Below are positions 1-64,000 of a stretch of 64,000 nucleotides of DNA, piece by piece; position 1 is the stretch's first letter, and each line of letters begins with the position of its first letter. The notes under the pieces were generated by a model. That model ran no database searches and was not told the DNA's origin. It saw only the letters and a list, made by a program, of their open reading frames with translations. Where the stretch lies: the sequence record NC_021529.2; one strand, given 5' to 3'. The position numbers and the translations under genes were made by a program.

Positions 1-293
1 TTCTATACATGCGCGTAACGCTTCGTAAGAGTGCGTATAGATGATTGTGTCATCACTGAGTGACTTAATCACAAGAGCGTTTGCTTTGTAGTCGTTAAAT
101 GCTCTATTCGTCAACACGAAATCGCACCCAAAATCCCAACTGCTCATATGCGGGCATTTGTCATCACCGAAGATGATAACCTTGACATCACAGTTGTAAC
201 TTTTCATAAGTCGAATGTGATCTTGCAAGAATGTATAGATACCGCCACCGATGCCAAGCATGAAATCAGTGACCACGTATCGAATTTTTTCAT
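1..293 (-). CDS. Partial gene running off the left edge, GT-B glycosyltransferase-like N-terminus, apparent 1-nt frameshift in the A6 run after ATG
   Basis: GGAG SD and ATG at 293; adding one A gives MKKIRYVVTDFMLGIGGGIYTFLQDHIRLMKSYNCDVKVIIFGD, open to position 1. Confidence 0.4.
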
Positions 294-362
294 AAAAGTG
301 TTGACTCCACGTGTCTTAATATGTAGACTATATTTTATCGCAACAAGTACGAGATTTAAACA

Positions 363-566
363 ATGCGCAAGGCATCAGAAGACTTAATTCGAATGAGAGT
401 AGAATCCCTCCCTTTCGTGAGAATTAATGTTGATAATCAAATCAAGATATGCGAATATCTGTACTCGCTTGACGATGACGTTATCTATGCACTTGAGAAG
501 CATACTGAAACTTCAGACGGTGCGCGTAAAATATTAAAATTTCTATTGAAGAAAATTGGAGACTAA
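363..566 (+). CDS. Hypothetical protein
   Basis: 67-aa ORF co-oriented with and abutting the next gene. Confidence 0.55.
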   Translation: MRKASEDLIRMRVESLPFVRINVDNQIKICEYLYSLDDDVIYALEKHTETSDGARKILKFLLKKIGD

Positions 567-570
567 AATT

Positions 571-1047
571 ATGGCATATGAATCAGTATTCAACGGCACA
601 AATCGTTATAAAGTTCTGCGTGAAGGCAGAGAATACATCAACAAAGTTGCTGAGCGTCATGGCGCAGTAGCAAACGGCATTTATGTGACAATGGATCATC
701 ACATCGTTGATCGCATTATGGATCACTCGTTTCCAGCACGTGTGTTTGAAATCATCGTAGGTCGATTGATCAAAAATCACCAAGATGAAATTCTAAAACT
801 AGCAAACATGCCAGCAGAAAAACGCCCGAAGCATATCAATGTATACGGCAACAAGCCAGATTCACCGTACATGGTAGGCATAACAGTAAACAAAGCACAG
901 ACAGGTAAAGTTTATGTAAACTTACGTACGTGTTATAAAGAACGTAACAGTAAATATCGTCAACGCATCATCGAAGCATACAAGATTCGCGTGAAATCAT
1001 CATCTGAACTTGAGAACGCAGAAAGTGAGGTTGATTCAGATCAATAA
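571..1047 (+). CDS. Hypothetical protein
   Basis: ORF with GGAGA SD before ATG 571. Confidence 0.7.
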   Translation: MAYESVFNGTNRYKVLREGREYINKVAERHGAVANGIYVTMDHHIVDRIMDHSFPARVFEIIVGRLIKNHQDEILKLANMPAEKRPKHINVYGNKPDSPYMVGITVNKAQTGKVYVNLRTCYKERNSKYRQRIIEAYKIRVKSSSELENAESEVDSDQ

Positions 1048-1077
1048 ATAGAAAACAATTAAACAAATGAGGGAATT

Positions 1078-3306
1078 TTGATGCTTGTAGTGAAGTCTTC
1101 TGGCATTACAGAAGAATTTGAAAAAAGTAAATTGGCGCGTGTTTTAGTAGATGCTTGTAGAAACACAACAATCGACCCGTACCAATTACTTGACCGCGTT
1201 ATAGCTCAACTTAGCGACGGTATGACGAGCAAAGACATTCAAAAGGCAGCGATTAAAATCGCTGCCGATAGCATTTCAGTAGACGAGCCAGACTATCAAT
1301 ATGTCGCGGCTCGTCTTGCTATGTATGGTCTTCGCAAAGATGTATATGGGCAATTTGACCCAATTCCATTCAAACAACTAATCGAGAAAAACATCGAACT
1401 CGGTGTTTATGACCCTGAAATTCTTCAGAAATGGTCAGATTCAGAGATTGAATTCATTGAAACACAAGTTATGCACGAGCGTGATTTTGATTTCGCCTAC
1501 GCTGGTGTAATGCAGTTCAAGGAAAAATACTTGTGTAAAAACCGTGGTACTGGTGCAATCTACGAAACACCGCAATACGCTTACATGCTAATTGCAATGT
1601 GTCTGCACCAAGAAGAGAAATTCGACAGAATCAAGCACGTAATCAACTTTTACAACGCTGTATCAAATCAGAAACTTTCTTTACCAACCCCGATCATGGC
1701 AGGTGTTCGTACGCCAACTCGACAATTTAGCTCATGTGTTAAAATCGAATCTGGCGACTCTCTGCATTCAGTCAACAAAGTAGCCGAAGCAATCATCAAC
1801 TATATCAGTAAACGTGCTGGTATCGGTGTTAATGGCGGTGCTATTCGTGCTGAAGGCTCGGTTGTTCGAGCAGGTGAAATTCGACACACTGGTGTAATCC
1901 CATTCTGGAAACACTTTCAGACTGCTGTGAAGTCATGTTCACAAGGTGGTGTTCGTGGTGGTGCTGCAACGCTAACTTACCCGATTTGGCATTTAGAAGT
2001 TGAAAAACTTTTGGTGCTGAAGAACAACAAAGGCGTTGAAGAAAACCGTATTCGTCATCTTGACTACAGTGTGTCTATCAGTCGCTTGATGATGCAACGT
2101 CTAGCAACAAATGATTACATCACGTTGTTTAGCCCAGATGAACGTAATGGCGCACTTTATGGTGAATATCACACGAACCCTGAGAAGTTCGAAGAGCTTT
2201 ATCTAGAACTCGAAGCTGACCCGACAGTTCGTAAGAAGCGTATCAAAGCTACTGAGTTATTCAGCATGTTTTGTCAAGAGCGTACAAGTACAGGTCGAAT
2301 CTACCCGATCTTTGTTGACAACTTGAACTCTCAATCGCCATACATCGAAGCTATCAAGCAATCGAACTTGTGTATGGAAATCGCGTTACCGACGTACCCA
2401 CTTGGTAGTGCTGATGAAGAGATCGCACTTTGTACACTTGCTGCTTACAACTTAGGCGCAATGGAATCTGCAAGTGAATTTGCACATCTAGCACCGATTG
2501 TTATGCGTGCGTTAGATAACTTGCTTGATTATCAAGATTATCCTGTTGCTGCTGCTGAGACTGCGAAATATCGTCGTGCTCTAGGTGTTGGTATTACCAA
2601 CTTTGCTTACTTCTTGGCTAAGAACTTTGTTGGATATGATGCGTCTGCTAAATATCTTGTGCATGAGTGGATGGAAGCAATGTCGTACTACAACATTAAA
2701 GCATCTAATCAGCTTGCGAAAGAACGTGGCGCTAATAAATGGCATCGTAAGACCCGTTGGGCTCAAGGCAAACTACCAATCGATTGGTACAATAAAAATG
2801 TTGATAAGCTTGTAAAACCGCATTACAATTTAGACTGGGAATCACTACGAGAAGACGTGATTCGCTATGGTATGCGCAACGATACAACATCTGCATTCAT
2901 GCCGTGTGAAAGTAGTTCACAAATCAGTAACAGTACAAATGGCATCGAGCCGCCACGCGATCTAGTATCGACTAAGCAGTCAAAAGATGGTGTATTCAAC
3001 CAAGTAGTTCCTGAAGTTGATTTGCTGAAAGATGAATACGGTCTAGCGTGGAAAGTTTGTGCGAAAGACAACTATGGTTATCTGACTCTAGTTGCAATTA
3101 TGCAGAAATTCGTTGACCAGAGCATCTCCGCTAATGAATACCACGATCCTTCACAGATCGAAGATGGTAAAATTCAAATGGAAAGTCTTTTCAAGACTCT
3201 TGCTTTCTGTAGTCATTACGGTATTAAAACGCTGTACTACTCAAATACAAGAGACGGTGCTGACGGCACAGAAGACGGTGAAGATTGCGACGGTTGCAAG
3301 GTTTAA
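1078..3306 (+). CDS. nrdA: Class Ia ribonucleotide reductase alpha subunit with N-terminal ATP cone
   Basis: VVKSSG ATP cone, PTPIMAG, FSSC, SNLCMEI, C-terminal CDGCKV. Confidence 0.97.
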   Translation: MMLVVKSSGITEEFEKSKLARVLVDACRNTTIDPYQLLDRVIAQLSDGMTSKDIQKAAIKIAADSISVDEPDYQYVAARLAMYGLRKDVYGQFDPIPFKQLIEKNIELGVYDPEILQKWSDSEIEFIETQVMHERDFDFAYAGVMQFKEKYLCKNRGTGAIYETPQYAYMLIAMCLHQEEKFDRIKHVINFYNAVSNQKLSLPTPIMAGVRTPTRQFSSCVKIESGDSLHSVNKVAEAIINYISKRAGIGVNGGAIRAEGSVVRAGEIRHTGVIPFWKHFQTAVKSCSQGGVRGGAATLTYPIWHLEVEKLLVLKNNKGVEENRIRHLDYSVSISRLMMQRLATNDYITLFSPDERNGALYGEYHTNPEKFEELYLELEADPTVRKKRIKATELFSMFCQERTSTGRIYPIFVDNLNSQSPYIEAIKQSNLCMEIALPTYPLGSADEEIALCTLAAYNLGAMESASEFAHLAPIVMRALDNLLDYQDYPVAAAETAKYRRALGVGITNFAYFLAKNFVGYDASAKYLVHEWMEAMSYYNIKASNQLAKERGANKWHRKTRWAQGKLPIDWYNKNVDKLVKPHYNLDWESLREDVIRYGMRNDTTSAFMPCESSSQISNSTNGIEPPRDLVSTKQSKDGVFNQVVPEVDLLKDEYGLAWKVCAKDNYGYLTLVAIMQKFVDQSISANEYHDPSQIEDGKIQMESLFKTLAFCSHYGIKTLYYSNTRDGADGTEDGEDCDGCKV

Positions 3307-3315
3307 GGTAGATAA

Positions 3316-4440
3316 ATGTCTAAAACAATTTTTAATAAAAATAAGGTTGACCATCTTGGTCAACCTCTTTTCTTGGGCGAAGACCCGAATATTTCACGTT
3401 TCGAAACAGTAAAGCACGCTGTATTTGATCAGCTCACTGAAAAGCAGCTTTCATTCTTCTGGCGACCAGAAGAAGTCGATTTGACTCGTGACGCACAAGA
3501 CTTCGACCGTATGCCAGAACATTGGCAATACGTGTTCACACAGAATCTAAAATATCAATCACTATTAGACTCGGTTCAAGGGCGCGCTCCTAATATCGCG
3601 TTCTTGCCAATCTGTAGCGACAACGCATTCGAAAACTGGGTGACAACTTGGGACTTCAGTGAGACGATTCACAGTCGTTCATACACTCACATCATGCGTA
3701 ACTTGTACTCGAACCCGAGTGCTGTGTTTGATGAAATCGTTCTTGATAAGTCAATCATGGCGCGTGCTGAAGCGGTTACAGAGCATTATGACCGTCTAAT
3801 CGCAGAAACGCAGAAGCTACAGCAGCTTAAAGGCATGAATTGCGCACAGAGCATTCTACGCATTCAAGAAACTGCTGTCAAAGAAGCACTTTACTTGTGT
3901 ATGCACGCAGTAAACGCGCTTGAAGCAATTCGTTTCTATGTTTCATTTGCATGTACTTTCAACTTTGCTGAACAAGGCATCATGGAAGGCAACGCGAAAG
4001 TAATGAAACTGATTGCACGTGATGAGCAGCTTCACTTGAAAGGCACACAAGCGTTAATCAATATCTGGCACTCTGGTAAAGATGATCCAGAAATGGTAGA
4101 AATTGCTCGTCGTCTGAAACCAGAAGCTGAGAAGATTTTCATTGATGTAGCTGAGCAAGAAAAAGGGTGGGCACATTCATTATTTGCTAAAGGCACAGTT
4201 CCTGGCTTAAATGCAAATATGCTATGCGAATACGTTGAGTATCTTTCTGACAGTCGTATGCGTTCAGTGGGATTGGATAGCCCGTTTGTTCGTCGTAAGC
4301 ACCCTTTCCCATGGATTCGAAAGTGGCTAAATAGTGATTCAGTACAAGTTGCAGCACAAGAAGCTGAGCTAAGTTCATACCTAGTTGGTCAAATCAACTC
4401 GACGGTACGAGCTGAATTCCTAGAAACGTTAGAGGTGTAA
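3316..4440 (+). CDS. nrdB: Class Ia ribonucleotide reductase beta subunit
   Basis: FFWRPEEVDL, ETIHSRSY, EAIRFYVSFA, RDEQLH, QEAELSSY. Confidence 0.97.
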   Translation: MSKTIFNKNKVDHLGQPLFLGEDPNISRFETVKHAVFDQLTEKQLSFFWRPEEVDLTRDAQDFDRMPEHWQYVFTQNLKYQSLLDSVQGRAPNIAFLPICSDNAFENWVTTWDFSETIHSRSYTHIMRNLYSNPSAVFDEIVLDKSIMARAEAVTEHYDRLIAETQKLQQLKGMNCAQSILRIQETAVKEALYLCMHAVNALEAIRFYVSFACTFNFAEQGIMEGNAKVMKLIARDEQLHLKGTQALINIWHSGKDDPEMVEIARRLKPEAEKIFIDVAEQEKGWAHSLFAKGTVPGLNANMLCEYVEYLSDSRMRSVGLDSPFVRRKHPFPWIRKWLNSDSVQVAAQEAELSSYLVGQINSTVRAEFLETLEV

Positions 4441-4441
4441 A

Positions 4442-4741
4442 TTGTTAGAAATATTTGGTTGGGACGAAGACGATTTTCGTTGTGTTCCATGCTTAAAAGC
4501 AAAACGACTAGCTGAGACTCGTGGATTGATTTTTGATTTCATTCCACTTGCAAAAGAAAAAATCACAGAATCACATGCACACAATCGAGAAGAACTCGAA
4601 AGGCGTATGCATGAAATGGGTAAAGAGCTGAAGACTCTACCACAAGTATTCTTTGATGGTATTCACGTCGGTGGATTCGACGACTTCAAAACCAAGATTC
4701 ATGAGCTTGAAGAAGCTCGTTGGGAATCAAGACTGAAATAA
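4442..4741 (+). CDS. nrdC: Phage glutaredoxin/thioredoxin
   Basis: CVPC active site, TLPQVF..G.HVGGFDD, follows nrdB. Confidence 0.9.
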   Translation: MLEIFGWDEDDFRCVPCLKAKRLAETRGLIFDFIPLAKEKITESHAHNREELERRMHEMGKELKTLPQVFFDGIHVGGFDDFKTKIHELEEARWESRLK

Positions 4742-4748
4742 ATTAAGA

Positions 4749-4777
4749 AAAGGGTTGACATATGTCAGCCCTTTTTT
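4749..4777 (+). terminator. Rho-independent terminator
   Basis: AAGGGTTGAC-ATAT-GTCAGCCCTT followed by a T run. Confidence 0.75.
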
Positions 4778-4812
4778 GTATTCTGTGTTTGTTAAAACTA
4801 GATGAGTGAGAT

Positions 4813-5373
4813 ATGAAGAAGTTAATTGCGCTATTATTAGCTACGTGTGCGTTCAGCGCATCAGCGAGTCAATGTAAAGTAAATGGTCAAACGCTATCAG
4901 AGAAGCAATGGCACAACGTGCGTGCAGTGTTTGTGAACGGGTGGTATTATGATCTGAGCTGGTCGCTTGCTGCAATTGCAATAGTTGAGTCTAGTGCAGG
5001 CGAGAACATGATCAATCATCGAACGAAAGATTACGGCTTGATGCAGAATAACATAAAAACTGCAACAACACGTTTGAAGCGTTGGCGACAAGCAGGTAGA
5101 GATTTTGCACCGTACAACATTGACAATCCAGAAGATGTAAAGACGATATTGCTTACAGACAGAACAGTTTCTGTTCAGCTTGCAATTGAAGAACTCGAAT
5201 TCTGGAAAGGTGTTCGAGGCGACAACTGGCGTGAAATCTACTCAAGCTACAACGGTGGATATTACAAAGGTCAAAAATGGGAAAAGCGTGCTAGTAAGTA
5301 TGCAGACAAAATTGTTAATACGATGCGAGATCTAAAATCTTGCAGAAACGAACTAATGAGAGGGTTATATTAA
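4813..5373 (+). CDS. Secreted SLT/lysozyme-like protein (T4 Vs.1-like)
   Basis: Signal peptide, AIAIVESS catalytic Glu, YGLMQ, SYNGG. Confidence 0.75.
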   Translation: MKKLIALLLATCAFSASASQCKVNGQTLSEKQWHNVRAVFVNGWYYDLSWSLAAIAIVESSAGENMINHRTKDYGLMQNNIKTATTRLKRWRQAGRDFAPYNIDNPEDVKTILLTDRTVSVQLAIEELEFWKGVRGDNWREIYSSYNGGYYKGQKWEKRASKYADKIVNTMRDLKSCRNELMRGLY

Positions 5374-5558
5374 TGAGTAGTGTAATGATCTGGGCAGCCG
5401 CGTGGGCTATTCTGATGAACAATCAGTGGCTATTGAGAGTCTTTTGCTTATTCGGTTGGCACACATGGGAATATACGAAAGGTAGTAAGCGTGTATGTAA
5501 GCATTGTCAAAAGCGTCAAAGCCTAGTTCGCGTTGGCAAAGATAGCGATTGGCAATAA
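5373..5558 (+). CDS. Small hypothetical protein (DUF1660-like C.FGWH.W, CxxC)
   Basis: TAATG overlap with the upstream stop; CLFGWHTW and CKHC. Confidence 0.5.
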   Translation: MSSVMIWAAAWAILMNNQWLLRVFCLFGWHTWEYTKGSKRVCKHCQKRQSLVRVGKDSDWQ

Positions 5559-5583
5559 ATTACCAAAAGGTGGTAAAAAGTGC

Positions 5584-5612
5584 TTGCAATGGTTAACCGA
5601 TATCTGTAATAT
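5584..5612 (+). promoter_or_regulatory. Sigma70-type early promoter
   Basis: TTGCAA-17-TAATAT with an A-rich upstream element. Confidence 0.6.
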
Positions 5613-5681
5613 TGTCTACATCGAAACGAGAGACGAAAACAAAACGTCAATCACAAGACATAAACGAAGAGAGAATATTAC

Positions 5682-6713
5682 ATGTACGCAATCATCAAAA
5701 ACGCACTAAACAAAGACGAAATCGTAAACGGCACTTTTGAAGTAGTTACAAAACATCGTTGTGATAAAGCTAAAGCTCCAAAAGATGGTCGCATTCGTGT
5801 GATGATTAACGGTGAAGCAACTACTCTACGTGCTGATCGTCAAGATGTTTCTTACACTGATACAATCGACGGTGCACCGATGCAAGTTCACAGAACTCCA
5901 GTTGCTGAATCTGTAGCAGCATCGTTCGAACCTGAAGTTAAAGAAACAGAAGAAGAAATCGCACAGCGCATCGATCAAGCATTTGAAGCAATGGATATCT
6001 TTTCTGAAGGCGCTATTGAAGGTCACGTAACATCACTAATCATTTCTGGTGCTGCTGGTGTTGGTAAAACGTTTACTCTAGAGCGTGACTTGAAAGCTGC
6101 TGAAGCAAAAGGTAAGATTGAATTCAAGAAAGTCGCTGGTAAATGTACAGGTCTTGGTCTGTTCACTAAACTTTGGGAGTGTCGTCATCCAGGTTCGGTT
6201 CTTCTTCTAGATGACGTAGACGTATTCAAAGACGAAGATCAGCTAAACTTGCTTAAAGCAGCACTAGACACTGGTGAAGAGCGTTGGGTTTCGTGGGCAT
6301 CATCATCGTCTTACTTCGAAGAGCAAGGCATTGATCAAGAATTCTTGTTCGAAGGCACTGTAATCTTTATCTCTAACAAAGACTTTGATCGTGAACTTCA
6401 AGCTGGTACTAAACTAGCTCCACACTTTCAAGCACTGATTTCTCGTAGCGTTTACCTTGATTTAGGCGTTCACTCAAAAGAAGAAATCATGGTTCGCATC
6501 AAACAAGTTGTTCGCTCAACTACAATGCTTCAAGATCTTGGTCTGCAAGAACCACTAATCTCTGAAATGCTAGTTTGGATTGAAGATAACATTGCTGGTC
6601 TACGTGAATTGTCTCTACGTACTTGTTTAAAGATTGCAAACATGATGCTAACATCACCTACTAAATGGGAAATGCTTGCTAAGATGACAATGCTATCTAA
6701 GAAGCGTAAATAA
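5682..6713 (+). CDS. AAA+/P-loop ATPase
   Basis: Walker A GAAGVGKT, Walker B LLLDD, SRS arginine finger. Confidence 0.85.
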   Translation: MYAIIKNALNKDEIVNGTFEVVTKHRCDKAKAPKDGRIRVMINGEATTLRADRQDVSYTDTIDGAPMQVHRTPVAESVAASFEPEVKETEEEIAQRIDQAFEAMDIFSEGAIEGHVTSLIISGAAGVGKTFTLERDLKAAEAKGKIEFKKVAGKCTGLGLFTKLWECRHPGSVLLLDDVDVFKDEDQLNLLKAALDTGEERWVSWASSSSYFEEQGIDQEFLFEGTVIFISNKDFDRELQAGTKLAPHFQALISRSVYLDLGVHSKEEIMVRIKQVVRSTTMLQDLGLQEPLISEMLVWIEDNIAGLRELSLRTCLKIANMMLTSPTKWEMLAKMTMLSKKRK

Positions 6714-6759
6714 ACTCTTTAACGGGGCTGAAAAGCCCCGATAATCATTTGAGGGGAAT

Positions 6760-8046
6760 ATGCAACGAACATTATCAAGTATCGTTAATTGCGAAGCGTT
6801 AGAATACGCTATGTACACAATCGAAAATCGAGCAATTGCAAACGGAATCGATGGACTCAAACCAGTTCATCGATTTGTTTTGTATAACGTCATAAAAGAC
6901 GCTGCAACGAGCTTTGACAAGGTTGCTGCGTTAGGTAGCTCAGTATCAAAGATTGGTTACAATCACGGCGAGACGGCAGCACAAGACGCTCTAGCACTAA
7001 TGGCAGCAGAGTGGACAAACAACGTTCCGATTATACAAGGTCGCGGTAACTTCGGTTCGCGAATGGTTAAAGAATCTGCATCAGCTCGTTATGTTTACGC
7101 GAAGTTGCATGAAAATTTCGACAAGTACTTTAAAGACATTCATTTGTCTCCAGTGCATAGAGACGTTGAACACATACCACCACAGTTTTATGTTCCAGTA
7201 TTGCCGATGATTCTAATGAATGGTATATTCGGCGTTGCGACTGGTTTCGCATGTAACATATTACCACATGACCCTGAATGGGTGAAAAAAGCAGTGTTAG
7301 AATGCATTGCAGGCAAAGAAATCAGCGAACCTGTTATTAAGTTCCCTGAGTTTCGTGGTAAAATTGAAAAGCTAGAACACAACAAGTATGCGCAAATCGG
7401 CACTGTTGAAATCAGCGGGTTGACTGCGGTTGTTACTGAAATCCCAACAGGGTTTGATCACTCAAAATACATCACCGAGCTTGACAAACTAGTTGAAAAG
7501 GGTAAAATAAGCAGCTATGTTGATGAGACTAGCGACACGTTTCAGTTTCGAGTTCGATTCAAGCGCGGTGCGAAGATGTCTGAAGAATCGGTCATCAAAA
7601 CACTGAAGCTACAAAGCAACTTCACTCAGAATATCAACGTTACTGATGAGAACTATCAGATTCGTCATTTTGACGACGTGAGAGAACTTGTGAAGTGGTT
7701 TGTTGACTTTCGTATGTCGTTCTTACCGAAACGTATTGACGACGCTCAGAAGCGCACAGAGAAGCGTTCTTCACTTGCGTGTGCAAAAGTCGAGTTCATC
7801 AAAAAAGTAATATCAGGTGACATAGTTCTATTCGGTAAAAAGCGTGCTGAAGTGTCAGCAGAGCTTAAAGAAAACGAACTATTTAAAGAGCATGTAAATG
7901 ATCTTCTAAACATGTCAGTTGATAAAATGACTGACGACGAAATTGCTAGACTTGAGAAAGACGCTGAAGCAGCGCAAAAAGAACTTACGTACTGGCAGAA
8001 CACAACTGTACAGAAAGAGTTTATCAAAGACATTAAGGCGTTATAA
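6760..8046 (+). CDS. gp52: DNA topoisomerase II medium subunit (GyrA-like)
   Basis: DGLKPVHR, YNHGE, GNFGS, SARY catalytic Tyr. Confidence 0.95.
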   Translation: MQRTLSSIVNCEALEYAMYTIENRAIANGIDGLKPVHRFVLYNVIKDAATSFDKVAALGSSVSKIGYNHGETAAQDALALMAAEWTNNVPIIQGRGNFGSRMVKESASARYVYAKLHENFDKYFKDIHLSPVHRDVEHIPPQFYVPVLPMILMNGIFGVATGFACNILPHDPEWVKKAVLECIAGKEISEPVIKFPEFRGKIEKLEHNKYAQIGTVEISGLTAVVTEIPTGFDHSKYITELDKLVEKGKISSYVDETSDTFQFRVRFKRGAKMSEESVIKTLKLQSNFTQNINVTDENYQIRHFDDVRELVKWFVDFRMSFLPKRIDDAQKRTEKRSSLACAKVEFIKKVISGDIVLFGKKRAEVSAELKENELFKEHVNDLLNMSVDKMTDDEIARLEKDAEAAQKELTYWQNTTVQKEFIKDIKAL

Positions 8047-8288
8047 TGAACATAATCGTTGAGAATGGGAACATTCAACCGAACGATCAGAAGACGCTAT
8101 TTGGTGATGAAGAAGTCGTGAGAGTGCCTAGCACTTTCACGCTCACTGATTTAGTGTGTCATCTAGATCTTTACAAATCTAAAACGCAAGCTCGACAAGC
8201 AAATCGAGTAGGTGCAATTCCAGATGGATGGTCTGTATTCAAAGGCAATAAGAAAACACCACTATACGTCTGGAACCCAACAGAGTAG
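8046..8288 (+). CDS. Small protein with an S4-like RNA-binding motif
   Basis: LTDLVCHLDLYKSKTQARQANRVGAI resembles the TyrRS S4 motif. Confidence 0.5.
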   Translation: MNIIVENGNIQPNDQKTLFGDEEVVRVPSTFTLTDLVCHLDLYKSKTQARQANRVGAIPDGWSVFKGNKKTPLYVWNPTE

Positions 8289-8295
8289 GTAAATT

Positions 8296-9171
8296 ATGCA
8301 GGTAAAATGGACAGAAATGTTCTATTCAGTTCAAGGCGAAGGCAAATACACTGGTCAAGCTAGTTTATTCTTTCGCTTCTGGGGCTGTAATCTAGAATGT
8401 CATGGCTTTGGTCAAGAAGATCCGACGAATAAAGACACGTGGGTATTAGACTTCAAAGACTACGACCCAAAAGCGAATAACGTAACTTCAGTCGAAGAAC
8501 TGCCTGTATGGACTCGTGGTTGTGATTCTTCATACACGTGGGCTAAAAAGTATGCTCATCTTGCTTCTAAGTCTGAAGCTTCAGACGTGTGCGAAGCAAT
8601 GCTTGACAAACTGCCTAATCGAGTATGGGGAGATATTCACTGGGTTATTACTGGTGGTGAGCCGTTGATGAATCAGCAGCAAATCATCGACATGATGAAG
8701 TACTTTGTTTCAATCAACAACTACCCGAAGAACATCACAATTGAAACGAACGGGACTAAAACACTAAACTCAGAGTTCACCGACGTTTGGTCAATTATTC
8801 AAGAAGAACTTGATGTGACGCTTTCATTCAGCGTATCAGCAAAACTGTTTAATGTCACTGGTGAAGTGCATGAAAAAGCAATCAAGCCAGATGCTGTAGA
8901 ATCATACGCTAGACAAGGTGAAGTATGGTTAAAGCCAGTTGTTGTTGATACTGAAGAGTGTTGGGACGAGCTTGACGAAGTAATAGCAAAGTTCAAAGCA
9001 AAACGCTTGTTACATGATGTTCCAGTTTATATTATGCCATGTGGTGCTACTCAGGAAGAGCAAGAGCAAGATGGTTATATGGCGTCAATTGCTGAGAAAG
9101 CATTGGCTCGCGGTTATAACGTTTCTGTGCGTGTACACGTGTGGATTTGGGGTAACGCTGTGGGTACGTAA
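8296..9171 (+). CDS. queE: 7-carboxy-7-deazaguanine synthase, radical SAM
   Basis: FYSVQGEG, RFWGCNLEC...CDS, ITGGEPL, IETNGT, SAKL, RVHVWIWG. Confidence 0.9.
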   Translation: MQVKWTEMFYSVQGEGKYTGQASLFFRFWGCNLECHGFGQEDPTNKDTWVLDFKDYDPKANNVTSVEELPVWTRGCDSSYTWAKKYAHLASKSEASDVCEAMLDKLPNRVWGDIHWVITGGEPLMNQQQIIDMMKYFVSINNYPKNITIETNGTKTLNSEFTDVWSIIQEELDVTLSFSVSAKLFNVTGEVHEKAIKPDAVESYARQGEVWLKPVVVDTEECWDELDEVIAKFKAKRLLHDVPVYIMPCGATQEEQEQDGYMASIAEKALARGYNVSVRVHVWIWGNAVGT

Positions 9172-9200
9172 GTACCCTTCATTTAAAGTGAGAAATTAAT

Positions 9201-9455
9201 ATGATTCTATTTGGTCACGTAGTTGGTACTATCGGCATGATTCTAATCTGTCTGGCATTCTGGATGGTGACGAGTGAGAAATACAAGCCTACAGACGATA
9301 CGTACTTGTGGACTAATATGTCTGGTGCAATACTGCTGACGATTAGCTTGCTAATCAATTTCAACTTAGGTAGCTTTATGATTGAGCTATTCTGGATGTA
9401 CATCAGTGGCACATCACTATACAAAAACTACAAAGAGCGTAAAAACTCTAAATAA
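9201..9455 (+). CDS. Small 3-TM membrane protein (CBU_0592-like)
   Basis: Three hydrophobic segments; Y..N..GA.LL and N...F.IELFW..IS pattern. Confidence 0.65.
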   Translation: MILFGHVVGTIGMILICLAFWMVTSEKYKPTDDTYLWTNMSGAILLTISLLINFNLGSFMIELFWMYISGTSLYKNYKERKNSK

Positions 9456-9458
9456 ATG

Positions 9459-9486
9459 TTGAATAGATTGCTGGTTCGTGTATAAT
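9459..9486 (+). promoter_or_regulatory. Sigma70-type promoter
   Basis: TTGAAT-16-TATAAT. Confidence 0.55.
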
Positions 9487-9520
9487 CAACTGCGAATCAG
9501 CACATTAACGGAGAATTGAC

Positions 9521-9676
9521 ATGTCAAAAAATAAGCAAAGCAACAAACCTCAAAACTTCGTTGCGAAGCACATGAACACTTTCAATCATGCTTCAGTCGA
9601 AGAAGATCGAAAGAAGAAATCGAAGCGTTTGACAAAGCGTAAAATGAAACACAAAGGGAAAGCCTATGACGATTGA
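9521..9676 (+). CDS. 51-aa basic protein absent from the ORF track
   Basis: GGAGA SD; MSKNKQSNKPQNFVAKHMNTFNHASVEEDRKKKSKRLTKRKMKHKGKAYDD. Confidence 0.7.
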   Translation: MSKNKQSNKPQNFVAKHMNTFNHASVEEDRKKKSKRLTKRKMKHKGKAYDD

Positions 9677-9965
9677 GGTATCACCAACTTTACCATTTCC
9701 GAAGCCTAAGCCTAAATTCATCCCTGAATCTGACGATCATGAATTCTTTCATGACTGTGCGAGTTTTGACTGGTACTACAAATTCAGTGATAGCTACGAC
9801 GTTGAACTACGCGGTGAACGTGCGTTATCGAAGCTTAAAAGCAGAATAACAAGCGAACGTCGAAATCTAATCTATGAAGCATGGTGTCAGTACATGTTCA
9901 GTGGTCCGAACTACGGGCTAGAGCAGTTACCAGAGCCGAAATGGGAAGATTTCAAAGATGCATAA
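9666..9965 (+). CDS. Hypothetical protein
   Basis: Operon-like overlapping ORF. Confidence 0.7.
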   Translation: MTIEVSPTLPFPKPKPKFIPESDDHEFFHDCASFDWYYKFSDSYDVELRGERALSKLKSRITSERRNLIYEAWCQYMFSGPNYGLEQLPEPKWEDFKDA

Positions 9966-10227
9966 AGACGTACTAGGCAACGTAATCGAAATGAAAGATA
10001 TTGTGTTTCGTCTTTCAAAAGAGCGTTTGTGCGTTGAACCATGCATCGTAACTGGATTTACAGAACACAAAGTTTTATTAAATGACGGTAGACAGTGCGA
10101 CCCAAATCGCGTAGTCGTCGTGACAGAGCAAATTCAAAACAATGGTATTGATTTGTGGTCAAACACACTCGAATTTAAATACCGGGATTACATCATCAAA
10201 GGCTACGAACGCCTAAAACATAAGTGA
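9958..10227 (+). CDS. Hypothetical protein
   Basis: Operon-like overlapping ORF. Confidence 0.65.
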   Translation: MHKDVLGNVIEMKDIVFRLSKERLCVEPCIVTGFTEHKVLLNDGRQCDPNRVVVVTEQIQNNGIDLWSNTLEFKYRDYIIKGYERLKHK

Positions 10228-10234
10228 GAAAAAC

Positions 10235-10507
10235 ATGACATTCTTCCAAAAAATCTTAGCAATTTTCAGCAACACGCCTCGCGAAACAGATGACATCTTA
10301 GATGACATGAACAAGCGAGCCAACGAACTTCGAGCGCGTGCGCAGTATGATCAAGATCAGATCTCAGCTAACGAAGCAGAGACAGTTCGAGTACGTGAAG
10401 AAGCCGAGCGACGTGCGCAAGAGCTTGAAGCTCAAAGCAACGTACGAGCACAATCAAAAGAGCGTGCAGAGCGTGTTGCGAAGCGAGTTGAAGAATTCAC
10501 AGCGTAA
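10235..10507 (+). CDS. Coiled-coil hypothetical protein
   Basis: Heptad-rich ORF followed by a terminator. Confidence 0.7.
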   Translation: MTFFQKILAIFSNTPRETDDILDDMNKRANELRARAQYDQDQISANEAETVRVREEAERRAQELEAQSNVRAQSKERAERVAKRVEEFTA

Positions 10508-10582
10508 ACGCAAGCATTTCAAAAGCCCCTTAATTGGGGCTTTTTTGTGTTCAACATAAATACACTAAAATAGGGGAACACG

Positions 10583-11689
10583 ATGAAAAATTTAAAATCA
10601 TTTATGGAAGAGCTTCAGCTAGTAACTGAAGTCTTCGTTCGTGGCGGTCGCCCACGAAACGGGTCTAAAGTTCTTGCAAACGGCAAGAACATTTGGGTGT
10701 GGAACAACGATAGAGAGTTCGAACGACTTGCGCCATTCATCAATCGCGAGTTAGGCACAGACTTTGACGAAGAATACGACGTTGATCAATGGTACGAAGA
10801 AGGCGCACAAGCGGTATACGCGACGATTGAGAACGGAAGACTAGACATGACTGGCATTTCTTCTTATCGCCCTGCTGTAACGTCTGACACACTTCGCAAG
10901 ACTGTTAAAGCTCTTAACCTGAACGGTGTTACACGTCGCACGCAATCATTCAACCCAGATTACGATGAAGTTGAACACGATTTCGAGACCAGTCGTTACG
11001 AATTCAACAAGAAGCTGTCACAGAAAACGTTCTATCACGGAACATCAACTACATTTATTGAGTCTATGCTGAAGTTCGGCTTGAAACCAAACCCAGGCGA
11101 AGCTCAATTTGACAACATTGAACATCAAGACAAAGTTTTCATCACTACTGAACTTGATAAAGCAATGTTCCATGCGACTCACTCGGCGAACAAAAACAAT
11201 TCGTTCCCTGTTATCATCGAGCTACGCATACCAGATGAAGCAAAACTTGTGTCTGACTATGATGTTGTAATTGACACAATGGGTGCTGATTCAGACGAAG
11301 CATTAGAACTTGGGTATTCAGACATATTCTATCAGTTGCCAAATTATCGCGGTGACGGTAGCAAATATGATGATATGCATCAAAGATTCGGCAAGCGTCT
11401 CGACAAATTGAGCACTCGCGTTGGTATCTTCGGGTACAAAGGTCGTATTCCTGCAAGTCATTTCAATTTCATCTTCGCTGACGGTGATGTTATCGAAGAG
11501 TCTATGCCTGAAATGTACTGGGAAATGGATGGCGAATTCGATATGTCAGAAATGCGTACGGAATCAGTAAATCATCGTTCATTCGACTACTGGGATCAAT
11601 TCAAGCCAGATAAATTCATTGCACACTTCGAAGATCTTTGGGATGATCTCAGAGACGAAGAAGATGAAGATGAAGACGATTGGGACTAA
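10583..11689 (+). CDS. Late protein with an ADP-ribosyltransferase/Tpt1-like core and acidic tail, possible internal head protein
   Basis: CATAAATA late promoter 10555-10562; MKNLKSFMEE N-terminus; FYHGTS..GLKP..VFIT motif. Confidence 0.6.
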   Translation: MKNLKSFMEELQLVTEVFVRGGRPRNGSKVLANGKNIWVWNNDREFERLAPFINRELGTDFDEEYDVDQWYEEGAQAVYATIENGRLDMTGISSYRPAVTSDTLRKTVKALNLNGVTRRTQSFNPDYDEVEHDFETSRYEFNKKLSQKTFYHGTSTTFIESMLKFGLKPNPGEAQFDNIEHQDKVFITTELDKAMFHATHSANKNNSFPVIIELRIPDEAKLVSDYDVVIDTMGADSDEALELGYSDIFYQLPNYRGDGSKYDDMHQRFGKRLDKLSTRVGIFGYKGRIPASHFNFIFADGDVIEESMPEMYWEMDGEFDMSEMRTESVNHRSFDYWDQFKPDKFIAHFEDLWDDLRDEEDEDEDDWD

Positions 11690-11730
11690 ATACTAGGGAG
11701 CAATGAAGCTCCCTTTTTAAGGATTGAATC

Positions 11731-12216
11731 ATGTATAAATGCAAACATTTCAAAATTCAAGAGATAGTCACGCCAGATATGTATTATAACTGGGGTGATG
11801 CTTGTTGGTCTCTTTTCGACGACCGTCTATTACGCACTCTAGACGCTCTCAGAGAACGTTTCGGTCCATGCACCATAAACGATTGGAGTTGGGGAGGATC
11901 GTTCAAATACAGCGGTTTCAGAGACGAGAATTACTACGGGACGACTGCTAAGTACCTTGCAAGTCGTTCTCAGCACAAATATGGTCGCGCTGCTGACTGT
12001 AAATTCCGAGATTTCACGTCTGAAGAAGTACGTAAATACATTTTAGAGAACCCAGACGAATTCCCATACGTGAAATTCATCGAATGTGGTCCGTTAGCTA
12101 ATGGTTCTCGTATGTCGTGGGTTCACATTGACGTTCGCAACAGCGAAGACGTTCAGTGCTGGTCACCACTCGAAGGGTTTATTAGTGCAGATGAAGTAAT
12201 TCGTCGCAAACTTTAG
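11731..12216 (+). CDS. Peptidase M15 (Zn D-Ala-D-Ala peptidase), endolysin candidate
   Basis: GFR..Y, SQHKYGRAAD, WVHID; TAAATA upstream. Confidence 0.8.
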   Translation: MYKCKHFKIQEIVTPDMYYNWGDACWSLFDDRLLRTLDALRERFGPCTINDWSWGGSFKYSGFRDENYYGTTAKYLASRSQHKYGRAADCKFRDFTSEEVRKYILENPDEFPYVKFIECGPLANGSRMSWVHIDVRNSEDVQCWSPLEGFISADEVIRRKL

Positions 12217-12280
12217 TTTAACAGCTATCACTTTGACGCTACTATGAATTTGTCAAACAACACAACAAAAGGTCTACTAC

Positions 12281-12988
12281 ATGGGCAAAAAGAAGAAAGA
12301 AGAACGCACAATTGAACGTGTCGAATTGCTGACTTTCAATCAAGAGCAATACGCTGAAGCATTATGGGAAGATGTTGCAGATGACGGCTCAGGCGCGTTC
12401 GTATTCGCCATTGGGTCTGCTGGTACAGGTAAGACGTGGCTAGCAACAACACTCGGCGCTGACATGTATTCAACGATGGAATATACTCAATTCATCATCT
12501 TGAAGCCAACACTTTCTTGTGGTGAAGAATTAGGCTACTTGCCTGGTACTCTTGAAGAGAAAATGGAACCGTGGATTCAAACTGTAACACAGCCATTAAA
12601 AGACCGTTTAGGTGCTGATAAATTCAAATGCGATTGGAACAAACGTATTCACGCTGAACCTATTCAGTTCGTGCGCGGTAAGACGTTTGACAATTGCTTT
12701 ATTGTAGTTGATGAAGCACAGAACTTAACTAAAACTGAAATTCAGACTATCATGACTCGTATCGGTGAAAATACGAAGATGGTATTCTGTGGCGACTTGA
12801 AGCAAGACGATCACAAGATGATTTATCGCACTGGCAAGAAAGAAGTCAGCGGTCTAGCGTGGATGATCAACGAAATTCGTATGCAGCAGCGTGCTGGCAT
12901 CGAGATCATTGAATTCACAAACAAAGACGTTGTACGTTCTGGTGCGTGTAAGCTTGCTCTTGACATTATCGACAAGGCAGACGATTAA
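12281..12988 (+). CDS. phoH: PhoH-like ATPase
   Basis: GSAGTGKT, LGYLPG, RGKTF, VDEAQN, GDLKQ.D. Confidence 0.92.
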   Translation: MGKKKKEERTIERVELLTFNQEQYAEALWEDVADDGSGAFVFAIGSAGTGKTWLATTLGADMYSTMEYTQFIILKPTLSCGEELGYLPGTLEEKMEPWIQTVTQPLKDRLGADKFKCDWNKRIHAEPIQFVRGKTFDNCFIVVDEAQNLTKTEIQTIMTRIGENTKMVFCGDLKQDDHKMIYRTGKKEVSGLAWMINEIRMQQRAGIEIIEFTNKDVVRSGACKLALDIIDKADD

Positions 12989-13296
12989 TGGGAAAACTAA
13001 TCGACAATCAAACCGTCAAGGTAACTGATATCGGTAACTTTAACTTGCTAGTCAAACACTGGTATCCAACTGAAGACAAATATCAATCAGTCGAGTTGCT
13101 TCTTGAAGTTGATGAGATTGTAAACATCAAAGTGTATGATGATGCAACTGTCCCGGGTGGTACGTATTCTGTGATAACAAAGACATCGAAGCATTACACA
13201 ACAGTGATCGGGTCGCTATTGCAAGATAGAACATCCCCTGACTACAACATCAAAAAAGATCGACACCGTATTCAGGTAACGACAAAACTCAAATAA
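12988..13296 (+). CDS. Hypothetical protein
   Basis: TAATG coupling; followed by a UUCG terminator. Confidence 0.7.
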   Translation: MGKLIDNQTVKVTDIGNFNLLVKHWYPTEDKYQSVELLLEVDEIVNIKVYDDATVPGGTYSVITKTSKHYTTVIGSLLQDRTSPDYNIKKDRHRIQVTTKLK

Positions 13297-13297
13297 C

Positions 13298-13324
13298 AAA
13301 AGCTCCTTCGGGAGCTTTTTTGTT
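13298..13324 (+). terminator. T4-type UUCG terminator
   Basis: GCTCC-TTCG-GGAGC followed by a T run. Confidence 0.85.
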
Positions 13325-13370
13325 TAGTCTGTCACAAAATTGATATAAAATACTCTGACGGGAGGTGTCA

Positions 13371-13586
13371 ATGAAAGACAAACAACAATTGAAAGTTAGA
13401 TGCTCTATTCATATCGCAGAACAACTACAGCAGTTACCCGAATTTCGTAATATGTCAGTTACGAAAATCTTCCACACAATATCTACAAATTATCTCAACA
13501 ATAGTGCGATTCAGCACATCGGGGCGATTAATGGACAGAACAGAAATCATCATTCCAACGAAACACGTTCGGAATGCGGGTTATGA
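13371..13586 (+). CDS. Possible ribbon-helix-helix DNA-binding protein
   Basis: GGAGG SD; QQLKVRC strand followed by two helices. Confidence 0.4.
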   Translation: MKDKQQLKVRCSIHIAEQLQQLPEFRNMSVTKIFHTISTNYLNNSAIQHIGAINGQNRNHHSNETRSECGL

Positions 13587-14262
13587 ATTTGAAGTAATAG
13601 ACACTAGCAAGCTAGATCATTACCACGTACGATGTGTTACAAACACACTGTATGACAATAGAATTCAAGGGTCTAAGTTAGACGGGTTTCGCGCTGAAAT
13701 AACATTAATGGATGCAGAATCGCTAATCTTCTTAAACTCGATGAATCTATATGCAAACTTCACTGAATCAAATCGAGCAAACAATGGCATGAAACGTATT
13801 AAGTCAGCTCGATACGACTTTCATCATTACTATCAAGAACAAGAAAACTGGTTCAAATCTATTCTACGACAAAATAAAATCACAGTTACATATTCTAACG
13901 GCGAAACAAGAGAAAAGCTACCTACCTTTTACACTTGTGGTCTACGATTATCAAATGTGAGACGTTCAGCGGACAAAGCGTGCGCAATGCTCGTGCTAGA
14001 TGAGAATCAAAAACCAAAGCTATATGCTTTTGCAATCGGTAAGTTGAGGTATGTTGTAGATGCGTATGACAAGACGCAAAACATTAACTGCCCTGCTCAA
14101 ATCGGGAAGAAAACGATTGACGTTATTGAGTGTTTAGATTATAATGATGAAGACGATTGGAATGACGAAAATGAACTCGAAGAAGCTCATAAGAAAATAG
14201 TCATTCCCGATGTATCAGACTTAGACAAAATATTAATGTCGCTAGACGAAGAAGAGTTTTAA
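13531..14262 (+). CDS. Hypothetical protein
   Basis: Long ORF with acidic C-terminus. Confidence 0.7.
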   Translation: MDRTEIIIPTKHVRNAGYEFEVIDTSKLDHYHVRCVTNTLYDNRIQGSKLDGFRAEITLMDAESLIFLNSMNLYANFTESNRANNGMKRIKSARYDFHHYYQEQENWFKSILRQNKITVTYSNGETREKLPTFYTCGLRLSNVRRSADKACAMLVLDENQKPKLYAFAIGKLRYVVDAYDKTQNINCPAQIGKKTIDVIECLDYNDEDDWNDENELEEAHKKIVIPDVSDLDKILMSLDEEEF

Positions 14263-14265
14263 TTT

Positions 14266-14565
14266 ATGAATGAAGTATCAACACAAACGTACAAAAGCAC
14301 CCCAGAACTAGCTCTTGATATTGCAGCATATGCATCACTGTTAGTCAAGCTCGGTTATGAGGATTGTGTCACAAATCAGAAACTCTTTGTAGAAATGTGT
14401 AACGAAGCAGGGTTTAGAACAACAACGGGCAAAGAATTCACTCAAATGTCATTCAGACAAATGTTTGCTCGACTTCCACAAGGCACAAAACGCGAAGTTC
14501 GCGAATCATTCTCGTGGGGAAATATTCCTACGAGTGAATCAATCTTAGAAAGCATTTATGTATAG
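14266..14565 (+). CDS. asiA: Anti-sigma70 factor AsiA
   Basis: ASLLVKLGYEDCVTNQKLFVEMCNEAG..SFRQ aligns to T4 ASILIKFSREDIVENRANFIAFLNEIG..SFRK. Confidence 0.85.
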   Translation: MNEVSTQTYKSTPELALDIAAYASLLVKLGYEDCVTNQKLFVEMCNEAGFRTTTGKEFTQMSFRQMFARLPQGTKREVRESFSWGNIPTSESILESIYV

Positions 14566-14572
14566 GTAAATT

Positions 14573-14866
14573 ATGGAATTTGGAAATGCGTTAGCATCGT
14601 TAAAAGCAGGTAGAAAACTCTCACGTGAGGGTTGGAATGGTAAGGGTATGTTCATTGTGTTAATGCCAGCACTTTACTTGCCGCCTTTTAACACTCAAGA
14701 CACAATGCGTAAAGTGAATGACCGTACTGCAAAACATATCGGCGAAGACACACCTTTAGATAGCCAACCGTATATCGCTATGTTTACGGCTGAACAAAAA
14801 TGGCAACCGGGATGGGTTGCGTCTCAAGCAGACATTCTAGCAGACGATTGGATTGTACACGAATAA
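14573..14866 (+). CDS. DUF2829 / Tad2-like anti-defence sponge
   Basis: FGNAL..LKAG.K..R.GWNGKGMF and W..SQ.D.LA.DW. Confidence 0.8.
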   Translation: MEFGNALASLKAGRKLSREGWNGKGMFIVLMPALYLPPFNTQDTMRKVNDRTAKHIGEDTPLDSQPYIAMFTAEQKWQPGWVASQADILADDWIVHE

Positions 14867-14897
14867 TAAAAAGGAGAGCAAATGCTCTCCTTTTTTC
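14866..14897. terminator. Bidirectional terminator between convergent genes
   Basis: A run-GGAGAGC-AAAT-GCTCTCC-T run. Confidence 0.8.
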
Positions 14898-14899
14898 GG

Positions 14900-15472
14900 T
14901 CACTGTTTCTTAGTTCGTTTGTCAATTTCTTGAACTTTACTGTCAAGATTGTCAATACGATTATTAAGTATCTCACCATCTTTCGCTGTGAAGCGGTCTG
15001 ATGAATCGACATTGATTAATGTCTCTACCCTGGCTAAATCAGTCTCAATTTTAGAGTAACGAGAATGGGTACCGTCTATCTTAGTCATGATAACATCTTG
15101 AGTGCTTTTAACACTTTCGAATGAATTGACTAGATTTTTGTCGCCCAATTCTGACGCGCTCCTCAATGCTCTTACTTCGCTTTCAAGACTACCATAGTTA
15201 ACAAGCACTTGATCTTGCTTTTTGACCATAAGAGCTTGCGCTCCTTCTAAGCCGATAAGCTGTTGTGCTTGCGTTGCGTTTGTTAGTTTGATGTCAGTTA
15301 TTTCTTGCATGATTTTAGCGTTTTGAGCAACCGCGGTTTTTCCTTGTTCTTGAACAATCTGTAATGCTTCCTGCATACCACCGTAGTTAGTCGCCACGCT
15401 CAGTGAGCTGATAGCCAGAGGGATAAGAATCGTACCTATAACAGCTAACAATATTTGCGCCATCTTACTCAT
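14900..15472 (-). CDS. Single-TM coiled-coil late protein, holin T candidate
   Basis: N-terminal TM, TATAAATA promoter about 15514-15521, sits between tail fibres and asiA as T4 gene t does. Confidence 0.45.
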   Translation of the reverse strand: MSKMAQILLAVIGTILIPLAISSLSVATNYGGMQEALQIVQEQGKTAVAQNAKIMQEITDIKLTNATQAQQLIGLEGAQALMVKKQDQVLVNYGSLESEVRALRSASELGDKNLVNSFESVKSTQDVIMTKIDGTHSRYSKIETDLARVETLINVDSSDRFTAKDGEILNNRIDNLDSKVQEIDKRTKKQ

Positions 15473-15516
15473 AGTTTTGGTCCTACGTTATCTTAATCTC
15501 TGACTCTCACCTGTAT

Positions 15517-18500
15517 TTATAATCTAAACAGCTTCTTCCACCAAGGACGTTTAAGCTCTTGTACTTCGCTCTGAAGCGTTTCAACCTTTTCATTAAGCTC
15601 TTTAGTGGCTTCAATCAAAAGACCCACTAGATTCCCGTACGCTACCGAATAATGCCCCTCTGGGTCATCATCTGTAGGGCCACCCATTACAGCTTCAGGT
15701 AGAACTTCAAGAATCTCTTGAGCAATCACACCAGTTTGACGTGGACATTCTTGATCGGTACGATCATAAGTGTAACCACTTATTTTCGAAACTTTCTCAA
15801 GTGGGTTATCAATGCGCTCGATATTTGTCTTGACTCGAATATCAGAGTACGCAGTTACGTTACCAGCAGTCCAGATGTTTTCACCCATAGCGGATTTACC
15901 GGTGCCGTTAATACACCAAACAGCTTGGTGACCGCCTGCCATGTTTCCGCCAGTCGCGTTGTTTGTATGCTTATAAGCAAACCCATACATATTGCCGAAA
16001 GTCGAACCGTCATCTGCGATCATGAACCCCGAACCCATCGACCAGATATGTCCGATCTTTGTTGAATCATAGATTCCGTACATCCCAGAACGTCTTTGAC
16101 TCGTCAGTCGAGGGTAAATTCGACCCGTTGTATCAAATTGCAGACGTTCATTACACAGATACCCGTGTTTAATCTTAGTAAATCCGTCGCTAGGACGAAC
16201 TGTAAGACCTTGGTTCTCAGATGCATACAATGTATCACCCGAGTGCCACACAAGCCCAAATGATGCAGTTGATGTACTTGTGTTAACATCTACCGTATCA
16301 GCCCATGATGCAGTCGAAGCATTACCGCTTAGTGACCCAACGAAACTACCATTTAAAGTACCACCAACAACAGATAGACTCCCGCTTGAATTACAATCCA
16401 GACGAATATCGTAATCTGCTGTGCTATCAGTAGTATGGAAGTCAATGTATCTACCCATTTCAAGCACGCCTGAAGTCGTTACTTTAGGTAGATACTTACC
16501 TGCAATAGAAGCAAATGTTGCACCTGTTGAAAATTCACTATTCTGGGCGAATCTAGAGTTTGATTCAGATTCAGTATAGTAACGACCATCATGCGTGTGA
16601 GAGTCGTTAGCAACAGCAACTGTTAAAGTAACGTTAGATCCGCCGTTTATTGATACAGACCCAGTTGCATCACCAGCTAATGTCAGAGTACGAGCAGTTG
16701 TCCACGTGTCTGCGTTTGGATGATAGTTATCCATGAAGATACGTTGTTTTGTTGCTGCCGATGTCGTATCAGACGTGTTGTTCTTGTACGCATACCACAA
16801 TTGCGCCATAGCTGCGTTATCAGCAAATGAATACAGTGTATGTCTGTACTTCGAACCACCGTTATGACCCCATTGAATCCAGTTCAAGAAATTCGACAAT
16901 CCAGATCCAGCAGGTGCACTAGTTGTACCAGTACGGAACTCTTGCGTTTGCGAGTTCCAGTTGGCGTTCATTGGATTCAATCTATTATGAGTGTGCGAAT
17001 CGTTAGTAACCTCAGCCGATAATGTAACATTTGCACTACCGTCGATTGACACTGAACCAGTCAAGTCACCCGCTAATGTAATAGTTCTAGCAGTTGTCCA
17101 TTTATCAGCATTTGGGTGGTAGTTGTCTGCGAACAAACGAGACCACGATCCAGTACCGCTACGGTGATGCATCTGACCTGATGAATTGAACGATAGCTGA
17201 TGGTTGTACGCGCCAGTATGAGTATTCAGCGTGATTACACCATTCGCGTTGTTTGTCACACCACTAGGTATGTTTGCAGCCGATGATTCATACGTCGTAT
17301 ATGACAATCCACCTTCATTTGTAAATAGTCGTGAATTCAAATCAATCGAAGAGCGAATACCTAGTATATTGGGCAATGTGACATCACCGCCAGACTTGAA
17401 GTTGACTAAGTTTGAACCCATAGTCAAGTTTCCAGTCATCGTGTCGCCACCAATATTCACGTAACGAGCATCAGATTCTGATTCAGTGAAGTAACGACCA
17501 TCGTGCGTATGAGAGTCATTAGCAACTGTAGCAGTCAGAGTTACATTAGAACCACCATTGATTGATACAGAGCCAGATAGATCCCCAGCAAGTGTTATCG
17601 TACGTGCAGTAGTCCACGTGTCTGCATTTGGATGATACGCATCATGAAATACTCTCTGATTGACTTTTGCAAAAATCTCACCTTCAACTTCTAAGCCAGC
17701 CTGAGCAACAGTACCACCATTAGAACGAATCTGAAGTGCTTGTCCATTACCGCCAGTTGTGTTAAGCTCACCGTCAGTTATTTCATGAACAAGTTCAAGA
17801 TTTTGCCCCGGGGATGTAATCCAGTTAATACCAGAATTAGTGTTAACGTAGTCAGTTTCATTAAAGCTAAGGCGACCACCTGCTTTACTAATAGCAACAT
17901 TACCCGTGAACGTATCACCTGTCACATTAGCAAAGCGTGAGTCTGCTTCTGTTTCAGTGTAGTAACGCCCATCGTGCGTGTGAGAATCGTTTACAACTGC
18001 AACTGTCAGTGTCGCATTTGATGACCCATCAATTGACACAGACCCTGTTGCATCACCAGCTAATGTCAGCGTACGAGCAGTTGTCCATTTATCAGCATTT
18101 GGGTGATATGCGTCATGAAAAACGTTGCCTCCATTGTATGTGAATACAGAAGCATTTACATTGAACGTATCTCCATTTGAAATCTGAAATGTCCCATCAG
18201 TGCGAACAAGAGAAGACCCGAAATACACACCAGTAACGTACGCAGCTTGGTCATTAATTCTCAACCAAGAATCGAAACTTCTAATCGTTGTCTTGTCGTT
18301 CATATCAAGATTCGACAAGTTCAAATTCAAATTGTCAGTTGCAATGCGCATTCTAGTTGTAGCAGTTGTATCCTCACGAATACTCAACGTGCTATTATCA
18401 GCAATAACAAACCATTGTTTGTTCGTTGCATCAGTTTCTTTCAATAACAGACGTGGTGATGTACCATTGATCTCGATTTCATTAGCTGAGTTTATCAGCT

Positions 18501-18756
18501 TACCTGTCATCGTATCACCGTCTTTCTTGACATATCCGCCTGCATGAATCGGAGCGAATAAAGCATTAGATTCAGTTTTCGTATACGCAGAAGTAGTTCC
18601 ACCATTGCCTAGTTCGCCTGGCAGCGGTGTATCAAATTCTGTGTATATCTTGTAGCCTTGGTACAGAATCGTGTCGCCTTGGGGATCAAAGCGAAGATTT
18701 CCTCCGTGCCAGACTATATTACCGCCAATTGCAGTAGTAGATCTTAGTTCTGCCAT
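15517..18756 (-). CDS. Tail fibre with repeats and C-terminal peptidase S74 chaperone
   Basis: 4 YHPNADxWTTART repeats; SDIRVKTNI..GVIAQE..VAYGNLVGLLIEA. Confidence 0.9.
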   Translation of the reverse strand: MAELRSTTAIGGNIVWHGGNLRFDPQGDTILYQGYKIYTEFDTPLPGELGNGGTTSAYTKTESNALFAPIHAGGYVKKDGDTMTGKLINSANEIEINGTSPRLLLKETDATNKQWFVIADNSTLSIREDTTATTRMRIATDNLNLNLSNLDMNDKTTIRSFDSWLRINDQAAYVTGVYFGSSLVRTDGTFQISNGDTFNVNASVFTYNGGNVFHDAYHPNADKWTTARTLTLAGDATGSVSIDGSSNATLTVAVVNDSHTHDGRYYTETEADSRFANVTGDTFTGNVAISKAGGRLSFNETDYVNTNSGINWITSPGQNLELVHEITDGELNTTGGNGQALQIRSNGGTVAQAGLEVEGEIFAKVNQRVFHDAYHPNADTWTTARTITLAGDLSGSVSINGGSNVTLTATVANDSHTHDGRYFTESESDARYVNIGGDTMTGNLTMGSNLVNFKSGGDVTLPNILGIRSSIDLNSRLFTNEGGLSYTTYESSAANIPSGVTNNANGVITLNTHTGAYNHQLSFNSSGQMHHRSGTGSWSRLFADNYHPNADKWTTARTITLAGDLTGSVSIDGSANVTLSAEVTNDSHTHNRLNPMNANWNSQTQEFRTGTTSAPAGSGLSNFLNWIQWGHNGGSKYRHTLYSFADNAAMAQLWYAYKNNTSDTTSAATKQRIFMDNYHPNADTWTTARTLTLAGDATGSVSINGGSNVTLTVAVANDSHTHDGRYYTESESNSRFAQNSEFSTGATFASIAGKYLPKVTTSGVLEMGRYIDFHTTDSTADYDIRLDCNSSGSLSVVGGTLNGSFVGSLSGNASTASWADTVDVNTSTSTASFGLVWHSGDTLYASENQGLTVRPSDGFTKIKHGYLCNERLQFDTTGRIYPRLTSQRRSGMYGIYDSTKIGHIWSMGSGFMIADDGSTFGNMYGFAYKHTNNATGGNMAGGHQAVWCINGTGKSAMGENIWTAGNVTAYSDIRVKTNIERIDNPLEKVSKISGYTYDRTDQECPRQTGVIAQEILEVLPEAVMGGPTDDDPEGHYSVAYGNLVGLLIEATKELNEKVETLQSEVQELKRPWWKKLFRL

Positions 18757-18824
18757 GTTATGTTCTCATTTGTTCATTTATCATGTATTTATGCAGATAT
18801 AAAAAAGCTCCCGAAGGAGCTTAA

Positions 18825-21800
18825 TTAACTTATTAATGATTCGAGTCTTGCAAGTCGCTCTTCTAGTGCTTCACGCTTGCGCTTCTCTTCTTTGATGCCT
18901 TCGATCAAAAGACCAACCATGTTTCCGTATGCTACTGAATACATACCATCATCATCTTCGATTACTGCTTCAGGTAGTACTTTTAGAACTTCTTGAGCAA
19001 TAACACCCGTTTGACGTTCTTCGATATCGGTACGGTCATATGTGTAACCGTTTAGTTCATCAATCTTATCAAGCGGGTTAACGATTTTCTCAACATTTGT
19101 CTTCAAACGTGAATCTGAGTATGCAGTTACGTTACCGGATGCAGTCAATGCGCCAGTAACAGTCACACCAGCAGATGTTGTTTCTATCCTATTGGCACTG
19201 TTGTAATACAGACGAACACCAGCATTTTCAGTCATCTGAACAGCCCAGTCGCCATTCTGATCATCGTAAATACCACACGTCGCGCCGTCTGTCATGAACG
19301 ACCAGATACCCTCGTTTGCAGAGTTTGATATCTGCAAACCACCCCATGCAGAAGTAGAACTCTTAATCATCAACAAGTCAGTACGGTCAGTTGATTCATT
19401 TAGAACAACTTCACCACCAAGCTTCAATTCATTGATGATCATCCCGGTGCCATAGTACCACCCACCAGTTGAGATTCGCGCAACGGGTGAATCGAAGTTT
19501 GAGAATAACCAACCACTCAGACCACTACCACTAGCACGGAAACGACACCAGTAACCAGCGACACCAGTATCGCTCCTAATCTGCATCAGATTTTGATAGC
19601 CGCTGTTAGATACGCCTAAAGCAGCACCATCTGCGTTTAATGTTCCGTTTGTAATCGTACTGCTTCCGCTTGTCTTCACATACTGAGTATCGTGAGTGTG
19701 CGAATCGTTTGCAACAGCAGCCGTCAATGTTACATTAGACCCACCATTGATTGATACAGAACCAGATAGATCGCCAGCTAATGTCAGAGTACGCGCAGTA
19801 GTCCACGTGTCTGCATTTGGGTGATAGTGATTGCTATATCCAGTTCGCCACCCAGGAGAATAAGTCGAACCGTTGTCAATGTATATAAACTCGCGGCGTG
19901 TATTACCACCGCCTGAGCTAGTAGTCGCCGTTGTAACTCTAATCGTACACCCGGTTTGCGATTTGCCGATTACTTCAATGACTGAACCAGCAGTTCCGAA
20001 TTTGCCAACACCGGTGTCAACCACAACTTGAGCAGCATACGACCAAGAACCACGACAAACCCAATATTGAGTTGAAAATGCACCTTTAGTATTCAACAGA
20101 GATAAAAATTCAGCAGTAGTTACAGCTTGACCAGTACCAAACGATATGTTTGCATCACCTTCAGCTCCAGTCAGTTCTTCAGGAGACCATGACACGTTAG
20201 CAGTACCGTCAAATGACTTTGCAGTATTTCCGATAGTGAACGTTCTTGATGTTAGCAACTTAGTTGCAGATGATGCATTGCCACTAAGAGCCCCGGTGAA
20301 TGTAGGTGCAGTTACAGTGTGTAGAAATGTAGCTGTACCGTTTTCATTCAATCTAAAGTCTTCAGTGCCACCATTGTATCTAAATGCCATAACACCATTC
20401 TGGTGATCTAGCTGCCAGTAGTTGTCGCTGTATGTCGAATCCATCAAGTTCAACTGAACGTTAGTATGGCGAATTGTCACCTGACCATTAATCGTCCCAC
20501 CTGTATCAGAGCGCAAGAGCTGTGTACTTTGTAGACCATCAAGTAGGTCTGCATCAAGACCACTACCAGAACCATCATTGCCAGCATGCCATACTGCATT
20601 TCCTCTATACGTGATAGAACCACTTGAGAAATTCAATAAATTAACGGGCGCACCCGCACTCATGTATCTGAAGGTATATGCTGACGAATCACCATCATCA
20701 TCGTTATTATGAGTGAAGAATAATTCAGTATCTGTCAGATGTACAGTTACGTTATCGTCTTGTCCAGTCTGAGCGAAGCTGTTTCGCTGTATTCTAAATG
20801 GAGTCGAACCATCATTAGTGTTTACGTTAAAGCCAGCAGCGCGGTTTACTGTCACCGGAAGAGTGACATTACCTGAACCATCTATAGCAACAGAACCAGA
20901 CACGTCACCAGATAGGCTAATTGTACGTGCAGTAGTCCACTTGTCTGCATTTGGGTGATACTCATCATCAAATACAGCAACCCAATCACCAGCAGTTGTT
21001 GCTATTGTACTTTGCCACCATAGACGCTGTGTGTTTTGACCGACTGCAAGGTTCATCGAGTAACCATTTGCATTATTATGCTCAGTATGGATACCCCATA
21101 GCCATCCAGTTTCACCTGCTGGTCTGCCTGTTACTGATGCGCCAACGTCAATGAACCCACTTCGAGTTATATCAGACACATCACCAGACGTATATTGCAT
21201 TGATCCACGAAGACCATTACTTGTACCACCAAACCCATAGATGATATTCGTAGCGTTTGCGTTTGTGTTTGGCAGTGTCAAGAAACCAGTCATTGCGTCG
21301 CCAGTAACATTCACAAATCTAGCATCTGATTCTGTTTCAGTATAGTAACGACCATCGTGCGTGTGTGAGTCATTGCCAACAACTGTAGATAATGTCACAT
21401 TAGAGCTACCATCAATCGAAACTGAACCAGTAACATCACCTGAAAGCGTCAACGTACGAGCTGTTGTCCATTTATCAGCTTCTGGGTGAAACTCTGTGTG
21501 ATATAGAGTTGACCAATCATCCCAAACACCACCGTATCGTGTTCTGAACGATATTGTACCGTTGCCAGCAGATGTCCCGTATGGTATTGCTAGTTGAGTA
21601 AGATTGCCAGATGTTCCATATGTGTAATTCTGTAGATACCAATACCCAGTTCCGTTTGGCGGCAAGTTAATAGCAGTGCTACCAACGATTTTATAATACG
21701 TACCTGCCTGAGTTAGCGCATCAAGATCTGACGTTGTATCGCCACCGTTATCAGTTTTACCCGTTGCTCGATAATTTGAATTAGACGCACTTATACCAAC

Positions 21801-22388
21801 TTCTTCAAATGTAGTATGGTTCGGTAGAACAGCATTTATCGTAACGTTTGATGTGCCGTCGATTGATACCGACCCAGTCACTTCACCTGCTAATGTCAGC
21901 GTACGTGCAGTTGTCCATTTATCTGCATTTGGGTGATAGTTGTCTGCAAAAATTCTCTGAGTTGTGTTTAAGTACCCAATACCATTAACAACGATATTGT
22001 TGTTTGAACGAGAACCGTACATTACAACATTTTCAACACCACTTTCACGCCTGATTAATTGCCACTGATTTACAGTACCGTCATAGTGATAACGAACACC
22101 ATGATTTCCATTATCTTCAGTCAAATACAAACTAGCATCTGTGTTCGCAAAGCTGCTTAAATGCAATTGTGCTGATGATTTATAAATCGTCAAATCACCG
22201 CTCATCGTATCACCAGCAAGTTTTACAACTGCTTCTGTCAAGTCTGTGTGGGGATCTGGCTTGTCGTTTTCTGTGTATAGCTTGTATCCGTTGTAAAGTA
22301 CAGTTTCGCCTTGTGGATCGAAACGTAAATTACCTCCGTGCCATACTATATTACCGCCAATTGCGGTTGTTGAGCGTAATTCTGCCAT
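18825..22388 (-). CDS. Paralogous tail fibre with S74 chaperone
   Basis: Identical N-terminal 27 aa, 4 repeats, SDSRLKTN..GVIAQE; CATAAATA promoter. Confidence 0.9.
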   Translation of the reverse strand: MAELRSTTAIGGNIVWHGGNLRFDPQGETVLYNGYKLYTENDKPDPHTDLTEAVVKLAGDTMSGDLTIYKSSAQLHLSSFANTDASLYLTEDNGNHGVRYHYDGTVNQWQLIRRESGVENVVMYGSRSNNNIVVNGIGYLNTTQRIFADNYHPNADKWTTARTLTLAGEVTGSVSIDGTSNVTINAVLPNHTTFEEVGISASNSNYRATGKTDNGGDTTSDLDALTQAGTYYKIVGSTAINLPPNGTGYWYLQNYTYGTSGNLTQLAIPYGTSAGNGTISFRTRYGGVWDDWSTLYHTEFHPEADKWTTARTLTLSGDVTGSVSIDGSSNVTLSTVVGNDSHTHDGRYYTETESDARFVNVTGDAMTGFLTLPNTNANATNIIYGFGGTSNGLRGSMQYTSGDVSDITRSGFIDVGASVTGRPAGETGWLWGIHTEHNNANGYSMNLAVGQNTQRLWWQSTIATTAGDWVAVFDDEYHPNADKWTTARTISLSGDVSGSVAIDGSGNVTLPVTVNRAAGFNVNTNDGSTPFRIQRNSFAQTGQDDNVTVHLTDTELFFTHNNDDDGDSSAYTFRYMSAGAPVNLLNFSSGSITYRGNAVWHAGNDGSGSGLDADLLDGLQSTQLLRSDTGGTINGQVTIRHTNVQLNLMDSTYSDNYWQLDHQNGVMAFRYNGGTEDFRLNENGTATFLHTVTAPTFTGALSGNASSATKLLTSRTFTIGNTAKSFDGTANVSWSPEELTGAEGDANISFGTGQAVTTAEFLSLLNTKGAFSTQYWVCRGSWSYAAQVVVDTGVGKFGTAGSVIEVIGKSQTGCTIRVTTATTSSGGGNTRREFIYIDNGSTYSPGWRTGYSNHYHPNADTWTTARTLTLAGDLSGSVSINGGSNVTLTAAVANDSHTHDTQYVKTSGSSTITNGTLNADGAALGVSNSGYQNLMQIRSDTGVAGYWCRFRASGSGLSGWLFSNFDSPVARISTGGWYYGTGMIINELKLGGEVVLNESTDRTDLLMIKSSTSAWGGLQISNSANEGIWSFMTDGATCGIYDDQNGDWAVQMTENAGVRLYYNSANRIETTSAGVTVTGALTASGNVTAYSDSRLKTNVEKIVNPLDKIDELNGYTYDRTDIEERQTGVIAQEVLKVLPEAVIEDDDGMYSVAYGNMVGLLIEGIKEEKRKREALEERLARLESLIS

Positions 22389-22477
22389 TATTATTCATTC
22401 CATCATTGAAATAGTATATGACAGTATTTATGCAAATAAAAAAGGCGCCACTAGGGCGCCAAAAATATTCAAATGAT

Positions 22478-22783
22478 TCAACTGAAAATTTCAACAAGAA
22501 ATGACAATCCAGCAGTCTCTATGAGTCGTTGAATCGCAACATCATTGTTTTCAAAAGTATTTGCGTACAACTCAATAAAACAAGCTTCACCGATATGTGG
22601 CAAAGCACCTTCATAATTCCCGATAGACGCTCTGCCGTCTTCAACACGAATATAGTTCCCATCGACTCCACCTTTATAGAACAAATAGCTGCCTCGATTG
22701 CAACGAGTTGCCTCATCCAATGTCCACTTATCGACAGAACGTTCGGTTATTCGTTTCCAGTCTTCAAATTCGTCGCGTGTCAT
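22478..22783 (-). CDS. Hypothetical protein
   Basis: ORF with GGAGG SD. Confidence 0.65.
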   Translation of the reverse strand: MTRDEFEDWKRITERSVDKWTLDEATRCNRGSYLFYKGGVDGNYIRVEDGRASIGNYEGALPHIGEACFIELYANTFENNDVAIQRLIETAGLSFLVEIFS

Positions 22784-22838
22784 AATATGTCCTCCGTTTG
22801 ATTTACAAGAAGTATATCACGCAGAGAGCATATTGCAA

Positions 22839-23363
22839 CTATTTTCTTCGACTTGCTTTATTTGCTTTTCGTTTCGCTCTTCTAAGCTCTTTACGTTTAG
22901 CAATCTTATCAGCACGTCGAACAGCATCATAATCCGCTGCACAAGACGCTGCAAACGCATCTGGCTTGAATACGGGCTCTTGACCCACATAACCCAGAAT
23001 AGTTCCCTTAGCTTCGTTATACGCGATATGAGACCGGTGTGCAGGGTCTGGGTTGATATCGACGTGAACTTCGAAGCCTCGCGGGCCACACATTGGTTTA
23101 ACTCTCAGTGCAGTTTCACCAGCTTTATAAACTTCAGTCATCAAACGACTTCGAATACCATCTTTGCTAGACATATAAGCAGGTTCAGTTTCGACAGATT
23201 TGAAAACTTGAGCACCTTTACTACCTTCAAGATGTATGATTATCACAGTAGCGTAACTGATCATGTCACTTTTACGCTTGCTATCACACCCGACGTATAT
23301 AGTACTATTCGGATGACTGTTGTTGATAGCTGTTTCTATTGCTTCCCAATCGAACATTTTCAC
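22839..23363 (-). CDS. RNase H-like YkuK (DUF458) family protein
   Basis: IYVGCDS, RLMTEV, EVHVDIN, KPDAFAAS.AAD. Confidence 0.8.
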   Translation of the reverse strand: MKMFDWEAIETAINNSHPNSTIYVGCDSKRKSDMISYATVIIIHLEGSKGAQVFKSVETEPAYMSSKDGIRSRLMTEVYKAGETALRVKPMCGPRGFEVHVDINPDPAHRSHIAYNEAKGTILGYVGQEPVFKPDAFAASCAADYDAVRRADKIAKRKELRRAKRKANKASRRK

Positions 23364-23409
23364 CTCTATTCAAAACAAAAAAGGGCAGCATAATGCCACC
23401 CTTAGTCAA

Positions 23410-24846
23410 TTAAAAACTGTATCGGTCAACGCCGACAGTTTTCAGCATGATCTTGACTGGCTCAAGTTCACCACCTAACAGTGAAGTTAGAATTGATGGA
23501 CTACAACCCGAAACCAGTGCAGTACCTGCTTCACCTGATTTAACAGGAACGTTGTCTAAACGACCGCGAATGTTCCAGAACACTAGTTGAGGCATTTCAT
23601 AACCAGCACGTGCGTACTTAGCTTTGATTGCGTCAAAGTTTGCAACTTCGCCACGACCATACCAACCACCACCGGTGTTTGCTTGATCGAATTCCATGTC
23701 ACTCATGATAAGCAACTTGGTTGGCATATCTTCTTGTGAAAGATTTGCACGACTCGCACGCTCTAAAAGAACGTCGAAACATTTCCCGATGTTAGTGCTC
23801 ATGTCTTCGCCTGAGCGATTCATGTTGTCAAGACGCTCTTTTAGTGAGCTACCGCGCAACTGGTGGAAGTGCGGATTACTTGAGAACGAAATGAATTGAT
23901 CTTTGAAGATACCTTCATTGCGCTCAGCAACGTAAATGCCTAGAGACATTGCTACTTGCTTACAAGTAACTGCGTTAGCAGCGTGTACACCGTTGATCGG
24001 CGTGCTCATAGAGCCAGACACGTCTACAACAGGGATGATACGCTCATCAGAGCCTTCCATGTAGTTCGGTAGAGCTTTCCATTGCTCGTTCGCTACAGAT
24101 GCGTTACCGCGTTCTACGCTTTTAACAACATCGTATGGGAACAATGCACCAGCGTTGATCTTCGCTTCGCCTTTTTGAAGTGATTCGATGTAGTTTGTGT
24201 AACGAGTTTCAGCGTTACGACCAAATGCTTTTTGATAACGAGCAGACGCTACAGAAGGCAACTTACCGAAGTCGATTGCATCCCAATCTTTCGCACACAT
24301 CTTTTGTTCAACAGTGTCAGACAAAAGAGCAAGAATCTTACGCCACTGCTTAGAAGTCACGCCAAGAGACTTGATTGTGCGCTTGAACACGTGACCGTTT
24401 TTGCTGTTTTCGCGAGGGAACCACTTAGCAGCAAGACCATTCTTGTCGTTGACAATCGCATTTGACCACATAGTGATCGCGTCTTTTTCAAGTTTAGTAC
24501 CGAAAGCAACGATTAAGTCATCGAAACGACCTAATTCTGGTACTTTTGACATTACAGCTCGTGCCACTTCTGGCTGTTCATTACAAAGTTTAGCGAACAA
24601 AGTACGGAAAGTACCACGTTCACCCGCACCACCTCGAACGTCACGAGACCATAGCAAGATGCGAGTCGCTAGTTCTGGGTTTTCTGCAAACGCACGACCG
24701 AACAGTGTTTTAGACTGATCGTTGCCACGCATAGCAGCAATACCGAAGAACAAGTTTAGACACTCGTTACCTGAAGTGCTGTGGGTAACTGCACCGTTTG
24801 CTGTACGTGAATCGTTTGATTGCATAGCGTTCATAAATGCTGACAT
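23410..24846 (-). CDS. DUF2828-type helical + vWA protein (Ro60/TROVE-like architecture)
   Basis: RDVRGGAGER, GRFDD, AAKWFPRE, VVDVSGSM MIDAS, SDMEFD, VFWN; GAGG SD before ATG 24846. Confidence 0.8.
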   Translation of the reverse strand: MSAFMNAMQSNDSRTANGAVTHSTSGNECLNLFFGIAAMRGNDQSKTLFGRAFAENPELATRILLWSRDVRGGAGERGTFRTLFAKLCNEQPEVARAVMSKVPELGRFDDLIVAFGTKLEKDAITMWSNAIVNDKNGLAAKWFPRENSKNGHVFKRTIKSLGVTSKQWRKILALLSDTVEQKMCAKDWDAIDFGKLPSVASARYQKAFGRNAETRYTNYIESLQKGEAKINAGALFPYDVVKSVERGNASVANEQWKALPNYMEGSDERIIPVVDVSGSMSTPINGVHAANAVTCKQVAMSLGIYVAERNEGIFKDQFISFSSNPHFHQLRGSSLKERLDNMNRSGEDMSTNIGKCFDVLLERASRANLSQEDMPTKLLIMSDMEFDQANTGGGWYGRGEVANFDAIKAKYARAGYEMPQLVFWNIRGRLDNVPVKSGEAGTALVSGCSPSILTSLLGGELEPVKIMLKTVGVDRYSF

Positions 24847-24882
24847 TGTTGATTTCCTCATATTAATTTGCTGTATAATGTC
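24842..24882 (-). promoter_or_regulatory. 5' UTR hairpin with ACAGCAA motif enclosing the SD and start codon
   Basis: GACATT-ATACAGCAAATTAAT-ATGAGG-AAATCAAC-AATGTC. Confidence 0.7.
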
Positions 24883-24894
24883 GTTGATGTGATG

Positions 24895-24923
24895 ATTATA
24901 CACGGGTTTAAACCCGTATAAAC
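24895..24923 (-). promoter_or_regulatory. T4-like early promoter with a palindromic spacer
   Basis: GTTTAT-17-TATAAT; ACGGGTTTAAACCCGT at 24902-24917. Confidence 0.7.
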
Positions 24924-24929
24924 ATCTTT

Positions 24930-25247
24930 TTAATTAAATTTCGGATGACGAATCATCATAGCACTGTTTTCGTAAATTTCGATGTTGATTACGCCAGATG
25001 TTTCATACTGAGTTCGAACATTACGATACCCGTGTGCGTCTAGCAATGATCGTACAATCGAAGCACCGCGCTTGTCTTTGTCAGATGCATGAATCGGCAC
25101 AGATATTGTGAACGGGAATGTGATATCTTCTTTCAACGCTTCAGTGAATGACAATTCACATGCGTCGCGATAGTGCTTATTCAACACAATATTGAGATCA
25201 CGCTCACGTTCGTTTATTTTCTGGCTTAACTGATCGTGTGTAATCAT
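24930..25247 (-). CDS. Hypothetical protein, paralogue of the neighbour
   Basis: FPFTISV...GYRNVRTQY. Confidence 0.65.
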   Translation of the reverse strand: MITHDQLSQKINERERDLNIVLNKHYRDACELSFTEALKEDITFPFTISVPIHASDKDKRGASIVRSLLDAHGYRNVRTQYETSGVINIEIYENSAMMIRHPKFN

Positions 25248-25576
25248 TGTTCAACTCTCTTGTGATTCTTATTGATGGTGATCTGAACATACGAATAAGA
25301 CACGTCTCGAACGTCCCTCACATCACCGTTGTACTTACCGAATTGAGCTTTGAAATTTTCAAACCCTTCTCGACGCAACACGTCTTGAACAAGAGTCATC
25401 ATTTCATCACAGCATTCGTTGTATTGCAATCGAACTTGAATAGTTACAGGGAATGAAAACCCACCAACATTACTGATTCTACGTTCAATCGCAGCTCGAA
25501 CATCAGTAATGAACTTATCTTCTCGCGCTCGTCGATTGCTATCTACTTTCTGAATTAATGTGTCATACAAATTCAT
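25244..25576 (-). CDS. Hypothetical protein
   Basis: FPVTIQV...GFENFKAQF; ATGA overlaps. Confidence 0.65.
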   Translation of the reverse strand: MNLYDTLIQKVDSNRRAREDKFITDVRAAIERRISNVGGFSFPVTIQVRLQYNECCDEMMTLVQDVLRREGFENFKAQFGKYNGDVRDVRDVSYSYVQITINKNHKRVEQ

Positions 25577-25944
25577 AGATAATCCTTAATTGTCCCCGTG
25601 AAGTGACGAATACATGAGCTGTCAAGACGTTTTCGACCATCGCCTTCTACATCTGGTAGCGTATATTCATCGTTAAATGGTTGACCGCTTTCTTTTGCGA
25701 TCTCGTAAGCATCAGCTCGATTGAAGTACTCACCACAATAGTTGATGAATCCCTGTCCACGATCACCTAGCTCACTTCGGTGTTCAATCGTACAACCAAG
25801 CTCTTTGATTAGCTTAAAAACGCTTTGCATGTTTCGACCGAAGTGGCAGCTATCAGCTACTACAACTTCACGTTTTTCACCGTTTGGTAATGTAACTCGA
25901 ATTGCGTTTGCAGCAGCAGAGATCACATTGACGTGTTCTGACAT
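25573..25944 (-). CDS. Conserved phage hypothetical protein
   Basis: QGF...GEYFNRA.AYEIA..SGQ pattern. Confidence 0.7.
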   Translation of the reverse strand: MSEHVNVISAAANAIRVTLPNGEKREVVVADSCHFGRNMQSVFKLIKELGCTIEHRSELGDRGQGFINYCGEYFNRADAYEIAKESGQPFNDEYTLPDVEGDGRKRLDSSCIRHFTGTIKDYL

Positions 25945-26282
25945 GAATCATACCTCATAAAAATAGAACCAACACGCTTGTATTGATCAGTGTTCATTAA
26001 TAGACGTGCCATTTTAGTGTGAGCAACTGGATTACTCGTCACTAGAATTACAGTCTTTGGATAATTGCCATGATCAATTGCATGAGATAAAATGTGATAT
26101 CCCTCATGACCTAGTGCATCGCCTAAGTCATTGTCCATGAATAATGTGATATCAGTTAGATTCGTGTGCTTGATGAATTTCATGCCTTCTTTATATGTTC
26201 GAAGAACTAGCTTTTCATCTTCACGAACTGTATCTGCGGTTAACTTATTAATGTCACGCAGATCATCGATCAATACATACAT
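25923..26282 (-). CDS. Cyclic-phosphate-processing receiver-like domain protein
   Basis: IDDLR, MDNDLG, GY, VTSNP. Confidence 0.65.
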   Translation of the reverse strand: MYVLIDDLRDINKLTADTVREDEKLVLRTYKEGMKFIKHTNLTDITLFMDNDLGDALGHEGYHILSHAIDHGNYPKTVILVTSNPVAHTKMARLLMNTDQYKRVGSIFMRYDSCQNTSM

Positions 26283-26343
26283 AATATTTCTCTTGCTTAT
26301 TGAATAAATACTATCATACAGTTCAAACAAAGAGAAGTCAACA

Positions 26344-26715
26344 ATGAATGATGAAAAAATCGTATCTTTTGAAGAATACCTAAATGAAGGGTGGTTTGAA
26401 AGACAATGGTCGCGTTATAAAGCAGGAGCCGACTCTAGAAGCATCAAGAAGCTCGCTAAGATGCATACAAAGCTTCTGCATATAGAACAGAAGGCAAAGC
26501 AAAACAAGTACCGCTACGACGTTGTGCGCTACAATTACGAGCATATTAAAATGAATGTGCTTGACGCGAAGCGACTTATCAACAAACTTCGATACAAGAA
26601 AGGAATTAGTCAAGAGCTAGTTCAGGCAATGGATAAACTAGATCTTGAATTGGATAGATTGAATGACTTTGCGGTCGAGGGATTGCATATGCTCATGATT
26701 AATCACAAGCTATAA
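26344..26715 (+). CDS. Late small protein, internal-protein-like
   Basis: AATAAATA about 26303; VSFEEYLNE motif; own terminator. Confidence 0.6.
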   Translation: MNDEKIVSFEEYLNEGWFERQWSRYKAGADSRSIKKLAKMHTKLLHIEQKAKQNKYRYDVVRYNYEHIKMNVLDAKRLINKLRYKKGISQELVQAMDKLDLELDRLNDFAVEGLHMLMINHKL

Positions 26716-26744
26716 GAAAGCCCCAATATGGGGCTTTTTTGTTT

Positions 26745-26957
26745 TCAGTGTGAGTGGCGTAACTTTTTCTCGATCATACGATCTACAATCGTGGAGTACA
26801 GTAAATGTTCTTTGTAATATTTCTCATCAACTCGGTTGCATTGGAATTGTCGAAAATCTTTGCGAAGACGTGCAATAAATTTATTAAGTGCTTTGCGTAC
26901 TTTGCAAACTTCAGATAGTTCCATGCTCTTTAGTGTTTCTTCAGAAAGTATTTCCAT
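26745..26957 (-). CDS. Hypothetical protein
   Basis: ORF with GAGGTG SD. Confidence 0.6.
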   Translation of the reverse strand: MEILSEETLKSMELSEVCKVRKALNKFIARLRKDFRQFQCNRVDEKYYKEHLLYSTIVDRMIEKKLRHSH

Positions 26958-26986
26958 GATTGTTCACCTCTTAGTTAATAGAATAC

Positions 26987-27031
26987 GGGAGACACGGGAA
27001 TCGAACCCATTGCCTTGACCACATATCTCCC
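26987..27031 (-). ncRNA. tRNA-like minihelix (acceptor + T arm, no anticodon arm)
   Basis: GGGAGAT/GTCTCCC and ATGGG-TTCGATT-CCCGT. Confidence 0.5.
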
Positions 27032-27053
27032 ACTGAGAAGTTACGCCAATCTG

Positions 27054-27278
27054 TTAATGTGCTAATCTCATCAAACGGCGCATACGTTCTCTTTCTGATA
27101 GCTCATCTAGATTTTCTGTTTTCACCTCTTTGACTTCTTCTGGCTGCTCATCGTCAGATGTTTTTTTCTTAGCATCTGGACCGATGTTGTCCCATAATGG
27201 GCTATTACGCCAGTTTTCGTTGTATCCGTTACCTAGCCCACGACCTTCGCGTGCGTGTGATTTTCTGTGTTGACTCAT
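27054..27278 (-). CDS. Small hypothetical protein
   Basis: ATGA-coupled to the upstream frameshifted ORF. Confidence 0.6.
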   Translation of the reverse strand: MSQHRKSHAREGRGLGNGYNENWRNSPLWDNIGPDAKKKTSDDEQPEEVKEVKTENLDELSERERMRRLMRLAH

Positions 27279-27474
27279 TCGTCGGAATTCTTCGTTACTT
27301 GTTTTACTACACCAGCGGCAGCAACAGCACCTGCTACTTTCGCACCCGTTTTCGCTTTCTTAGCTACAGACTTTGCTTTTGATTTCACCTTGTCACGCAG
27401 CTTACGTTTTTGTTATCGACTGGTTTCTTGTCTTCAATTTCCGACATGAATACGTCGAATGTTTTATCACTCAT
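27275..27474 (-). CDS. Internal-protein-like Lys/Ala-rich protein with a 1-nt frameshift in an A5 run
   Basis: MSDKTFDVFMSE... joins KRKLRDKVKSKAK...; TAAATA promoter 27507-27513. Confidence 0.5.
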
Positions 27475-27548
27475 GGCAATTCTCCATCTGTGTTTGAGTA
27501 TAACTGTATTTAGTATCAAAATAACTTAATTTGCAAACTCCATAAACA

Positions 27549-27572
27549 AAAAACCCGCTCAATGGCGGGTTC
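27549..27572 (-). terminator. Rho-independent terminator
   Basis: AACCCGC-CATTGA-GCGGGTT followed by a T run on the minus strand. Confidence 0.75.
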
Positions 27573-27587
27573 TAATGTGCAATCAAC

Positions 27588-27858
27588 AGACATTCGAGAA
27601 GTGTTTTTTCGTCTTTCCTTAAATCTCATTTGACTAGCTTGTTTCTTATACAAGCAAGCATTTGCGTATTCAGCGCAACGCCAATTCCGTTTAACGATAC
27701 GAAAATCGTCGAAGTCATTTCCTACTTCACGAGAACACCGTTCTCTTAGCTGTCAGGCTTACGTCATCACTGAGAATGCAGCTAGTACGCCCCGTTCGTT
27801 ACCGCTAGATAACTATTAATTTTAGCTTCTTTGATTAGAATATTGCTGTACAATGTCT
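27588..27858 (-). ncRNA. Long ACAGCAA-family structured RNA 1
   Basis: AGACATT/AATGTCT closing stem, TACAGCAA, GACGAAAAAACACTTC shared with 31537-31746. Confidence 0.6.
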
Positions 27859-27869
27859 TATTGCGAATT

Positions 27870-27958
27870 TGGCGGAGATACTGGGAGTCGAACCCAGAGA
27901 ACGCTATTAACGTCCGACACCTTAGCAGGGTGCTGTCATACCATTAGACCATATCTCC
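27870..27958 (-). tRNA. tRNA-Ser(GCT)
   Basis: Cloverleaf, loop CTGCTAA, long variable arm, CCA. Confidence 0.92.
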
Positions 27959-27960
27959 AG

Positions 27961-28140
27961 TTATTTCTTACCGCGTTCTGCTTTGCTAATTTCAACAGCC
28001 GCGATTTGTGCGTTTGCTTCTTCTTCAGTATCATGTGTACCAAGTACACGACCTTTAGATGAAAGAGCAACCCACTTGTTACCACGCTTCTGTACTTTCT
28101 CAGTCAGTTCGTGATATTCATCAAACGTTTTCAATTTCAT
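27961..28140 (-). CDS. Internal-protein-like small late protein
   Basis: MKLKTFDEYHELTE; TATAAATA at 28166-28173. Confidence 0.65.
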   Translation of the reverse strand: MKLKTFDEYHELTEKVQKRGNKWVALSSKGRVLGTHDTEEEANAQIAAVEISKAERGKK

Positions 28141-28461
28141 GTCTAATCCCTCAGTTAGTTTATAATATTTATAACTGAGCAACTTTTAATCAGTGGCATG
28201 CTGCTTTCATGCTCAGACATATATTTGCTCTTAATGCAGGCGTATGCCACGCGCAGCGCAGATCCCATTTGATAATTTAACGACTTACGGGACTCTTAGC
28301 AAGTCTACACATAGCCTTTCAGCTATATCTTCTTTTAAGACCATAGTGTCGTACGGTCTAATCAAGACAATTCTCACTGCCTATCGTCAGTCTAGAACTC
28401 ATAAATGAGGGAAGAAAATGACGGTCACTGACAGAAGTCATGCATAGCACGTTCTTGAATT

Positions 28462-28529
28462 TGGTAGTCACGAGGGAATCAAACCCTCACTCAACGAGTT
28501 TTAGAGGCTCAGAGCAATCATTGTGACCA
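28462..28529 (-). tRNA. Atypical tRNA with CTA anticodon (amber/Pyl-like) or pseudo-tRNA
   Basis: 7-bp acceptor, loop CTCTAAA, T arm, CCA; D arm degenerate. Confidence 0.5.
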
Positions 28530-28763
28530 TTATAATTTGAATCCGATGCTCAACACCCAACGAGATTCATTAGCTTTAGTCGTGCGGTGATAGAACTTAT
28601 CAGCACGAAACCCAAACAACCTATCTTTGATGATATGAAATGCACCATTACAGATGAATTCACCACCAGATTTAGGTTTCTTTACAACCCAATTTATTCT
28701 ATAATGAAATTTACCAGGGTCTTTGTGTTTAGGAATATATGAGTCTTTAGGATAATGAAACAA
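28530..28763 (-). CDS. Small protein with 2OG-Fe(II) oxygenase-like motifs
   Basis: IPKHKD, R.N.V, H...K...SR.VLSIG. Confidence 0.45.
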   Translation of the reverse strand: MFHYPKDSYIPKHKDPGKFHYRINWVVKKPKSGGEFICNGAFHIIKDRLFGFRADKFYHRTTKANESRWVLSIGFKL

Positions 28764-28887
28764 GTAGAAATCAAAGTGTTTGCAATAAAACAGCGTGAAT
28801 ACTCGATATCCAGTTGCCCATTTATCTAATCCCCATTTAAATCTTCTTAACGTTGGTTTTTGAGTCTACATACAAATTACCTTTAAT

Positions 28888-28964
28888 TGGTGCCCAACCC
28901 GAGATTCGAACTCGGATCATCTAGTGTTTGAAACTAGCGCCTCTGCCAATTGGACTAGTTGGGC
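28888..28964 (-). tRNA. tRNA-Leu(CAA)
   Basis: Loop TTCAAAC, CCA, short variable loop. Confidence 0.88.
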
Positions 28965-28970
28965 GAAATA

Positions 28971-29047
28971 TGGTACGCATGGGCGGATTCGAACCGCCAT
29001 CCCTGAGAATTTAAACCTCATGCCTCTGCCAATTGGACCACATGCGC
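28971..29047 (-). tRNA. tRNA-Leu(TAA)
   Basis: Loop TTTAAAT, CCA. Confidence 0.88.
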
Positions 29048-29249
29048 GTTATTGTGTCGTTATGTCGATGTTCACGACACTGCTAGGCTGCCGAGTTATC
29101 AACTCATTATACTAGCCAAGGGCTTCTTACACACTAATCACTACTCGCAAGTAGCAATTCAAACATGCTCAGTTCCGAGCGATTAACCTCTTAGACCGTA
29201 GTCTCGAACCATAACCGACCCCTATGCACATCCAACTTGTGCATCGTCT

Positions 29250-29474
29250 TTAATACTGATCTTGCAACCCGCACTTAGTGCATGTCGCAGTAATTAATTC
29301 AAACCCGCTATTATCAGCAACCATTTCATGTTCACAATCAAGTTGCTTTCTCAATTCATGCAAGTGAGCTTTTTGCTCATGCAACTTCACAGAAGTTCTT
29401 CGAATGCTATCTTCAGTCAAGCGAATTGAAAATTTAACAGATCTGTCTAAGTATTCTTTAACTTCTGGGTTCAT
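29250..29474 (-). CDS. Hypothetical coiled-coil protein with Cys/His motif
   Basis: Start after tRNA-Cys; CEH...CTKC. Confidence 0.55.
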   Translation of the reverse strand: MNPEVKEYLDRSVKFSIRLTEDSIRRTSVKLHEQKAHLHELRKQLDCEHEMVADNSGFELITATCTKCGLQDQY

Positions 29475-29491
29475 GATATAGCTCTCAAAAT

Positions 29492-29565
29492 TGGAGCCCG
29501 AACAGAGAATCGAACTCTGACCGCGGGATTTGCAATCCCTCATACTTCCATTATACGATTCGGGC
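29492..29565 (-). tRNA. tRNA-Cys(GCA)
   Basis: Loop TTGCAAA, U73, CCA. Confidence 0.88.
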
Positions 29566-29570
29566 GTTGT

Positions 29571-29873
29571 TTAGTATGTCGCAAAACGAATTTTAATGTT
29601 TTGCTCATCTACTGGCAATACTGCATACAGATAAAAATGCGCAAATTCAGACATTTCATTTTTATGTCGTTTTATCTGCTCATGTTCTATTGCTCGTTCA
29701 ATCAACCAATAGAAGTCAATTCTGTGCATATCATCAGTAATTGGTATAATCAATGAGCGAACTTCAACGTGCGCTGCGTTTAATGAACTACCATGTATAA
29801 CTTCACCAGTTCTACTATCAACAGCATTACACGGACAACAGATTAAGTGAATTTTCTTACCATGAATATACAT
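29571..29873 (-). CDS. Hypothetical protein
   Basis: ORF between tRNAs. Confidence 0.5.
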   Translation of the reverse strand: MYIHGKKIHLICCPCNAVDSRTGEVIHGSSLNAAHVEVRSLIIPITDDMHRIDFYWLIERAIEHEQIKRHKNEMSEFAHFYLYAVLPVDEQNIKIRFATY

Positions 29874-29965
29874 ACGTACCTACGGAAAATAAACTAGTGC
29901 TTCGTGATTAACTAGACCTTCGATTTCTTCTTCAGTCATAATATATTTCTCATTCAAATGTACTT

Positions 29966-30040
29966 TGGGGTGACCGACGGGAATCGAACCCGCGAGTTCC
30001 TGAATCACAATCAGGGGCATTACCACTCTGCCACAGCCAC
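29966..30040 (-). tRNA. tRNA-His(GTG)
   Basis: Loop TTGTGAT, C73, CCA; position -1 is T. Confidence 0.88.
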
Positions 30041-30115
30041 ACCAAAGTACACTTAATGAACTTTGGGATACATTTACGTGGATCATTCGAGCGTAGCACT
30101 ACTACGCTAGTAAGT

Positions 30116-30427
30116 TTATTTGATTTTTGATAGCATTTTATGCATATCTTTCGTGTTGTTTAGAAAGTCAACATAATGAGCAAAATCAACGTCTCTGTCG
30201 TATTGACGAACTAGAGAACTAGTCTTTGCTAGCCACTCATCAGTGATGATATCATTCAACCCGAAGTTTTTCTTCAGAGCCATTAAGCGTCGCTCGTAAT
30301 CATCACCGTCGATGTTCATTGGATCAGGAGCGATATAGTCAGAAAGGATCTCAGCATTTTTGTCGATACGTTTCATATCGAACTTTTCATCAAGTTGAGA
30401 TTCAGTGTATTCTTTAAATGATTGCAT
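30116..30427 (-). CDS. Internal-protein-like late protein
   Basis: MQSFKEYTESQLDE; AATAAATA upstream. Confidence 0.6.
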   Translation of the reverse strand: MQSFKEYTESQLDEKFDMKRIDKNAEILSDYIAPDPMNIDGDDYERRLMALKKNFGLNDIITDEWLAKTSSLVRQYDRDVDFAHYVDFLNNTKDMHKMLSKIK

Positions 30428-30451
30428 AGTTTTATCTCTTGTCTTAAAAAC

Positions 30452-30694
30452 TTATTTATTGTTCTTGAGATAGATACTATCACTCGAAAGCTCTCTTGTA
30501 AACATATTTTTGAAATAAATTTCAATATCGTCTGAAGTAGTAGAAGATTCAATGCTCAATGCAAGTTCTAGAATCTTACCACGTTTATAACCGGCACGCC
30601 AACAGTCAAACATAAGTCTGTCCATTTGTTTCAGTTTTTCAACTTGATTTGGGTGTACGTATTCGTGAGATTCTAGCAAAGCTGGTGTGTTCAT
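30452..30694 (-). CDS. Hypothetical protein
   Basis: ORF with GAGA SD. Confidence 0.55.
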   Translation of the reverse strand: MNTPALLESHEYVHPNQVEKLKQMDRLMFDCWRAGYKRGKILELALSIESSTTSDDIEIYFKNMFTRELSSDSIYLKNNK

Positions 30695-30719
30695 AATATA
30701 ATTCTCATTTAAAAATGAA

Positions 30720-30793
30720 TGGTAGCCCCTGTCGGATTCGAGCCGACTCTACTTCTGTGTAAGAGAAGCGTACTCCCATTATACTAAGGGGCT
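30720..30793 (-). tRNA. tRNA-Val(TAC)
   Basis: Loop CTTACAC, CCA. Confidence 0.88.
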
Positions 30794-30794
30794 A

Positions 30795-30938
30795 TTAGAC
30801 TGGATAATTGTATTTCCATTGATCTGGATCTGGTCTACCACAACGAGTACACGATGTGCCTAACCAATTTTTCTGACCACAAACACAAGTGTAACCTTGT
30901 TGTTCGAAGTTTTCACCACCGATACTAAGAATTTTCAT
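30795..30938 (-). CDS. 47-aa zinc-ribbon-like peptide absent from the ORF track
   Basis: MKILSIGGENFEQQGYTCVCGQKNWLGTSCTRCGRPDPDQWKYNYPV. Confidence 0.45.
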   Translation of the reverse strand: MKILSIGGENFEQQGYTCVCGQKNWLGTSCTRCGRPDPDQWKYNYPV

Positions 30939-30953
30939 ACAATCACCAAAAAT

Positions 30954-31028
30954 TGGAGCGGGTACACGGACTCGAACCGAGACGAACGACTTGGAAGGAC
31001 ATCATGCTACCAATTACATCATACCCGC
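30954..31028 (-). tRNA. tRNA-Gly(TCC)
   Basis: Loop CTTCCAA, U73, CCA. Confidence 0.85.
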
Positions 31029-31320
31029 ATTGTTTAATCTGAAGCGTCGAACAAATCACGTATTGCACGTAGATTCGTAAGCTCTACTGTAAGTGTTCTA
31101 ATAAAGAACGGGTTAGTCTCTTTAGCGAGACGATTTTCAACATAACGAATTTTATCGCGTATGTTGCCCTTGCTTAGTGTAAAGTAGTCATGCTTCTTTC
31201 TCTTCGTTTGAAGTTAGTATTTGGAAAACTTGTTCATCGATTTCTTCTTGAAGTAGCCACTGTTGATAAACATATTCGGCATATTCTAAAGTTTCATTCA
31301 TAAACAAGCCTTTTTGAATT

Positions 31321-31396
31321 TGGTGGAGACACCGATACTCGAAATCGGATCTAACGCCGTATGAAAGCGCCGCTCTACCACTTGAGCTACATCTCC
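31321..31396 (-). tRNA. tRNA with CAT anticodon (elongator Met probable)
   Basis: Loop TTCATAC, CCA. Confidence 0.82.
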
Positions 31397-31536
31397 ATAT
31401 CTTGGTTTTGTATGTTTTACATGACGATAACCAGAAACGTGCATAATAATGCCACGTGATACATCCTATATCACGGCTAACTGAGTTAGCATATCGTGCC
31501 TTGCGGCTGTAGTGTCGTTTCCGACGAATTAAGTAC

Positions 31537-31746
31537 AGACAATACCGAAGTGTTTTTTCGTCTTTGACATGAATCGGAGTTGACTATCTTATTGGTTCTC
31601 AACAAGCAAATATCGTCTGTTTCAGCGACGCGCCTATCTGACTATTTCTAGACAGAGAGAATCTTTCCTTTCAAGCTGCACCGAAGCACTTCCCAGGTTA
31701 AGACAATCACCTTTTTAAGTAAGTAATTGGTTGCTGTATATTGTCT
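31537..31746 (-). ncRNA. Long ACAGCAA-family structured RNA 2
   Basis: AGACAATA/TATTGTCT closing stem, ATACAGCAACCAATT, GACGAAAAAACACTTC. Confidence 0.6.
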
Positions 31747-31811
31747 AACTATCTGCACTCGTACGAATCTCGAAAGGTATCGTAGTTGTCGTGCAGAAGT
31801 TCTTAAATCTT

Positions 31812-32048
31812 TTACTCGTCCATCAATCCGTCGTAGAAATCATCCAATGCTGAATGCACACGACGTAAACGATCAACGTTCCCACGACCGTAGTTCATGT
31901 CAGTTTCACGCGCCCAATCCATCATTGCACTAGATTGCATGATTGAATAAGCCTTGTGAAAGAAGTCTTCAAACTGTTCTGACGATTCAAACTCACGTGG
32001 TAATGTTCTTGCTTCGTTTAATTTCTTAAACTCGTTATATGTTTTCAT
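31812..32048 (-). CDS. Internal-protein-like late protein
   Basis: MKTYNEFKKLNE; TATAAATA at 32070-32077. Confidence 0.7.
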   Translation of the reverse strand: MKTYNEFKKLNEARTLPREFESSEQFEDFFHKAYSIMQSSAMMDWARETDMNYGRGNVDRLRRVHSALDDFYDGLMDE

Positions 32049-32085
32049 GAGATTCTCCTATTAAAAACATATTTATACAAGAACT

Positions 32086-32161
32086 TGGCATCCCCACTAG
32101 GATTCGAACCTAGAACCACATCCTTAGAAGGGACGTGCTCTTCCAATTGAGCTATGAGGAC
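32086..32161 (-). tRNA. tRNA-Arg(TCT)
   Basis: Loop CTTCTAA, CCA. Confidence 0.92.
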
Positions 32162-32235
32162 ATTAAAAAGATTCGATCCATAAGCTCGTGCAGATGATGG
32201 TAGTAAAGAGAATCCGCGCTCATGTGATCGAAATT

Positions 32236-32311
32236 TGGTGGAAATGACGAGACTCGAACTCGCAACCTCCTACTTGCAAGGCAGGTGCTCTCCCAATTGA
32301 GCTACATCCCC
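32236..32311 (-). tRNA. tRNA-Ala(TGC)
   Basis: Loop CTTGCAA, G3:U70, CCA. Confidence 0.92.
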
Positions 32312-32713
32312 ATTATACAGTCTGTGAACAATCGCATGGCAATTCGGACACAGTGGTATTAAATTTGTTATGTCATTATTCGTGCGGTCGTTGTCTATAT
32401 GATGTACATCAATTACTACATCAAAACCACAATTTGCGCACTTCTTTTCATAATGCTGAAAGCAAATAGTCGTATAGCATTTGGCATTATCGTTCCAGTA
32501 TGCTTGTCTATTGTTCGCACATGAGCGACTACAGAAACGTGAACGTTCATACGCTTTTGTATTTCGTCTGCCAACGAAGATATAAAGTTCACCACAACAC
32601 TCACATCGTTTAGTATGCGTTTTAACTGCACCTAGTCTTCTATCGACTGCTTCTGCTCTGCGTTGTTTGTATTGTTCTGTATGATATTTACCGTTATTCA
32701 TGATGATTCCCAT
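32270..32713 (-). CDS. HNH endonuclease with zinc motifs, overlapping tRNA-Ala
   Basis: CECCG, FCSRSC, VHHIDNDRTNN..NL..LCPNCH. Confidence 0.85.
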   Translation of the reverse strand: MGIIMNNGKYHTEQYKQRRAEAVDRRLGAVKTHTKRCECCGELYIFVGRRNTKAYERSRFCSRSCANNRQAYWNDNAKCYTTICFQHYEKKCANCGFDVVIDVHHIDNDRTNNDITNLIPLCPNCHAIVHRLYNGDVAQLGEHLPCK

Positions 32714-32794
32714 ATTAGTTTAAAATATAGGATCTCATGCTAACTGAGTAGATTCCACCACTTACTTTTGAAAGAAGCAAGAAACTCATATTTA

Positions 32795-33004
32795 TTACAA
32801 CTGCGTGATTGTGATATGATCCCAGCCATATAGACCATCAAGCTCTTCAATCGGCTCACACACAATGTCAGAAATATACTCAGCAACTTTTGCTTCAATT
32901 TCTTCATCAGATAGTTTTTCATCAACGGAAAAAGCATCTTCGTTATTGTTGCCACCGAAATAACCGCCAATGTCATATTCACACCATATTGAAATATATT
33001 TCAT
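32795..33004 (-). CDS. Acidic hypothetical protein
   Basis: GAGA SD; start after tRNA-Thr. Confidence 0.55.
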   Translation of the reverse strand: MKYISIWCEYDIGGYFGGNNNEDAFSVDEKLSDEEIEAKVAEYISDIVCEPIEELDGLYGWDHITITQL

Positions 33005-33029
33005 GTTATTCTCACAGTTGTTTTGAAAA

Positions 33030-33105
33030 TGGTGCCCTGACACGGATTTGAACCGCGAACCTGCTCATTACAAGTGAGCTGCACTGCCAGTTGTGCTATC
33101 AGGGC
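33030..33105 (-). tRNA. tRNA-Thr(TGT)
   Basis: Loop CTTGTAA, CCA. Confidence 0.92.
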
Positions 33106-33110
33106 GATAC

Positions 33111-33223
33111 TGAGTGTCATTACTTGCGCCATCCGAGACTAGAGATACCAACTCTAAACGGGATTCGAACCCGAAACATTTCTTTTATCGGAAGAATTTG
33201 TAATTGTTTGCTGAAAACACTCA
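33111..33223 (-). ncRNA. ACAGCAA-family RNA enclosing an Ile-type anticodon arm and a T arm
   Basis: TGAGTGT/ACACTCA; CAGCAAACAATT; TTCTT-CCGATAA-AAGAA; CGGG-TTCGAAT-CCCG. Confidence 0.65.
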
Positions 33224-33231
33224 ATGGTATT

Positions 33232-33305
33232 TGGCTGGGATATAGAGATTCGAACTCTAACTGACGGAATCAAAATCCGTAGTGCTACCATTACACCATA
33301 TCCCA
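33232..33305 (-). tRNA. tRNA-Gln(TTG)
   Basis: Loop TTTTGAT, U1:A72, CCA. Confidence 0.92.
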
Positions 33306-33312
33306 ATTGTTC

Positions 33313-33561
33313 TTATCGCTGAAAATAGCCGTGACTCATTTTGATCTTATCGGCAAATTCGCGAAGCATACGGTCTGCAAGTTCAAACGATAACTCTTTA
33401 TCAGCGTCACCTTGTTGCTGCAAATCGTGTGCAATTTTACTTCGAAGCTCTTCTGGCTTGTACCCGAACACTTGTTTACCCCAGTGTTCTTTAACTCTAT
33501 GGTACGATTCCATCGAAATGCTATCTCGTCTAGCTTCTTGAAATTCTGAAAATGTTTTCAT
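33313..33561 (-). CDS. Internal-protein-like late protein
   Basis: MKTFSEFQE; TATAAATA at 33585-33592. Confidence 0.65.
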   Translation of the reverse strand: MKTFSEFQEARRDSISMESYHRVKEHWGKQVFGYKPEELRSKIAHDLQQQGDADKELSFELADRMLREFADKIKMSHGYFQR

Positions 33562-33601
33562 GATTATTACCTTTCGTAAAATCATATTTATAAATTATCT
33601 T

Positions 33602-33677
33602 TGGCGGAACCGACGGGGCTCGAACCCGCTTCCTTTCCCGTGACAGGGGAATATGCACCCAGTTACACCTCGGCTCC
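33602..33677 (-). tRNA. tRNA-Asp(GTC)
   Basis: Loop CTGTCAC, G73, CCA. Confidence 0.9.
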
Positions 33678-33896
33678 CCAAAGACAACTTACGTTGCTTT
33701 GTGCTCGTGCAAACCAAACACTAGCTAAACGACTTCTTGATTTCTTAGTTGTACTATACATTCCCTGCTAAGGGCATCATCGTTCTTGTTTTTAGCAAAT
33801 GTCATGAAAGTGAGATCTTGTTATGCAGGAGGTTTCAAATCTCTGCATACAAGCAGACATAACAACCAATGCTCTCATACATTGTCATGGTCAAAT

Positions 33897-33972
33897 TGGC
33901 GCTTCATGTTGGGCTCGAACCAACGACTCACGGATTAACAGTCCGTCACTCTACCGACTGAGTTAATGAAGC
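33897..33972 (-). tRNA. tRNA-Asn(GTT)
   Basis: Loop CTGTTAA, CCA. Confidence 0.92.
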
Positions 33973-33977
33973 AAATA

Positions 33978-34052
33978 TGGCGACGAAGGAGAATTTCGAA
34001 ATCTCGACCTGCGGGTTAACAGCCCGCTGCTCTGCCTCTGAGCTACTCCGTC
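33978..34052 (-). tRNA. tRNA-Asn(GTT), second copy
   Basis: Loop CTGTTAA, CCA. Confidence 0.88.
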
Positions 34053-34064
34053 ATTAAATTAAAC

Positions 34065-34123
34065 AGTAATCGTTTTTTGCTTTTTTAAAATAAAAGTTTT
34101 GTATTGTTTGCTGCAAGATTACT
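34065..34123 (-). ncRNA. Minimal ACAGCAA-family RNA with a Lys-type anticodon stem-loop
   Basis: AGTAATC/GATTACT; CAGCAAACAAT; CTTTT-ATTTTAA-AAAAG; CAAAAAAC. Confidence 0.6.
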
Positions 34124-34128
34124 TAAAC

Positions 34129-34202
34129 TGGCAGGGACATAGAGATTCGAACTCTAACGAACGGGTTTGGAATCCGTCATGCTGCCGTTACATCATGTCC
34201 CT
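34129..34202 (-). tRNA. tRNA-Trp(CCA)
   Basis: Loop TTCCAAA, G73, CCA. Confidence 0.88.
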
Positions 34203-34208
34203 AAAATT

Positions 34209-34282
34209 TGGTAGCCCCAGACAGACTCGAACTGTCAACGTGCGATTATCGGTCGCGTGTTTTACCGTTAAACTATGGAGCT
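34209..34282 (-). tRNA. tRNA-Ile(GAT) with C33
   Basis: Loop CCGATAA, CCA. Confidence 0.85.
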
Positions 34283-34344
34283 AAAGTGAGCACCGAAGTG
34301 CTCTTGTTAATCGGTTAAGTGACTAAACTCCCCGGTTAACAAAT

Positions 34345-34443
34345 TGGCGGAAGACTAGGGATTCGAACCCTAACAGGCATTCCCATGCCCCGACGGTTTT
34401 CAAGACCGTTGCCGCTACCCCGAATCTTTCGGCTAAGCCTTCC
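34345..34443 (-). tRNA. tRNA-Ser(TGA) with enlarged D loop
   Basis: Loop CTTGAAA, long variable arm, CCA. Confidence 0.82.
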
Positions 34444-34449
34444 TTAATT

Positions 34450-34526
34450 TGGATGCGTGAGGTTGGATTCGAACCAACGACCTCCAGCTTATGAGACTGG
34501 TGAGCTGACCACTGCTCTACTCCGCA
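34450..34526 (-). tRNA. tRNA-Met(CAT), initiator-like D arm, bulged acceptor
   Basis: Loop CTCATAA, CCA. Confidence 0.7.
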
Positions 34527-34536
34527 TTTATTCAAC

Positions 34537-34623
34537 AGCTTGCGTTCTTTGGTCTGTTTATCGCTGTCTGAGTCATGCCCGTCGAGCGATCAATAGATTA
34601 AGTATTTTTGCAGTATGCAAGCT
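34537..34623 (-). ncRNA. Variant ACAGCAA-family RNA
   Basis: AGCTTGC/GCAAGCT; ATACTGCAAAAAT; ATCGCT/AGCGAT hairpin; CAAAGAAC. Confidence 0.45.
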
Positions 34624-34628
34624 AAATC

Positions 34629-34715
34629 TGGTGGTCCGCCTAGGACTCGAACCTAGAAGCCCGATTAAGGGCGAGGGATTTACAATCCCCTGACTTACCA
34701 TTAGTCTAACGAACC
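34629..34715 (-). tRNA. tRNA-Tyr(GTA)
   Basis: Loop TTGTAAA, long variable arm, CCA. Confidence 0.9.
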
Positions 34716-34721
34716 AGAATT

Positions 34722-34796
34722 TGGTTCACCCGACGAGATTCGAACTCGCGCATACTTCCTTGAAAGGGAAGTGACCTACCATTAGTCTACGGGTGA
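34722..34796 (-). tRNA. tRNA-Glu(TTC)
   Basis: Loop CTTTCAA, CCA. Confidence 0.88.
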
Positions 34797-34860
34797 ATTA
34801 TATTGTATATTGATTTGCAAGCTAATCAACTTGCAAAGCGATACACAATGTATCTGAATT

Positions 34861-34934
34861 TGGTGGGTCCACAGAGATTCGAACTCTGACTGAAGGATTA
34901 AAAGTCCCATATGCTACCATTACATCATAGACCC
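34861..34934 (-). tRNA. tRNA-Lys(TTT)
   Basis: Loop CTTTTAA, CCA. Confidence 0.9.
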
Positions 34935-35022
34935 AATTTGATTTTCATGTTAAGAGCGTTTGCAAAATAACTCAAAACTAAAATCTCTTGCTTGATTTAA
35001 CTCTTACAAACAAGCTATAATT

Positions 35023-35098
35023 TGGTGCACCCTACGGCTATCGAGACCGTGACCTGCGGGACTTCAATCCGCCGCTCTACCAACTGAGCTAAGGGTGC
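35023..35098 (-). tRNA. tRNA-Phe(GAA), atypical T loop
   Basis: Loop TTGAAGT, T loop CTCGATA, CCA. Confidence 0.78.
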
Positions 35099-35150
35099 AA
35101 TGTGCGAAGATTTATGTTTTAAGTCAGCTATCGCATACAGACTACATGTT

Positions 35151-35228
35151 TGGTACGCATGAAGAGATTCGAACTCTTAACTTCTGGTTTCTAAGACCAG
35201 TGCCTCTGCCAGATTGGGCTACATGCGC
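35151..35228 (-). tRNA. tRNA-Leu(TAG)
   Basis: Loop CTTAGAA, CCA. Confidence 0.9.
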
Positions 35229-35253
35229 ATTAAATTGTAAACTTCTTTTCTTC

Positions 35254-35357
35254 ATTATACATGATGTTTTTATCGTTGTAAACATCTTTTTTAATTTATT
35301 TTGAAGAACTTCGTTTTTCTATGTGTTAATACTAACACTCACTCAAGACATCTTAAA
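35254..35357 (-). promoter_or_regulatory. Two tandem early promoters driving the tRNA cluster
   Basis: TTTACA-17-TATAAT (35282-35254) and TTTAAG-17-TAGTAT (35357-35329). Confidence 0.7.
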
Positions 35358-35434
35358 CACTAATTTGTGAAAAAGTTCGTTAAATTCTATCGTCTCGACA
35401 GTACTTAACGAGATACGGTCCTAAGCGTATCAAC

Positions 35435-35510
35435 TGGCACCCAATACAAGATTCGAACTTGTAACCTTCGCCTTCGTAGGGCGCTGCTCTTCCAATTGAG
35501 CTAATCGGGC
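35435..35510 (-). tRNA. tRNA-Arg(ACG)
   Basis: Loop CTACGAA, CCA. Confidence 0.92.
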
Positions 35511-35517
35511 ATTAATA

Positions 35518-35594
35518 TGGTCCGTGACAAGCGATTCGAACGCTTAACTTCTCCGCCCCAAACGGAGTACTCTACCAGATTGAGCTAGTCACGG
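35518..35594 (-). tRNA. tRNA-Pro(TGG)
   Basis: Loop TTTGGGG, C1:G72, A73. Confidence 0.92.
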
Positions 35595-35603
35595 TTTTTA
35601 AAT

Positions 35604-35679
35604 TGGTCGGTGTGAAGAGATTCGAACTCTTTCCGCTCGCTCCCAAAGCGACCATGCTCCCATTAAACACCACACACCG
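35604..35679 (-). tRNA. tRNA-Pro(TGG), second copy
   Basis: Loop TTTGGGA, C1:G72, A73. Confidence 0.85.
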
Positions 35680-35992
35680 TTTGTTCTTTAACTTTGTTTA
35701 TGATACTCTGCAATCAAAGTACGATAAACAAAATTTTCAATTTATTTTCATTTTATTCAGATAATAAAAAGGACGCTATTTGCGTCCTCAAGTATACTTC
35801 TATGTTATACTATCGGACTACAAGAGGGGATCCCAGTTTTGTTTCGCACACGGATTCGCTAGATACACGAATTCTGAGCGCAGAAAATCGCTGCGTAAAA
35901 TCTCAGTTGAATGTGTAATCGAATGTGTCATTGAATGCTCTCTTGCAAAAATTAAAATTGTTTTTCTTCTTTATTTTATTTATATTCGTGTT

Positions 35993-36901
35993 TCAATCGT
36001 ATAGACAAATTTTACCATGTTTTTCAAAATATTTTAAAATTTCTTCATATTCAACGTCAGAAAGTGTGCGAAATTCACGAAATCCGTCACCAGTAGAAGC
36101 GTCGTAAGGAAGTCTTGTGTATTTTTTATGCAAGTACGATTCATGCATACGAGCATCATTAACAGTTATAGACAATAAATTGTGTATATCAGTCCCACGT
36201 TTTCTCGCACATTCATACACTCTCTGTTTGACACGATAACTATTGCAAATTCCAATCTTACAATTTCCAGCATCATCAGTCCACATGTATAACCCATCGT
36301 GATTTCGATTTGAACATCCCGGACACCCAGAATAAAACTTCAGATTGGCTATTACAGGATTCCACGTCAATTCACACACATGACATGTATGCTCCCATGT
36401 CTTCCCAGAATTAGTGCCCCACGCATCGTTGTAAGGCGAAACAGTCAATGAAGGGTGTCTAGATTTTATAAATTCAACATATTCATCGTACGTATTCTTA
36501 CGACGGCACTCGGGACAGGAATATTTAGAAGTCCACGATACATTTCGCGAGTATTCACTACCACAGTCATGACAATGAAATTCAACTCTATTTCTGCCTC
36601 CTTTACCGTTACCAATATGAACGTATTCATGTTTGATAAGTTCGATTTGAGGATATTTTTCCTCGTGGGTTATGCGAAATTCTTCAAATTTCTCGTTGCG
36701 AACACATCGTTCACATGGCACAGTACCGTGCTTTGAAATTCGAGAATCTGACACTATATGAAAATCACCGCAAACAATACATTCTAGATAGTGATATGAA
36801 TCTAGAATTCTATGTTCCCCAAACCCATCAATAATATCACAACTTTGCTCAATTTCTGGTTTGAGTTCGGGATCTGAACATGAGCACTTATACGATATCA
36901 A
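35993..36901 (-). CDS. Zinc-ribbon repeat + GIY-YIG/T5orf172-type endonuclease
   Basis: Several CxxC pairs; LYMW..CKIGI..R..E..LH..Y..G..E.F. Confidence 0.7.
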   Translation of the reverse strand: MISYKCSCSDPELKPEIEQSCDIIDGFGEHRILDSYHYLECIVCGDFHIVSDSRISKHGTVPCERCVRNEKFEEFRITHEEKYPQIELIKHEYVHIGNGKGGRNRVEFHCHDCGSEYSRNVSWTSKYSCPECRRKNTYDEYVEFIKSRHPSLTVSPYNDAWGTNSGKTWEHTCHVCELTWNPVIANLKFYSGCPGCSNRNHDGLYMWTDDAGNCKIGICNSYRVKQRVYECARKRGTDIHNLLSITVNDARMHESYLHKKYTRLPYDASTGDGFREFRTLSDVEYEEILKYFEKHGKICLYD

Positions 36902-37181
36902 AGATTCTACAGCACGTCTAGCACCGTTTGTTTTCTTCAGTTCAATTTCACCAAAAGCAATTCACAGTCACTCTATCAATCTCAGGTGACATTTCTAATT
37001 TAGTCACACTTAGTCGTTCGAGTCCGGAAATGATAAATTCATAGCGCGCCAATTTAGATTTAGTTGGCGCGCTCATGCAGCCATTAGTTTTAGAGTGATT
37101 GTCAATTATAATCATAACATCTCATTCAATTATGAAGTTCTCAATATAATGTATCACAATTGACATATACTTGCAAATTAA

Positions 37182-37415
37182 TTAACCTAGATGCTTACGC
37201 TTATTCATTTCAACTAGAATTTCATCGTTGTAATGCTTGTTAAGCTGTACAAACTTCTTGTGTTGATCTTCTGTCAACTCATTCGTGTCATTTAGGTGCT
37301 TCAAGAACCCAAGAGGCTTACGAAACGACTTACGATACTCGTTCAGACGTTCATCTGTTAGATTATGCAACTGTTTCGGAGTAAGCAGTACTTTATTAAT
37401 ATCAAAATTACTCAT
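37182..37415 (-). CDS. Hypothetical protein
   Basis: GAGG SD. Confidence 0.6.
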   Translation of the reverse strand: MSNFDINKVLLTPKQLHNLTDERLNEYRKSFRKPLGFLKHLNDTNELTEDQHKKFVQLNKHYNDEILVEMNKRKHLG

Positions 37416-37440
37416 GTGTAACCTCTCTTTGTTTGTAAAA

Positions 37441-37556
37441 TGGTAGTCGGGGCTGGATTCGAACCAGCGACCACGTGCTTAACAGGCAATTGAAAGAGTG
37501 CTGGAGCGATACTTGACAGTATCATTCTTCGTGCTCTACCACTGAGCTACCCGACT
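37441..37556 (-). tRNA. tRNA-Asn(GTT) with a 41-nt insertion between nt 28 and 29
   Basis: Removing 37489-37529 gives a 75-nt cloverleaf with CGTGC/GCACG stem and CCA. Confidence 0.75.
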
Positions 37557-37561
37557 GTAAA

Positions 37562-37852
37562 TTATATGTTGAACTCACCACGTTCGAACGCTGCTAAGAA
37601 CTCAGCAGTTGAATCAAATGCAATGTATTCTTTACCAGTATGTTCTTTTGTTCGAACTCTAACTTTACCACCGCGAACTGCAACTTCGAATTGCCCGTGT
37701 TTAACATGAGCGTCTTTACGAACTGAACCTGACATCATTTTCTCAAGTTTCTTCGCAAAGTTTACGTCGTTGACGGTAGTAGGATTCTGTGGCATAAGTT
37801 TATCCCAACGAGAATCGCGCATTTCTGTAACAAACTCATCGAAAGTTTTCAT
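37562..37852 (-). CDS. Internal-protein-like late protein
   Basis: MKTFDEFVTE; CATAAATA at 37875-37882. Confidence 0.7.
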   Translation of the reverse strand: MKTFDEFVTEMRDSRWDKLMPQNPTTVNDVNFAKKLEKMMSGSVRKDAHVKHGQFEVAVRGGKVRVRTKEHTGKEYIAFDSTAEFLAAFERGEFNI

Positions 37853-37877
37853 TGTACTCTCCTTTTAAAGAAAGTAT

Positions 37878-38405
37878 TTATGTTCGAAGTTTGAACTTCA
37901 GATTTCGCCATTCAAATTTGGATACGTTTCGATTATGATAAAACGAATCCCAGTCAATTGAAATAGGACAATTCTTACTACCAACACGAGCTATGAATAC
38001 GTCGTGAGTCTTTCCGTATCGCTTTCTAAGCTCGTTTACGCGCTTATCGTAGTTAGCGATATAATCAGAGCAAGCTTTGTTATACGCAGCTTTAGAGAAG
38101 CGTTCAGTGCCTGCAAAACTACCGCTTAGATACGGACGGATTACTCGTACACGTTCAGTCGACCATCCCATATTGAAACTGTTCTCAATTTCACCCATGA
38201 TCTTGCCAGTCTTTTTACAACGAGCTAGAATAACCCAACAACGCTCACGTCGAAAATCTTTTCGAGTGTACACATTAACATGTTCTTCGACATAATTAGC
38301 GTGTTTGTTGTTGTAAATCGCTCGAAGACGCTTTCTCTCTTCAGGATCCATTGCAGCACGTTCTTCTTTAGAGAACGCTTGCGCAAATGTCATCGGCACA
38401 TTCAT
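37878..38405 (-). CDS. Hypothetical protein
   Basis: 175-aa ORF with ATGA coupling. Confidence 0.7.
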   Translation of the reverse strand: MNVPMTFAQAFSKEERAAMDPEERKRLRAIYNNKHANYVEEHVNVYTRKDFRRERCWVILARCKKTGKIMGEIENSFNMGWSTERVRVIRPYLSGSFAGTERFSKAAYNKACSDYIANYDKRVNELRKRYGKTHDVFIARVGSKNCPISIDWDSFYHNRNVSKFEWRNLKFKLRT

Positions 38406-38611
38406 ATCATACCTCGCTTACGCTTCAACTGACTTCGCTCAATCTGAGTAGTAATTTGCTTGTCTTTAGCTTTACTGCGACGAGAATTACCCCATCGAAA
38501 CCCAGCGCATAATCCGTGTTGATCACGCTTTAGCTTTTTTGCAAGCCAATGCGGGATATCTTCACCTTTACGCTGGTAATGCTTAGCAATATCAGTATAC
38601 GTTTTACCCAT
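38402..38611 (-). CDS. Small basic protein
   Basis: GGAGA SD. Confidence 0.6.
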   Translation of the reverse strand: MGKTYTDIAKHYQRKGEDIPHWLAKKLKRDQHGLCAGFRWGNSRRSKAKDKQITTQIERSQLKRKRGMI

Positions 38612-38622
38612 AATATTCTCCG

Positions 38623-38861
38623 TGGACGGGTGGGAGAATCGAACTCCCTACTGGCGCAACACATCGTCAACCCGATAAGAGTTTCGAAGTAAGAGCCTAT
38701 CAGCATATCAAATTCATTGTCTTTATTTCAACACACGACATTTCGACCTGTCAATGTGTCTTTTCTCGACACGTCCGAGTGATTCAGCACCATCACAGAT
38801 AGCGAATCTGCAACTGTACTAATGTTCGGCATACACTGCACACAGAGCACCAAGCCCCGCC
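38623..38861 (-). ncRNA. About 240-nt RNA with a 3' T arm and acceptor-like stem (tmRNA/T4 rnaC-D-like)
   Basis: 5' GGCGGGG, 3' GGGAG-TTCGATT-CTCCC-ACCCGTCCA. Confidence 0.45.
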
Positions 38862-38872
38862 ATAATAAATTG

Positions 38873-38950
38873 TGGTGACCCCAACAGGACTCGAACCTGT
38901 AACCTACCGATTATGAGTCGGTTGCTCTAACCGAGTTGAGCTATAGGACC
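38873..38950 (-). tRNA. tRNA CAT, probably Ile2 (lysidine type)
   Basis: Loop CTCATAA, ileX-like body, CCA. Confidence 0.85.
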
Positions 38951-38954
38951 ACGA

Positions 38955-39323
38955 TTATCTTTCAAGAAATCGACCAATCTTCGCTGCAAAAATGTTCTCT
39001 TCTTCTGCAATCAGAGCAACAGATTTTACTTGATGAAATACATCTTGATCATGTAAGTTATCTAGTTTACCTGCACATTTTGTCAGTTCTTTGATTGTAC
39101 GTCTAATCTCTATGCCGTCATGCTGACTTACTTCAGGATGCGTGTTGAGATTATCCATAACGGGAATTATTTTACCATAACATCCCATTCCGATAAAGTT
39201 TATCACAAGTCTATACTGCATTTCAACAGCAAATGAGCAATATTTTCTAAGATTGCGCTTTACAATTTCACAGCGATGTAAAATGCAATCTAACTCGCTG
39301 TTTATCTCATCAAACTTATTCAT
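38955..39323 (-). CDS. Hypothetical protein
   Basis: GAGG SD before MNKFDE. Confidence 0.6.
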   Translation of the reverse strand: MNKFDEINSELDCILHRCEIVKRNLRKYCSFAVEMQYRLVINFIGMGCYGKIIPVMDNLNTHPEVSQHDGIEIRRTIKELTKCAGKLDNLHDQDVFHQVKSVALIAEEENIFAAKIGRFLER

Positions 39324-39341
39324 AAACCCTCGTTTAAATCT

Positions 39342-39456
39342 GAGGTGAAGTGCAGGACTCGAACCTGCGACATCCGGCGTGCATGTGAATGCAGCATGAA
39401 ATCTTATCAGACTTCTTTTTTGGGCCGGCGCTCTAACCAACTGAGCTAACTTCACC
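39342..39456 (-). ncRNA. tRNA-like RNA with a 45-nt two-hairpin insert replacing the anticodon loop
   Basis: Canonical D and T arms, CCGGC/GCCGG stem, G-1:C73, ends TCA. Confidence 0.65.
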
Positions 39457-39469
39457 ATTGTAAAAACAC

Positions 39470-39599
39470 ATTGATGCGGGTGCAGGATTCGAACCTGCGT
39501 CACGATCTTATGAATGATATGCGAATTGATTGCCGTACAGATTCTTAACAGAATCAGTTTTTTGCTACGTGTGCTGCCACTACACCAACCCGCATCAAT
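39470..39599 (-). ncRNA. tRNA-like RNA (CAT, 8-nt loop) with a 49-nt insertion at 28/29
   Basis: 12-bp terminal stem, D and T arms, TACGGCAATCAATT motif. Confidence 0.65.
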
Positions 39600-39867
39600 A
39601 TGTTTTCGAGAGTGCTTGCATAGACCTAACGGTAATTCCCTACACAAGCACCAAAAAATCCTATTATATTTGCCTTAGCTAATCACAACACAACCTGGAG
39701 TCGTGCGCTTTAAGTACGGGTTGATTGACCCGTTCGCGTATGATTAGCGTAAAAGTATGATTACGCACCTTTTCTTCTTCAATGTCCAAGGCAAAAAGGA
39801 CGATGAATACTAGTGCGAGAAGATATACAATCAAATTGTTCACCTCGCTTAAACAGTGAGAGTACAT

Positions 39868-39990
39868 TGGTCGAGTGTAACAGAATCGAACTGTTCCCAC
39901 GATCTCCCTATGATATGCGTAAATTGGTTGCTGAATATAATCATGTCTGATTACAGTATGCTACGTGTGCTGCCACTACACCAACACTCG
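39868..39990 (-). tRNA. tRNA-Pro(AGG)-like with a 49-nt insertion at 28/29
   Basis: C1:G72, A73, CCA, loop ATAGGGA; 74-nt cloverleaf once the insert is removed. Confidence 0.7.
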
Positions 39991-40005
39991 ACCAATGTAC
40001 TCTCG

Positions 40006-40156
40006 ATATTTTAAATGTGCGCTACTTGCACGCCGACTGAGCGAATTTTAACTCAGCTAGTTTTTGTTCGTGAGCTAGTCCGCTAAGACTTCTCGCTGCT
40101 CGGCAGAACTTACCTGCCCCTATGTATTCATTGCGGCTAACGCACATTTAAAATAT
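40006..40156 (-). ncRNA. Multibranch structured RNA closed by a 16-bp stem
   Basis: ATATTTTAAATGTGCG/CGCACATTTAAAATAT with internal hairpins. Confidence 0.45.
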
Positions 40157-40160
40157 TACT

Positions 40161-40260
40161 CATCTTCAGCAAAGAGACAGAAACGATGAGTCTAGTCTGT
40201 TTATCAAAGTGTTCATCTTCAAGAAGAGGCGAAAACGATGAACTTAGTTCGCTTAATCAA
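40161..40260 (-). repeat. Two 47-nt tandem leader repeats with covarying stems
   Basis: 40161-40207 and 40214-40260. Confidence 0.6.
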
Positions 40261-40265
40261 CTGTG

Positions 40266-40400
40266 TTAATCTTAACATCTTTTCAGTGTAAGTCAACAAC
40301 TTTTTTCATTTATTTCATCGAGTTGAAAGTTTTTGTTTCTGTTTCTGTCTCTCGACTCGATGAAATACATTCTACAGACTTATTTTCGAAAGTCAACAAC
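40266..40400 (-). promoter_or_regulatory. Two strong tandem early promoters at the head of the RNA cluster
   Basis: GTTGTTGACT-17-TAAGAT and GTTGTTGACT-17-TAGAAT, with A-rich UP elements. Confidence 0.75.
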
Positions 40401-40414
40401 TTTTTCAAATTAAT

Positions 40415-40669
40415 TTAAACAGAAAGAATAATACCGCTTTCTGTCTCACCGCGCTCAAGCGCAGCATGTTTGATCTGTAGTTGTGATACCGCTTGTTGAA
40501 GCTCAAGAATAGCTTTGTCATAAAGCTTGTTGTTCTCTTTAAGCAAAGTAATCTGATCAGTCTGTAAGCCGACAATATACGTCAATAGAACGACGCTCTC
40601 ATCTGAATTAAGTGATTCAGGGTCTTCTTGATACTTCTTCAATACTGCTTCGGTAGATAGATCAGTCAT
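40415..40669 (-). CDS. Coiled-coil hypothetical protein
   Basis: Overlaps the 57B stop. Confidence 0.65.
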   Translation of the reverse strand: MTDLSTEAVLKKYQEDPESLNSDESVVLLTYIVGLQTDQITLLKENNKLYDKAILELQQAVSQLQIKHAALERGETESGIILSV

Positions 40670-41117
40670 TGTTAGCAACCCAATTTAAGTCTAGTGGTTC
40701 GATGTATTCATCAACAAGCCGAACTTCAGCGTTAACAAACATCGGTGTGATAACGTCATCATAAGATAACGTAACGTGAGGTTGATAGTCAGGGTAATCG
40801 TGTGTACCACCGATAGAGATAAGGTCTTCGTGACGCTCGACAAGTTCAGGACATGTCATTTTAGCAACAACTGCGTGCTTACCGTCTTGCGTTTTCCAGC
40901 AGTCAATTTGTTCGACAGTGGCAACGAAAGTTGTATCTACGGTAGGAACATCAATTTGTTTGCGACTAAAAAGCACAGTCACATGAAAATCATCTGGATC
41001 TAGCGGATTTTGCAGACGAAGCGTTTTCTGCAATTGAATAAGTTCTTGCTTACTCGCTTCGTCTACTTTGATACCAACGTAAGTTCCCTGACTTTCAAGG
41101 AACTTAGATAGTTTCAT
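40662..41117 (-). CDS. gp57B: 2H phosphoesterase, T4 gp57B/Acb1 homologue
   Basis: HVT x2; LRLQNP..HVT..FSR aligns to T4 57B; syntenic with 57A and gene 1. Confidence 0.85.
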   Translation of the reverse strand: MKLSKFLESQGTYVGIKVDEASKQELIQLQKTLRLQNPLDPDDFHVTVLFSRKQIDVPTVDTTFVATVEQIDCWKTQDGKHAVVAKMTCPELVERHEDLISIGGTHDYPDYQPHVTLSYDDVITPMFVNAEVRLVDEYIEPLDLNWVANND

Positions 41118-41392
41118 TATTCAGCTTCTTCTTCTGTTGGTTCAGCAGGAGTTTCACCGGCAACTGGGCGCTCAGCCTTACCAGTAATGAAAGCGATTTC
41201 GTCAACATAGTTCTGTAGTGAACTTGCTTTTTCCTGATCGAAATCAAGTAGTTGCGCTAGTACGTTAACGAATTGACCGAAAGAGCTACGTTCTGCTTGA
41301 AGTGCTTCTTGTAGGTCAAAGGTACGAACTTTAAGATCTTTGATTACTTCGCCTTGCTGTTCGATTACTTGTTCTGGAGTTTGTTGTGACAT
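41117..41392 (-). CDS. gp57A: Tail fibre chaperone gp57A-like
   Basis: Coiled coil, acidic tail, position between gene 1 and 57B. Confidence 0.6.
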   Translation of the reverse strand: MSQQTPEQVIEQQGEVIKDLKVRTFDLQEALQAERSSFGQFVNVLAQLLDFDQEKASSLQNYVDEIAFITGKAERPVAGETPAEPTEEEAE

Positions 41393-41401
41393 TTCTTCAC
41401 C

Positions 41402-42040
41402 TTAAAATAAATTGTTAATTTGTTCATGTAGTTCTTCAAGAGAACCATTATTGTCTATTTGAATCGCGTCATTGATGTGACCCAACTCAGTATCGCTAAT
41501 GTGATTTGATGCAAGCGAACCGTCTCTGGTTACCTGAAGCATCGTGCCACCAAGCTCTTGTACTAATTGCAATTCGTTTTCAAAACGAACATCAGTAATT
41601 ATAAAGACTAAATTAGGATTGTTAAACACTAGCTCATTGTATTTATTGCGTGCGTAATTTATCCAATGCTGATCGTCAAGTGAACGAGCGACATCAGTAC
41701 CAGTCATTTGCAATAAATCTCGAATACTGAACAATCCAGTATGTCGTAAAAGCGAGTAATACACATAATTATAATCAGCATCAACCTTTGCGTATTCACA
41801 GCAAGTCAATACGATTTCTACCGCTTCGTCGAAAGTGAATGTAGGGACTTCTCTATCAAAATTGTTTTGCCCGTCGATGTCTGCGTACTCATAGCCATAT
41901 TCTTTCAGTTTAATAAACAAACCCTCTTTAATCGGGTCTGCAAATTTGTAAATGTAAGCATTGTCACTATGAGATTCTTTTAGGATTTCAGCGACTGTAT
42001 CTTTGCCAGAACGCTTCTGCCCATTGATTCCTATTATCAT
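41402..42040 (-). CDS. gp1: Deoxynucleoside monophosphate kinase
   Basis: GQKRSGKDT, RDLLQ..GT, ITDVRF.NE. Confidence 0.9.
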   Translation of the reverse strand: MIIGINGQKRSGKDTVAEILKESHSDNAYIYKFADPIKEGLFIKLKEYGYEYADIDGQNNFDREVPTFTFDEAVEIVLTCCEYAKVDADYNYVYYSLLRHTGLFSIRDLLQMTGTDVARSLDDQHWINYARNKYNELVFNNPNLVFIITDVRFENELQLVQELGGTMLQVTRDGSLASNHISDTELGHINDAIQIDNNGSLEELHEQINNLF

Positions 42041-42254
42041 AATGAGTTACCAGTCAATTATTGTTTCGTGTCTTGATTATACGACGAAAGTGGAGTTATC
42101 TAAACAGAACTCCATTCTCATTCCCTAATATCTCTAATTCCTCTAACTTCACTAAAACCCCTAATACTACTAAGATGATGCGGAATTTTTCCGCCTCACC
42201 AACTTCAATCTCCGCTTCGCTCAGTTTCAGATACAAAAAAGCCCCGAAGGGGCT

Positions 42255-42794
42255 TTAAAGACTGTCAGTATAAGGTGAGATAGTAATCTCTTTCCCATCG
42301 ACTTTATGAATCATTTCGAAGTAAGCATATTCGAACTCAACATCACAAGTTACAGTTTCAACATCACCAGATTCAGTATAGTTCCATTCTATTGCACTTA
42401 GTGACTTTGGGAATGGGTTGATGAATCGATATGTTGCTATGACTTTATCTTTGTTGTTGTCTAATACATGCAATAGCATCGTTACTGGAACTTTACCATC
42501 ACTGTTACTAGGTCCTGTTGGGTTATTCATGGTGATCATCCACTTGTATAACTCAGCATAGGTACGCATTTCTTCATCGACTAGAAATTGAATTGATAAG
42601 TCATCATAAGAAGTACCAGACCCTGCTATATTGTTGTTAGCTAGTTTTGAATACTTCGGTCCGCGACTAACACTTGCAACTTCCATGTTAACACCAGGAA
42701 TAGTGGCAGTTTGTATCTGCCACTGAAATGTTTCTGTTGCACCATTATCTGGAATGTCGATTCGGAAATTATTCTTCATCGTCAAGTTTTTCAT
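42255..42794 (-). CDS. gp3: Tail tube terminator
   Basis: Q..TIPG, YD.L...FLVDE.M..Y..LY.WM. Confidence 0.85.
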   Translation of the reverse strand: MKNLTMKNNFRIDIPDNGATETFQWQIQTATIPGVNMEVASVSRGPKYSKLANNNIAGSGTSYDDLSIQFLVDEEMRTYAELYKWMITMNNPTGPSNSDGKVPVTMLLHVLDNNKDKVIATYRFINPFPKSLSAIEWNYTESGDVETVTCDVEFEYAYFEMIHKVDGKEITISPYTDSL

Positions 42795-44734
42795 TAGTTA
42801 ACATTCCCTCTTGTTGGGTTAGAGATCTTAGCTTGACCACCACTTGTAATAGGGTGAGAAAGATTCGTCGTGTTCTGAACGCTGTTAACAGCTTGATTAA
42901 CGAAGTTTGTTCCCACTTCTCTAGTTTGCTGTGCTGCTCTAGCTGCTGCTTCACGAGCTGCAACGGCTTCTAATATGACTGAACGCTTAATCTCTTGATA
43001 CGGCTTGATAACACCTTCATCAAGCATACGCTTCATTTCAGCAGCGACGATTGCATCTTCTTGCATTTGCTTCTTCTCAACTTCTGCTGCTAAGAATGCG
43101 TCAAGAGATTCCGCAGATGATGCAAGTTGCTTAGCTGGATCTTTGATGCTTTCCATTACGCCTTTAGCACCGTCTACAACCGCTTGTGCGCTGTTCTTAG
43201 CGCCGTTGACGATAGCATCTTTAGCGTTGTTCAAATAATCCGTTTGATAGCGTGCAGTGAGTCTAGCGTTAACTTCTGCTTTGTCTGCTTCCAACTTATT
43301 GCGATCAGCAGATAGTTTATCTTTCCCTAGCATTTCAGGTCTATCAATTCCCGGTATCCAGTCAATGATACTACCAGCAACTTCTTTGATGTTTAACATC
43401 ATGTTTTCTATTGCTATCATAAGCAATCTAAACGAGTCTGGTATTGACAAGAAACTTGCGATTATTTGGTTGACAGCAGTTACATACATGTTGAACGCTT
43501 TCTCGACGAAAGAAGTCAGCTTCTGGAACCCAGAAACAACACCTTCGACTGCACCTTCTGGTACTGCATCAACGATATTATCACCTACTAATCCAAACCA
43601 GTCAGCAATTCCCTGAACCATATCGTTGAACCAGTTCGATACTATGCTGAATAGCATTTCTCGTTTATCTGAATCACTGAATATGCTTTTTAGTGACACG
43701 AATATTCTGTCTATCTCGTCTTCGAATACTTTGTAAATTGAGTAACCAGCTAGGATTGCAATTAATCCGGGACCTGACAACATCATGCCTACCATTCGAC
43801 CTAGACCTAAAAATGCTTGTCTAACAACAACCATCATCCATTTCTTGATCGTTCCACTCATATCATCAGCTAATGATTGAATGACATTACCAGTACCTTT
43901 AGTAAATTTTCCGAATCCTAGTAGTATCATTGATGCGATACGACCTAGTTTCCCGAATTTACTAGCAGCAGCGGCAGCGGTTGCTAAGTTCCCAGCTAAA
44001 CCGATAACTTGAGTACCTAAGAACGCAACTCCTACACCAAGAATTTGAAATAGTCTAGCAATCCATCCAAGTTTTTTGCCTGTAAGATGTATTGCGATTT
44101 TCTTCAAATCACTTGCTTGGTTTCGCTGAACTTTCATGTTCTCTTTGTAACGATGGAGTTCAGTTTTGCGATTTCTCGACTCGGTCATTACTTGATACGC
44201 GAATATCTTCTTGTATAACGCACTGATAAAGCCCACAGTCAACGGAGCGTTGTTACCCGCACCATTCTGTAGAAAACTATTCAAATCGTCAGCAGCCGTC
44301 TTCTGAAGCCCGATGACGCGCTTCATGTCATTGACTCTGAAGATCAATCTTTCAAACCAACGAGTAAACCCCTCCTGTAAACGAGCAAATTGCATTTTAG
44401 CTGTAAGTTGAAGTTGTTGAATTCCGTTATTGATTCGAGAAAGATGACCCTTGAAGTCCAGAGTTGATTTGATGATATCGGTTAACGATAAGATCGCAGC
44501 GCGAACTTTATTGGATGATTGCTCGAAGTTTTCAACGACACGTTGAAACAACCCTTTTTGCTGTGTAACTGCTTTTTCATTTGTTTTGAAAACCGATTCC
44601 ATTGTCTTCATCATGGACGTCGTAGTCACATCAATATTACTAATATGACGTGCTACACGTTGCATGGTATAGACTTCTGGTCGGTCTTCTTGTTGTAAAA
44701 TGATGAGATCTAATCTTCCGATTATCTCATTCAT
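42794..44734 (-). CDS. Tape-measure/hub gp29-like protein
   Basis: 646 aa, helical with Gly/Ala-rich hydrophobic core, in the tail module. Confidence 0.5.
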   Translation of the reverse strand: MNEIIGRLDLIILQQEDRPEVYTMQRVARHISNIDVTTTSMMKTMESVFKTNEKAVTQQKGLFQRVVENFEQSSNKVRAAILSLTDIIKSTLDFKGHLSRINNGIQQLQLTAKMQFARLQEGFTRWFERLIFRVNDMKRVIGLQKTAADDLNSFLQNGAGNNAPLTVGFISALYKKIFAYQVMTESRNRKTELHRYKENMKVQRNQASDLKKIAIHLTGKKLGWIARLFQILGVGVAFLGTQVIGLAGNLATAAAAASKFGKLGRIASMILLGFGKFTKGTGNVIQSLADDMSGTIKKWMMVVVRQAFLGLGRMVGMMLSGPGLIAILAGYSIYKVFEDEIDRIFVSLKSIFSDSDKREMLFSIVSNWFNDMVQGIADWFGLVGDNIVDAVPEGAVEGVVSGFQKLTSFVEKAFNMYVTAVNQIIASFLSIPDSFRLLMIAIENMMLNIKEVAGSIIDWIPGIDRPEMLGKDKLSADRNKLEADKAEVNARLTARYQTDYLNNAKDAIVNGAKNSAQAVVDGAKGVMESIKDPAKQLASSAESLDAFLAAEVEKKQMQEDAIVAAEMKRMLDEGVIKPYQEIKRSVILEAVAAREAAARAAQQTREVGTNFVNQAVNSVQNTTNLSHPITSGGQAKISNPTRGNVN

Positions 44735-44753
44735 CTTTTTTCGTCAGCCGCCA

Positions 44754-44921
44754 TTATTGCTGTTCCTTACTCTTTTCTTGAATGTGGTGAATAAGCTGTG
44801 CGGCATAGATTTCACGCTCGAATAGAACCATAGTTTCTAGATCGTGAAGAGAAAAATTGCCATGAGTGATCATGGCAAAGTTTTCTTTGTAATACTCTTC
44901 AAGTGAGTATCTACCGAGCAT
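44754..44921 (-). CDS. gp51: Baseplate hub assembly catalyst gp51-like
   Basis: Y...F.M..H..FSL.DLE.M..FEREIY. Confidence 0.7.
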   Translation of the reverse strand: MLGRYSLEEYYKENFAMITHGNFSLHDLETMVLFEREIYAAQLIHHIQEKSKEQQ

Positions 44922-45769
44922 TATACGAAAAAATCTTCTATGCCTTGTAGTGTTACTTTTTCGTGATTCCCGCACTTAGGACATGTTACGTCGATGTGAG
45001 TTGTCACACGCGGCACTGAGTCTACAAATGACTGAACTTTCTTGAACGCTGCTGTATCAAGTTCGCCCATGATGTCAACAAGTTTTTCTTGTGCTGCTAA
45101 TTCTTCTTTCGTGTATACAGTATCACCAACATGAACTTCATGAATCGATTCAACTGCGATATTAAACAACCCTTGTGGTGTATTTGGATCGTTATTCTCG
45201 TACACTCGAATACCTGGGTGTTTTAAAATAATTGCGACGTTTTTGTTTACTTTGACGAGATTTTCGCCATTAAACTCTGGGACGAATGCTGCATTCAAGT
45301 CAATAAATGCAGTGATTTTCTCACCACACAGATGTTTATCTGGTGCAAGAACTTTTTCAATCGCCTCTTCATCTGATTGTTGCATAATCTCAGCAAACAA
45401 ATCATCGGCAGTTTTTTCTAGTTCGGCTTCTTCCTCTTCAGAAAGTGCTTGCAACTCTTCTTCTGGTTTGTCAGCACAGCAGTTGTACTCTGCTTTGATT
45501 TCTGACACGCCATTACTATTCATATACATGTGGATGAACAGATATTCAGCGTCCCCTACTGACAAATCTTCCATTTTAATGTCTGAAACGATACAGTTTT
45601 CTAGGCATTGCTCAATCGCATCAACTTTAGCGTCGGATTCGTTTGCTATGAGTAGTGCTTTATGCTCTTTCGCAAGCATTGCACGCAGCTTCACTTCTTC
45701 GCCTGTTGATGGTAGTGTTACAGTATATTGTGGCGCAGCGAGTACGCTAATATCAAATGCTTTAGTCAT
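44921..45769 (-). CDS. gp26: Baseplate hub subunit
   Basis: LPSTG..V..R....KE.K.LL; CPKCG; GIEDFF. Confidence 0.85.
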   Translation of the reverse strand: MTKAFDISVLAAPQYTVTLPSTGEEVKLRAMLAKEHKALLIANESDAKVDAIEQCLENCIVSDIKMEDLSVGDAEYLFIHMYMNSNGVSEIKAEYNCCADKPEEELQALSEEEEAELEKTADDLFAEIMQQSDEEAIEKVLAPDKHLCGEKITAFIDLNAAFVPEFNGENLVKVNKNVAIILKHPGIRVYENNDPNTPQGLFNIAVESIHEVHVGDTVYTKEELAAQEKLVDIMGELDTAAFKKVQSFVDSVPRVTTHIDVTCPKCGNHEKVTLQGIEDFFV

Positions 45770-45778
45770 GATGTTACC

Positions 45779-46525
45779 TTAAAATAAATTTGAGAATGTT
45801 TCAGATGCAGTATTGTAAATGCTGTTGTAAGTCTTCTCGAAATTCTGAGTTATGTTAAGTGAATCTGCGATTGTGTTTGACAAGTCTTCACTCATATATG
45901 TTGCACTTTCGTAAACGAATTCAACTTCGAATTCAGCTACCGCGTTGTTATTTTCATAACCAAGTTGCACACCACCTACACGAATAGGGAAAGCGTTTTT
46001 CAAACTGGTCATAGTTGCCATATTTGAGTTGCGGTCGTACGTGTAGATCTCGATTGTTCTTGCATAGTTTGCAAAGAATCCGACTTGTGCAGAGTCATTC
46101 GAATAGATCTGTTTAAACCACCCCATAAGCATTTTTCTTTCTGGGTGTGACGGCGACAAGTACAGCGACATCGTAACCGTCTCGTCTGTTTTTGCCTTTA
46201 CTACGTGATGTGGGCGACGGCGCGTTTTGTCAACGTCAGTTTCGTATGATGAACCTGGTAAATTGACTGATTTAACCATCATCCCAATGTTTCGTTCAAG
46301 CTCAAACCCAGTACCAAATAATGCCGCTGTTGATGCGAGTGCGTCTTTAACTCCGATACCTTTTATCACGTCGATATCAGAGTTTAAAAACGATTCACCC
46401 GTGTTCATTATCTGTTTTGCTGTATCTTGCAGCGATGCAAATCGCACCGCATACAAGTTCTGTCTTGCTAAGTCGTTCTTAGACACATGAGATAAGAACT
46501 TCTTAACATCTATACCGATTGCCAT
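45779..46525 (-). CDS. gp54: Baseplate tail-tube initiator (gp54/gp19-like fold)
   Basis: DLAR.N.Y, VNLPG, NAFPI.V..V.L.YE. Confidence 0.65.
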   Translation of the reverse strand: MAIGIDVKKFLSHVSKNDLARQNLYAVRFASLQDTAKQIMNTGESFLNSDIDVIKGIGVKDALASTAALFGTGFELERNIGMMVKSVNLPGSSYETDVDKTRRRPHHVVKAKTDETVTMSLYLSPSHPERKMLMGWFKQIYSNDSAQVGFFANYARTIEIYTYDRNSNMATMTSLKNAFPIRVGGVQLGYENNNAVAEFEVEFVYESATYMSEDLSNTIADSLNITQNFEKTYNSIYNTASETFSNLF

Positions 46526-46528
46526 TCG

Positions 46529-47125
46529 TTATCTCCTTCTATAACGATCATCGTAAGCACGAACAGCAGAAATGTTACGACCATTTTTAGCAACGAATTG
46601 TTGCAACGGCATGTGAATAACATTGTACCAGTCATGTGGCTTCACTTCTTCAAGAGAGCCTTTGATCCTCTTCATGATGTAAAGCTTCACCATGTGCTTA
46701 CTAAACTTAATGTTCTTAACTCGACCCCAATCTATAACCAATCGAGTAGAGTTTGAAACTGTTTTTGTGTTTGCATAACGAAGTAGTGTAGTCAAGAACT
46801 TTTCACGTTCTTTTGGTGGGATATAATGCAAGTTAAGCCCTAGCATATAACCTTTCTGCTGACCAAGACAAAGAATACATGGGAATTTATCCCAGTATGG
46901 CAGTTTATCTTTAGTTTTTGCGTCGTATGCAAATACGTACATGTTTCCCTTGTACGGCACTTGCACTTTTCTGCTTCGTATAGCGTCGTGTACTTTCTTT
47001 TTGAACCAAGCAAACGATTTGCGTTGATTTTTTGCTATCGGTTGACGACCAAGCTCGTGAGTTTGAGCTTTGAAGCTGTCAAGAAGACTCTCTTTCTTCT
47101 TCTTTGCGCGTTCTGTTCTAGCCAT
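46529..47125 (-). CDS. gp2: DNA end protector
   Basis: Y.F.YDAK.KD.LPYWD.FP, GLNLHY. Confidence 0.9.
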   Translation of the reverse strand: MARTERAKKKKESLLDSFKAQTHELGRQPIAKNQRKSFAWFKKKVHDAIRSRKVQVPYKGNMYVFAYDAKTKDKLPYWDKFPCILCLGQQKGYMLGLNLHYIPPKEREKFLTTLLRYANTKTVSNSTRLVIDWGRVKNIKFSKHMVKLYIMKRIKGSLEEVKPHDWYNVIHMPLQQFVAKNGRNISAVRAYDDRYRRR

Positions 47126-47580
47126 TACACTCTCAGTCCTATTAGTTTTCTCAACCCATGCTCAGTAAGCACGCGAAAAATCCAACCCTTTTGTTTAGCG
47201 AATTTAATCGCTGCTTCCCACTTGTCTTGATTTACTTGGAATGTGTAAACTTCTTTGAGTAGACGTTTCTTAGCCTTCTCAGTAAGACGTTGTGGTTTTT
47301 CGGGTGGCATTGTTTCTTTATGAGGTTTTATCTCGAATATGAACTTTCTACCGTCATCAAACTCGACGTAAAAGTCCATAAAATATCTACGTTTTTTACC
47401 GCCATCCGCAGAGCTAACATACGGTATGACTATTTCTTCTGAGTTCCAACGAACAACGTGCGTGTTGTTATCACACCAGCGCATAAAAGACAATTCCCAC
47501 GAGCTTCGATACTCGATTTTCTGATAATTGCCTTTGTACTTTGACTTGTTCGACGGTACAAATTTTCCAGAGTATGCCAT
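47125..47580 (-). CDS. gp4: Head completion nuclease
   Basis: Y.G.F.P.N..KYKG, YRSSWE, W.SEE, RYF.DF, EIKP. Confidence 0.92.
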   Translation of the reverse strand: MAYSGKFVPSNKSKYKGNYQKIEYRSSWELSFMRWCDNNTHVVRWNSEEIVIPYVSSADGGKKRRYFMDFYVEFDDGRKFIFEIKPHKETMPPEKPQRLTEKAKKRLLKEVYTFQVNQDKWEAAIKFAKQKGWIFRVLTEHGLRKLIGLRV

Positions 47581-47597
47581 ATTTACGCCTCCTTTCT

Positions 47598-47622
47598 ATT
47601 ATTTAGTTCTTCTCTAAATACA
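47598..47622. promoter_or_regulatory. Divergent late promoters
   Basis: TAAATA on both strands between gp4 and gp48. Confidence 0.6.
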
Positions 47623-47649
47623 GATATAGATTTATACGGAGACGATAAA

Positions 47650-48807
47650 ATGGGATTACTAGATGGGCTATTTAGCCCAATTAGCGCAAAGACTAGAGAG
47701 GGACTAAACCGAATTGAGACTGTTGGTGGTGTTGATAGCACAACAACTGAGGAAGTGACTTCTGAGACAGACCAAGGTCGTGTAAGTCAATCTGGATCCG
47801 TTGCGCACACTTACCCGTCTAACTTAGGCGCTAGATCGGGACACCCGAACTTTTTCATATTCCGCGCTTATGATATGGCTAGTATTACAAAACAGCACTA
47901 CACGACTATGAGGCAGTCATTCAGCTCACGCACACAAGACGATGAGCAAGGTGCTGCTATTAGCGGCACATTAATGGCTACTCTTGCGCTGTATGCTCCT
48001 AACTTAGTCGAAGAGGTTTCACATGAGTTTGACAAGACGACGACATCAGTTCTGAAAGACTTCTTGGCAGATGCCGCAGACATTCGCGGTGCTGATTCAG
48101 CAGGAGAAGCATATGATGCAGGTAAACGAGCCGCAACGACTGCTGCTGGTGCAGCTATTGCTCAGATTCAGCGTTCATTCATTCAGTCAAATGCCGCTGC
48201 TGCTCTTGAGCGTGGTGGTCAAGTAGTAACTGATAACGTTTCAGTGACTGCATACAAGGGAACCGCTCAAAGAACGCAAACAATGATGTATCAGTTCCAT
48301 CCAAAATCACTTGAAGAGTTGAAAGAAGTTGCTGGTGTGATCAAGACGTTTTATCGTCTATCTCTACCTGTAAAAGGCAAATTTGATTCAGAACTGATTA
48401 AAGCGGGCACGGAAGTTTTCGGTAGTGGCTTTGCAGCAGGCGCTAGTAAATTTGCGACTGTATTAAAAGCACCTCCAGTATGGATGATTGAAGAAGTGTC
48501 AGACACTGATGCTGATAGATACACACCAAGGTTTGTATTCGGTCCTGCTGGCATCACATCAGTTAAATTAAACAGAACACCAGATCAATACTGGAGAACA
48601 TTCAGAGGTACAGCGGGTGATCCTGCTGGTATTGAACTTGAAGTTACATTCACTGAATTGATCTCACTAGACCGCGCTCTATACGATAACGACATTGCTT
48701 CGTCATCACGTGGGTATGATAAGGGATATGAGACTCAGAATGGAACAAATACAAACTCTGGTTCGTTCTTTGGTGATATTACTGGTACAATTAGCGGGTT
48801 ATTCTAA
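47650..48807 (+). CDS. gp48: Baseplate tail-tube cap
   Basis: F.P.S..E...V..I..F; PP.W; L...FTE...L.R. Confidence 0.7.
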   Translation: MGLLDGLFSPISAKTREGLNRIETVGGVDSTTTEEVTSETDQGRVSQSGSVAHTYPSNLGARSGHPNFFIFRAYDMASITKQHYTTMRQSFSSRTQDDEQGAAISGTLMATLALYAPNLVEEVSHEFDKTTTSVLKDFLADAADIRGADSAGEAYDAGKRAATTAAGAAIAQIQRSFIQSNAAAALERGGQVVTDNVSVTAYKGTAQRTQTMMYQFHPKSLEELKEVAGVIKTFYRLSLPVKGKFDSELIKAGTEVFGSGFAAGASKFATVLKAPPVWMIEEVSDTDADRYTPRFVFGPAGITSVKLNRTPDQYWRTFRGTAGDPAGIELEVTFTELISLDRALYDNDIASSSRGYDKGYETQNGTNTNSGSFFGDITGTISGLF

Positions 48808-49385
48808 TGATTTTTTCAATATTTGACAAGACTGAGTATCTTGGGTTGAATACTGCTGATATTTTCAAGAACTTGAATTACTATCATAAGCAAATCATAC
48901 CAGGATACACGACAATACAATATAAAATTAGGGGCGATTATCGCCCTGAACAAATTGCATACGAGTTATACGGCGACACGTCTCTTTACTGGCTGATTAT
49001 GCTTCTTAATAGAAGAGTTGACCCGTATTACGATTGGATTCAACCAAACGAAACTGTATCTGAAAATTCAATATATCGCTATCAATATGTTGGTGGTAAT
49101 GAGCAAGTTCATCATTACGTCGATGAGGGCGGTCGTTGGTGGTTCGATATGATAGAAGATCCAGAAAACCCACGAAATTGGTATAATAAATTCGACTGGG
49201 AAAATAATGCGCCTGAAGAAGGGCAGGAAGATTATAGGGAAATTCTATATCACGGTGTTATGATACCAGTTTCGATTGATGAACATGAGTTTAATAAAAA
49301 TGAAGAACTGCGAGTTATTGACGTACTTTCGAGTGATGATGTCAGCACATATATAAACTCGTTTTTGAGATTAGCAGGGGTATAA
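48807..49385 (+). CDS. gp53: Baseplate wedge subunit
   Basis: RPEQIAYELYG...YW.I.L.N...DPY.DW. Confidence 0.9.
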   Translation: MIFSIFDKTEYLGLNTADIFKNLNYYHKQIIPGYTTIQYKIRGDYRPEQIAYELYGDTSLYWLIMLLNRRVDPYYDWIQPNETVSENSIYRYQYVGGNEQVHHYVDEGGRWWFDMIEDPENPRNWYNKFDWENNAPEEGQEDYREILYHGVMIPVSIDEHEFNKNEELRVIDVLSSDDVSTYINSFLRLAGV

Positions 49386-49386
49386 A

Positions 49387-50658
49387 ATGTTTGAAATGCG
49401 CTCAGCTAACCCAGTTGAAAACTTTGTGGTTAGCAAAATTCGCGTGAGGGGATTGAATTTCTCAGCATCTGTTGAGAATGAAATAACGCATCTTGAAGTG
49501 TATGAATCTCTTGATGGATTAATATCAGGCGTATTTATGTTCAAGGACTCCATTGGTGTTGTTGATACTCTTAGAATTTCCGGCTTTGAGGCAGTCGATC
49601 TTGAATTTGCGTCATACGTCGGTGCGAGGGCGCATAAAGTATACCAGAGATCATTTCGCGTAACTGGTATATCACGAATGCCGTCGAGAACTGGTGGGTT
49701 CGAATCTACTATTATTCGTTTCACAAATAACTTGATTACTCTGAACGATTATGTTAAACGCCCTTATGTATTCAAGAAGACAAGTATTTCTAATATTATA
49801 AAGACGATATTGGATGGTCTTGGTGATGAAGCACCGCAATACGAACTCGAATCGTCGCTTTATCAGAGAGATTTTGTGACTGGAATTGCTAGACCTTATA
49901 ACGTGATCAGAAGTGTTGTTGATTACGCAAGTACTGACGTGAACAACAGTTGCAAATTCTTCTTTTATGAAGATCGCGATTCCATCAAGTTTGCATCACT
50001 TGGTACTATACGCAATAAAGATTACGAGTTTATTATTCGTAAAGGTGCTGATACTGGTGATGTCAAATGGACATCAGGAGACACGAATGTAATAACTGCA
50101 TTGCGTGTTGTTGTGAAAGAACAGTCTAACATGCATGAGATTTCTAGTGGATTATTCGGCTCAAGAACATATTCGCATAGTTTAGTTCGTAAAAAGTTGA
50201 CGACGAAGGATGTGCGTCGAAACGACTATATTCAGCAAGTTGGCATATTGAACGACGTTGCTCATATGTACACGACTGACGATGAATTTCCTAGTGAAGT
50301 TGAAGAGACATTGCAGCCTCTAAACAGCATTCAGCTTGTGTCTAACGATGGGTTTTATTCAAACGATAATAAGCACACGCTTGGGTCTATTCATGGTGTG
50401 TCGCTTATGGAAGAGACGTATCTAAACGCGAAACAAATACTTGTTGAGATACCCGGGAATACGAACATTACTGTTGGTGATGTCGTGTTCTTAGATTATC
50501 ACTCAGTGACTGGTGACAATCACTCTAGTTTAGATGCATCAGGTCGTTGGATTGTACACGAATTGAAGCACAGAGTCGAGCCAAATTCATTCATCACGAC
50601 ACTTGAGTTGTCATCTGATTCATCAGTAAATACGGCAGTATCTGGGAGCGAAAAATAA
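49387..50658 (+). CDS. gp27: Baseplate hub protein
   Basis: YE.L.G..G...F.D..G; FFFYED; IPG...I.VG. Confidence 0.7.
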   Translation: MFEMRSANPVENFVVSKIRVRGLNFSASVENEITHLEVYESLDGLISGVFMFKDSIGVVDTLRISGFEAVDLEFASYVGARAHKVYQRSFRVTGISRMPSRTGGFESTIIRFTNNLITLNDYVKRPYVFKKTSISNIIKTILDGLGDEAPQYELESSLYQRDFVTGIARPYNVIRSVVDYASTDVNNSCKFFFYEDRDSIKFASLGTIRNKDYEFIIRKGADTGDVKWTSGDTNVITALRVVVKEQSNMHEISSGLFGSRTYSHSLVRKKLTTKDVRRNDYIQQVGILNDVAHMYTTDDEFPSEVEETLQPLNSIQLVSNDGFYSNDNKHTLGSIHGVSLMEETYLNAKQILVEIPGNTNITVGDVVFLDYHSVTGDNHSSLDASGRWIVHELKHRVEPNSFITTLELSSDSSVNTAVSGSEK

Positions 50659-51827
50659 TGTTTATGGGATTAGAAGGGTTTGAATGGTGGACTGGTGTTG
50701 TCGAAGATCGCACATCAGACCCTCTCAAGCTCGGTAGAATTAAAGTTAGGATGATTGGATTGCACCCTGAGAAGAAAAGCTCAGAGCAAGGTATTAGAAC
50801 TGAAGAGTTGCTATGGGTTCACCCTATGCAATCGATTGATAACGCTGCAATGAATGGTATCGGCAAGACATCACTCGGCGTTGTTGAAGGGACATGGGTT
50901 TTTGGGTTTTTCAGAGATAAATTACGTCAAGATGCAGTCGCAATGGGAGTGTTCCCTGGCATACCAGAAGACATCCCAAATGGAAGCAACGGGTTTAATG
51001 ACCCAAATGAGAAATATCCACTTGCAGACAAATTAAATGAGCCAGACACAAATCGCCTAGCTCGTAACGATGTCGATCCAGATGCGTATGACGAATCGCA
51101 ATCGCAATCGAATTTTGACAGCGGTGAAGCAGAATACGTCTATAGACCGCATCCTGTTATCGCTAGTAAGCGTTCGATGGAAGAGAAAGGCATTACAACT
51201 GCGGGGTATAACGCTTCTGGTCAGACGTACGATGAACCCGCAACACCGTACGCAGCTCAATATCCATTTAATCACGTTCATGAATCTGAGTCTGGTCACA
51301 TTCATGAAATTGATGACACAGAAGGCGCAGAGCGTCTACACACGTATCATAGAACAGGTACATTTGAAGAGATACATCCAGATGGTAGTCGTGTTACTAA
51401 AATCGTAGGTGATGACTTTGAGATAATCCATACCAATAAGAATGTGCTAATAAAAGGGAATCTTAACATTACTGTTGATGGTGACGCGACATTTTACTGC
51501 AAGCAGAATGTAACTCAGCAGATTGATGGTGACTTGAAGCAGCACATTAAAGGTAACGTAGAACAGCACGTTGAAATGAATGTTACGCAAACTGTTGACC
51601 AAAATGTAACTCAAACAGTTGGTGGTAATGTCCAGAGCAATGTATCAGGTGATTACACTCAACATGTTAGTGGGAATTACACTATTACAGTTGGTGGTTC
51701 TATGTCTGAGAGTGTCAGTTCGTCATATACTCGCTCGGCATCATCAATTAGTGATAACGGTGGTGGCGCGACGTTAGACTTAGCTGGATCTGCGTCATTA
51801 GACGGTACGACAGTGAATCTAGGGTGA
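50658..51827 (+). CDS. gp5: Baseplate hub/needle, OB-fold + beta-helix, no lysozyme domain seen
   Basis: GVVEDR.DP.KLGR.KVR; YPFNHV.ESESGHI.E.DDT; V.GN repeats. Confidence 0.9.
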   Translation: MFMGLEGFEWWTGVVEDRTSDPLKLGRIKVRMIGLHPEKKSSEQGIRTEELLWVHPMQSIDNAAMNGIGKTSLGVVEGTWVFGFFRDKLRQDAVAMGVFPGIPEDIPNGSNGFNDPNEKYPLADKLNEPDTNRLARNDVDPDAYDESQSQSNFDSGEAEYVYRPHPVIASKRSMEEKGITTAGYNASGQTYDEPATPYAAQYPFNHVHESESGHIHEIDDTEGAERLHTYHRTGTFEEIHPDGSRVTKIVGDDFEIIHTNKNVLIKGNLNITVDGDATFYCKQNVTQQIDGDLKQHIKGNVEQHVEMNVTQTVDQNVTQTVGGNVQSNVSGDYTQHVSGNYTITVGGSMSESVSSSYTRSASSISDNGGGATLDLAGSASLDGTTVNLG

Positions 51828-51831
51828 TTAA

Positions 51832-52317
51832 ATGGCTAGCATATTACCATTAACACTAGCAACAATCGCAGAAGGGGAGAACGTCGATGTGACGTTCTCT
51901 GCTGTTTTAGAGGTAGGCGAAACGCTAGTTGACATCAACATAACAGATCATCGAGCTAATACGGGTATAACCGTTACTGGTGCTAGATATCACGGGCAAT
52001 ATCAAGACTCATTTGATCTAGGGCCGAGTGGGTTGAAATATCGAGATACACGAGATAATACTTATCATACAGTTGGTAAATTCAGTGATCTTCCCGCTAA
52101 TCCAGCTCACGGTCACGTTTATAGATTTGAAGCACCAAGTCCATTATCAACTGATTACTTTTACGAAGTGACGGTTAATTATACATACGAAGATCCACTT
52201 GTACCAGGCGTTATCGATGAACTTCAGATAGTTCAAACGTTCACGCAGACTGTGAAAGGTAAATGGGATAATTGGGCTACACAACTTAGAAATTATATAG
52301 CAGCAGGGAGTACATAA
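51832..52317 (+). CDS. gp5.1-like baseplate-associated protein
   Basis: Position after gp5; W.....LR.Y C-terminus. Confidence 0.6.
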   Translation: MASILPLTLATIAEGENVDVTFSAVLEVGETLVDINITDHRANTGITVTGARYHGQYQDSFDLGPSGLKYRDTRDNTYHTVGKFSDLPANPAHGHVYRFEAPSPLSTDYFYEVTVNYTYEDPLVPGVIDELQIVQTFTQTVKGKWDNWATQLRNYIAAGST

Positions 52318-52925
52318 TGCCAGCATTAGCAGGAGCAAACGAACCGACAACAGGTCATGAAACATATCCACCAACTGAAGTTACTGGTGGTAGTTCTAAG
52401 GGATAACGAACTGAGTCGGAGACACGCTGTTTTAGAGGTAGGCGAAACGCTAGTTGACATCAACATAACAGATCATCGAGCTAATACGGGTATAACCGTT
52501 ACTGGTGCTAGATATCACGGGCAATATCAAGACTCATTTGATCTAGGGCCGAGTGGGTTGAAATATCGAGATACACGAGATAATACTTATCATACAGTTG
52601 GTAAATTCAGTGATCTTCCCGCTAATCCAGCTCACGGTCACGTTTATAGATTTGAAGCACCAAGTCCATTATCAACTGATTACTTTTACGAAGTGACGGT
52701 TAATTATACATACGAAGATCCACTTGTACCAGGCGTTATCGATGAACTTCAGATAGTTCAAACGTTCACGCAGACTGTGAAAGGTAAATGGGATAATTGG
52801 GCTACACAACTTAGAAATTATATAGCAGCAGGGAGTACATAATGCCAGCATTAGCAGGAGCAAACGAACCGACAACAGGTCATGAAACATATCCACCAAC
52901 TGAAGTTACTGGTGGTAGTTCTAAG
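51901..52925 (+). repeat. Exact 500-bp direct duplication separated by 25 nt of barcode + adapter (artefact)
   Basis: 51901-52400 equals 52426-52925; CTGAGTCGGAGACACGC is the reverse complement of the 454/Ion A adapter end. Confidence 0.92.
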
Positions 52926-53138
52926 GTGTTTGTACAAGGTAAGCAAGCGTTATCGAAAGATAATCTAGTGCATATCACACACTGTAACACAGTAGAACCA
53001 CATGATTGTCATGCAGGTAGCGCAGCGACGTATAGTCCGAAAGTGTTCATAGAAGGGAGCAATGCAATCCGCATCGGCGACACATTAACGTGCGGCGACA
53101 CGGTTGCAGGTGGTTCAGGGAAGGTATCTAGTTCGTAG
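52842..53138 (+). CDS. gp5.4: PAAR spike tip
   Basis: GH..PPT..T.GS.KVF..G; HC..H; RIGD.L.CGD.V..GS. Confidence 0.9.
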   Translation: MPALAGANEPTTGHETYPPTEVTGGSSKVFVQGKQALSKDNLVHITHCNTVEPHDCHAGSAATYSPKVFIEGSNAIRIGDTLTCGDTVAGGSGKVSSS

Positions 53139-53487
53139 CTGAGTGATTTTTGATTAGCTCTTCACTTTTGAGTGTAGTGACATCAACTTCTTCTGGAGTG
53201 AATGCGTTGTTTTTCATCACTGGTGCTTCGATCTTTTTGAATTCATCTACTTTGTGCTTGTGTACATCGGTAACGACTTCAGTCGCAGTAGGTCGAGTGA
53301 TTGGTGACGTTGCAATTTTGTAACCACTGAACACTAGAGTCAGAAGAACAGATGCAGCAATGATTTTACCGTATGGTAATACAACTTTAATTTTAAAGAT
53401 TGATGAGATTATGTATACGATCAGAAGTGCTAGTAATACCACTGAAAGTAGTCCGACAACCGGTGCAACGACAAGTAAGAATTCCAT
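53128..53487 (-). CDS. 2-TM membrane protein
   Basis: Two hydrophobic segments. Confidence 0.65.
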   Translation of the reverse strand: MEFLLVVAPVVGLLSVVLLALLIVYIISSIFKIKVVLPYGKIIAASVLLTLVFSGYKIATSPITRPTATEVVTDVHKHKVDEFKKIEAPVMKNNAFTPEEVDVTTLKSEELIKNHSATN

Positions 53488-53540
53488 TATATTTTCCTTT
53501 TTGAAGAGAGGGCAGCGACATGCTGCCCTTTTTGTTTTGA

Positions 53541-54416
53541 TTATTTAATCGGAGTTTGTACTGCGATATCGTCTAGCATTTCAGTCGGGATGAACACTTT
53601 GTTCGTAGATTTAGCAAGCTCACGTAGAGTTTTTTGCTCTTCTAGGAAACGTACGTTTGCGTTCATCAGCTTGTCAGCAACCAGTTTCTTGGTTTCAGCT
53701 TCGTACAGTTCGATCTCACGCTCACGTTTCGACACTTCTTCGCGAGTTGCGATTGTTAGTAAGTCTAGCTTACGCTGTGCTTTAAGCGTATCTTCTGCTT
53801 GACGACGTTCAGCAGACTTAACTTGTGCGTCGGTGATCGTTGGTGGATACACGACATCAGTAACGCCTACGACTTTAAGTACGAACGGTGTATCTGATAG
53901 CTCTTTATTCAGTCGATCTTTAACGAACTGATTCAGTGCTTCACGACTCGATGCCACCTCTGCAATGCTGTATTCAGCGATGATCGATGGGATGATTGTA
54001 TTCAGCTTAGCTCGTGCATAGCGAACGAACACGTCTTTCTGTGAAATCACACCGAGTTGATCTGTTTTCGCAGCAAACGGAACTTTCGCAAACACGAAGT
54101 TGTACTTCGCAGGATCTACAGTCATCGTCATTTCAACGTCGTAGTCAAGCATCAGTTCGTCTTTCGGCATGAACGTTTTGAACTTCATTTCGTAGAAGCT
54201 ATCTGACACATCTAGAAGAACTAGACGATCAGGGTAGCGCCATGCGTAGTCAAGACGGAATTTTGATGGTTGACGCGGTTCAGCACTCAAGTCGAAGCCA
54301 TCTTTCGTTTGAATCTTGCCGACGAAACCAGTTGGAATTTCAGCAGGTGTACCACAGCCAACAAGTGCTAGACCTAGACCAGCGACTGCAAGTAGTTTTG
54401 AAAATTTCTTAATCAT
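53541..54416 (-). CDS. SPFH/band-7 domain lipoprotein
   Basis: Lipobox LVGC, SPFH core, C-terminal coiled coil. Confidence 0.75.
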   Translation of the reverse strand: MIKKFSKLLAVAGLGLALVGCGTPAEIPTGFVGKIQTKDGFDLSAEPRQPSKFRLDYAWRYPDRLVLLDVSDSFYEMKFKTFMPKDELMLDYDVEMTMTVDPAKYNFVFAKVPFAAKTDQLGVISQKDVFVRYARAKLNTIIPSIIAEYSIAEVASSREALNQFVKDRLNKELSDTPFVLKVVGVTDVVYPPTITDAQVKSAERRQAEDTLKAQRKLDLLTIATREEVSKREREIELYEAETKKLVADKLMNANVRFLEEQKTLRELAKSTNKVFIPTEMLDDIAVQTPIK

Positions 54417-54495
54417 GTATTGCTCTCTTAGTTAATGAAGTTTAAATCACAATCTCGTTTGTTTGTGCGCTTCGTTGCGCTGACGAGATACATAT

Positions 54496-54524
54496 TATTC
54501 AAAACGTATCGCAGTGTCAACACT
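54496..54524 (-). promoter_or_regulatory. Sigma70-type early promoter for the SPFH cassette
   Basis: TTGACA-17-AATAAT. Confidence 0.6.
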
Positions 54525-54557
54525 TTTTTATAAATAATTTTAAATTAGGAGAAAACT

Positions 54558-54977
54558 ATGGCTATAGCAGAGCTAAACACACTGAAGCCGGGACACTACT
54601 ACTATAGTGATATCCCTGCTAACTTTAGCAAAAGCGTTGTTAATAATGACATCAGTGCATCGTATGACTTAAAAGCAATACAAGAATCAATTGTCGGCAT
54701 CGTAGGGACGAAGAAAGGCGATAGACCGTTCAATCCCGAATTCGGATGTGATATCAGCAATCAACTTTTTGAAAACATTTCAGCGGCAAGCGCGTTTGCT
54801 ATCAAATACAGCATCGAGAACGCGATCTCTAAATGGGAGCCGCGTGTAATCATCAAAAAGATTGAAGTTCTACCGTTATATGAACAAAACACGTACGAAG
54901 TTGTTGTTCAGTATCACTTACGAACGAACTTCGACCGATTGTTCGCACTGAAAACAAGTCTCAACAATAGACTTTAA
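54558..54977 (+). CDS. gp25: Baseplate wedge subunit
   Basis: AI..SI..I..T.KG.RPF.P.FG; I..WEPRV; TATAAATA upstream. Confidence 0.92.
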   Translation: MAIAELNTLKPGHYYYSDIPANFSKSVVNNDISASYDLKAIQESIVGIVGTKKGDRPFNPEFGCDISNQLFENISAASAFAIKYSIENAISKWEPRVIIKKIEVLPLYEQNTYEVVVQYHLRTNFDRLFALKTSLNNRL

Positions 54978-55055
54978 CAATAGCCCGCAATAGCGGGCTT
55001 TTTTGTGCATTAAATATAAGAAACGAAAATACAAATTTACCAACAGGGGAATAAC

Positions 55056-57014
55056 ATGGCAACTAACTCGAATTTACCTGTTAGTTCTGGCTCATTTGAG
55101 ACAATCAAACAAGACTTGATTCAATTCCTAAAAGGACAGGATGAGTTTAAAGATTACGATTTCACGGGAAGTCGTCTTAATGTACTGACAGATTTGCTTG
55201 CATACAACACAATGTATATTCAGCACTACTCGAATGCAGCGTTGTTCGAGGGTTTCATGCGAACAGCACAGAAACACAGCAGTGTTGTTCAACACGCACA
55301 AGACATGGGATATGCACCAAGCTCGTTGTCAGCAGCAACACACACAATTGGCATCAAAGCATATCACGCAGCTAACCCAGTTGAGATCACACTAGGCACT
55401 GGTACTCGTTTCAGTGCAGACGTTGATGGTATTGATTACTACAGCTACATCGTATGGGAACCGCATATTCTAATCGGTGCTAAGCAAGACCCGCTAAATC
55501 CTGCTAGTCCGTTGATCTATCAAGATCAGATTGATTTGGTTCAAGGTACGCTAGGTCGATATGAAACGTTGTTTAGCGAAACCGAAGCAATTACAATCAA
55601 AGATCCAGATTTAGATCGCAACTATGTTCGCGTATTCGTTGACAATGCAGAGTGGACAAACTGGACAGACAAATCGATTGTAAACGTTACAGGCGGTTCT
55701 AGCGTGTTTTATCTTCGCGAAACAGTAGACGGGTACACAGAAGTGTACTTCGGTGAAGGCGAATTGACTGATTTTACAGAGAATGCGGGAGCGTATAACC
55801 CTGGCTATATTGGTGGTCTACGACCAGTTGAAGGTCAGCGTATTCGTGTTCAATATGTTAAAACATCTGGTCCGCTTGCTAACGGCTCTAAGAACTTCAC
55901 GTGGGCTGATGACATTCCGAATTTCCAATTAGATGATAAGAACATCGACGACAACCCAAATGACGATGAGAACTTCGTAGGGTCAATTGGTGGTGGTTTC
56001 GCAGAAGGCACAGAACGTATTCGTGAACTTGCGCCTATATTCCGCGAGTCTCAACGTCGTTGTGTTACAAAACTTGACTATGAAACGTTCGTTTCGCAGA
56101 AGTTTGGTAATATAGTTCAAGCAGTACAGGCGTTCGGTAGCTCAGATAAACCGGGATATGTTTTCATTTCGATCAAACCTAAGAGCGGATTGACATTGCC
56201 GCAAGTAGCTCGTAATGACATCGAAGATTATCTTAAAGAGTTCAACATCGTTACAGTTACGCCAAAAGTTGTAGACCCTGACTATCTGTACATTAAGCAT
56301 AATCTACGCATTAACTACAGAACTGGCTCATTAACTGAAGGTGCTGACTATCTTAAAGCTCAGATAATCAATGCTATTTCTGACTATTACTACAACGAAG
56401 TAGAGATTTTCAACGCATCGTTTCATGTATCTAAGATGCTTAGCTATGTTGATGAAGCGCACACATCGATTCTAGGTTCTCGCTGTGACATCAGTCTTGT
56501 TCGAGAACTGAGAAACTTCGCTCAAACGCCGATGAGTGGATATAGCTTCTTGAACCCAGTAGAAGAACGTTCTGTTCGTTCTGAAGATATTAGATTCTTA
56601 CCTGAAGGGTATGACGTACAGATCAGAACTACTGATGCAAGAACTGCACCAACACAAGAAAACATCGGTACTGTGTTGTTAGGTCCATTCGCAGCAGGCG
56701 ATATTACGTCACCAATAGACCCAGAAACTGGTCTTGCTACTGGCGCATATACAGCAAACGATTTTGATCGTACGGTTGTTGGTGGTCGTAGTCTGTACTA
56801 CAGAGTCGGGACAATAAACTATGAATCTGGGTTGATGGATTATGATTTCATAAACTTGGGAATTAACTCATCGGATTGGGATGTTACAGGTAATCTAATC
56901 GTTACTGCATCACCAGATCGCGTGAATATATACACAGAAGATGGTAGCTTGATTGTATATGAGAACGAGCTCCGTCCTCAATACACTGACATCGTTCTAG
57001 AAGGTATTTCATAA
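55056..57014 (+). CDS. gp6: Baseplate wedge subunit
   Basis: Q.EF.DYDF.GS..NVL.DLLAYNT; Q.RCVT..DYE. Confidence 0.93.
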   Translation: MATNSNLPVSSGSFETIKQDLIQFLKGQDEFKDYDFTGSRLNVLTDLLAYNTMYIQHYSNAALFEGFMRTAQKHSSVVQHAQDMGYAPSSLSAATHTIGIKAYHAANPVEITLGTGTRFSADVDGIDYYSYIVWEPHILIGAKQDPLNPASPLIYQDQIDLVQGTLGRYETLFSETEAITIKDPDLDRNYVRVFVDNAEWTNWTDKSIVNVTGGSSVFYLRETVDGYTEVYFGEGELTDFTENAGAYNPGYIGGLRPVEGQRIRVQYVKTSGPLANGSKNFTWADDIPNFQLDDKNIDDNPNDDENFVGSIGGGFAEGTERIRELAPIFRESQRRCVTKLDYETFVSQKFGNIVQAVQAFGSSDKPGYVFISIKPKSGLTLPQVARNDIEDYLKEFNIVTVTPKVVDPDYLYIKHNLRINYRTGSLTEGADYLKAQIINAISDYYYNEVEIFNASFHVSKMLSYVDEAHTSILGSRCDISLVRELRNFAQTPMSGYSFLNPVEERSVRSEDIRFLPEGYDVQIRTTDARTAPTQENIGTVLLGPFAAGDITSPIDPETGLATGAYTANDFDRTVVGGRSLYYRVGTINYESGLMDYDFINLGINSSDWDVTGNLIVTASPDRVNIYTEDGSLIVYENELRPQYTDIVLEGIS

Positions 57015-60000
57015 TGGCGAATCTATTACAGGCACCTCCAATTATGGAGGTGTCAATCGACAAATTGACGCGAAATTACGCTGAATTGTCGTGGACAACT
57101 GTCGGCATGAATTTCAGATACGAAATTCATGTTCGTTCAGCGAGTAGCGCGGAAAGTGTATCGTCGCAACTGTACACGCCACTATACCCAAACCCATTCA
57201 CTAGCGAAACTCGACTTTTCACTGGTATCAACCCGTCAGTTCGTTACTACCAGTGGCGTATTCGTTCTGTATATAAAGGCTTTGAGCCTAGCGAATGGAT
57301 TGAATCTGATATTGGGTATGCGTCTAGTACAAACGACTATGATGTTAATAGTCAAGTCGAGTTTACTCCAGCTACATCGTTTATCGAGGCTAGACTGAAC
57401 AACGACAACGACCAATATCTGAACAGTCGAAATCAAATACAAGCGACACTAGTACGTCCAGGGTTTGAATTCGACCCAAACATGCTTAATGCTGATTCTG
57501 CATCTTACTGGTTCGTAACAAACCCTGGGTTTAGTGCAAACTACGGTAAAGTGCCATCAGTTTGTCAGTCAAACACTCGCGTAATCCCGTCTGTGATTGA
57601 TGACGTTGTATATGCATTCGAGCGTTGGCAAGAAGTTTGTAAAATATCGAATGATGGTGGTCAAACTTGGCAAACATATCGAGCAACTAACACTCGACTT
57701 GGAAATCCAGTATACGATTGTATTTGTCAGCAGTCAAACACGTTTAGTTACTTGCTTGGGTATGATTACTTGATTCAAGGCGTATCGTCAACCGATATCG
57801 ACTATTCACATGATAATGGTCTTGAGTATTCACATGCTTCGGTTGATCTAACATTCGACCGCCTTGACTTTGACCTTGGATTTGGTTATGAAGTAGAACG
57901 CTTCAAAGATCTAGCTATTCTTCCGCCTCAAGTTCGTCAAAAAGCAGATGCATTTGGCGTCGATGACGTAATGACAGTCGTAACGTATGCAAACACATAC
58001 GTATGGCATAATAACAGAATCCCAAGAATCTTTGATAACGTTTTATCTGATTTATATGGTGAGCGTATTTTCGAAACGACTGGTGAATTGAATAATGAAC
58101 CTGTTTACTTCGAAGGTAAAGTTGTTCTAAACGACATCAGTCGTCCTGATTTCGACGAAGACACAGCAGACGTTTGTGTAAAGAAAATTCAGTACTATGA
58201 TGACCCGTCGCAAGGTCTAGATTATCAAGACGGAAACATGTATGCGCTTGTTATCGGCGAATGGGAACATGACTCTAATGGAAAACGTATCGGAACATCC
58301 GATCCGAATAACATTCGAGGCGTGTATCGTCTAAATCGAACAGCAATAATGGATTCTGCGATTGTAATAGGGTACGAAAATCTTGCGTGGGAGCGCGTAT
58401 ACGGTAATATACAAGAAGAGCGTGACTTGTTAAATGAACGTTCTGTTATCTCTCGTGATACCACACACTTGATTGTGGGACATGATCTGACTAAGAACTA
58501 TGGCGAAGAGGGAAATCCTGCATACGACAATCGCCAAGAATCAAGTGGTGCACCGGGAAATTATCACTCACTACCGGGAAGTCACTACGGTACTATCGAT
58601 GACCCAGATTTAGTTCTTGAAAATCCAGATGTCAGCGAAGCAGTTCGTATGTTCTCGAAGCCATTCTTCACAACGTACGTTAAGCCGATGTCTCAGATTA
58701 TCGCGACTACAGATGGTGATACGTGGGATTATAAACCTCAAGATTACTACGGTGCTGCTCATTTTAACTGGATGCAACGTTCTCAGACTCGTGATTGGAA
58801 ATCATGGATAAATGAGATCATGTACTACAAACAAGAGTCTATTTTCAGACGTGATTTCGCAGATGGGCAAGATGTTCGTTGGAAAGAAACGTACAACGAA
58901 GGCGAATATTTGTTTGAAGCACCAAACTTGACAATCTTCGGATTCAACGGCTATGCAGCAGGCGCGATTATTCATTCTAAGAATGATAACAAAGTGATTG
59001 GGTACTACAAGTTCACTTATCGCGTAGACATTACTGCTCCGATACGTTGGTCTCCAGAGCGTAGAGTAATGGATGCTAGTTTGTCGAATTACACGCCAGT
59101 TATAATTGAACAACCAGCGCCAGACCCAACATCTATCATAGACCCAACACTAACACCGTTAGTCTACAAGATGATGCCTGAAAACTACTTGGATTCAGAT
59201 GGATTCTACAAGCAATTTGCGAAGTATTATCTTGATTTCATCAGTAAAGGTGATGGTACAGCATACAACAATGTGTACAACTTGTTGAATAGCAAAAACC
59301 CACTTGATGACCATTACACTGAGTATCTACACAAGCTAGTATACGAGCGTAACCGAATTCTAGAACCTGAAAAACGTGATGCAGTTGTTAAGTTCTTCTT
59401 AGCAAGACGCGCAGACTTCTACAGCACGAAGGGTATTCTTGATTCGTACAAGTTCTTGTTTAAATTGCTATACAATGAACAAGTTGATGTTGAGATCGAG
59501 TCGCTTAATACGTTCGAATATTCAATCGTTGTAAACTCTAATGATGTAACCGATGACATTGTTGGTCTTCGAATATTCACAGACACGGGTAATGCTGATG
59601 TGACATACGTTGATCGCCATTACATCGATGGTAAACGCTATTGGAAATTGACTCTTAACAACTTGATTGGTGAGTTGAATATCGGCGATTCTCTGCAAAT
59701 TGATGGACTTGATTTCACTGCAACTGCTATCACTGGTGTGCAAGGTGACAGAATCGACTATGATTCGAATGAATTTCTAGATAGAAGCAAATCGTACTAT
59801 GTTATGAAATTGCGTTCAGAGCTTCAATTGAGTCAGTACAAAGATGACGTAATTCGATTTGTACATCCAATCGGGTTTGGATTCTTGGGAATCACGCTAT
59901 TAACTGTGTTGATTAATCATGGTATTTCAGTTGATCATCATGAAACTGTTGTTGACTCGTATCGTTTAGTTCGTTACGACAATGGAATTGGGTTGAACTT

Positions 60001-60511
60001 CACTGAAGAAACATCATTGCTTGATTTCAACGATGAGAGAGTGTACAACTCGTTTGGCGAACTTCAACTGAAGCCTAACCCGCTTGCACTAGAAGATCCG
60101 TTAGATCATGCTATTCAAGATAGACTTACAAACACACAAGGTGTGACTATCACTGAATACAACGACTACTGGAGCAACGAGCGTATCATTGCGCTTGACG
60201 AATATACAGCGATTGATGAGCAACGATATATAGAAACAAGTACTGGCGATATAAACGACGAATGGGGCGGCATACAACGTACTATCAACCCTGATTATAA
60301 CCCAACTGCTAAAGTTCACGAAGCGGATGCAAACGGTTCTATTCAGTGGGGCATGACACCGTATGAGCGTGCACCTGCATTTATGTTTGACTGGTCGACT
60401 GGCGCAATGAGTATTTCAGACATGTACGAAGATAGCGACAACAGACTGAAAGATAACATTGGCAACCCGTATGACCCAGAAACGCCGACTCAAAAACAAA
60501 TAGGTGAATAA
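57014..60511 (+). CDS. gp7: Baseplate wedge initiator
   Basis: FN3-like N-terminus; FY..KG...SYKFLFK.LYN; HP.GF; synteny. Confidence 0.85.
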   Translation: MANLLQAPPIMEVSIDKLTRNYAELSWTTVGMNFRYEIHVRSASSAESVSSQLYTPLYPNPFTSETRLFTGINPSVRYYQWRIRSVYKGFEPSEWIESDIGYASSTNDYDVNSQVEFTPATSFIEARLNNDNDQYLNSRNQIQATLVRPGFEFDPNMLNADSASYWFVTNPGFSANYGKVPSVCQSNTRVIPSVIDDVVYAFERWQEVCKISNDGGQTWQTYRATNTRLGNPVYDCICQQSNTFSYLLGYDYLIQGVSSTDIDYSHDNGLEYSHASVDLTFDRLDFDLGFGYEVERFKDLAILPPQVRQKADAFGVDDVMTVVTYANTYVWHNNRIPRIFDNVLSDLYGERIFETTGELNNEPVYFEGKVVLNDISRPDFDEDTADVCVKKIQYYDDPSQGLDYQDGNMYALVIGEWEHDSNGKRIGTSDPNNIRGVYRLNRTAIMDSAIVIGYENLAWERVYGNIQEERDLLNERSVISRDTTHLIVGHDLTKNYGEEGNPAYDNRQESSGAPGNYHSLPGSHYGTIDDPDLVLENPDVSEAVRMFSKPFFTTYVKPMSQIIATTDGDTWDYKPQDYYGAAHFNWMQRSQTRDWKSWINEIMYYKQESIFRRDFADGQDVRWKETYNEGEYLFEAPNLTIFGFNGYAAGAIIHSKNDNKVIGYYKFTYRVDITAPIRWSPERRVMDASLSNYTPVIIEQPAPDPTSIIDPTLTPLVYKMMPENYLDSDGFYKQFAKYYLDFISKGDGTAYNNVYNLLNSKNPLDDHYTEYLHKLVYERNRILEPEKRDAVVKFFLARRADFYSTKGILDSYKFLFKLLYNEQVDVEIESLNTFEYSIVVNSNDVTDDIVGLRIFTDTGNADVTYVDRHYIDGKRYWKLTLNNLIGELNIGDSLQIDGLDFTATAITGVQGDRIDYDSNEFLDRSKSYYVMKLRSELQLSQYKDDVIRFVHPIGFGFLGITLLTVLINHGISVDHHETVVDSYRLVRYDNGIGLNFTEETSLLDFNDERVYNSFGELQLKPNPLALEDPLDHAIQDRLTNTQGVTITEYNDYWSNERIIALDEYTAIDEQRYIETSTGDINDEWGGIQRTINPDYNPTAKVHEADANGSIQWGMTPYERAPAFMFDWSTGAMSISDMYEDSDNRLKDNIGNPYDPETPTQKQIGE

Positions 60512-61535
60512 AGTGGCAAAAATTTACAGATCGACAATCACAACAGAGTATCGAGTTAACAACTTGATGAACTTCTACAATAACGTAGGTGATGGAGACG
60601 ACCAGAACACAATTTACCTCATGTTCGGTCGCAATGAACCATGGTCAGATCGCGAAGATGAAATAAACTTCGCGCCGCCATATCCGAACGATAGCCCAGA
60701 TGGAAAAGCTGATGTTTGGGCTCGTTCTCTTGGTATGATCAAAATACCTAAATCTCAGCTTCGCCCTGTACTTCCTCGTAAGGATTGGGGCGACCCTGAT
60801 TTGACAGATCCGCTACGTTTCACTTTTGGTGATATTGTAACAGTTAACACACTGAACATCAATAGTCACCCAAGTGCTCTTAGCGGTTATATGGTATATC
60901 GATGCGTTGATATACCTGAAACTGATCCTAATAACACGAATATTAGAGGGACGTGTTCAATCGTTACTGTGACAGACAAAAACGACTGTGTTGCAGTCGG
61001 TGGTACGTGGAATGCTCCATCATCGCCGGGTAACCAAGAGAACATCCCTCATGGTACAGGGAATGCAATAGAAACTGGCGACGGGTATGTATGGGAATAT
61101 CTGTACACAATACCGCCAAGTGAAGTGTTGACTAGTGTAACACGAGAATACATTGTTTGTCCATTCCCAGAAGATGTTATTTCAAATCGTGAGGCGTGGG
61201 GATTAGATCAGAACATCGTATTCAATGAGAATTATGATGAAACGATCTTCAGTGTTGGCGCAGTTCAGCTACGTTTTAGAGCAAAACTTGCAGGATCTGA
61301 TTTCATACACTTATTCGGACCTGGAAATCAGGGATATCGTCAACTTTCGCTTGTTCAAAACCCTCTTCTAATTCGAGAAGAAGGTGAAACATCAGACACA
61401 AAAGCGACAGCAACGAGATACAACCCTCACGAGATTCAAGAAGGTACGGGTCAGATAATTTACATGGAAAATCGTCAACCGATAAGAAAGACGCTCGACC
61501 AAGTAGAAGAGTTCAACTTGATCTACAACTTCTAA
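60504..61535 (+). CDS. gp8: Baseplate wedge subunit
   Basis: FGR.EPW; R.DW; GDGY.WEYLYTI; IY.ENR.PI. Confidence 0.9.
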   Translation: MNKVAKIYRSTITTEYRVNNLMNFYNNVGDGDDQNTIYLMFGRNEPWSDREDEINFAPPYPNDSPDGKADVWARSLGMIKIPKSQLRPVLPRKDWGDPDLTDPLRFTFGDIVTVNTLNINSHPSALSGYMVYRCVDIPETDPNNTNIRGTCSIVTVTDKNDCVAVGGTWNAPSSPGNQENIPHGTGNAIETGDGYVWEYLYTIPPSEVLTSVTREYIVCPFPEDVISNREAWGLDQNIVFNENYDETIFSVGAVQLRFRAKLAGSDFIHLFGPGNQGYRQLSLVQNPLLIREEGETSDTKATATRYNPHEIQEGTGQIIYMENRQPIRKTLDQVEEFNLIYNF

Positions 61536-61590
61536 TAAATATAGTAAATAACTCATTAGGCGCGAGTTCGCGCCTTTCTTGGAGATTAAG

Positions 61591-62547
61591 ATGGGACGAC
61601 AAAGATTAGAAACTGGTACTGCTGGTTCAGTAGGTACTGGTGACACTATTCACAACGGTGGTAACAAGCTTCGCGATAATTCAGATGAATTTTATCACAT
61701 CAATGCGGATTTTGAGCTAACCGACGCAGGGGAAAACTACATCCCTGCATATAACGACAACGCGCCTAGACCTCATGCAGGTGGTTATTGGAATAGAATA
61801 CCACCAAGTTCAACAGCAGGTGGTTCTGGTGGACCAAACAATACAAACTTGCTAACGTCTATCGTTACAGGTGGTAAGTACGATATCGACACATCAGCGT
61901 TAGGTGGCGGTGCTTCGATGACGTTAAATCTTCCTAAGATTGGTACGTCAGCAGGTCAAGCGAAACGCGGCGAGCGTATTGAGTTTCAGAATACAACAGC
62001 AACACTTGACACAAACCCGATTACAATTCAAGCGTCTGCGGGTGATGCGATTGTATCTGCATCTGAATTGAACGGCACTCACATCGTCAGAACTAATTAC
62101 TGTCATATTGTATGTACAGTAATCGATGATGGTACTGGATTAGCAGGTACTCCTCAATGGGGCATTAAGATAAACCCACTTGTAGGTGATTTTAGCGCGC
62201 CTGTTAATGACACGATATTTTCTATTCCAGATACTGTAACAGCAACCATGCCATTGTTCGATATACTTTCATTTGCATCATGTAAATTGATGGTTTATGC
62301 AGAGAACAGCGACCCGCTACAAGGTGGTGCTGTAACTCGAAGAATGACATCGGAAATATTGCTGCTAAATAATATAACAGATGTCTATATTGATGAATAT
62401 TCAGTAGTCAATACAGATAAAGAATTCGGCAACTTGATTCTGATTGAACCACGTGTTGATAACGGCGTAATCGTTCTTGATATCACATCAAATGACGACA
62501 ACGTTTCAATTGCTATCAAATCAATCGAAACAATCAGACTATCATAA
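61591..62547 (+). CDS. gp9: Baseplate tail-fibre connector
   Basis: G..GS.GTGD....GG.KL..N; follows gp8. Confidence 0.8.
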   Translation: MGRQRLETGTAGSVGTGDTIHNGGNKLRDNSDEFYHINADFELTDAGENYIPAYNDNAPRPHAGGYWNRIPPSSTAGGSGGPNNTNLLTSIVTGGKYDIDTSALGGGASMTLNLPKIGTSAGQAKRGERIEFQNTTATLDTNPITIQASAGDAIVSASELNGTHIVRTNYCHIVCTVIDDGTGLAGTPQWGIKINPLVGDFSAPVNDTIFSIPDTVTATMPLFDILSFASCKLMVYAENSDPLQGGAVTRRMTSEILLLNNITDVYIDEYSVVNTDKEFGNLILIEPRVDNGVIVLDITSNDDNVSIAIKSIETIRLS

Positions 62548-62556
62548 GGGACAGCA

Positions 62557-64000
62557 ATGAAACAGACTATCAACGTCGGGCAAATTGTCGATGACGGTAC
62601 TGGTGACTACCTTCGTCAAGGTGGCATCAAGACACGTGACAATTTCGACGAAATATACAGTCATTTAGGCGACGGTAGCAGACTATATGCTGCCGGTGCT
62701 TGGCGAACTTGGAAGTATGCTTCCACATATCTTAACGGCGATACATCATACAACTCTGCTAATGCTGACCTATATTTCGACGAGTACGGTGATGGTCAAG
62801 GCCCAGAGCTTCATGCAAACTTCGGTGAATCATGGACTATCGATACTACACTAGGTGATGTCGATGTTTATCTGCCAGCAGGTGTTGAAGAAGCGGACTA
62901 CGGCAAAGCGATTCGCATACGCGACGTGAAGGGCGTTTGGGATAAGAACATAGTAACAGTCTACCCAGACTCTAAAGACTCTATAAAGCGCGTTGCAGCG
63001 TCTACACAGACGGATCTGGGTACAGGGGCTGAGTTTACTAACGCTTATCAAGATCTAGAGCTTGTTTTCACTCCGCCACGTCACTGGGAATATGTTGCTC
63101 AGAAATACGTTAACGGGTTGACTTTTGGTGATGTGCCTAGCGTTCTTCGTAGAGCAATAATTTCACGTCAAGGTCAACGTGATTTCAACATGTCACTAGA
63201 GCTTAATGGTGGTATTTACAACCAAGCAGCAGTTGAAGTTTATCGTCGAGGAAACTTGATGTACTTCGGTGACGATCTTAGTGATTTCAGCGACTACGGT
63301 TCAATCCCACTACACACAGTCGAAGATTGGGTTGAAAATAACCCAGAGACGTATTACGTAGGTGACTTAGTTCGTGGTGATGACATCACAGGGCGTGACG
63401 ACCGTATCTGGCAATGTATCGTAGAGCATAACAGCATCGGTGCATGGGAAGAAACAAAATGGGCTGAATTTGCAGATTTCCCGGACTATGCGTATCACGC
63501 TGGATCTACTGCATATAGCGTAGGCGATATTGTTCTTCAAGATCACGATGGGTATGTTCAATCATTTGAATGTTTGATTTCACATACATCAGCATCTGGA
63601 TATACAGATTTAACAGCAGATAGTCGATGGAAGCAGTTGACTAATGACGATCTAGCGCCTCTTGATGGACGCACGATTCGATTGCGTTTAGCAGCGAATG
63701 CAGGCGACCCGCTTGCTATGGTAACATATCTAAGTGATGTGTCAAGCTTCCGTAGCAGCTATATGCTGAAATCAATTAAGTTAATCGATGAAAATAACTA
63801 CGGCGTAGACGAACAGCCAGGCGCAGTTGTTAAGAAAGAATTTGTGCCGGGAATGTCGTTAAATCTAGTTGACTTCGGTCTTCCAGATTACACACAGTAC
63901 AACACTGAAACTCTAGAAGTGCTTGTCAACGGTAGTCAACTTACTCGTGCTAATACAGCAGGCAACGGTGATAGTGAGAATGGTGGCGAATATGACTTCG
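62557..64000 (+). CDS. gp10: Baseplate wedge/tail pin, partial
   Basis: MKQTINVGQIVDDGTGDYLRQGG matches the T4 gp10 N-terminus; open to the window end. Confidence 0.9.
   Translation, partial: MKQTINVGQIVDDGTGDYLRQGGIKTRDNFDEIYSHLGDGSRLYAAGAWRTWKYASTYLNGDTSYNSANADLYFDEYGDGQGPELHANFGESWTIDTTLGDVDVYLPAGVEEADYGKAIRIRDVKGVWDKNIVTVYPDSKDSIKRVAASTQTDLGTGAEFTNAYQDLELVFTPPRHWEYVAQKYVNGLTFGDVPSVLRRAIISRQGQRDFNMSLELNGGIYNQAAVEVYRRGNLMYFGDDLSDFSDYGSIPLHTVEDWVENNPETYYVGDLVRGDDITGRDDRIWQCIVEHNSIGAWEETKWAEFADFPDYAYHAGSTAYSVGDIVLQDHDGYVQSFECLISHTSASGYTDLTADSRWKQLTNDDLAPLDGRTIRLRLAANAGDPLAMVTYLSDVSSFRSSYMLKSIKLIDENNYGVDEQPGAVVKKEFVPGMSLNLVDFGLPDYTQYNTETLEVLVNGSQLTRANTAGNGDSENGGEYDF

Follow-up and report, generated by a model that had tools for sequence, protein, structure and literature searches.

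At the head of its tRNA cluster, Vibrio phage nt-1, a KVP40-like phage, carries on the minus strand an element (A) that resembles a tRNA split in its anticodon stem and closed at both ends by a long duplex, which raises the question of whether it is a tRNA gene requiring special processing or a tRNA-shaped RNA of another kind. The initial annotation of the window, the whole 64,000-nt stretch of NC_021529.2 analysed here, had described A as a tRNA-Pro(AGG)-like RNA with an insertion between positions 28 and 29 inside a 21-bp outer duplex, and proposed a gated or decoy tRNA. Phage tRNA arrays are now mainly viewed as an answer to host tRNA-cleaving defences together with a supply of codons.

Architecture of element A

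Element A and its parts are positioned as follows:

39858..40004, minus strand: element A, tRNA-like core plus 21-bp outer duplex, 147 nt
39984..40004, minus strand: outer duplex 5′ arm, whose last 7 nt, CGAGUGU (39990-39984), are acceptor positions 1-7
39966..39983, minus strand: U8, G9, D arm GUGU / AGUGGCA / GCAC (U13.G22 wobble) and A26, in the register given by 38 family members
39915..39963, minus strand: 49-nt insert module between G28 (39964) and A29 (39914), made up of UAGCA, a linker, hairpin hp1 (39953-39938, loop GACA), UAUUCAGCAACCAA, a second linker and GCAU
39900..39914, minus strand: distal anticodon arm A29-C31 / G39-U41 with loop AUAGGGA, anticodon AGG at 39909-39907
39879..39899, minus strand: 4-nt variable loop UGGG and T arm AACAG / UUCGAUU / CUGUU
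39858..39878, minus strand: outer duplex 3′ arm, with acceptor 66-72 at 39878-39872, A73 at 39871, CCA at 39870-39868 and 10 further paired nt

On the minus strand, all 21 bp form between 40004-39984 and 39878-39858, bearing out the perfect inverted repeat noted initially, and both the predicted fold (MFE -56.4 kcal/mol, z = -6.65) and its shuffled controls, none of 200 being as stable, agree with it. We calculate a chance expectation of about 6e-6 per 64 kb for perfect 21-bp repeats within 400 nt; the window holds only three long-range inverted repeats of at least 15 nt, those of A, its paralogue B and a different RNA, E, all within 39.46-40.16 kb. As first described, both the 5′ end and A73-CCA are base-paired inside the duplex. 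The anticodon stem is split 2 + 3 bp by the 49-nt insert, which consists of UAGCAUACUG, the hairpin UAAUCA-GACA-UGAUUA and UAUUCAGCAACCAAUUUACGCAU, and C42 and G43 pair across it with C27 and G28 (39965-39964).

Deletion of these 49 nt (39963-39915) leaves exactly the 74-nt tRNA that had been predicted, which ARAGORN calls tRNA-Pro(agg). In it C1:G72, A73 and an encoded CCA are present, and the loop AUAGGGA closes an anticodon stem of 5 bp (CGAUC/GAUCG). Intact A gave no ARAGORN call, no RF00005 match at the gathering score or at E <= 10, and no match to any Rfam intron at E <= 10. As encoded, A cannot be an ordinary tRNA, and the earlier suggestion of special processing or a decoy was reasonable.

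Comparison with distant relatives indicates that 28/29 is the right register for the insert. A 26/27 register (CAU bulge, D stem GUGU/ACAC) was rejected since the distant members L153, D and L130 show A26-C27-G28 before the insert together with a canonical 7-nt D loop. A switch pairing of ACCAAU in the insert with AUUGGU in the 5′ arm was also discarded, the two being complementary in A and B of nt-1 but not in 1.081.O or in the B copies of K566 and KVP40. RNAalifold adds a 2-bp GC/GC helix between UAGCA and CAGCA, the bases of which are invariant and so carry no covariation signal either way.

Conservation of element A and its insert-bearing family

Alignment of six A orthologues (nt-1, KVP40, F86, K566, D482 and 1.081.O) revealed that all pair cells are paired (245/245), with double, compensatory changes at 18 of 41 pairs; slid alignments gave 24-43% paired cells, and the observed values were matched by none of 500 shuffles. 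The outer duplex, 20-21 bp long in every orthologue, is judged to be under selection because 100% of its cells pair, with compensatory double changes at 9 of the 21 pairs. The D stem is invariant except that U13.G22 becomes U-A in 1.081.O, and UAUUCAGCAACCAA is unchanged throughout. A wider comparison of 13 A- and B-type sequences, drawn from three lineages, gave 98.5% paired cells and double changes at 20 of the 26 pairs; in this set hp1 shows compensatory changes at 6/6 pairs and the T stem at 4/5, the T-loop core UUCGA being invariant. Taken together, the two alignments support the cloverleaf helices by covariation, with double changes at every acceptor pair (7/7). Pairs 29-31/39-41 read AUC/GAU in one clade and GAA/UUC in another.

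Between nt-1 and KVP40, no segment of the region is better conserved than A, which has 98.0% identity over its 147 nt versus 85-93% in neighbouring segments and 85% in the adjacent spacer. The substitutions in A of five further phages comprise a compensatory T-stem pair, one G.U and two single mismatches, and conservation in these phages ends sharply at the duplex edges, the bases immediately outside diverging freely. U8 and A14 are invariant, and A possesses the GG (G18G19) and a UUCGAxU-type T loop. Across the family, the 15-48 Levitt pair covaries (A-U 16, G-C 13 and G.U 3 among 37 distinct genes); in A itself it is broken, being G15.G48 in nt-1, KVP40, F86 and K566. By these comparative measures A is a genuine, strongly conserved tRNA-shaped RNA gene of nt-1. 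The comparison shows that it keeps the predicted tRNA L-shape, probably of tRNA-Pro/Gln ancestry, that a conserved ~49-nt module emerges from its anticodon stem between 28 and 29, and that a predicted helix of 20-21 bp, continuing the acceptor stem, locks the 5′ end to the 3′ end.

Three relatives of A lie within the same window:

39463..39606, minus strand: paralogue B, D arm and module as in A, 16-bp outer duplex, 8-nt loop AUUCAUAA; 121 bits with model R1
39345..39455, minus strand: paralogue C, tRNA body whose anticodon loop contains a related module; RF00005 55.9 bits (44-nt insert), 45 bits with R1
37445..37556, minus strand: paralogue D, tRNA-Asn(GUU) body interrupted at 28/29 by a 41-nt module, plain acceptor stem and encoded CCA; 60 bits with R1

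The module sits at 28/29 in two of these nt-1 paralogues, in line with the earlier remark that the same insertion occurs elsewhere: deletion of the 41-nt insert converts D to a perfect tRNA-Asn(GUU), and removal of the insert from the core of B (39475-39594) gives a tRNA with an 8-nt anticodon loop. B-type anticodon loops are either 8 nt long or carry UCU. Model R1 scores 125 bits on A, which is part of its seed, and 52-108 bits on independent members in ten other stretches of DNA. The family was collected with tight sequence patterns and an R1 filter, a looser pattern (GCATATC...AGATCGT) having given mostly chance matches. We found the module at 28/29 in 38 aligned genes; more than 30 genes of tRNA arrays in unrelated uncultivated large phages carry it, as does one GTDB contig binned with a Bacteroidales MAG. 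Its consensus, lying between C27-G28 and positions 29-31, is UAGCA, a hairpin of 6 bp whose loop is usually GNNA, C(A/G)GCA and ...AU; across the family the inserts are 41-55 nt long, begin with (U/A)A(G/A)(C/A)A and end in ...AU. UAGC and C(A/G)GCA, invariant in the 13 sequences, are the sole motifs common to the vibriophage and uncultivated clades. On the two sides of every insert, C27-G28 is complementary to C42-G43 and 29-31 to 39-41.

The family spans at least three lineages, namely marine KVP40-like vibriophages and two uncultivated large-phage groups (contigs of 81-302 kb). It is present in several giant-phage lineages and undescribed in the literature searched, which excludes the 2003 KVP40 genome paper; neither the module at 28/29 nor the outer duplex is described in that literature, and no relatives from other phages are mentioned. 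In the nt-1 record the A locus is unannotated. KVP40-type records (KVP40 NC_005083, phi-pp2 JN849462, phi-Grn1, phi-ST2 and 1.081.O) label such genes only pseudo-tRNA or tRNA-OTHER; trnX of phi-pp2 (L002 4130-4249) is the core of A, and tRNA-Pseudo-3, -4 and -5 of KVP40 are D, a further member (P4) and C, respectively. These entries belong to one gene family with A, and some of them lie at its locus, but they come from automatic tRNAscan-type calling, in which the "introns" and the anticodons (Val, Phe, Asn, OTHER) are arbitrary. In QD01 and F86, CDSs are annotated over A.

Nearly all anticodon loops of the family have U33 and a purine at 37. In the uncultivated-phage clade the loops are conserved within sub-families (AUUCCAA, for example, in at least five diverged genes), and every Gly(UCC) gene in the stretches available bears the insert, alongside GCC and CCC genes of canonical form. 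These features suggest that at least some family members are genuine tRNA genes, in which the insert is either tolerated or taken out, and that A could be one too.

Decoding or mimicry

The specific tRNA-Pro(AGG) identity given to A initially did not hold among its orthologues. The anticodon loop is AUAGGGA (AGG) in nt-1 and KVP40-type phages, AUUAGGA (UAG) in F86, K566 and D482, and CUUCAAA (UCA) in 1.081.O, G35/G36 (an NGG anticodon) being confined to the first group, and the Levitt pair is broken in the lineage. The identity elements cited for proline are therefore lost in homologues as regards the anticodon, while C1:G72 and A73-CCA are kept in five of the six (nt-1, KVP40, F86, K566 and D482). 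The sixth, 1.081.O, has G1:C72 and U73, and its CCA is replaced by CAA/UCA with the partner bases of the 5′ arm changed in step, a pattern in which the "CCA" behaves as ordinary duplex and not as a retained 3′ end. Canonical proline tRNAs are already encoded in nt-1 by two tRNA-Pro(UGG) genes. Because the anticodon differs among orthologues and the "CCA" of 1.081.O covaries as duplex, sequence comparison refutes a conserved proline-decoding role, and A in the KVP40-like lineage probably no longer decodes proline.

Upstream of A lie the following features:

40006..40156, minus strand: RNA E, a different conserved structured RNA with its own ~17-bp duplex, in which outer duplex and inner hairpins covary
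40269..40396, minus strand: two tandem sigma-70-like promoters toward E, A, B and C (TTGACT-16-TAGAAT; TTGACT-16-TAAGAT with extended TG), as consensus matches only

RNAs E, A and B are arranged head to tail downstream of the two promoter-like sites, a single nucleotide separating E from A, and no minus-strand terminator is predicted in 38800-40700. The explanation we favour, with about even confidence, is that A is a tRNA mimic of KVP40-like vibriophages, a structured RNA that derives from a tRNA but does not decode and that is released from an early transcript at an RNase III-type stem. It would be co-transcribed with E, B, C and small ORFs from early promoters ~270-390 nt upstream, and the two-turn perfect duplexes around E, A and B would act as stability stems and as processing sites for a double-strand-specific nuclease of the RNase III type, as around rRNAs, setting each RNA free with its ends still paired. 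Such ends would make A no substrate for RNase P, CCA addition or aminoacylation and would keep it out of translation, so that it would act via its tRNA shape and insert module. Its likeliest role may be that of a bait or sponge for a factor gripping tRNA bodies and anticodon arms, the candidates being host tRNA-cleaving defence nucleases and a tRNA-processing or modifying enzyme; the shifting anticodon loop would then reflect a changing target or relaxed constraint. The switch between AGG, UAG and UCA, the 8-nt or UCU loop of B, the broken Levitt pair, the CCA behaving as duplex and the two tRNA-Pro(UGG) genes all point to a non-decoding RNA; counting against a mimic is the presence of A73-CCA at the exact mature-tRNA end position in five of six orthologues.

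That last feature would be expected if A were a gated or intervened tRNA gene, with the 49-nt module excised at 28/29, the resulting nick in the anticodon-stem duplex sealed by an RNA ligase, and the outer stem trimmed by RNase III, RNase P and 3′ exonucleases to A73-CCA, yielding a working tRNA-Pro(AGG). We consider this unlikely. In its favour, exact deletion restores canonical tRNAs for A and D, and for B apart from its 8-nt loop, the stem halves are complementary across every insert, the boundary motifs are conserved, U33/R37 is mostly maintained, the loops are conserved within sub-families of the uncultivated clade with Gly(UCC) there only insert-bearing, and CCA is encoded at the right position. 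In addition, KVP40 encodes an RNA ligase 2 characterised as nick-sealing (Yin, Ho, Miller & Shuman 2004, as cited in PMC2577357). However, the orthologues of A switch anticodon on the same body, which is incompatible with conserved decoding; the 8-nt loop of B and the two existing tRNA-Pro(UGG) genes of nt-1 also speak against decoding; and no endonuclease, ribozyme core or bulge-helix-bulge motif was recognised, with no Rfam match at E <= 10 and an insert of 49 nt that is far below group I intron size. A fully paired 14-bp leader-trailer extension, as in A, is moreover poorly cut by RNase P. The neighbouring gp57B, annotated "RNA ligase", was rejected as a splicing enzyme; it is Acb1, an anti-CBASS phosphodiesterase (PF23474, 7e-47), and its adjacency is therefore uninformative. 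More broadly, the 41-55-nt module might represent a new class of large-phage tRNA intervening sequence at 28/29, removed by a phage or host endonuclease or a small ribozyme, in which case the insert-bearing genes would be conditionally activated tRNAs, or tRNAs hidden from anticodon nucleases until matured, and A and B derivatives locked further by the outer stem. Once the module was removed, the RNA duplex would contain a nick, and nicked duplex RNA is what phage RNA ligase 2 prefers as a substrate; the natural substrate of this enzyme has, to our knowledge, never been identified. We regard this broader proposal as quite improbable, and for A an intervening sequence is less likely than a mimic.

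The tRNA body could instead be only a scaffold, its fold presenting and stabilising the insert module, whose hairpin and conserved single strands would be functional as a protein-binding aptamer or base-pairing seed. Across different tRNA bodies and phage lineages, no feature is conserved more widely than the module, with UAUUCAGCAACCAA invariant in 6/6 A orthologues, and CAGCAA(C/A)CAA-like motifs occur 11 times on the same strand elsewhere in the tRNA cluster versus 4.3 expected. We nevertheless find it rather improbable: C(A/G)GCA and UAGC, all that the clades share, are too short for a common antisense target, and conservation of the anticodon arm and tertiary pairs is left unexplained. 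An antisense seed in the insert was rejected for want of a convincing complementary site within the 64-kb window, where three matches at <=2 mismatches (one of them A itself and one a same-strand paralogous motif) compare with 0.8 expected. It is very doubtful that A is a decaying pseudo-tRNA of which the stem alone is useful, as an RNase III site punctuating or stabilising an early polycistronic transcript. The records of relatives do call family genes or the A locus pseudo or "OTHER", the anticodon drifts and the Levitt pair is broken, yet the interior of A is as conserved as the stem, covariation persists in hp1 and the T stem alongside an invariant D arm, and identity is 98% against 85% in the adjacent spacer; a plain processing hairpin needs no 105 structured nt kept across lineages 20-27% apart in sequence. 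Hardly credible, finally, is the view that A is no RNA gene, being a small protein gene or a DNA-level inverted repeat (MITE or cruciform). An antisense frame of ~52 codons is open in nt-1, KVP40, F86 and K566, with the annotated CDSs mentioned above, but a 1-nt indel breaks it in D482 and it is absent from 1.081.O, on which grounds a protein-coding A was rejected. The arms change yet stay complementary, including G.U pairs valid on the minus-strand transcript only and reading A.C on the opposite strand, and the locus is syntenic in all phages examined.

Under the mimic reading as under insert removal, the family is testable in nt-1 or KVP40 on Vibrio natriegens or V. parahaemolyticus. What it adds to phage tRNA arrays is a recurrent, structurally well-supported tRNA variant that annotation pipelines miss or call pseudo. 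If its members are mimics, they would make up a novel class of non-coding RNA in phages, one that could account for a blunting of tRNA-directed immunity or a tuning of tRNA enzymes. Removal of the insert, if it takes place, would represent the first protein- or novel-ribozyme-dependent tRNA splicing in the bacterial virosphere and would provide a natural substrate for Rnl2-type ligases.

Comparison with known systems

Intron-containing tRNA genes, whether of the group I or the archaeal/eukaryal endonuclease-dependent type, the latter also at non-canonical positions, resemble A in that exact removal, in silico for A, restores a canonical cloverleaf, but the insert of A lies at 28/29, in the 5′ strand of the anticodon stem and not in the loop. 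The group I core P3-P9 takes ~200 nt or more, and the bacterial tRNA examples sit in the anticodon loop; inserts of 41-55 nt are too small, and no Rfam intron or ribozyme matched at E <= 10. Inspection of the consensus alignments showed no evident bulge-helix-bulge motif (two 3-nt bulges and a 4-bp helix), and we know of no splicing endonuclease in phages or bacteria.

Small stable RNAs of uncertain function, C and D (species 1 and 2), are found in the tRNA region of T4 downstream of 57A-57B (PMC3014915). Like A, rnaC and rnaD lie inside a syntenic T4-type tRNA cluster, and rnaC has a T-arm and acceptor-like end; unlike A, they have no D arm, module or long outer duplex, and their folds differ. 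Homology was rejected, R1 giving 14.7 bits (E 0.25) on rnaC and listing nothing on rnaD.

Y RNAs are tRNA mimics that do not decode and that phages have as well, and bacterial ones reportedly carry a tRNA-like domain; YrlA (RF02553) combines a stem of its 5′ and 3′ termini with such a domain. A and YrlA share the long terminal stem and a D- and T-arm module, but YrlA is circularly permuted, the stem replacing the anticodon arm and the T arm preceding the D arm, whereas A keeps the normal tRNA order and its stem extends the acceptor. Membership in this class was rejected: the sole RF02553 signal scores 23.5 bits, below the gathering score of 69, and is an artefact that runs from the T arm of B into the D arm of C, outside A. 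No TROVE-like protein was detected among the ORFs at 35993-39323 and 40415-41117.

RNase III stems flank 16S and 23S rRNA and the early RNAs of phage T7. The duplex of A fits their geometry of about two uninterrupted turns, with 21 bp, or 26 bp if stacked on the T stem, and likewise forms a helix of at least two turns from flanking sequences, in tandem units (E, A, B) of a putative polycistron. It differs from the rRNA and T7 stems in being continuous with a tRNA acceptor stem and strongly sequence-conserved among close relatives, and its cleavage is predicted. A further parallel is the engineered "tRNA scaffold", in which an RNA is reportedly grafted into the anticodon arm for folding and stability; A differs from it in being natural, in retaining an anticodon hairpin beside the insert and in having its ends locked as well.

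Structure and conservation of element A

The window corresponds to bases 62001-126000 of NC_021529.2 (100% identity), from Vibrio phage nt-1, a KVP40-like T4-type myovirus. All 28 tRNAs called by ARAGORN in it lie on the minus strand at 27.8-39.0 kb. A shares this strand and lies at the upstream edge of the cluster, downstream of genes 1, 57A and 57B, and the T4 tRNA region is placed likewise. The nt-1 record carries no annotation at the A locus, which is labelled trnX/tRNA-OTHER in phi-pp2, phi-Grn1, phi-ST2 and 1.081.O and overlaid by a 'hypothetical protein' in some relatives' records; our literature search returned no account of A-type RNAs apart from automatic pseudo-tRNA calls.

Features around A in the window
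40396-40369 (-): predicted sigma-70-like promoter upstream of E and A
40296-40269 (-): predicted sigma-70-like promoter, second site upstream of E and A
40006-40156 (-): RNA E, a conserved, structured RNA of ~150 nt with a ~17-bp closing duplex
39858-40004 (-): element A, 147 nt
39463-39606 (core 39475-39594) (-): paralogue B, with module and D arm as in A, an outer duplex of 16 bp and an 8-nt loop, AUUCAUAA
39345-39455 (-): paralogue C, with a related module placed inside the anticodon loop
37445-37556 (-): paralogue D, a perfect tRNA-Asn(GUU) once a 41-nt insert at 28/29 is removed, with a plain acceptor stem and CCA

The initial annotation described a tRNA-like RNA interrupted by a 49-nt insert and enclosed in an inverted repeat, a description accurate to the base, since each component was recovered. 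A perfect 21-bp duplex pairs 40004-39984 with 39878-39858 on the minus strand, and deletion in silico of 39963-39915 (49 nt) leaves 74 nt that ARAGORN draws as tRNA-Pro(agg), with C1:G72, A73, CCA, the anticodon stem CGAUC/GAUCG and the loop AUAGGGA. Its placement of the insert between tRNA positions 28 and 29 also stands: we first favoured a 26/27 register and dropped it because A26-C27-G28 precede the insert in distant relatives, and the same site is used in D. With the insert in place, the interior of A was matched by neither ARAGORN nor the Rfam tRNA model. A folds at -56.4 kcal/mol (z = -6.65), far better than shuffles.

A 163-nt query containing A gave 98-100% identity in about 30 KVP40-like phages, 80-85% in K566, D482 and F86, and 73% in 1.081.O. 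In a six-way orthologue alignment, the 41 proposed pairs are standard in 245/245 cells, with changes on both sides in 18 pairs (9/21 in the outer duplex); structures slid by 1-3 columns are only 24-43% paired, and no shuffle reached the observed values. Several pairs are G.U, valid for the minus-strand transcript only. Between nt-1 and KVP40, identity is 98.0% over the 147 nt of A, compared with 92.4% for B, 92.8% for C, 90.1% for E and 85.3% for the A-B spacer. Five further phages show few substitutions in A (a compensatory T-stem pair, one G.U and two single mismatches) and free variation in the four bases immediately outside its duplex, and thus, judged from these alignments, the selected unit is the entire 147 nt, stem included. 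A protein-coding role was rejected because the antisense frame of 52 codons is interrupted in both D482 and 1.081.O. A small ORF (~39679-39835, minus strand), which has a hydrophobic N-terminus and a Shine-Dalgarno-like GAGGUG, starts immediately past A's 3' arm, and in K566, D482 and F86 the records show similar short CDSs at this spot.

A wider family in giant-phage tRNA arrays

A is one representative of a broader, undescribed family in the tRNA arrays of giant phages. In KVP40 a fifth member, tRNA-Pseudo-4, is present. Pattern scans filtered with R1, a covariance model of the insert-bearing family, recovered the architecture in large-phage contigs of 81-302 kb from IMG/VR and JGI metagenomes (L130, L133, L136, L153, L184, L187, L190, L206, L209, L217 and others) and in a single GTDB contig that had been binned with a Bacteroidales MAG (L176). 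These genes always lie within tRNA arrays, often in two to four tandem copies. Fifteen other pattern matches in 185,579 species genomes gave no R1 score; this narrow pattern, a limited test, thus turned up no clearly chromosomal copy.

The module lies between the invariant C27-G28 and positions 29-31 and reads, in order, UAGC(A), an A-rich linker, a 6-bp hairpin, 3-5 nt, C(A/G)GCA(A), an A/U-rich linker and (G)C(N)AU; the hairpin loop is usually GNNA (GACA in A). Across 13 family sequences 98.5% of cells are paired and 20/26 pairs show double changes, the 29-31/39-41 pairs going from AUC/GAU in one clade to GAA/UUC in another. Neither U8 nor A14 varies, and there is covariation at the tertiary 15-48 pair (A-U 16, G-C 13, G.U 3, A.C 1); on this comparative evidence, therefore, the family retains the tRNA L-shape.

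Directly after tRNA-Gln, 33155-33231 (-) carries a module-like motif, UUUUCAGCAAACAAUUAC, then a T arm (UCGGG-UUCGAAU-CCCGU); it scores 29.5 bits with R1 together with tRNA-Gln and looks like a truncated or degenerate member. The motif CAGCAA(C/A)CAA has 11 matches with at most one mismatch (4.3 expected), including further same-strand copies in tRNA-cluster spacers at 31727-31740 (-) and 34104-34113 (-). The 8-nt loop of B occurs in nt-1, KVP40 and F86 and resembles frameshift-suppressor geometry; related genes of uncultivated phages have AUCAUAA (CAU) instead. L176 3595-3717 (-) joins a CAU-type 5' half to a UGG-type 3' half with unpaired acceptor strands, apparently because tandem copies recombined within the module they share. 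L130 holds an ARAGORN-called tmRNA-like gene within its array (5114-5539, tag GNENYAYAVAA*) and a repeated ~190-nt unit (1330-1700) downstream of three tandem insert-bearing genes. HNH-type endonuclease genes within arrays (nt-1 35993-36901 (-); L130 1947-2516) might be connected with how interrupted tRNA genes spread or are protected.

Predicted transcription and processing

Small hairpins and RNA E lie between the predicted promoters and A, and no minus-strand terminator was predicted from the promoters to 38800. E and A are one nucleotide apart. The closing duplex and two inner hairpins of E covary in six phages, and E has no Rfam match. Only A, B and E form long-range duplexes of at least 15 bp within the 64-kb window. 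Tandem structured RNAs, each in a duplex of ~1.5-2 turns, resemble the RNase III processing of rRNA and T7 early RNA; by this analogy, the likeliest role of the outer stem would be RNase III-type processing together with protection and sequestration of the ends.

Two paralogous ~33-nt hairpins (..UCAUCGUUU...GAAGAUGA..) occur just past the second promoter (40175-40250 (-)), and a hairpin with 22-nt arms lies between the two promoter-like sites (40308-40370). Further downstream, 38620-38860 (-) contains a good T arm (GGGAG-UUCGAUU-CUCCC) and an acceptor-like 3' strand (CCCGUCC-A), ~240 nt downstream of GGCGGG, a possible partner strand. This region might encode a large RNA with tRNA-like ends; ARAGORN calls no tmRNA there and the R1 score is only 17 bits. 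The neighbouring gp57B (40662-41117 (-)), annotated 'RNA ligase', was rejected as a splicing enzyme and is the Acb1 anti-CBASS phosphodiesterase (PF23474, E 7e-47).

Decoding, proposed mimicry and known systems

The initial annotation had assigned A to tRNA-Pro(AGG), an identity whose anticodon is lost among orthologues. Their bodies are otherwise near-identical, and conservation is lowest in the anticodon loop: AUAGGGA in nt-1 and KVP40, AUUAGGA in F86, K566 and D482, and CUUCAAA in 1.081.O, where U-CAA replaces A73-CCA and the 5' arm is changed to match. Position 15-48 is G.G in the four KVP40-type A orthologues of alignment A5 (nt-1, KVP40, F86 and K566) and in no other member, B orthologues have the 8-nt loop or UCU, and canonical tRNA-Pro(UGG) is already supplied by two nt-1 genes. 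On these comparisons A is not a conserved tRNA-Pro. C1:G72 and a D arm resembling those of canonical phage tRNA-Pro and tRNA-Gln suggest that the body is Pro/Gln-derived, so the assignment was probably right as to ancestry and not as to present function. The accompanying proposal of a gated or decoy tRNA holds in part, as an unusual tRNA-derived RNA unable, as encoded, to work as an ordinary tRNA.

The best explanation, to which we give an even chance, is that A is a non-decoding tRNA mimic that would be released from the transcript, and have its ends locked, through the RNase III-type outer stem. The ribosome contacts tRNA along the anticodon stem, and for this reason its A and P sites would probably not accommodate a 49-nt branch at 28/29. 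The main rival, a processed tRNA from which the insert is removed, is distinctly less probable and is kept alive because the family shows features of real tRNA function. Most loops keep U33 and a purine at 37, and within sub-families of the uncultivated clade loops such as AUUCCAA are kept despite diverged stems. In the array stretches examined (L130 936-1324 and 6439-6564; L133; L136), Gly(UCC) occurs only as an insert-bearing gene beside canonical GCC and CCC genes, which hints that some members decode. A 28/29 nick would also fit the characterised nick-sealing RNA ligase 2 of KVP40 (PMC2577357). Slips occur as well: the loops UUUGGGU, UUUUGGGU and UUUUGGU among near-identical genes, C33 or A33 in the CAU type, and the L176 chimera.

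Among known systems, a group I intron was rejected for the insert on grounds of size, and T4 RNAs C and D proved unrelated to A on comparison. YrlA-type Y RNA was likewise rejected, A having no RF02553 match: the tRNA-like arms of YrlA are in permuted order, whereas those of A are not.
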